Source: Vitrella brassicaformis CCMP3155 (taxonomy: Eukaryota > Protista > Chromerida). Taken from it: a stretch of 28,235 nt of DNA. The stretch covers positions 1-28,235 of the forward strand of contig CDMY01000712.1 of NCBI GenBank assembly GCA_001179505.1, written 5' to 3'. The notes beneath the pieces are model-generated. The model made no database searches and was not told the origin of the DNA. It saw only the letters and a list, made by a program, of their open reading frames with translations. Positions 1 through 28,235 of the stretch are shown here, piece by piece. How positions within the stretch are numbered: the first letter of the stretch is position 1; every line of letters starts with the position of its first letter. The position numbers and the translations under genes are program-made.

Positions 1-194
1 CGTTGCATTGACTTAATCCTTTATCCGGGACTGACCGCCCGGCAGATCCTCTCTTCACCATTCTCCCCGACTCTCTCCCACCTATTCTTACAAGATCTGC
101 CCGGAACTTGCGAGCTGCCTTCCTCCCACAGGTTTCGGGCCGCCCTTTAACATTCCGCGAAATCGCTCTCTCCCTCCCACCTGGGCATCTGGCA

Positions 195-1184
195 ATGCAG
201 CATCGCAGCATGACATCCTTAGTGGCGTGTGCTTTCCTTTCCCTCATCATCTCACTCGTCGCCCTGCCGAGGCCATGCACAGCATTCCGGATGCCTTCCC
301 CCGTCCACAGAACCCCCCGAACGAGGGTTCGCAGCCGCCAGCCCTCCCTGCTGCGCATGTCGGCTTCTGAGGATGCCAGCGACACCATCATGAGGATTGA
401 CAACGTGCACGCCGAGGTTGGCGAGGAGGAGGAGAAGGTGGTCAAGATCCTGGATGGGTTCAGTCTGGAGGTCAAGAAAGGCGAGGTGCATGCCATCATG
501 GGACCCAACGGCAGCGGCAAGTCGACTCTGTCCAAGGTCATCACTGGCCACCCGGACTACCGCGTCATCGAGGGGTCCATCACTTTCAAGGGCGAGGACG
601 TCCTCGACATGGACGTCGACGAGCGGGCCCTCGCCGGCATCTTCCTGGCCTTCCAGTACCCGGTGGAGATCGCTGGCGTCTCCAACTCGGACTTCCTCCG
701 TGCGGCCGTCAACATCCGGCGGAAGCGGGAGGGACTGGACGACCTTGACGCCATTGAGTTCTCGATGAAGATGTTTGAGGAGCTCGACAAGCTCGGCCTC
801 GACCCGTCCTTCCTCGACCGCGGCATCAACGCCGGCTTCTCGGGCGGTGAGAAGAAGCGCAACGAGGTCTTGCAGATGGTGATGCTGAACCCCGATCTGG
901 TCATCTTGGATGAGACCGACTCCGGACTTGACGTCGACTCGCTCAAGACGACCGCAGAGGCCGTCAACAACTTCAAGGCGAGCCATCCCGACAAGACATT
1001 CCTGATCATCACCCACTACCAGAGGCTGCTGGACCTCATCAAGGCCGACCGAGTGAGCGTCATGAAGAAGGGGCGCGTGGTCCTCACTGGCGGCCCCGAC
1101 CTCGCCACCACCATAGAGCAATGGGGCTATGGCGACTGGTTGGAGAAAGAAGCTGCGGGCGGCAGGGAGGCCGTCCTGGCGTGA
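195..1184 (+). CDS. sufC: Fe-S cluster assembly ABC ATPase SufC, nucleus-encoded with a bipartite plastid-targeting presequence; single exon
   Basis: Walker A GPNGSGKST, signature FSGGEKKR, Walker B/D-loop ILDETDSGLD and H-loop ITHY. The first ATG is at 195; the ORF-track start at 108 is a TTG. The hydrophobic signal MQHRSMTSLVACAFLSLIISLVALPRPCTA is followed by F and an R/S/P-rich transit peptide. Confidence 0.95.
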   Translation: MQHRSMTSLVACAFLSLIISLVALPRPCTAFRMPSPVHRTPRTRVRSRQPSLLRMSASEDASDTIMRIDNVHAEVGEEEEKVVKILDGFSLEVKKGEVHAIMGPNGSGKSTLSKVITGHPDYRVIEGSITFKGEDVLDMDVDERALAGIFLAFQYPVEIAGVSNSDFLRAAVNIRRKREGLDDLDAIEFSMKMFEELDKLGLDPSFLDRGINAGFSGGEKKRNEVLQMVMLNPDLVILDETDSGLDVDSLKTTAEAVNNFKASHPDKTFLIITHYQRLLDLIKADRVSVMKKGRVVLTGGPDLATTIEQWGYGDWLEKEAAGGREAVLA

Positions 1185-1832
1185 CAGATTGATTGATTGT
1201 CGTGGGATCACACTTTGATGGACTGAATATGCATGTACGTGGGCGTCGATGTCTGGATGCATCAAATGGGGTCTGTCGATGGAGAGGCGATTGATTGTTT
1301 GTACAGCGTGTGCGTATGTGTGAGACTGACTGACTGACTGAATTTTTAGGCAGGGCCGGTCGCGTAGCGAAGACAGGGATGATGAGATGAGCTGAATGTG
1401 GTGTGGTGTGGTAGACTTTTAAGGGACGTTTTTGTTGGGGTGAACCCGCCGAACACGCAAGCACTCACATCAAAGGTCTAACGACTAATCGAACGGCCTG
1501 TGTGGGCATGGATACATAAAAAACGCACAGATGGACACGCGGAGAGATTCTACCACAGGGACGCACAACAGCTGACGCAATACGCACCAAACAGTACGTG
1601 GGACACTCGTCCATCAAAGCTTTTGTTGGATGAAAGGCAGCCAGCCCGGGGGTGGGAATCCACAAGCTGGCGTGGATGCAGCAGCATTTCCATGCATTGA
1701 TTTGATGCAAACAAACGTCACACATAGACAAAACGACGGGCATCATGGACGGATGGATTGATGGATGGATACGGTCCGGCCATGGGTCGGTCGGTCTGTC
1801 TGTCTGTCTGTCTTTGGTTTGATTTGATAAGT

Positions 1833-3308
1833 CTAAGTGGTGTCCATGGGGGCCTCGCCGCCCTCTGCCGCCGTCACCTCGGACGCAAGACGATCCAAAT
1901 ACACCTGCAGCTCCTCATTCGACAGTACTGACCACACACACGCGCACATGAAGACAGAGAGGGCGCTCGTGGATGACACCCAGAGGCTCCTGCTTACTTT
2001 TGAACTTCTGCTCCGCCCCGACGATTGCGATGTCGACACTCTCAGCAGTGATCCTGCACACGCAACGTGGGATGGCATGCATCGGATGTGTGTAGATGAG
2101 TGGGTGCAGTGTCTCGCTCACTCGTCGTCTGCAGTCTCTGATGCCTTCTTGAGAGCCTTGAGCGCATGCATGATCAGATCGTCGACAGACACTGCACACG
2201 CGGAAGACAGAGGAAAGAAGCGAGGGGGCAGGTCAGGGCAGGTCGTGTGGCGTCCAGTCAGCCAGTCCATTACCTTCTTTGAACGTCTTGAAGTGCTTCT
2301 CGAGGTAGGTCTTGGCTGACTGACAACGGCTGCCCAGCGCCATGGCCTGTGTCATGTCAATGCGATGCGTCGATATTCCTTCATCACGCAAGACTCTTCT
2401 GCTGCTGCAGTGCTGTGCTGTGCTGTGGTGTGGTCGTCACCTCGTATTCGAAGTAGTTGCCGCTCGGACACGTCTCGAAGAGATGCGGGCCAGTCATCTG
2501 ACACAAGGCATGCATGACACAGACACAAATCAACCCAAGCCAACAGACCCGATGATGACTGTGTGTTGCATCCATCCGTCCGTCCGTCCGTCCGTCCGTC
2601 CAGGTGTGAATGGCTCACATCGCTTCCCGCGACGAGCAGCCCCACGCCATAAGGACGCTTGCCCATCCTCTGCGTGTTGGCCTGAGACCCTGAGGTACAC
2701 ACACAACACAGACAAACATGCACCACATGGGGGTGGGGGTGCGGGTGTCAGGGAGGCGTCCGTGTCGTTGCTCACTGTCGCCGACGTCAGCCACGAGTCG
2801 TCCGACGGGCAGCGCCTCATCGAACTCGTACTTCTCCTGCTGACACTGGGTCCGCATGTACGAAGCCAGCACACCTGCATCAATCAACATCAATCAACGT
2901 TCGTTCGTTCAACAGGGGGCCCCTCCCCTTCCTATGTCTGTCGAGCAAGTATGTTCGACTGACGCACGTGCATCTGCAGTGAGCCCGGAGGCGGCGAACC
3001 CGACGTGATCATCGACCTTGTACAGCTTCTGCTGGTGCGAAGACATCTGCGTCTGGGCCTTCTTCAGCGCTCCCAACACCTGCACACAACAAACAAACAA
3101 CGTGTTTGATTCCTGTGGCAGGGGGGCGTGCGTGCCTGCCTGCCAGTGTGTTGTTTGCGCTGTGTGCTGTGCTGACCACGTGTGTCTTAGATCTGAGTCC
3201 GACGACACAGGTGCCCTGCTTGACGGCCTCCATGGCGTACTCTATCTGGTGGATGCGCCCCTGAGGACTCCATGTCGTCGGGTCGGTGTCGTACAGATTA
3301 CGATACAT
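1833..3308 (-). CDS. PSMA1: 20S proteasome subunit alpha type-1 (alpha6), 9 exons, 254 aa
   Basis: [32 protein letters not shown]...SGLTADAR...RPYGVGLL...TCPSGNY. Exons 3308-3177, 3079-2968, 2874-2776, 2689-2619, 2497-2441, 2346-2274, 2191-2122, 2053-1998 and 1927-1833, all with GT-AG introns, sum to 765 nt in frame. Confidence 0.95.
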
Positions 3309-3507
3309 CCTCTGAGCCTTTCGCTGCTGTTAAGCCGGTTAGGCCTGCGCCGGGATAGATCTGGAAGCTTAGCTTGCGAGCTCAGATCTCCGAAGGGAAG
3401 GAAAGGAGGTGGCAGGACGCGAGTCTAAGCGGCCTGCGTCCCGTTCATCTGTCCTCATATCCTTGATTGATTGGCAATTCATATCATTGACGCTGTGATA
3501 GTCAGTG
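3309..3507. promoter_or_regulatory. Putative bidirectional promoter, PSMA1 / OZ-like gene (199 bp)
   Basis: Divergent ATGs at 3308 (-) and 3508 (+). Contains TGCGAGCT (3375-3382), two AGATCT and two GGCCTGCG. Confidence 0.65.
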
Positions 3508-5009
3508 ATGTCGGCTGGTGCGACGGGCAAGGTGACGGCGGTGGTGCAGCGCAAGGCACTCGAGGCCATACGGGGCCACCTGCCGGTCAGATCTCAGCCC
3601 GCACACTTCCTCGAGTCGCAGCGCCACGCCGCCATGGCATTCATCCAGCGCCTTGGGCAATTTGCTGTCGAGTGCTGCGGATGTGCTACGCCGCAAAAGA
3701 GAATACAGGTGCGTATAAATCTGCAGGTCCAACACGTGCTGCCGCTTTGCAATGGCTGTCTTGTGTGCGTGTGTGCGTGTGCGTGTGTGTGTGTTTGTGT
3801 TGTGTTACATGTCAGTTGAAGAAGTCGTTGCTTCACGCGTCGTTGGGTCTTGAGGTTGAGACGTTCCTGACCGAGACGGGCATGGATGTGCGCCACCTGC
3901 AGACACTCGCCGCCATGGAGTGTCCCGTCGTATACCCTTCTAAAGACATGTAGGCACGGATCGAGGCCTGCATGTCTGTCTGTATCTCATGGATGGATGG
4001 ATGTGTGAATGTAGGAGTGTGACGTTGCTGGAGACCTCGCCCAAGAAGATCATCAACGCGAGCAAGCGACTCAGGTTCTTCCTCTCACTCCCAGAAGTCA
4101 CGGTGGGTACACAAATGCCCGAACACGCTCGCATCTCTGTGACGCACTCACGGGAACTTCATCCTCGTTGCATTGCAGACGTGTCGATCGTGTTCGAAAC
4201 GCGGCCGATGTGCCAGGTTCCTGGCGGTCAGCAAACGACACAATATCTATCACACGAGCTGAGGCGCTGCATCGTTGGTCGTTCGCGATGTGCAGGCGCC
4301 CGAGGGCCGGTTGGACCTGTCCGACGTCTCCAGAATTCTCGTCGGCCTACACACGGTGGGAGGAGAGAGAGGAACGCAGAACCAGAGCCATGATATGTTT
4401 TTTGACGATGTGAGTTTTTTTCCTTCCGTTCTTCCTCTGCTTGGTTGGGGTTTAATTCATTTGGTTGTTGTATCAGTTGTGCCGCACATATGTTCGCTCG
4501 CCCGAGACGTACAACCTGGTGGTGACGCCGTCGGAGCTGCAGTCGGCACACGCCACACTCGACGCACTTTTCATTTACATGAAACCACTCGCACAATGGG
4601 CCGGTATCGACAAGGTCCGTCTGCCACCTGCCAACAATCGAACCCTCCTGAAAGTGACCGCTGGCTGCTTGTGTGCGTGTGGTTGTGCAGGTGCCTTTGG
4701 CGGACAAGAGGACGGCGTGCATCGCTGCCAACACCATCCAGAGGAAGGTCAACGACAAAATACGACGGAAACGGGAAGCCAAGGTCACCCAGGGAGGGAG
4801 GGAGGGAGGGAGGGAGCAACACATACACACACAGACTGACAGACAGATCCGAGCGCATTGTCCCCCCTGTGAGTGTCAGATGCTCAACATGCCCGAGTGG
4901 CTCCGCAACACACTCGACCCGGCCACCATCAAACATATGTCCAGAAAACAACGGTACGTACCCACACCACAAACACGAGTACACCTCCATTGCTCTCTGT
5001 TTGTCTGTT

Positions 5010-5104
<95 letters not shown>

Positions 5105-8100
5105 ATGTCTGTCTGTCTGTCTGTCTGTGTACCTGTCATCCCTCCATCCATCCATCCATCAATGTGACCATGTGTCCTGCAGCGCCATAGTCCAGCGTTG
5201 GTTCGATGCGCAGGACATCTGTCCGCCGGGCACACCTGAGGAGGACCAGTTCATATGGGTCAAGGAGGCGGAACAAGACAAAGGCGAGTGGGGACAACTC
5301 AATATCGACGAAGCTGATCGTGCCGACAAGCGACACCACGACCACCACACCAGCGCCAAGAGGCCCGACCAAGCTTCCGAAGAGAGAAAGGCCGCAGAGA
5401 AAGAGATCGAATACGTAAGGCAGCCAGGAAGGGCGGGAGGCAGCTAGGGTGAGAGGGAGGGATAACGGAAGAAAGGTGGTGGAGATGTGTGGGCTCGTGC
5501 ATCGATCATTGGACGCAGGTGAAGCTGTCCGACGGTCGTGTGATTCCCCTGGAGAGTCTTGAGGACCTGCCCGTCAAGCGTCGGTTCGTCTACCGCATGC
5601 CCAAGGTGCACAGAGAGCAAATCATCCAGTTCAACGCTATCTACAACCAATACGTCAGGTATGTCAGACTGGTGGACCCCCACGCCCTTCCTACTCTACT
5701 ATGTCGTTGGGATGGTTGGTGGTCTGTCAGGGGCTTGACTCGTGAGAAGGGGGCGGCCGGGAAGGAGCTCTATGTAGATGTCGACACATACACACCTGCA
5801 CAACAGGTGCTGTGACATGTGTGCACGACGCACACAGAGAGACCACACGGGACTTCTTTCCCACCGCCCACCTACCCGTCTTGTGCTTTCGTGCCGAGTT
5901 CAGGTGTCGTCAGGCCGCGGCCACAACGAGCTGATCAAGCTGGGCGAGGGATCAACCGGGGACAGCACGGACGATGATGTCGACATAGCAGCGATCGAGT
6001 CTGCCGAGGATCAGCTGGACTTGCTGCCTTTGCCGAGGGGCGGTTACACGCTGGTGGACCTCCTCAACTCTGACACATTCGCCAAGACGCCCGCCAAGCT
6101 GGCGCCGTACATCAGCGTCGCACCCAAGGTGCAGTTTGCGTCCATTCCATGAGTGGGTGGGAAGGGAAGCTGCGGTGCACGTGGACAGCTGTTTTTGTTT
6201 GTTTCGTCCCTCTGTTGCTGGCACTAGGGTCTTGAGGGCGTGCAGTACATCAAGAAGCTCAACCCGGCGGTGCGACATTCAACACGCCCACGCCATCACC
6301 ATCCCCTCTCCTTATGAAATGAATGGATGCATTGACTGATGCGACTGACTGATGCGTGTGTGTTGCTTCAGGATTTGTACCGCACCCAGAGCTACATCCA
6401 GAGCCTGTGGGGCAACGCCGACCTGCTCAAGACCATTGACACCCTCCCCTTCATCCAGAGGGTGCCCTTCGACCAGCCCCACCACTCCTCAGGGGGCGTC
6501 CTGCCACCGAACAAACTCCCATTCAGACATACCAAGGCCGACCGCTCGCACCACGTGCCCATGCCGCCACCGGACAGACGGCAGCTGACCGAAGGGGACA
6601 TTCCCGATGAGCTGATGAACGTGGGCGTGAGCGACGAGCTGGGCGATCGTCTTGTGAACCGGCGTGATGGGCTGCTGGAGAGCCTGGACGAGTCGGTCAC
6701 CATCACGCCGCTGAGGATACGACCTGGCAGGGGCAGGAGCCAGGCGCAACCACACACGAGAGGTGGGTAGCGGGGTGCACTGGTGGGCTGGGTTGGGTTG
6801 GTGAGACTTGTGACAGACAAACACAGACAGACAGACAGACCGGAGGGACGCACAACCCGCCAAGCTTGCAATGCGTGAGTGTCGCTCGCGTCGTGTCGTG
6901 TCGTGTGCGTTGTGTGATCGACTTGATTCAGACTCTGGACCTGTTCAAGGTGAGGGTGAGGGCGACATGTCCGCGTGGCGCGCTGCCCTGGCGGAGCGAC
7001 AGAGGGAATTCGAACAGCGACAGGCGACGAGCACCCGCCAGCAGGTGGGGGCTCGTCCCGGGTTGTCTGTCCCACGTGCCACCCTGACAAACAAACATAC
7101 ATACGTACTTACTGCTCTGATGCCATTCATTGTTGGGCGGCTGAATGAATGGTGTCAGGATGACGATTCTGACAGCGATGGCCAGCATGACAGGCCAGTC
7201 CCGCAGCAAACGGCGTCCGCACAAAGCGATGAAGCCCTCTTCCACATGGCAGTCGAGGTGGGTGGGGTGGGTACACACACATCCACCGATGCACACGAAC
7301 GAACGAACGGACGTCGCCAATCAATCCAATCCTCACTCGTTGGCTCCTTGTGGGTGTGGTGTGGATGGTGTGTGTCAGGACCGGCAGACTTCTGGGAGCC
7401 TGGCGGGTGCCTCCAAGCTCGCCCAGCGAGGCAATACCCGCCACCCATCACCAGATGCAGACGACCCGCAACAAGAGGCCCCGCAGCAGGATGGCCCAGC
7501 GGCGTCAGGCATCCCCTCGATGCTGGATGTGCAAGCACGGGCGGCCCAGCTGTCCGCCGCACGGTCGGCCTCTGCACCTGGATCTGAGGGTGAGCCGTGT
7601 GCAGGGTTGGTTGAGGGTGGTCGCATCAGTGTGGGGAGGCGCCGCCGTCTGCGGACCATCGGCGACAAGAAAGAGGACTCGGACGACGAGGACCACCGGT
7701 TCATGGCATGGAAGGTACGCATCCCCGCGGGCGGATGGGTGGGTGAGACAGACAAAGCTCATCCTCGCAAGCACAGCACCTGCCGTGCCCTGTCTGTTGG
7801 CTGGCTGCCCTGCCCCTGTCATGACTGGCATGCAGGCGAAGCGGGCATCACCAGACTCATCAGATTCTGCCACCGAAGACGCAGCCTCTCATGATCAGGA
7901 TGCATCGATCACGCCCCCTACGTTCTCAGGCGGCCGCCGCAAATCCCGACGCCCGAAGAGAGACATCGAGATAGACCAAGAGCACGATGCTGATGCTGCT
8001 GGTGACGCTGACTCCAGCCCGTTCTTCATGGAGTCAGTGGGCGGTTCCCCTCGGCTGCAGCACCGAGGTCTGAAGCTGGTCGACTCGGTGGACTTTGGGG

Positions 8101-9226
8101 GCGACAGCGAGGCTGCTTCGGTCCGGCTGATGGACGTCGATATGTCATCGGATGATGTGCGGCCCAGCGAGGGGCTGCCCCGCCGTGCCGAGGGTGAGGA
8201 GAATGACCCTGTGTTCCGATCTCAGTTTCGGGTGGGCCTCGCCGACGTCAGTGCCATCCCACGCAGCCTGAGTGCTGGCGAGGTGGACGAGGAGCGGCAG
8301 CTCATGACCGGCAAACTCAGGGCATGGACACAGGTACCCTACCTACCTGCGGCTGGGAGAGAGGGAGAGGGAGGGAGGGAGGGAGGGAGGGAGATGGACA
8401 CCCCCCATCCCCATGTGATGTGCCTGTCGTTGGTGTGTGTGCCGTGTCGTATGTACCAGAGCAAGGGCCACATCGAGACGCCTTTCACCCGCTTCCCCAA
8501 GTTCACCGACTACAGCAAAGACGCCTACTCGCCCACCGAGCAGCGCCGCCAAGCCAAAGACACCCATTCCCCTCCCCCCACCTCTCGCATGCCCCGCGCC
8601 AAGCTCGAGCAAGCCACACTGGGCGAGCTCTCCAAATACATCAAGGCACCACCCAGTTCTGACCAAGACGATGCACAAGATGGTGATCGTCACGGCAGCG
8701 ATGTGGCGCCTTTATCGGGTCCGCGCGTCAAGGGCAAGGGCGTGGAGGACGACCAGGCTTGGGAGAGCAAGTACGGCGTGCAGAAGGAGTGGAGTGTGCA
8801 GGAGAAGCACTTCAAGGACAAGCAGGGGGCGGGCAAGCACCACGCATTGGGTGGCGCCGTGCCAGTCAACCCACAAACCACGGAAATGGCACGCAGGTAT
8901 GATGCCATCCATGCACACGCCACACATGACACACACAGTACAGTCATTCCGTGTGTCTGTCTGTCTGCCTGTGTGAATGCAGTGCTGCGGCGCTTCAGCG
9001 TGTGGTGGATCGTCAGCGAAAGGCCGAGATGATCGAAAAGCTGCGAGCGGAGCGACAGAAGAGCAAAGACAGACACAAGGACGGCGGCAAGGCACCACAG
9101 ACACCGCGAGAGCAGATGGCCGTGAGTCGTGAGGAGGCGGCTCGTCTGCGAGATGAGGCGCCCCTGGGCCCTGCTCGAAAGAAAAGTCCGGAGGAAACCG
9201 TTGCCGACTTGTTTTGCAAGCCGTAG
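3508..9226 (+). CDS. Large (~1,200 aa, ~20 exons) uncharacterised protein with an N-terminal OZ/VAR3-like Cys-containing domain and a low-complexity charged C-terminal half
   Basis: A chain of phase-compatible GT-AG exons starts 3508-3708, 3816-3949, 4015-4102, 4179-4226, 4296-4355 and ends at ...DLFCKP TAG 9226. The spliced N-terminal part reads ECP...KKIINASKRLRFFLSLPEVTTCRSCSKRGRCARF...DVSRIL. Some 3' exon borders are less certain. Confidence 0.7.
4997..5128. repeat. Imperfect (CTGT)n tetranucleotide microsatellite, intronic
   Basis: About 33 units of CTGT/TTGT, the longest simple repeat in the window. It accounts for the LSVC/TDRQ pseudo-ORFs. Confidence 0.95.
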
Positions 9227-9774
9227 CTGTCTTGGCTGTGTCTCATTGTATGGATGGCTGAGTGAGTGCACTACTGCACGTTCTCGTGTATGGTTGTCAT
9301 GTGTGATGTGATGCCTTGGGTGGCCATAAAGACGCCATTCATTCACTCATCGATTCAGCCATCACAAACATGCAGTCTGCGTCAAGGTGTCACATCCATC
9401 CATCCATCACACACACACACGCACAGAAGGGCACGGAAGGAAGGCGTCGCATCTCACCAGCACCGCACCACCATGGCTGCACTGCATGCATCTGCCCATC
9501 CACCAACACCCGCCACCCCTTTGCCACAATGGCCGTGTCCGCTCCCAATGTCAGCACGTGGGTCGATTCGATGATCCGCTCACATGCCCGCAAGGGGGAG
9601 CAAACACAACCACCACTGCAGCAAGGTTCGTCGCGACAAAACACCACAAGGCAGGCAGGCAGGCAGGCATCGATGAAGCTGCTGGCAGGGCAGAGGTGTG
9701 TTGGCCACGCCACACAAGCCGCGCCACCACCGACACATAGAAGCATGAAAGCCGGCCATCCGACCCGCACTTCA

Positions 9775-12035
9775 TCAGTCCTCGACATCGGCCACCCCCT
9801 CGGCCTGGCGCTCCAACTTTTTCTGCAATACAGTACACAATCGATGTGATGTGATGCGGTGCGATGGAGGCAGGGAGGGGTGGGTGGGTGTGTTGGTTGA
9901 TGCGTGCAGTGAATGGATGACCTTGGTTAGTCCGTAGTATTTCTCCTTCTCCTCTGAGGTCTGGAAGCGCCCGTGGCCGTACTTGGATGACGTGTCGATG
10001 AACTTGATGCCCATGACGTTCGTCTGACCCTCGGCAGTCTCCTTGCGGACCACCTACACACACAGCATACATCCCATCCAGACACACACACACACACACA
10101 CACGTACAGGCATGGATGTCAGGCATCCATCCATCCATCCCTCATTCATTCCCTCATTCAGTTGACGCATTGATGTACCGGCGGGTAGAGAGTCTTCCTG
10201 ACGGTGAGGAGTCGCTTCTTGGGTCCCGGGATGCACCCCTTGAGCATCAACCAATCCTCGTTCACCTCGCCGTAGTGCGGGAAACCACCTAGGGAACAGA
10301 CACACACACAGGCAACACCGGCACATTCACTTCTCTACGGGTCCGTCTGTTGAGAGAATTTCCTTGCTTGGTTCCTGTGCTGGTTGGTTGCCTACCCATG
10401 GGTGTGATGCCCTTCTGTGTGACGTCTGCTTCGGTGGCGGCCGAGTTGTGTGCGTTGGTCTTGAGGCCGACACGGTAGATGCGCTTGTTGATTTCCGTCC
10501 GCTGGTGGTACCCACGCTGGCCGGCACGCGGTACCTGGAACTGCACGCGGGCCGGGTGCCACGCACCGATGCAAGCAACCTGACCAACAAACAAACCAGC
10601 CAATGTAGCGCAACGCACCGTGAGGACCAGATGAACAAGGAAGCTGGGATGGATGGGAAGGGGATGTCTTGGTTACCTTTCGGAGCCCTCTGTGGGTCTT
10701 GCGTGGGAGGCGGGTGACGCCCCAGCGGGTCACCACGCCCTCGTAGCCCTTGCCCTTCGTCACACCTACACAGGAGTTTCATGTGATGTTGTCCATCCAT
10801 TGTCCCGTCTGTGTTGGTCCTGTGAGGGTTGCGTACCGATGATGTCGACCACGTCGTTTTCGTTGAAGACGGCATTCACAGAGATGGTCTGCTCAAACAA
10901 ACTGGTGATGAACTCAACCTAACGCAACGCACACACATCCGCACACAGAGGTATCGGACTCCTGTTGTGTGATGTCCGTCCGCCGAATGCTGGCTGACCT
11001 TGTGTGCAACGTCGCGTCCGCCGTTGACTTGTATCTCCGCGATGTGGGCCTTCTTCTGTCCGGTCTTTGCGAGTCGTGGCTGTGTGTGTACGATGGCGCG
11101 GACGACGGTGCAGTACTGGGCGATGCGCTTGAGCTCGGCGTCCATCTTGTTGTTCTCCTGGTAACGCTTGGCATACTTGGTGTACGCCTTCTGCTTCGAA
11201 CGATACCTAACAACACAACACAACACACACACAATCACACACGTGAGCCAGTGGACGGTCTCTCTGTCTGTCTGTGTGTGCGTGTGGGTGACCAGTTTTT
11301 GTAGAATCGTCGCTTGCACTCCTCCGAGAGGTGTCCTGCCCAGACGGACGTGAGAGCGCGGAGGCCCCTGGGTGTCTCGATGTAGCCCACGAGGCCCACC
11401 ACCACCAGCGGGGGACACTCCACTATCGTCACCGCCTCAACGCACTCCTTCTTGTGCAGCTCTGACATCAAGTCACACGCAGACAGACACGCCAGACATA
11501 CAGATCGATCGACATACCAACCCAACACGCGGAACACCCTGTGTGTGCTGTCTGCCTCTGACTCCCTCCTGGTGCGTGTGTGGTGTCTGTCTGTCTGTCT
11601 GTCTGTCTTTGTGCTGCCCTCCCTCCCGCCTCACTTGATCCGGGTTTTTCGATCTCCCGTACGACGTGTGTCATGCCGGCCTTCCAGCCCATGAAGGCAG
11701 CCAGGTTGGGGGTCTCGCTCGGCTTGTCCTTCTGGTACGCCTTGACTGACACGGTCAACACAATACAGCACACAGGGAACAGAGGCGGGAGGGAAACAAG
11801 GCCACACACAGATGAGCGACGAGGCGAGAAGCCACAGGTGGGCCTGGCTGGGTGTCGTGTGGTTCCCCTCCTCCCCCCTGGTGCCTCTGTGTGCCAGATC
11901 TGCCCGTCCGTGTGCCGTGTGTTGCGCGTTGTGTTGTGCGCGTCACTCACTCCTGCCCCTGGGGTGTCGGCATCTCTTCCGCGGGAGAAATCCCAGCGAC
12001 CCGTGCCGGGGATGCTCGAACTTACGGTGGGACAT
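9775..12035 (-). CDS. RPL3: 60S ribosomal protein L3 (uL3), 10 exons, 405 aa
   Basis: [68 protein letters not shown]. Exons 12035-11951, 11745-11635, 11461-11293, 11206-10999, 10918-10837, 10765-10677, 10579-10396, 10288-10179, 10053-9922 and 9822-9775 sum to 1218 nt. Confidence 0.97.
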
Positions 12036-12155
12036 CCTCTCGACACACAAGCCTCCAACAGCAGGGTTTTCACGGAGCCCTAGTCTCCTGACTGCGAGCT
12101 TAAATGTGCGAGCTTCATCGCAGAAAGTGAGGCACGAAATCGCTTCGACAGCGCG
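12036..12155. promoter_or_regulatory. Putative bidirectional promoter, RPL3 / RPL31 (120 bp)
   Basis: Divergent ATGs 120 bp apart. Direct repeat TGCGAGCTT with cores at 12093-12100 and 12107-12114. Confidence 0.75.
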
Positions 12156-12764
12156 ATGGCGAAAGGTAGGAAGGAGGAGGGATGAGATCTGGAAAGATCA
12201 GCTTCGACTGCCTCGCATCGCGCACGGGCACATCTGTGTTGTGTGTGTGTGTGTGTGTGGTGGTGTGTGTCGTACCCCAGGCGACAAGCGCAAGGGTGCG
12301 AAGCGGTCTCTTGACCCGGCGACTCGTGACTACACGATCCACGTGCGGAAGCTGATCCACGGCGTGGCCTTCAAGAAGAGGGCACCCAGGGCCGTCCGGG
12401 AGATCAAACAGTTCGCCAAGAAGGTCATGAACACTAAGGTACGCACCTCAGCAACCGTGTGAGCCACCCACCCTCCCTCCCTCTCGCCGCGCCGCAACGA
12501 CGTGTCCTGGTGTGTTGTGTGCGCCGTCTGTGTGTTTGTGTGGTTGTGTTGTGTTGTGTGCAGGATGTGCGTATCGACACCAAATTGAACAAGCACATCT
12601 GGAGCAAGGGCATCAGGAACCTCCCCCGCCGCATCCGGGTCCGCATGTCCCGCAAGCGCAACGAGGACGAGGACGCCAAGGAGAAGATGTTCACACTCGT
12701 GCAGCACGTACCCGTCGAGAGCTTCAAGGGACTGCAGACGGAAAACGTCCAGGAAGAGGGATAG
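12156..12764 (+). CDS. RPL31: 60S ribosomal protein L31 (eL31), 3 exons, 122 aa
   Basis: [59 protein letters not shown]. Exons 12156-12165, 12281-12438 and 12564-12764 sum to 369 nt. Confidence 0.97.
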
Positions 12765-14188
12765 ATAGATAGCCTCACACACAACACACTGCGCCCATGG
12801 ACGGAGGGAGGAGCTGTCCCATGCCTTGCTGGACGGACGGACGGCCGCTTTTATGCCGGCAGGTGCATGCGTGTCGCTTGCTTGCCTGTGGCGTGGACCG
12901 TGGCGTGCGTGAGTGATGTGGAGGTGACCGGCTGACTCTCTGACGGACGGCCTGCACACTTATGAAGTGAATGCTTTAAGCACTCAGCCCATCATGTCAT
13001 CGGTCTGTTGCGGTGGGACTGGCGCACTCGGATGACGACTGGACCAATGCCTCCACATCAGTCAGCATAAAAGCTCAGCCAAAACTGGAACAAAATGGGT
13101 CGGTCAGTTTCCGACACTGAAGGCAGGGAGGGAGGGAGGGTGGCAAGTGAAGACGAAGGACGAAGAGGTAGGTACACGGCCACAATGAGTCATGACATGA
13201 CAACACACAGGCACCCCGCAGCCATACGGACGCGACATCTGTTTATTTACAGGCCCGATTACCCCCACTACATGTCCGACGCCAACCATCACACAGGGTA
13301 GCTCGCTAGAAAGACTTAAACAAGGTGTGTGAATGCATACATGCTTGCTTGAAAGCGGCGTCTGAGGGCGCGAGAGGGTAGATGCGATGCGATCAGGACG
13401 GCTTGGTGCTGACGTGTGGTGTGGTGCTTCTCTTCAAAAAGAAGAGTGTGCGGGAGGGAGGGTGTGGCAGTGAGCTGTGGCGTGTCCATCTATCGACCAC
13501 ACCCACAACGGCCGACGGACGGAAGAAAAACCTCTTCTGTGTGACCCAAGCAGTGTCGTGGGTGGGTGGATGGGTGGATGGATGGATAGAGCGAATAAGA
13601 CAGACAGGCAGACACGAATTCCCCTCCCTCTCAAGGCATGCGATAGACGGTGCGGTAGTCTCCTGTGCTGTGCTCTGCTGTTCTGTTCTGTCAAGTCAGT
13701 CAGTCGGTCAGTCAGTCCGTACTCCAAACAAACCACAACGAGCGAGTGCATCGCACCCACACACTGACTCACCCGTACGTGCCCTCCCTACCCCCCGCTC
13801 GCCAACAAAGCCCCACCCACGACTTTGCAGCCCTCACGGACAGCACCAGGCAGGCAGGCAGGCAGCTATACACAGTCCATCCATCCATCAATTCATCCAT
13901 CCATCCATCCAGACACCAATGAGGGAGGGAGGGAGGGAGGGAGGGAAGCAAGATAGAATGACTGTACACACGACACACACCACACCCGACGACGAACGAG
14001 GTGCGGTGCACAGGCTGTCTTTGCCTGTCTGAATTTAAAGATACTCCTGACTTGACTTGCCTTGCCTGACTTCCATTCATGTGCCCAACCAACCAGTGAA
14101 GCGACACGCACACACGCTTCATTCATTCAGCCAGTCAGCGAATGAGCCAAAGCACGCCAGAGGAAGGAACCGAACAGGACATTTCTTT

Positions 14189-16171
14189 TCAGGCTGTTGC
14201 GAGCTCGCCCTTGAGTACGGGAGGGATGTTCGGGCTCTGCTCGCTGCTGAGACCATTCAGCCCTTCCTGCCGCCGATCCTCACTCACGGGGATGAACCTA
14301 CACCAATGTTACGCAAAGAGAGGAAATTGACGTCGCACACATGAACAAGTGAACGGCACATGTGTATGCAGGTGGATATATGTTCAGTGGATGGATGTGC
14401 TGTGGTGTGGTGTGGTGTGTACCTCCAGACGACTGCCAGCGTGGCCCCGGTGACGGCCATCCACACCACAGACACCGCAGGGGGCACACGAACCTGACAC
14501 GACGCGCAGACAGACAGACAGACAGACAGACAGAATGGTGAGAGGGGAGTCAACAGTGTTTTCTCCATCCACGTTGACTGACCGCGAAGTCAGCGAAGTG
14601 CAGCTTGGCAAGGAGGAAGCCGAATGCCGACGACTTCATGGCCGTCTCGATCGCAATGGTCCGCGCCGCAACCTCACCCAAACCCATCGCCTGGCGAACA
14701 CGACATGCACGAGACGACACAATGAATGCATCACGGTCCCGGAGGCCTCTTTGTGTTGGTTCATGCCATCGGTGGCAGTGAGTGTCTGACCTTGGGAATG
14801 AAGAAGCCAAAGAGCCCCCCCAGTAGGTGGAGGAGGATGATGGGTATCTGCAGCTTGATGCCCGCGTCAAGGATAGGCTGGCTGACCTGCGCCACCGACG
14901 ACGCAACCAGCAGACACGTCGATATCACACCCACCAGGGGCGTCACCGGCAGAATCGCCTGGAATGAAACACAGCAACATACGTGCCGTCCGTCCGTCCA
15001 TCCACCCACCCATCCATCCATCCATCCATGCATCCATCCATAAAAATCCACTCACTCATTCAAGCTGGTACCTGTCTGTCTGTCTGTCTGTCTGTCTGTC
15101 TTTGGCTGGCTGTTCCTCAGTTCATTCATGTGACACACTACCTGACTCACCTACCTTGACAGCTTTGTTGAAGAACCTGTTGGCCATCATGCCGACAGCA
15201 ATGGGTCCCAGGACGACTGTCATGGTGCTCTTGACGATGCCGACAGCGTCCAGCGCCACACTGGTGCCCAGCAGGGCCTTGCATAGGAGGGGCGTCGCGA
15301 AGATGGCGCCGATGGTTGTGGCCGTCGTCATCAGCACCGACAGCGCCACGTCGCCCCGGGCAATGTACGTGCACAAATTCGACGCCTGCCCGCCGTTGAT
15401 GCACCCTACCAACACCAGACCTGCCAACCACACAGTCAGCAATGTGCACAAAGACAGCACAGCACCCCTATGTCTACGTGCGTACACATGTACCTGCGGC
15501 AAGTGTCTTGTCGAGTCCCGCGACGGTTCCGAGGAGCTTGGCGAGGTAGGGCATCAGTGCATAGCACCCGACCAGCCCCACACCCACACTCGCCGGCCGC
15601 TTGAGGACCTCGATGAAGTCCTGCGGCGTCAAAGTGATGCCCATCGACAGCATCAGGACGGCCAGCGCACCCGTGAAGTACTCTGTCGTGAACCAGTTGA
15701 ACGACGCGGGGCTCATCAATGCTATGTATGAGAACAGAACGGTCTGCAACAAGCCATCCAGCCAGCCAGGCAGACGAACAAACCAGACAGACAGACAGAC
15801 AGTGCACGCTGCATCGCAACGCCTCGACCTCTCTATGTGTGACTGACCCAAAGGGGGAAGAGGTTCGTCAGCACGTCGCTGATCTTGACGTAGGCCTCAT
15901 ACGCACGACTCCTCTTCGATGCGGCGGCATCCTCGGTTGCTCGCAGAGCACTCGGGTCCCGCTGGACACGCTGCAGACTGCTGACAGATGGACTTGAATG
16001 AGGCCTCATGCGGCGCACTGACCGACGCACTGGCTGCAGGGCGGGCATGACAAATGCCGCATCTTCCATGACGGGCAGGGCTGACGATAGTCGTGGCGGT
16101 CCTGTCGCACAGCATGCTGAAACGAGCGCAACGAAGACAGACACGGCTGTGGCTGCACAGGATGGCTTCAT
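14189..16171 (-). CDS. Bile acid:sodium symporter (BASS/SBF) family transporter, probably plastid-targeted; 7 exons, 431 aa
   Basis: MLSMGITLT, GCINGGQASNLCTYIARGDVALSVLMTT, RTIAIETAMKSS and VPPAVSVVW are BASS motifs. An N-terminal signal-like segment is followed by an S/R-rich extension. Exons 16171-15848, 15743-15494, 15420-15155, 14958-14791, 14690-14583, 14493-14423 and 14297-14189 sum to 1296 nt. Confidence 0.88.
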
Positions 16172-16314
16172 GCTGCACACAGATCCTCTCTCTCACGAAA
16201 AGGGGCGGATCGTCAGGTGTAAGCTCGCATCTCGTCGGCCAGGAAAGGGGAGCAGCCCTCCGTGCGTTGCGCCATCAGCCACACGTCCGACGTGTGGAGC
16301 TCACCCGGAACGCC
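16172..16314. promoter_or_regulatory. Putative bidirectional promoter, BASS / opsin-like gene (143 bp)
   Basis: Divergent ATGs. Contains AGCTCGCA (16222-16229), which is TGCGAGCT on the minus strand. Confidence 0.65.
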
Positions 16315-17944
16315 ATGGACATCAACTCCGTTGACAGCTCCCTCTACGATGACATCAGCCAGACCTCGAGCATCACTCTGGTGAGGGCACTTTTCGAATC
16401 GAACAGATCCATGCACCCGCCCGCGGTGTGTCCATCCATCCATCCATCCATCCATCCATCCATGTTTTGTGATGTCTTTTTTTTTGTGCAGTGGACGACG
16501 TTCGGTGTGTTGTCTGCGTTGGGTCTGTTCATGTGGGTGCGGGCCATCACCGCCACCCAGAAAAGGGCCATCAACTCGGACAACATCTGTATGGCCGTAC
16601 TCCTCACCGGCGCATTCACCTACCTCGGTACCTACTTGATGAAGAGACCAGGGAGGGAGGGAGGGAGGGATGGACAGCACCCAGACAGATGCATCTGTGC
16701 CGCATTGTTCTGGTTGCTGTGCGGATGGTGCAGGTATGAGTTTCGGCGTGGGCAAGGAGTTGTATGCCGACAAGACGGGCGACCACTACCGCGTGACGCT
16801 GCAGCTGCGATACATAGGCCGACTCGTCGGCGGCGCACTGCTCGGATACGCAGTCTCACACCTGGCCAGGTACCATACGGTGAATGAATGGCCACATGGA
16901 TGCGATTCTGTGTTGGTCTGTGTATCTACCGACCTGTGTGTGTGTACGTCAGGGCGACCCGGTACATGCAGCTGGTGCTGATGGTGCTTTGGGGCATCAT
17001 TGTCACCTCACTCCGATACGGTGCGAATGACCTGCCTACCATGCCTACAAAGGACTGCTTAGCATCTGTTCCGCGTGTTTGGGTCCACGTGTACTGTTGC
17101 AGGTCTTCTGGTGGAATGGGATGGCCGCTGGTCGTTCTGGGGCTTCGCTCTGGCCGTCTACGTGGTGTACACCTACCTCCTCACATTCGAAATCGCCCAA
17201 AACGTAGTCGACGCTGAGGTGCAGGTACGCCACACATCGGTGTGTATCCAAACATACATACATAGCACATGGGTGGGATTGGGTGCGGGTGATGGATGTA
17301 CCTGTGTATCCGTTTGTCTGTCTGTCTGTCTGTCAGTGGACGTACAACTTTCTGTCGACGAGCACGAGTGTGTTGATCGGCTTCTACTTTTTGTTCTACG
17401 TCCTGGGGGAGATAATGCAAGTCGTCGACGTGGAAGTCGAAATGTACGTATGGATGGACAATTGTGTGGCAAAGGGAGGGAGGGAGGGAGAAGAATGCCG
17501 TTTGACGCTTCCAAGCGTATGCGGATATATGTGTGTATGTGTGCTCAGCATCGTGCATTGCGTCATGGATTTCCTGCTGCTGGGCTGCCTCCCCACCGCC
17601 ATCACGTTCCTCGAGAACTCCGTCGACGAGGGGCTTTTGCCTTCGGTACGTTATAGGAAACTACCATACACCGATGCATGGTGTTCGACCATGAGTCCTT
17701 TCCTTGTCGATGTGTACCTGGATGAGTGCAGCAAGAGCAGGAGATGAACCTCTACCCAGGTACACAGACAAAGCCAGCAACCAACTACAAGAGGCAAATG
17801 AACAGCTGCAATTCCATCTATCTATCTATCCATCGTGGTGTTGTCTGTGTGTGGTCCATCCCCCTTCCCCTTCATTTTCCTCCCATGTGTGCAGGCCCCC
17901 ACAAGGTCGGTTTCCACCCCAACCCCGAGTACTACGAAAACTAA
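16315..17944 (+). CDS. Microbial (type-1) rhodopsin-fold 7-TM protein lacking the Schiff-base lysine (opsin-related protein); 9 exons, 269 aa
   Basis: Exons 16315-16380, 16492-16627, 16734-16869, 16953-17020, 17103-17224, 17337-17443, 17549-17645, 17732-17759 and 17895-17944 sum to 810 nt. Helix B TYLGMSFGVG, helix C LRYIGRLV, helix E RWSFWGF, helix F VLIGFYFLFYVLGE and helix G EIIVHCVMDFLLLG align by eye to bacteriorhodopsin. Confidence 0.8.
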
Positions 17945-18983
17945 ACATGTCGCGCCAACAATAAAACACACGCATAGCGTGTGTACTGATAGAGATAGCC
18001 TTCCATTCAGCCTGCCTACTTCTTTCCTTGACTTCTTCCCGTGACTTTTTTCTTTTGTATTGGCTGGTCGCACACACACGAAGGGGGTGTTGATTCGATG
18101 GTGCTGCGTGTCCTTGTACGTTCTCGGGTTCTTCAAAGCACACGTCTGGATGGGCTGGGTGGATTGGGTGGCTGGCTGGCTGGCTGTGTGGTAGGGAAGT
18201 GAGTGGAATGCATGAGGTGAATGTTTGGCAGAGAGGGGCTGGCTGGCATCGAATTACGCACCCGTACGTGCAGTGTACAGACAGGCAGACTTCTAGAACA
18301 CCCCGCTGACCGACAAGCGTGTCTGTGTGACGGATCCCCGGAGCTAGACGAACACTGAGCGTTGTCGAACGAATCATTTTCCAAGAATGAGTCCTGAGGA
18401 GGGAATTAAACAAAAGCTATCGCTTCCTCAGAGGCGAGGAAAGGGGAAGATGAGTACATGTACAAATCATGAGCTGATTTGACTCATCGCCTGGTGAGTC
18501 ACACAGCCTGCTGCGGTAGAGAACTGTAGGATTCACTTTCTGACCTCAAACTGCTCACCAAAATAATGAGACAAAGGGAGACAAAGACGACATCGTGGTC
18601 GACAGGTGAGTAAGTGAGAAAACCAGGTAATCAGTCAACCAAGGGCCCAACAATTGCCTTGATGCTGGTCGCCAACTCTGACTAGAGAGACGGAAGCTGC
18701 TATGATTGTCGGATGCCATTGGGATGGATGAAAGAAAGAAGACACATGCTCCCTTCCAAGTCTGCATCATGACCATTACACAGACGACATGACCTGTCTT
18801 CGGGAGGACGCGCGGCATTCGACCCACGCCCCCAAGGGAGAGGACAGGAAAAGCCGACCAGAGAAGGACGAAGAAAGAGGCAGACCCTTGTGGCTGAGTG
18901 GACCGAAACGACACGAGAAATACCGAGCGTCGGACAGGGAGGCAACACACTGAGAGCAGATTCGTCTTCATATCGCCCATGAC

Positions 18984-19283
18984 NNNNNNNNNNNNNNNNN
19001 NNNNNNNNNNNNNNNNNNNNNNNNNNNNNNNNNNNNNNNNNNNNNNNNNNNNNNNNNNNNNNNNNNNNNNNNNNNNNNNNNNNNNNNNNNNNNNNNNNNN
19101 NNNNNNNNNNNNNNNNNNNNNNNNNNNNNNNNNNNNNNNNNNNNNNNNNNNNNNNNNNNNNNNNNNNNNNNNNNNNNNNNNNNNNNNNNNNNNNNNNNNN
19201 NNNNNNNNNNNNNNNNNNNNNNNNNNNNNNNNNNNNNNNNNNNNNNNNNNNNNNNNNNNNNNNNNNNNNNNNNNNNNNNNNNN
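18984..19283. other. Scaffold gap (300 N), probably spurious
   Basis: The same 32 nt (GAGAGCAGATTCGTCTTCATATCGCCCATGAC) flank both sides, at 18952-18983 and 19284-19315. Confidence 0.9.
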
Positions 19284-19367
19284 GAGAGCAGATTCGTCTT
19301 CATATCGCCCATGACTCAGAATAATGTGAGCGAGCGTTGGCGTTAGACGTGGGGCGTCACTTCTCCA

Positions 19368-22237
19368 ATGTGGTGGTTCACGAGCACCCCGGCTGCCATG
19401 GCAATTGGCATCGCCCTCTGCCTCTTCGCCTTTTTCACTCGACACACTTTCGCCCAGAAACAGCAGCAGCAGCAGCAGGATAAGTACTTGACCTTCAGGG
19501 AGAGCGGCCTCGCCTACATCCACCCAAGGGAACACGCACAGTGAGCGCCAAACAGAAGAACCGCAAGAGATACTCACACTCACCCCGGCGTTTGCAACTG
19601 ATGCGATGTGGCCTTTGTGTGTGCAGATATGTGTCGCCCTTCACGACCATCGCCCTCCGCCACGGAGAGGTGCTGCTGTCTGATGGCCTGGAGAGCAAGG
19701 TCAAGGTGTCGGCCCGCGACGAGGGGCAAACGGTGCTGTCCTCCGACCAGCGCACCCTCATCTATAAGCCCGCCACACCCAACAAGCCGCTGCCGCGTGG
19801 AGAGCGGGTCACCGTGCTTGTAAAGCCCGGCATCAAGACAGTCAATGGCACCGTGCTGCCAGGTAGATGGACAGGGAGTCCGGCAGGGGGGAAGGGAACG
19901 GGGCAACACGCCAGGCTGGTGCTGTCACTCACTGTGTTGGGCACGTGTGCGTGTGTGTGCGAATGCAGGCGTTAAGTGGTCATTCATTGTGTCGGACCAT
20001 CATGGTGGCTATCCCGGTGCACGCTTATACGCGGGCAACGACTGGGCTCCGATCGAGCCGAAGGCACTCATGAACCAGCCTATACCCCTCAACACTCACG
20101 CGTCAGTCCTCAGTTTTGACCGCCAAGGCCCGCCCCCCAAATTGCCCTTCCCACCTGCCATGGCTGACATGGAGGAGGGGTGGTACCCTTACACGAATAC
20201 ACATACACATACACATCCATTCCCCACACACTCACCCCACCCCCTATCTGTGTCTGTCCCTATGCGTGCGTCTGTGCCGTGTGTGTACGTCAGGTACGAG
20301 GCGCCCTTTAACCACTACAAGACCATCCCCGACCATCTGCCGCGGATGCGGGTGCGGGGGAAGCCCAAGTATGATCAGCTTGCCCCGGGCTACTTCTTCA
20401 TGTCAAACATGTGAGACGGCACAACGGGCGGACAGACAGGGAAACAGCTTTCTTCATGATCTGGCAAGGGTGTGTGTGATGATCGTGGTGGATGTTGCAG
20501 CATTTTCGACACGGAACCCTTTGGCCACGTGTGGCACCCAGCAGTGATGGTTGTGGACAACCATGGTGACCTTGTCTATTACGATGCCAGGGGTGAATGG
20601 AAGAATCAGACTCGAGGGGAGGCGCCGGGCATCATTGAGATATCGCCGATGGGCCGGCTGCTCGTGAAAGAGAACGAGGCAATCACTGAAAAGGACAATG
20701 ACCTCAATTTCGTCAGACGACACCATCCCGAGCACGGTGGGACAGACAGCTTACCTAAGCCGTGCCATTTTCCTCTTTGTCCCCTTTGTCAGGCTACCAG
20801 TTGAATGCACACGACATGCGAATGGACGCAAAGGGGAACCGGCTCTTCACAATCGCGTAACAGAAACAGAGACGATGCTCACGTACACAGCACTCTTCCT
20901 TTCAACATGATGTGGTATGTTATGTCGCAGCGACCCGCAGCCCATCAATGTGAAGGGCATGTGGGAGGGCGCCCCAGACACCGCAGTCAAAATCGTGGGT
21001 GCGGTCGTCCAGGAGGTCGACCATCAGAACAACGTTGTCATGGAATTTCGCTCGTGGGACCACTTCGAGCTGCCCTGGCTCATCAAGCAGTCTGCCATCG
21101 AGTTCAACGCTACGAGCCCGATATGGGACCTGATTCATCAGTAAGTGCTTCGAACCAGCCAGGCAACACACATACTCGTCGTACATTCCCTCATATCCAT
21201 CTCGCGTGTTCCACGCGTGCGTCATTATTGTGCGTTCGAAGAAACTCAGTAGATTTCACGGACGACGACAGCATCGTCATCAGCTGGAGGGGGACCAGCA
21301 GTGTGCTGAAGGTCGACAGGGAGACCGGCGATGTTGTGTGGCGGCTGGGGGGCACCCAGGCCTTCAACCAGTTCAAGCTTACCCAAGACGCCGCTCCCAA
21401 GGGCGGTAAGTTAGTCGCGTGGAAATCAGAGATTGTGTCTGTTTCTAATCCATGTGTGCCTGCGCCATGATGGATGCAGAATCCAAGATGCCATCGTTCA
21501 TCGGGCAGCATGACGCATCGCTCAAGGGCAACAGGCTGACCGTCTTCGATAATGCATTCCTCGACCGTTACGTACCCGGGTGTGTTGGTGGTGTTGCCAG
21601 CTTTGAGACAACGTTCTCGTCACGGGCACTTGAATACAATCTCGATCAGCACTCAATGGTGGCCAAGAGGATCTTCTCCTACAGCGGCCCCAGACGTGCA
21701 GATGGCAGCCTCAAGTACCGCTATGTCTCGCGGTGCCATGGGAGCTTTCAGAAGACCGACAAGGGCACCGGGGTCATCGGCTGGGGGGGGATGCACATCA
21801 CCGGCCACCTGCCTGTTGTCGAGGAGGTCTCTGTCGACGGCGAGCTGCTGCTATCGTTCGACTGGATGAGCGGCGCCAACTCGTACAGGGCGAGGAAATA
21901 CGGGTGGCGGAACGTCACACCGCACTGGCGCCCGACGCTGCTGCTCATCGACCAGGTGCTCTACTACAGCTGGAACGGCTCCACCGACGTGGCTGCGTGG
22001 CGCATCGAGGCGGCAGAGGGGCCCGGCAAGCCATTCACCCGAGTGACGAAACACAAGCGGACCAGATTCGAGCACTCGGTCGCTCTGACCAAGACGGCCT
22101 TGACGCCTGGCGGCCGTTGCATGGTGTACCGGGCGATTGCCATGGGGAAGGACGGCAAGCAGCTCGGGGCGAGCGATGGTGTGCACACAGCCGAGTGCGG
22201 TGACACCGGTGGCAAGAAGGGCACCGTGCGAGCCTAA
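19368..22237 (+). CDS. Secreted arylsulfotransferase (ASST / Arylsulfotran_2-like beta-propeller) with an N-terminal bacterial Ig-like domain, copy 1; 9 exons, ~720 aa
   Basis: Signal peptide plus polyQ; Ig-like segment SDQRTLIYKP...LPRGERVTVLVKPGIKTVNG; ASST motifs HDMR, DLIHQNSV, ISWR, KVDRETGDVVWRLGG, QHDA..LTVFDN, SYRARKY.W and YYSWNGSTDV..W. Exons 19368-19540, 19627-19862, 19969-20182, 20294-20410, 20501-20736, 20793-20856, 20931-21140, 21242-21405 and 21480-22237 sum to 2172 nt. The start could instead be the ATG at 19398. Confidence 0.85.
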
Positions 22238-22331
22238 GGGAAGGGGTCTCTGTCTCGGTAGCGTTTGTCAATGTGTGCAAGATCAGGTTGTTGTGGGTGC
22301 CTCATGTGCTGCATGTGTGTGTGTGTGTGTG

Positions 22332-22631
22332 NNNNNNNNNNNNNNNNNNNNNNNNNNNNNNNNNNNNNNNNNNNNNNNNNNNNNNNNNNNNNNNNNNNNN
22401 NNNNNNNNNNNNNNNNNNNNNNNNNNNNNNNNNNNNNNNNNNNNNNNNNNNNNNNNNNNNNNNNNNNNNNNNNNNNNNNNNNNNNNNNNNNNNNNNNNNN
22501 NNNNNNNNNNNNNNNNNNNNNNNNNNNNNNNNNNNNNNNNNNNNNNNNNNNNNNNNNNNNNNNNNNNNNNNNNNNNNNNNNNNNNNNNNNNNNNNNNNNN
22601 NNNNNNNNNNNNNNNNNNNNNNNNNNNNNNN
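22332..22631. other. Scaffold gap (300 N)
   Basis: N run starting at a (GT)n tract; it hides the 5' end of ASST copy 2. Confidence 0.95.
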
Positions 22632-24709
22632 CCGACGATATTGACGAATCGGAAATCGGCCGATGGCCCCCGAAGGATGCGGCTGGTCAAGTTCCCCTTC
22701 CACCCCCTGTGGCTGACATGGAGGAGGGGTGGTACCAAGCAGCCAACCACACACTCACAGAGAGAGCAGCGTCCACACATCACACGTGAAATGGCTCACC
22801 CGTGCAGGTACGAGGCGCCCTACAACTATTACAAGACCATCCCCGACTATCTGCCACGGATGCGGGTTCGGGGGAAGCCCAAGTATGATCAGCTTGCTCC
22901 AGGCTATTTCTTCATGTCAAACAAGTAAACTGAGACGACACAAACCGCGTGGGCTGGCTGGTGGATGTATGATGATCCGTGGTGGATGTTGCAGCATCTT
23001 CGACACGGAACCCTTTGGCCACGTGTGGCACCCAGCAGTGATGGTTGTGGACAACCATGGCGATCTTGTCTATCACGAGTACCTGGGACAGCAGAACGCG
23101 ACGCGGGGAAATGGTGCAAGCGTCATTGAAATGTCGCCGAAGATGGGGCTGCTGGTGCAAAGAATGGGCGGGCTGCTCGAGAAAGACCAACACTTCAACT
23201 TCGAGCGACGGCATCATCCCGAACATGGTCAGTGAAAGATCTAATATACGTCAAGACCAAGAGAGACCTCCCTGCGCTTTTTTCTCTCCCTTTGTCAGGC
23301 TATCACTGGGACCCACATGACATGCGGATGAACAAGGAGGGCAATCGGGTCTTTACCATCGACGACCCGCAGCCCATCAATGTGAAGGGCATGTGGGAGG
23401 GCGCCCCAGACACCGCAGTCAAAATCGTGGGTGCGGTCGTCCAGGAGATCGACCGTCACAACAACGTTGTTATGGAATTTCGCTCGTGGGACCACTTCGA
23501 GCTGCCCTGGCTCATCAAGCAGTCAGATTCCCCATTTGACGATACGCAGAATGAGGAGGAATGGGACCTGATTCATCAGTAAGCGCTTTGAACCAGTCAG
23601 GCAACACACATTAATCGTGCATTCCCTCATGTCGGTCTTGTGCTGTGTGGGAAAATGCGCATTCAGGAACTCGGCGGATTTCACGGACGACTACAGCATC
23701 GTCATCAGCTGGAGGCATCTGAGTGGCGTGCTGAAGGTCGACAGGGAGACCGGCGATGTTGTGTGGCGGCTGGGGGGCACCCAGGCCTTCAACCAGTTCA
23801 ATTTTACCCAAGACACCGTTCCCAATGGCGGTAAGTTAGGACGCCCTGGGGGCTTGCGTGGAAATCAGAGATCGTGTTATTATCTCTGTTGATGGTGGGT
23901 ATTCCTGCAGAGAGCGCAAGGGCATCGTTCTCTTGGCAGCATGACGCATCGCTCAAGGGCAACAGGCTGACCGTCTTCGATAATAGCAACCCGTCCGCAG
24001 CGTAAGCAGCGCATCTCAAAACTGAGAGAACCCCGCCATATCTCATCGGTCATGCGTTTTCGATACTGACAGAGCTGACACACGGTTTGCGTCACGGGCA
24101 ATTGAGTACCGGCTTGATCAGCAAAAGTCAATTGCCGAAAGGGTCTTCTCCTACAGCGGCCCCAGACGTGCTGATGGCAGCCTCAAGTACCGCTATGTCT
24201 CGCGGTGCCACGGGAGCTTTCAGAAGACCGACAAGGGCACCGGCGTCATCGGCTGGGGGGGGATGCACTTTACCGGCCACCTGCCTGTTGTCGAGGAGGT
24301 CTCTGTCGACGGCGAGCTGCTGCTATCGTTCGACTGGATGAGCGGCGCCAACTCGTACAGGGCGAGGAAATACGAGTGGCGGAACGTCACACCGCACTGG
24401 CGCCCGATGCTGCTGCTCATCGACCAGGTGCTCTACTACAGCTGGAACGGCTCCACCGACGTGGCTGCGTGGCGCATCGAGGCGGCAGAGGGGCCCGGCA
24501 AGCCATTCACCCGAGTGACGAAACACAAGCGGACCAGATTCGAGCACTCGGTCGCTCTGACCAAGACGGCCTTGAAGCGTGGCGGCCGTTGCATGGTGTA
24601 CCGGGCGATTGCCATGGGGAAGGACGGCAAGCAGCTCGGGGCGAGCGATGGTGTGCACACAGCCGAGTGCGGTGACACCGGTGGCAAGAAGGGCACCGTG
24701 CGAACCTAA
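22632..24709 (+). CDS. ASST-like paralogue, copy 2 (5' end lost in gap)
   Basis: Same motif series (HDMR, HQNSA, ISWR, WQHDA, SWNG) and homologous exons from ...DMEEGW onward. Extra intron at 24002-24072. Stop TAA at 24707-24709. Confidence 0.8.
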
Positions 24710-24739
24710 GGGAAGGGGTCTCTGTCTCGGTAGCGTTTG

Positions 24740-25039
24740 NNNNNNNNNNNNNNNNNNNNNNNNNNNNNNNNNNNNNNNNNNNNNNNNNNNNNNNNNNNNN
24801 NNNNNNNNNNNNNNNNNNNNNNNNNNNNNNNNNNNNNNNNNNNNNNNNNNNNNNNNNNNNNNNNNNNNNNNNNNNNNNNNNNNNNNNNNNNNNNNNNNNN
24901 NNNNNNNNNNNNNNNNNNNNNNNNNNNNNNNNNNNNNNNNNNNNNNNNNNNNNNNNNNNNNNNNNNNNNNNNNNNNNNNNNNNNNNNNNNNNNNNNNNNN
25001 NNNNNNNNNNNNNNNNNNNNNNNNNNNNNNNNNNNNNNN
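24740..25039. other. Scaffold gap (300 N)
   Basis: N run. Confidence 0.95.
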
Positions 25040-25651
25040 GCAATTGAGTACCGGCTTGATCAGCAAAAGTCAATTGCCGAAAGGGTCTTCTCCTACAGCG
25101 GCCCCAGACGTGCTGATGGCAGCCTCAAGTACCGCTATGTCTCGCGGTGCCACGGGAGCTTTCAGAAGACCGACAAGGGCACCGGCGTCATCGGCTGGGG
25201 GGGGATGCACTTTACCGGCCACCTGCCTGTTGTCGAGGAGGTCTCTGTCGACGGCGAGCTGCTGCTATCGTTCGACTGGATGAGCGGCGCCAACTCGTAC
25301 AGGGCGAGGAAATACGAGTGGCGGAACGTCACACCGCACTGGCGCCCGATGCTGCTGCTCATCGACCAGGTGCTCTACTACAGCTGGAACGGCTCCACCG
25401 ACGTGGCTGCGTGGCGCATCGAGGCGGCAGAGGGGCCCGGCAAGCCATTCACCCGAGTGACGAAACACAAGCGGACCAGATTCGAGCACTCGGTCGCTCT
25501 GACCAAGACGGCCTTGAAGCGTGGCGGCCGTTGCATGGTGTACCGGGCGATTGCCATGGGGAAGGACGGCAAGCAGCTCGGGGCGAGCGATGGTGTGCAC
25601 ACAGCCGAGTGCGGTGACACCGGTGGCAAGAAGGGCACCGTGCGAACCTAA
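25040..25651 (+). CDS. ASST last-exon fragment, copy 3 (apparently identical to copy 2; possible assembly duplicate)
   Basis: 25040-25681 matches 24098-24739 with no difference I could see, and it is bounded by gaps. Confidence 0.5.
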   Translation, partial: AIEYRLDQQKSIAERVFSYSGPRRADGSLKYRYVSRCHGSFQKTDKGTGVIGWGGMHFTGHLPVVEEVSVDGELLLSFDWMSGANSYRARKYEWRNVTPHWRPMLLLIDQVLYYSWNGSTDVAAWRIEAAEGPGKPFTRVTKHKRTRFEHSVALTKTALKRGGRCMVYRAIAMGKDGKQLGASDGVHTAECGDTGGKKGTVRT

Positions 25652-25750
25652 GGGAAGGGGTCTCTGTCTCGGTAGCGTTTGTCAATGTGTGCAAGATCAG
25701 GTTGTTGTGGGTGCCTCATGTGCTGCATGTGTGTGTGTGTGTGTGTGTGT

Positions 25751-26050
25751 NNNNNNNNNNNNNNNNNNNNNNNNNNNNNNNNNNNNNNNNNNNNNNNNNN
25801 NNNNNNNNNNNNNNNNNNNNNNNNNNNNNNNNNNNNNNNNNNNNNNNNNNNNNNNNNNNNNNNNNNNNNNNNNNNNNNNNNNNNNNNNNNNNNNNNNNNN
25901 NNNNNNNNNNNNNNNNNNNNNNNNNNNNNNNNNNNNNNNNNNNNNNNNNNNNNNNNNNNNNNNNNNNNNNNNNNNNNNNNNNNNNNNNNNNNNNNNNNNN
26001 NNNNNNNNNNNNNNNNNNNNNNNNNNNNNNNNNNNNNNNNNNNNNNNNNN
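25751..26050. other. Scaffold gap (300 N)
   Basis: N run starting at a (GT)n tract. Confidence 0.95.
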
Positions 26051-26653
26051 TACCGGCTTGATCAGCAGAAGTCAATTGCCGAAAGGGTCTTCTCCTACAG
26101 CGGCGCCAGACGTGCTGATGGCAGCCTCAAGTACCGCTATGTCTCGCGGTGCCACGGGAGCTTTCAGAAGACCGACAAGGGCACCGGCGTCATCGGCTGG
26201 GGGGGGATGCACTACACCGGCCACCTGCCTGTTGTCGAGGAGGTCTCTGTCGACGGCGAGCTGCTGCTATCGTTCGACTGGATGAGCGGCGCCAACTCGT
26301 ACAGGGCGAGGAAATACGAGTGGCGGAACGTCACACCGCACTGGCGCCCGATGCTGCTGCTCATCGACCAGGTGCTCTACTACAGCTGGAACGGCTCCAC
26401 CGACGTGGCTGCGTGGCGCATCGAGGCGGCATAGGGGCCCGGCAAGCCATTCACCCGAGTGACGAAACACAAGCGGACCAGATTCGAGCACTCGGTCGCT
26501 CTGAACAAGACGGCCTTGACGCCTGGCGGCCGTTGCATGGTGTACCGGGCGATTGCCATGGGGAAGGACGGCAAGCAGCTCGGGGCGAGCGGTGGTGTGC
26601 ACACAGCCGAGTGCGGTGACACCGGTGGCAAGAAGGGCAACGTGGGAGCCTGA
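26051..26653 (+). pseudogene. ASST last-exon fragment, copy 4, with a premature stop
   Basis: GAG>TAG at 26432-26434 (IEAA*), where the other copies read IEAAEGP. The homologous frame continues to TGA at 26651-26653. Confidence 0.65.
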
Positions 26654-26728
26654 GGGAAGGGGTCTCTGTCTCGGTAGCGTTTGTCCATGTGTGCAAGATC
26701 AGGTTGTTGTGGGTGCCTCATGTGCTGC

Positions 26729-26757
26729 ATGTGTGTGTGTGTGTGTGTGTGTGTGTG
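26729..26757. repeat. (GT)n microsatellite in the 3' flank shared by the ASST copies
   Basis: The same 3' flank plus (GT)n follows copies 1, 3 and 4; the contig breaks at 22331 and 25750 fall in it. Confidence 0.85.
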
Positions 26758-28036
26758 AAGTGGTCCGGGTGCCGCTGAGCTCAGGTGAATGCTTTGCTGC
26801 GTGTTCAAGTGTGTGCTTCCCGCGAGAAGGTTAGCAAGCAAGTAGGTCCAATGCTATCAGCATTTTTTCGTTGCCAGGTCGATGCGTGTTCTCGTTGCGG
26901 GTGTCTCTGTATGATTGCAATGCAGACCATGTCCGTCTGCAGCTGTGCCCACGTTTATGTGGTAGTGTGAATATTCACAATGAAAAACACCCCACAGGTC
27001 AGTCAGTCAGTGGATGAGTCCGCCATCTCACACCATCCATCCACCCATCCGTTCACCCACATCACTCTCAGTCTCTGTCTGTCAACCGCTCACCAGCACA
27101 CCGGCCTGGCCCAGCGCTTCACTTGCCGCCTCACCTCTACCATCCTAGATACGTGGCCAATCATATCTATGTGTCTCAGTGCGAATTTGTCGGGGTCTGG
27201 CCGCTCACTTACAAGAGGGGCTGCAGGAAAGGATCCAGCCTGCTCGCGACACGAATGACATACAGGGAGGGGACTGCTTACATGGATGCACTGTGCGTGT
27301 TCCGTTTTGTATCTCTGTGCGCATGTGCGTGCGGGCCCGCGGGCGCTTGGGGTGGCTGAAAAGTCAAAATTTGTCAAGATTTTTCATTCATGCACACGGG
27401 ATTGACAAAATGACGGAACCAAGCAGCCAGCCGTGATTCCGTCACCCCTTCGAGTGTACAAAGTGGTGTCGGGACAGGTGTATGATCGAGACACCGGATG
27501 GCAGGCACACAGCCCGATGACGGCTCCCTGTCTCTCTCATTAATCGCTCGAGAGAGACCGATGCATTGATTGTGTTCGTCTGCTGCACCATGCTGGTTGG
27601 CGGCCGCAGTCGTGTGCTTAGTGGCCTGGATCTCCTGAGTGCCGTCAAGAAACGACGCACCTGCACAAAGGAAGCCAGAGAAACGTCCCATCCATGTGAC
27701 CGTTTCCACTCGATGGGATCTCGCCGCCCCATGTTAACTTCATGTCGGTGGATACTCCCCTCCTGACCAAAGAATGCACCACGTCACACACATCGACTTC
27801 GAAGGGGAGCTCGAGGGCTGCGGCTTCTCCCATCCTTTCAGATGACGGCTGGCTGCGCTAGAGTTTTGACACAGGAGGAGGAGACAAAGCAACGCTGGTC
27901 GTGGTGACTGCACTGCATTCACGTTCGAAAAAGACACGATTTGTTCGTCTACCATAGACACTGGCATCTATACAATAGAGCACGAAGTCTCTGTACGTCG
28001 CGGTTATGTGCATGAAAAGGTCACATGAACTATCAG

Positions 28037-28157
28037 CTATAGCCTTCCCTCACGGGTGTCCAGGCAATCTCCCTCCTCAATCGTTCTTCTTGGCTGGAGC
28101 GGCTGATGGAAGAGCTTGATGGAGACGACCCGCTTGACGTTACTGTTGATGATGTCC
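28037..28157 (-). CDS. Possible terminal exon of a gene extending beyond the window
   Basis: A TGCAG acceptor is followed by GC3-rich DIINSNVKRVVSIKLFHQPLQPRRTIEEGD..., preceded by (GTGA)n intron-like sequence. The frame is ambiguous. Confidence 0.3.
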
Positions 28158-28235
28158 TGCATGAACAACCCGAGTAAGCGACATACAACGCACAACAGAA
28201 CGTCGTCTTCATCCTGCACTCACTCACTCACTCAC

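Follow-up and report, generated by a model that had tools for sequence, protein, structure and literature searches.

A 20-exon gene of Vitrella brassicaformis encoding a basic, cysteine-bearing N-terminal module possibly akin to that of the plant OZ proteins

The locus and its gene model

The window analysed here, a stretch of 28,235 nucleotides from the chromerid Vitrella brassicaformis, carries on its plus strand, at 3508-9226, a gene of 20 exons and 1222 codons plus a TAG stop, reconstructed by reading the sequence and by script (Table 1). Upstream of it lie an apparently intronless open reading frame for a sufC-like ABC ATPase at 192-1181 (PF00005 at 2e-22) and a minus-strand proteasome alpha-subunit gene, the first exon of which spans 3012-3308 (PF10584 at 2e-13). 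Downstream, a multi-exon gene for ribosomal protein L3 occupies 9775-12100 on the minus strand (its exon at 11238-11537 matches PF00297 at 3.3e-25) and is convergent with the 20-exon gene, about 550 bp separating the stop at 9226 from the last L3 open reading frame. The 3' third of the window holds a tandem array of near-identical genes; it is broken by runs of N at approximately 18800-19400, 22300-22650, 24400-24750 and 25750-26100, and its copy number and completeness are therefore unreadable from the window.

Translation of the 20-exon gene is taken to start at the ATG at 3508, the earliest in-frame ATG past a stop at 3499-3501. All 19 introns, which range from 65 to 229 nt, are of the GT..AG type; 17 of the acceptors are CAG and the remaining two TAG, and the donors show little conservation past GT. 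G+C is about 57%. As computed by script, GC at codon positions 1, 2 and 3 amounts to 0.65, 0.46 and 0.73 over all exons and to 0.55, 0.45 and 0.755 over exons 2-6, with an even value of about 0.55 for intron sequence; the corresponding codon-position values for the neighbouring intronless sufC, which served as comparison, are 0.61, 0.39 and 0.85.

The interval 3816-4355, to which a preliminary description of this DNA had drawn attention, corresponds to exons 2-5. Each of these exons is bordered by AG and GT, their phases fit, and the script finds no in-frame stop among them; the junction between exons 2 and 3 splits a single codon, ATG. Borders, phases and codon periodicity thus identify exons 2-5 as coding in this frame, and both the gene and the coding status of these exons are confirmed as real. 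The peptide previously quoted from joining the four small exons agrees with our translation in every respect save one: the gap between ECP and ETSP, given there as 11 residues, comprises 13 residues in the translated exons.

A different junction between exons 2 and 3 can be drawn, with a donor past CCC at 3928 and an acceptor ahead of ACC at 4032, and would drop this 13-residue spacer. That the chain is partly mis-modelled, with exons 2 and 3 possibly spliced otherwise and part of the quoted peptide not made as written, nevertheless seems to us unlikely. It would be permitted by the loose donors of the gene, by the spare GT sites immediately past the CP codons (3929 and 3932) and by the AG ahead of 4032, but every one of the 19 model acceptors is YAG and the alternative acceptor is GAG, which occurs in none of the model introns and on whose account the modelled junction was kept. 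Moreover, the phases close across 20 exons without a stop, codon periodicity in exons 2-6 is strong, and the conserved-looking motifs of exons 3-5 would be left untouched by the alternative junction.

Several introns of the gene contain simple repeats: (TG)22 at 3762-3805 in intron 1, (AGGG)6.5 at 4791-4816 in intron 7, (TCTG)33 at 4996-5128 in intron 8, and (GGGA)10 at 8355-8393 in intron 18. Read in another frame or from the complementary strand, these repeats yield long spurious open reading frames with many Cys, Leu, Ser and Val residues.

Table 1. Exons of the gene at 3508-9226 and an element upstream of its start
Feature	Position	Strand	Description
TGCGAGCT element	3375-3382		within the 200-bp divergent promoter 3308-3508, from sequence reading
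Exon 1	3508-3708	+	67 codons; basic N-terminus, C-C-x-C cluster close to the exon end
Exon 2	3816-3949	+	44 codons + 2 nt; ...ECP, then a 7-residue tail; acceptor CAG, donor GTAGGC
Exon 3	4015-4102	+	1 nt + 29 codons; K-K-I-I-N-A-S-K-R-L-R-F
Exon 4	4179-4226	+	16 codons; C-x2-C-x5-C triad, strongly basic, net +5
Exon 5	4296-4355	+	20 codons; D-V-S-R-I-L
Exon 6	4477-4614	+	46 codons; rich in hydrophobic residues, extends the N-terminal module
Exons 7-10	4691-4783, 4880-4953, 5183-5414, 5519-5658	+	middle of the protein, partly hydrophobic; exon 10 43% hydrophobic
Exons 11-14	5731-5806, 5904-6128, 6228-6269, 6372-6762	+	middle of the protein, partly hydrophobic
Exons 15-17	6932-7044, 7159-7257, 7379-7714	+	start of the long tail
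Exons 18-20	7836-8333, 8460-8896, 8983-9226	+	rest of the long tail; stop TAG 9224-9226

Protein anatomy, targeting and exon-level searches

The encoded protein consists of an N-terminal portion (roughly exons 1-10) that is more hydrophobic and bears cysteines, and a long C-terminal half that is charged and has few hydrophobic residues. Hydrophobic residues make up 23-43% of exons 1-8 and 10 and 14-20% of exons 15-20; the tail encoded by the latter, roughly 570 residues, is 63-68% charged, polar or small, and is probably disordered. Clusters of arginine and lysine are found in exons 7, 17 and 18. Of the eight cysteines in exons 1-6, exon 1 supplies those of its C-C-x-C cluster, exon 2 the one in ECP, and exon 4 those of the C-x2-C-x5-C triad.

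Kyte-Doolittle hydropathy in 15-residue windows reveals no ER signal peptide at the N-terminus encoded by exon 1, the maximum for the exon being 0.88 as against 2.78 for the leader of the sufC-like protein. Chromerid plastid proteins need an ER signal peptide preceding their transit peptide, and a plastid location is therefore unlikely for this protein. The preliminary description had proposed that the basic N-terminus could be an organellar presequence. The N-terminus is indeed basic (residues 1-30 contain five K or R and one D or E) and is compatible with a mitochondrial presequence, while targeting of the 1222-residue protein to the plastid, for want of a signal peptide, appears unlikely. 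The leader of the neighbouring sufC-like protein, a hydrophobic N-terminus followed by a basic, Ser/Pro-rich stretch, looks like a bipartite plastid-targeting leader.

Searches for relatives were made with single exons, of 16-166 residues, or with stop-free stretches that contain them. Pfam searches at E<=10 with exons 1-3, 5-12 and 14-20 returned sub-threshold noise only (MmeI_C, TRAM_2, Humanin, Luciferase); single neighbouring exons, searched as positive controls, matched proteasome alpha at 2e-13 and RPL3 at 3e-25, so the single-exon search works for known families. Comparison of exons 2, 3, 6 and 14 by phmmer with 177,635 distinct PDB sequences, of low sensitivity for exons this short, gave a best E of 0.85, to unrelated enzymes. 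An HMMER search of 1.84 billion representatives with exon 6, at a cut-off of E<=0.001, was empty even of the exon itself, the collections searched leaving out records of this genome. A word-indexed protein search yielded no match at E<=10 with any of three queries: a stretch containing exon 3 (proteins of 82-260 aa; two candidates), a 394-aa stretch containing exon 9 (217-690 aa; 28 candidates), and a 599-aa stretch containing exons 18-19 (330-1048 aa; 8000 candidates scored). This search covers proteins 0.55-1.75 times the length of the query, and the longest stop-free query holds 599 of the 1222 residues, so that relatives near 1200 aa are invisible to it; in addition, distant relatives seldom have exact 5-mers in common. 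Exons 3 and 6 had no usable match in the ESM Atlas, and exons 14 and 19 gave pattern matches but no tblastn relative in the JGI metagenomes. No paralogue of exon 3 was found in the 72.7-Mb assembly. On this weak evidence the gene is an orphan whose relatives are not detectable at the level of the exon; because no exon of 16-46 residues can be significant by itself, the blank searches neither support nor refute homology.

The motif block and the plant OZ family

The Organelle Zinc finger (OZ) family of plants comprises OZ1/VAR3, OZ2, OZ3 and OZ4, proteins of the plastid (as OZ1) or the mitochondrion that act in organellar RNA editing or in group II intron splicing, and has as its hallmark at least two zinc fingers of the RanBP2 type (PF00641). 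Ahead of these fingers OZ proteins have several highly conserved regions, described by three MEME motifs and carrying no annotated domain (PMC4359148, PMC7154859), and this N-terminal region has been termed 'uncharacterized and uncatalogued' (PMC7154859). The arrangement of a conserved three-motif N-terminal block followed by fingers runs through the family (Sun et al. 2015, Figs 11 and 13); Sun et al. found no OZ-like protein in Chlamydomonas.

In the Vitrella protein we found no match to the RanBP2 finger PF00641 in exons 1-3, 5-12 and 14-20 (Pfam, E<=10), and a six-frame search of the whole assembly gave five PF00641 matches, none of them on the contig of this gene. Both searches bear out the earlier remark that a RanBP2 finger is absent. 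Nor do the motif patterns of exons 3 and 4 occur together in the upstream 10-kb flank of any of the five matches; this crude test thus reveals no OZ-type architecture in Vitrella. Lacking RanBP2 fingers, the Vitrella protein is not a member of the OZ family as defined, and at most an N-terminal module is common to the two. The differences are plain enough: the OZ family belongs to plants and bears RanBP2 fingers, whereas the protein described here comes from an alveolate, has no finger, and extends over 1222 residues with a long charged tail.

The likeness concerns the order of motifs encoded by exons 2-5, which runs ECP, then K-h-h-N-x-x-KRLR, then, ten residues on, C-x2-C-x5-C, and finally D-x2-RIL. 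Proteins of the OZ2-4 type seem to carry G-C-P, four residues, and [RK]-K-h-V-N-S-x-K-R-[LI]-R, followed by ten residues, C-x-S-C-x-L-R-x-x-C-x-R, and D-V-M-R-[IL]-L. The motifs of exons 3-5 would follow the same order, with the same gap of ten residues from KRLR to the first cysteine; if this rendering of the OZ motif is accurate, about 34 residues align without gaps as a core of roughly 40% identity, a likeness that would be hard to obtain by chance. This rendering followed that of the preliminary description and is not independent of it; should it have been shaped by the Vitrella sequence, the likeness is worthless. The N-terminal blocks would be collinear, with a common consensus of C-P, K-h-h-N-x-x-K-R-[LI]-R, C-x-S-C-x2-R-x2-C-x-R after ten residues, and D-x2-R-[IL]-L, and both would have a basic, presequence-like N-terminus. 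They would differ in spacing, since the splice model adopted for the Vitrella gene puts 13 residues between CP and KK..N.

The pattern N-x2-K-R-[LIVM]-R has its sole site in the six frames of the window in exon 3, and by our own arithmetic from residue frequencies K-[IV]-[IV]-N-x2-KRLR is expected at about 0.07 chance sites per six-frame genome, an estimate of relevance only if OZ proteins had indeed supplied the pattern beforehand. C-x2-C-x5-C, by comparison, turns up about 27 times across the window, for the most part where TG repeats are read in junk frames, and for this reason is not significant by itself.

A short basic stretch with close-set cysteines is likewise found in the CCHC knuckle (PF00098) and in the RanBP2 ribbon (PF00641), although the cysteine spacing and the set of ligands differ here from both; in the preferred splice model, a further cysteine lies about 46 residues upstream of the exon 4 triad. 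The Fe-S loop of the endonuclease III type, C-x6-C-x2-C-x5-C, was considered and set aside: it would call for a further cysteine ahead of the triad, at a distance of six residues, and the last residues of exon 3 include none.

Competing readings and a proposed role

We tentatively prefer to regard exons 1-6 as a compact, basic, cysteine-bearing module akin to the OZ N-terminal block, lacking RanBP2 fingers and continued by a long, charged tail; judged from the sequence, this is possible, if somewhat short of probable. The OZ-like module is a plausible but tentative lead. Nearly as likely is a lineage-restricted orphan, whose likeness to OZ proteins would have arisen by chance or as an artefact of the way the OZ motif was rendered, whose cysteine triad would be an unrelated metal knuckle or nothing at all, and which may be nuclear or nucleolar. 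The Pfam, PDB, HMMER, word-indexed, ESM Atlas and metagenome searches, which together returned no relative, agree with such an orphan, as do the solitary exon 3, the commonness of C-x2-C-x5-C taken alone and the lack of a RanBP2 finger; a tail so rich in charged, polar and small residues and the R/K clusters of exons 7, 17 and 18 are typical of nuclear proteins. The blanks are weak, however, having been obtained with single exons of 16-166 residues only, and the exon 3 motif followed by a triad at a fixed distance of ten residues would scarcely be expected by coincidence if the OZ motif reads as given above.

A protein associated with the mitoribosome of the myzozoan lineage, the other possibility raised in the preliminary description, is, in our view, very improbable. 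Alveolate mitoribosomes have many lineage-specific proteins, and a basic N-terminus without signal peptide would suit one of them. Against this, exons 2, 3, 6 and 14 match no PDB chain better than E 0.85, the PDB includes solved mitoribosomes, alveolate ones among them, and a hydrophobic-poor tail of the length encoded by exons 15-20 is not typical of such proteins.

If exons 1-6 do encode an OZ-like module, it can be described, tentatively, as a small zinc-stabilised module for interaction or for binding nucleic acid. Four cysteines, one from exon 2 and three from exon 4, would bind a putative zinc ion and so lend stability to a small, basic unit able to dock with RNA or with other proteins, the long, probably disordered tail making additional contacts; the N-terminal region of OZ proteins may dock in this way within the editing and splicing complexes of plants. 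Such a protein would reside in the mitochondrion and not in the plastid. Zinc binding, homology to the block of the plant proteins, and the part of an adaptor in RNA metabolism of the mitochondrion, as opposed to the plastid, are all inferred. A broader proposal, which we regard as rather doubtful, is that the N-terminal module of OZ/VAR3 is an older, separable domain. It would occur free of RanBP2 fingers in a chromerid, and hence possibly also among apicomplexans and dinoflagellates, and would mark there an adaptor for mitochondrial RNA processing.

Should the module be the OZ N-terminal block, a domain of unknown function that is treated as plant-specific would gain a second, independent architecture. 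The phylogenetic range of the block would then be much wider, its boundaries and conserved ligands would be easier to define, and tractable relatives such as Toxoplasma would become available, in a lineage with fragmented and unusual mitochondrial transcripts; if the likeness to OZ proteins is false, the gene is another orphan of chromerids and of little general interest.

At its 5' end, the gene shares a divergent promoter of 200 bp (3308-3508) with the minus-strand proteasome alpha-subunit gene, the ATG of which lies at 3308.

What the first reader, a model, noticed from the sequence alone, without database searches (positions are those of the whole stretch)
16315..17944. Microbial rhodopsin-fold protein with the retinal lysine replaced by Leu and a remodelled pocket
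Seen: helix G E-I-I-V-H-C-V-M-D-F-L-L-L-G has the same spacing as bacteriorhodopsin E204...D212...K216, so the K216 position is Leu (CTG, 17580-17582). In helix C, R82 and Y83 are kept but D85>G, W86>R, T89>G, P91>A and D96>A. In helix F, W182>I, P186>F and W189>Y. It cannot form the canonical Schiff base, yet the 9-exon ORF is intact. Known: Lys-less opsin-related proteins occur in fungi (Hsp30/Yro2), haloarchaea and cryptophytes, with poorly defined roles. Inference: a light-independent sensor, channel or chaperone. An Arg projecting into the former retinal pocket suggests an anionic ligand or ion path.
Basis: partly seen in the sequence, partly recalled or inferred. Interest (0 to 1): 0.8.

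Follow-up and report, generated by a model that had tools for sequence, protein, structure and literature searches.

The report
Lysine-less rhodopsin-fold protein of Vitrella
This expressed gene of the alga Vitrella brassicaformis encodes a protein with the bacteriorhodopsin fold that cannot attach retinal in the usual way. It belongs to a small, apparently undescribed family shared with Symbiodinium dinoflagellates, whose best-conserved parts face the cytoplasm.

Summary
The nine GT-AG exons (16315-17944, +) give a 269-aa protein identical to a database record from Vitrella brassicaformis. Spliced transcript contigs from four runs (three studies) remove all eight introns exactly as modelled. 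They carry the helix-G exon with Leu (CTG 17580-17582) where rhodopsins have the retinal lysine.

Rhodopsin homology is solid. A family profile hits only microbial rhodopsins in the PDB (best E 1.4e-12). The AlphaFold model superposes on bacteriorhodopsin (TM 0.90, 1.6 A) and includes the B-C beta-hairpin.

HMMER against 1.84 billion representatives found only 10 relatives. The named sources are Vitrella and Symbiodinium. Every full-length member lacks the lysine, so the loss is old and not a private mutation.

- Changed positions: Arg at the W86 position and Trp at the D115 position are invariant; W182 and W189 are lost.
- Kept positions: the equivalents of Y57, Y185, E204 and D212.
- Most conserved parts: the cytoplasmic C-D loop and a 29-residue Tyr/Pro-rich C-terminal tail.
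- Selection: dN/dS is 0.135 for one dinoflagellate pair.

It is a new family within the known lysine-less (Rh-noK) class. It is most likely retinal-free and acts through its cytoplasmic face. The function is inferred, not shown.

The parts
16222..16229 (-). TGCGAGCT octamer, 10-40 nt upstream of the 5' ends of the transcript contigs; candidate promoter element of the divergent promoter
   Evidence: 6 copies in the window against 1.13 expected.: contig 5' ends at 16239-16263.
16239..16314 (+). 5' UTR (the contigs start at 16239-16263)
   Evidence: table 8
16315..16380 (+). exon 1, residues 1-22, extracellular N-terminus
   Evidence: joint 16379/16491, GT..AG
16492..16627 (+). exon 2, helices A and B; Y66 (16621-16623) is the BR Y57 equivalent, invariant in the family
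16734..16869 (+). exon 3, B-C beta-hairpin and helix C; R93 (16808-16810) is the R82 position; R97 (16820-16822) is the W86 position and is Arg in 11 of 11 members
16953..17020 (+). exon 4, C-D loop and helix D; W126 (16990-16992) is the BR D115 position and is Trp in 11 of 11 members
17103..17224 (+). exon 5, helix E; R144 is the BR R134 equivalent
17337..17443 (+). exon 6, helix F (I190, Y193, F194, Y197 at BR positions 182, 185, 186, 189) and the start of helix G; E211 (17439-17441) is the E204 equivalent
17549..17645 (+). exon 7, helix G; D219 (17568-17570) is the D212 equivalent; L223 (17580-17582) is at the K216 position; the conserved tail starts at L241 (17634)
   Evidence: (joint 17443/17549)
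17732..17759 (+). exon 8, middle of the tail (QEQEMNLYPG)
17895..17944 (+). exon 9, end of the tail (PHKVGFHPNPEYYEN) and the TAA stop
17945..18200 (+). 3' UTR; the contigs run a further 165-199 nt past 18200
   Evidence: table 8

Best explanation
SHOWN. The gene encodes an expressed 269-aa, seven-helix protein with the microbial (type-1) rhodopsin fold. It belongs to a small conserved family known by name only from the chromerid Vitrella and from Symbiodinium dinoflagellates. Every full-length member examined lacks the Schiff-base lysine, which is replaced by L, I, V or T.

INFERRED. The family works without retinal and without light.
- The retinal cavity is occupied by the protein's own side chains. 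Arg is invariant at the W86 position and Trp at the D115 position, while the aromatic walls W182 and W189 are gone.
- The Arg probably pairs with the invariant D212 equivalent, which keeps its two tyrosine hydrogen-bond donors (the Y57 and Y185 equivalents). This would replace the charge pair that the protonated Schiff base normally forms.
- The protein then acts as a membrane scaffold, receptor or regulator. Its output or regulation would run through the conserved cytoplasmic face: the A-R-E-R-R loop after helix C, the E-F loop, and the disordered Tyr/Pro-rich C-terminal tail, which would dock a cytosolic partner. This resembles the fungal lysine-less opsin-related proteins, reported to regulate the plasma-membrane H+-ATPase.
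For: Fold and homology:
- (see the observation check).
- in the ESM Atlas, 29 of 30 feature neighbours carry PF01036. The best are the fungal FDD123 and Hsp30 clusters (0.94, 0.93). Structural TM is 0.84.
- family members P0004 and P0002 score 33.4 and 23.7 bits on PF01036 (cut-off 24.6).
- the model has seven helices plus the B-C hairpin, mean pLDDT 77.

Expression and model: one search shows one fully spliced contig in each of four runs (three studies), with no sequence differences.

Family and conservation:
- only 10 relatives at E<=1e-10 among 1.84 billion representatives.
- the K216 column is never K. R97, W126, Y66, E211, D219 and R144 are each 11 of 11.
- mean majority fraction is 0.93 for the C-D loop and 0.82 for the tail, against 0.49-0.66 for the helices.
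- Vitrella against the other members is 20-28% identical in the membrane part but 52-66% in the tail.
- dN/dS is 0.135.

Precedents in the literature:
- Bulky residues block the pocket of flotillin-associated rhodopsins (bioRxiv 10.1101/2025.04.29.651185).
- Yeast opsin-related proteins are reported to regulate the H+-ATPase (PMC7714340).
- Y57 and Y185 donate hydrogen bonds to D212, and W86 belongs to the same active-centre cluster (PMC10722396).
Against: - No functional data exist for any member.
- I could not read model coordinates, so the Arg97-Asp219 contact and the pocket filling by Trp126 follow from position equivalence with BR, not from measured distances.
- The tail matches no known motif. 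N-P-x-Y/F is present in only 7 of 11 members, and the Atlas search of the tail gave nothing.
- The conserved E204, D212 and Arg positions are also the residues of an extracellular ion pathway, so a transport role is not excluded.
- Membrane orientation is assumed from homology. The positive-inside count in the Vitrella protein is weak (6 against 4).
Confidence: 0.55

Rival explanations
1. A light-independent ion pathway or lipid scramblase. The retained polar chain on the extracellular half (R93/R97, D219, E211, E201) would conduct or sense protons or anions passively, or oligomers would scramble lipids. The tail would serve only for trafficking.
For: - E204 and D212 equivalents are 11 of 11, Arg is invariant, and the D85 position is mostly Gly, which would leave room for an anion as in chloride pumps.
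- Light-independent scramblase activity has been reported for a proteorhodopsin (PMC10730872, listed).
Against: - The cytoplasmic half has no carboxylate at the D96 position (N or A), so no continuous polar path is evident.
- The R82 position is not conserved (2 of 11).
- Conservation peaks on the cytoplasmic loops and tail rather than along a pore.
Confidence: 0.2
2. A silent partner subunit. It would co-assemble with the true retinal-binding rhodopsins of the same cell (Vitrella has channelrhodopsins and bestrhodopsin-like genes) and tune their activity or targeting.
For: - Vitrella makes functional rhodopsins (PMC10147648; earlier notes of this scan).
- The same idea has been proposed for bacterial Rh-noK genes that sit next to proteorhodopsin.
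- The rhodopsin fold, and with it its oligomer interfaces, is kept.
Against: - There is no genomic linkage here. The neighbours are an SBF transporter and unrelated genes.
- The family is only 20-23% identical to any Lys-bearing rhodopsin, and the nearest one scores only E 1.5e-4.
- Nothing was tested about oligomers.
Confidence: 0.12
3. Still a photoreceptor. It would bind retinal or another chromophore non-covalently, or through a residue other than the canonical lysine.
For: - The Y83, Y185 and D212 equivalents are kept.
- The dinoflagellate members have conserved cysteines in helices F and G.
- Retinal is available in the organism.
Against: - There is no Lys in any helix core.
- W86, W182 and W189 are all lost, and a charged Arg and a Trp are placed into the cavity in all members.
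- The conserved cysteines are absent from the Vitrella protein.
Confidence: 0.08
4. A decaying relic with no function, or a member of an unrelated 7-TM family. One source's name, cut off in the table as 'Intimal thickness related rec...', looks like the intimal-thickness-related-receptor (GPR180) type.
For: - Pfam finds nothing in the Vitrella protein itself, even at E<=10.
- The Vitrella sequence sits on a long branch.
Against: - It is spliced and expressed.
- The family is conserved between Vitrella and Symbiodinium, with dN/dS 0.135 in one pair.
- All sequence and fold matches are to microbial rhodopsins, and no family other than PF01036 fits.
Confidence: 0.03

Closest known systems
Fungal opsin-related proteins (Hsp30, Yro2/Mrh1, FDD123)
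   Same: - Eukaryotic, with the rhodopsin fold and no retinal lysine; believed to be light-independent membrane regulators.
- They are the nearest neighbours by language-model features (0.93-0.94) and by structure (TM 0.84) in the ESM Atlas.
   Different: - No fungal protein appeared in the exhaustive HMMER search at E<=1e-3, so there is no sign of a shared Lys-less ancestor.
- The invariant Arg (W86 position), the invariant Trp (D115 position) and the conserved tail of this family were not compared with the fungal proteins, because no fungal sequence could be fetched here.
Rh-noK class (lysine-less microbial rhodopsin homologues, e.g. nine of the 42 Guillardia theta genes; betaproteobacterial Rh-noK)
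   Same: - Rhodopsin homology with a missing Schiff-base lysine.
- Expressed in native cells, function unknown (PMC7714340).
   Different: [quoted passage not shown] Here the whole pocket is rebuilt, in every member.
- This is a separate, small family with its own signature residues.
Flotillin-associated rhodopsins (FArhodopsins)
   Same: - Rhodopsin fold without retinal, because bulky polar side chains fill the pocket.
- The inferred role of Arg97 and Trp126 here is analogous.
   Different: - FArhodopsins are bacterial proteorhodopsin paralogues, and many keep the lysine.
- The blocking positions differ (H84/E120 there).
- They have no comparable cytoplasmic tail.
Bacteriorhodopsin/archaerhodopsin and the fungal proton pump LR (Mac, 7bmh)
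   Same: - Best fold and profile matches: TM 0.90, rmsd 1.6 A; E 1.4e-12.
- The B-C hairpin and the Y57, Y83, R134, Y185, E204 and D212 equivalents are kept.
   Different: - No K216.
- No D85, D96, W86, W182, P186 or W189.
- It therefore cannot be a retinal-based pump.

Membership tests
Microbial (type-1) rhodopsin superfamily, PF01036 Bac_rhodopsin | Seven-helix fold with the B-C beta-hairpin, superposable on bacteriorhodopsin | tested here: met
   - seven helices plus the hairpin at residues 75-90.
- TM 0.90, rmsd 1.6 A.
- TM 0.84 and 0.75.
Microbial (type-1) rhodopsin superfamily, PF01036 Bac_rhodopsin | Significant sequence similarity to the family | tested here: met
   - The window protein alone gives no Pfam hit and E 0.015 against archaerhodopsin-2.
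- Relative P0004 scores 33.4 bits, above the 24.6 cut-off.
- The family profile gives 1.4e-12, with only rhodopsins hit.
Microbial (type-1) rhodopsin superfamily, PF01036 Bac_rhodopsin | Retinal-binding lysine in helix G (the DxxxK motif) | tested here: not met
   D219-F-L-L-L223. The column is L, T, I or V in all 11 non-redundant members. The RNA confirms the exon.
Microbial (type-1) rhodopsin superfamily, PF01036 Bac_rhodopsin | Aromatic retinal pocket (W86, W182, Y185, W189) | tested here: not met
   R, I/G/C, Y/F and Y/F respectively; only Y185 is kept.
Microbial (type-1) rhodopsin superfamily, PF01036 Bac_rhodopsin | Binds retinal and absorbs visible light | not testable with these tools
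   Needs expression and spectroscopy.
Rh-noK (lysine-less rhodopsin homologues) | Rhodopsin homology combined with absence of the helix-G lysine | tested here: met
   The class is described in PMC7714340 and in bioRxiv 10.1101/2025.04.29.651185.
Fungal opsin-related proteins (Hsp30/Yro2/Mrh1) | Clusters with the fungal proteins by sequence | tested here: inconclusive
   - No fungal hit at E<=1e-3 in the exhaustive search.
- Only language-model and fold similarity.
- No tree including fungal sequences could be built.
GPR180 / intimal-thickness-related receptor type 7-TM domain (suggested by a source's truncated name for the record) | Match to that Pfam domain | tested here: not met
   No Pfam family of any kind at E<=10 in P0001. 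Relatives match only PF01036 with any strength.

The most novel reading that the evidence does not exclude
The family would be a retinal-independent seven-helix receptor or regulator specific to chromerids and dinoflagellates. An invariant Arg-Asp pair would stand in for the protonated Schiff base and its counter-ion, and an invariant Trp would stand in for the ionone ring. Changes in that buried charge cluster (protonation or ion binding from outside) would be relayed to a nearly invariant cytoplasmic docking tail. This would be a light sensor turned chemical sensor, kept since before the split of Vitrella and Symbiodinium.
Probability: 0.3. Interest if true: 0.7.

Novelty: new variant of a known kind. 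Interest (0 to 1): 0.45.

Why it matters
- About a tenth of catalogued microbial-rhodopsin homologues lack the retinal lysine (PMC7714340), and their function is essentially unknown.
- Published rhodopsin surveys often keep only sequences with that lysine (PMC9601134), so families like this one are filtered out. I found no paper describing it.
- The family gives unusually clear handles for experiments. It is small and has invariant pocket-filling residues that can be reverted. Its nearly invariant cytoplasmic tail can be used as bait to find partners.
- It occurs in Symbiodiniaceae, the coral symbionts, and in a coral-associated relative of apicomplexan parasites. A conserved membrane receptor or regulator there would have biological interest beyond photobiology.

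Tried and rejected
- **Pfam exon by exon and on two in-frame exon-intron stretches:** nothing. The pieces are too short.
- **Pfam on the whole protein P0001 at E<=10:** nothing. Homology showed only through relatives and the family profile.
- **Word-based protein search with P0001:** only itself.
- **The same search with the family alignment:** a few more Symbiodinium and transcriptome members, and no outside family.
- **The source name pointing to a GPR180-type receptor:** rejected.
- **Atlas search with the tail alone:** no usable hit.
- **Dinoflagellate spliced leader on the transcript contigs L001, L003 and L004:** not found, so the organisms behind these contigs remain unnamed.
- **Shared intron positions with the Symbiodinium natans gene (L002):** three of the eight Vitrella sites lie within one codon of an S. 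natans intron (at G68, Q176/W177 and E211/I212). About 1.3 are expected by chance (my binomial estimate, p about 0.12), so this is inconclusive.
- **Tree:** Vitrella lies outside a 100/99 core clade but on a long branch next to the outgroup, so its exact place is unsure.
- **Joints 17331-17338 to 18165-18171:** these have sides of only 18-22 nt and lie in GTCT and GGCT microsatellites. I take them for repeat artefacts from other transcripts.
- **P0008 and P0019:** mis-modelled or fragmentary Symbiodinium gene models, left out of the conservation counts. The duplicates P0012 and P0014 were also left out.
- **My own joined exon model:** never sent to a search tool. Whole-protein searches used the identical database record P0001, which was found with a by-reference search of a window ORF.

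Full report
**Gene model and expression**

The region holds nine exons on the + strand, with eight GT..AG introns of 82-135 nt. The 810-nt CDS translates to 269 residues. A by-reference search with a window ORF covering exons 1-2 returned the database protein P0001, an 'unnamed protein product' of Vitrella brassicaformis CCMP3155. P0001 is identical to my spliced translation.

I laid contigs from four public runs (three studies) on 16100-18200. Each run gave one contig of 1251-1340 nt in which all eight introns are removed exactly at the modelled sites, with no sequence differences. The 5' ends lie at 16239-16263, and the 3' UTR runs past 18200. No alternative helix-G exon appears.

**Is it a rhodopsin fold?**

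- Pfam finds nothing in single exons or in the whole protein.
- phmmer against all PDB chains returns only archaerhodopsin-2 (E 0.015), aligned in register from residue 14 to 220.
- The ESM Atlas places it among fungal lysine-less opsin-related clusters: FDD123 at 0.94 and Hsp30 at 0.93. Of its 30 feature neighbours, 29 carry PF01036. Its stored model matches a fungal Bac_rhodopsin cluster at TM 0.84 and haloarchaeal bacteriorhodopsin at 0.75/0.81.
- HMMER against 1.84 billion representatives found just 10 relatives at E<=1e-10, plus one true rhodopsin, P0011, at 1.5e-4.
- Two relatives hit PF01036 directly: P0004 at 33.4 bits, above the cut-off, and P0002 at 23.7 bits.
- A profile of the family hits 38 PDB sequences, all microbial rhodopsins. 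The best are LR/Mac 7bmh at 1.4e-12, then a BR-II-like protein, RxR, cyanorhodopsin-II, BR and CsR.
- An AlphaFold model built on the family alignment has mean pLDDT 77, seven helices and the B-C beta-hairpin. It superposes on bacteriorhodopsin with TM 0.90 and rmsd 1.6 A over 223 columns.

The fold and the homology are established.

**The pocket**

All alignments agree on the equivalences. The table covers 11 non-redundant members.

| BR position | Residue in the family | Conservation |
|---|---|---|
| K216 | L, T, I or V | never K |
| W86 | Arg (R97) | 11/11 |
| D115 | Trp (W126) | 11/11 |
| W182 | G, C or I | lost |
| W189 | F or Y | lost |
| P186 | variable | lost |
| D85 | G, E or L | lost |
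| D96 | N or A | lost |
| R82 | Arg | 2/11 |
| Y57 | Tyr (Y66) | 11/11 |
| Y185 | Y or F | kept |
| E204 | Glu (E211) | 11/11 |
| D212 | Asp (D219) | 11/11 |
| R134 | Arg (R144) | 11/11 |

The Vitrella protein has no lysine in the core of any helix. P0011, the nearest Lys-bearing rhodopsin, has D-I-F-S-K in helix G and R-Y-V-E-W in helix C. This shows what the family changed.

In BR, Y57 and Y185 donate hydrogen bonds to D212, and W86 belongs to the same active-centre cluster (PMC10722396). I therefore infer a buried Arg97-Asp219 pair, held by the two tyrosines, in place of the Schiff base and counter-ion pair. I also infer that Trp126 fills the ionone-ring end of the cavity. This is inference from position, because I could not read model coordinates. 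The precedent is the flotillin-associated rhodopsins, where two bulky residues block the pocket.

**The family**

Named sources are Vitrella, Symbiodinium sp. CCMP2456 and S. natans. The rest are EukProt, MMETSP, Logan and JGI transcript contigs without organism names.

- Members are 42-53% identical to one another and 22-32% identical to Vitrella.
- Vitrella lies outside a strongly supported core clade, on a long branch.
- Since every full-length member lacks the lysine, parsimony puts the loss at the base of the family. No fungal protein came up in the exhaustive search. This argues for a loss independent of the fungal opsin-related proteins, but it was not tested with a tree.
- dN/dS between two dinoflagellate members is 0.135, with dS 0.79.

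**Where conservation sits**

Mean majority fraction is 0.93 for the loop after helix C (A-R-E-R-R; A-R-A-T-R in Vitrella) and 0.82 for the last 29 residues. The helices score 0.49-0.66. Vitrella shares 52-66% of tail residues with the other members but only 20-28% of the membrane part.

The tail has the form L-L-P-x-Q-E ... L-Y-P-G-P-H ... G-F-x-P-N. The model predicts it to be disordered, and it matches no known motif. By homology with rhodopsin topology, the C-D loop, the E-F loop and the tail are all cytoplasmic. That points to a conserved partner-binding face.

**Context**

- The upstream neighbour, on the - strand, is a sodium/bile-acid symporter family gene. I found no functional link to it.
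- Vitrella also has true retinal rhodopsins (PMC10147648; earlier notes of this scan).

**What is known**

Lysine-less homologues (Rh-noK) make up about 600 of 5,558 catalogued rhodopsin genes. They are expressed in Guillardia, and in yeast they are reported to regulate the H+-ATPase (PMC7714340). Surveys that require the lysine exclude such proteins (PMC9601134). I found no description of this family in the paper library.

**Verdict**

The protein is a new, conserved family within a known class. The retinal-free, tail-mediated mechanism is the best-supported reading, but it remains untested.

Exons were searched by reference. My own joined model was used only inside scripts, for translation and for comparison with P0001. 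It was never sent to a search tool.

Noticed in passing
window 16222-16229 (- strand); also 109, 3375, 12093, 12107, 14198 (+): The octamer TGCGAGCT occurs 6 times in the window against 1.13 expected (0 of 100 shuffles reach 6). One copy lies 10-40 nt upstream of the 5' ends of this gene's transcript contigs, in the divergent promoter shared with the SBF transporter gene.
   Followed up: partly
window 15474-15848 (- strand): The upstream, divergently oriented neighbour has an exon matching the sodium/bile-acid symporter family (PF01758, E 3e-9).
   Followed up: partly
window 16381-16491 and 17444-17548: Introns 1 and 6 are 111 and 105 nt long, multiples of three, and have no in-frame stop. Their retention would insert 37 or 35 residues without breaking the frame. 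The contigs showed no retained form.
   Followed up: partly
window 16423-16471, 16643-16680, 17313-17336, 17471-17498, 18150-18190: Introns and the 3' UTR carry tetranucleotide microsatellites (CCAT, GGGA, GTCT, GGCT). These attract pieces of unrelated transcripts in read laying and produce false long joints (17331-17338 to 18165-18171).
   Followed up: partly
window 10876-12070 (- strand) and 20805-21467 (+): There are exons of a ribosomal protein L3 gene (PF00297) and, downstream, of an arylsulfotransferase (PF05935/PF14269).
   Followed up: no
P0008 (Symbiodinium sp. CCMP2456) and P0019: The public gene models for family members in Symbiodinium look mis-predicted. P0008 has about 60 extra residues inside helix C and lacks the N-terminus. 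P0019 is a fragment mixing two conserved pieces with unrelated sequence.
   Followed up: partly
P0011 / L005:32-1360: The nearest Lys-bearing rhodopsin is a 442-aa protein from an unnamed transcript contig. It has a roughly 180-residue N-terminal extension, and helix-C residues E, T and N at BR positions 85, 89 and 96.
   Followed up: no
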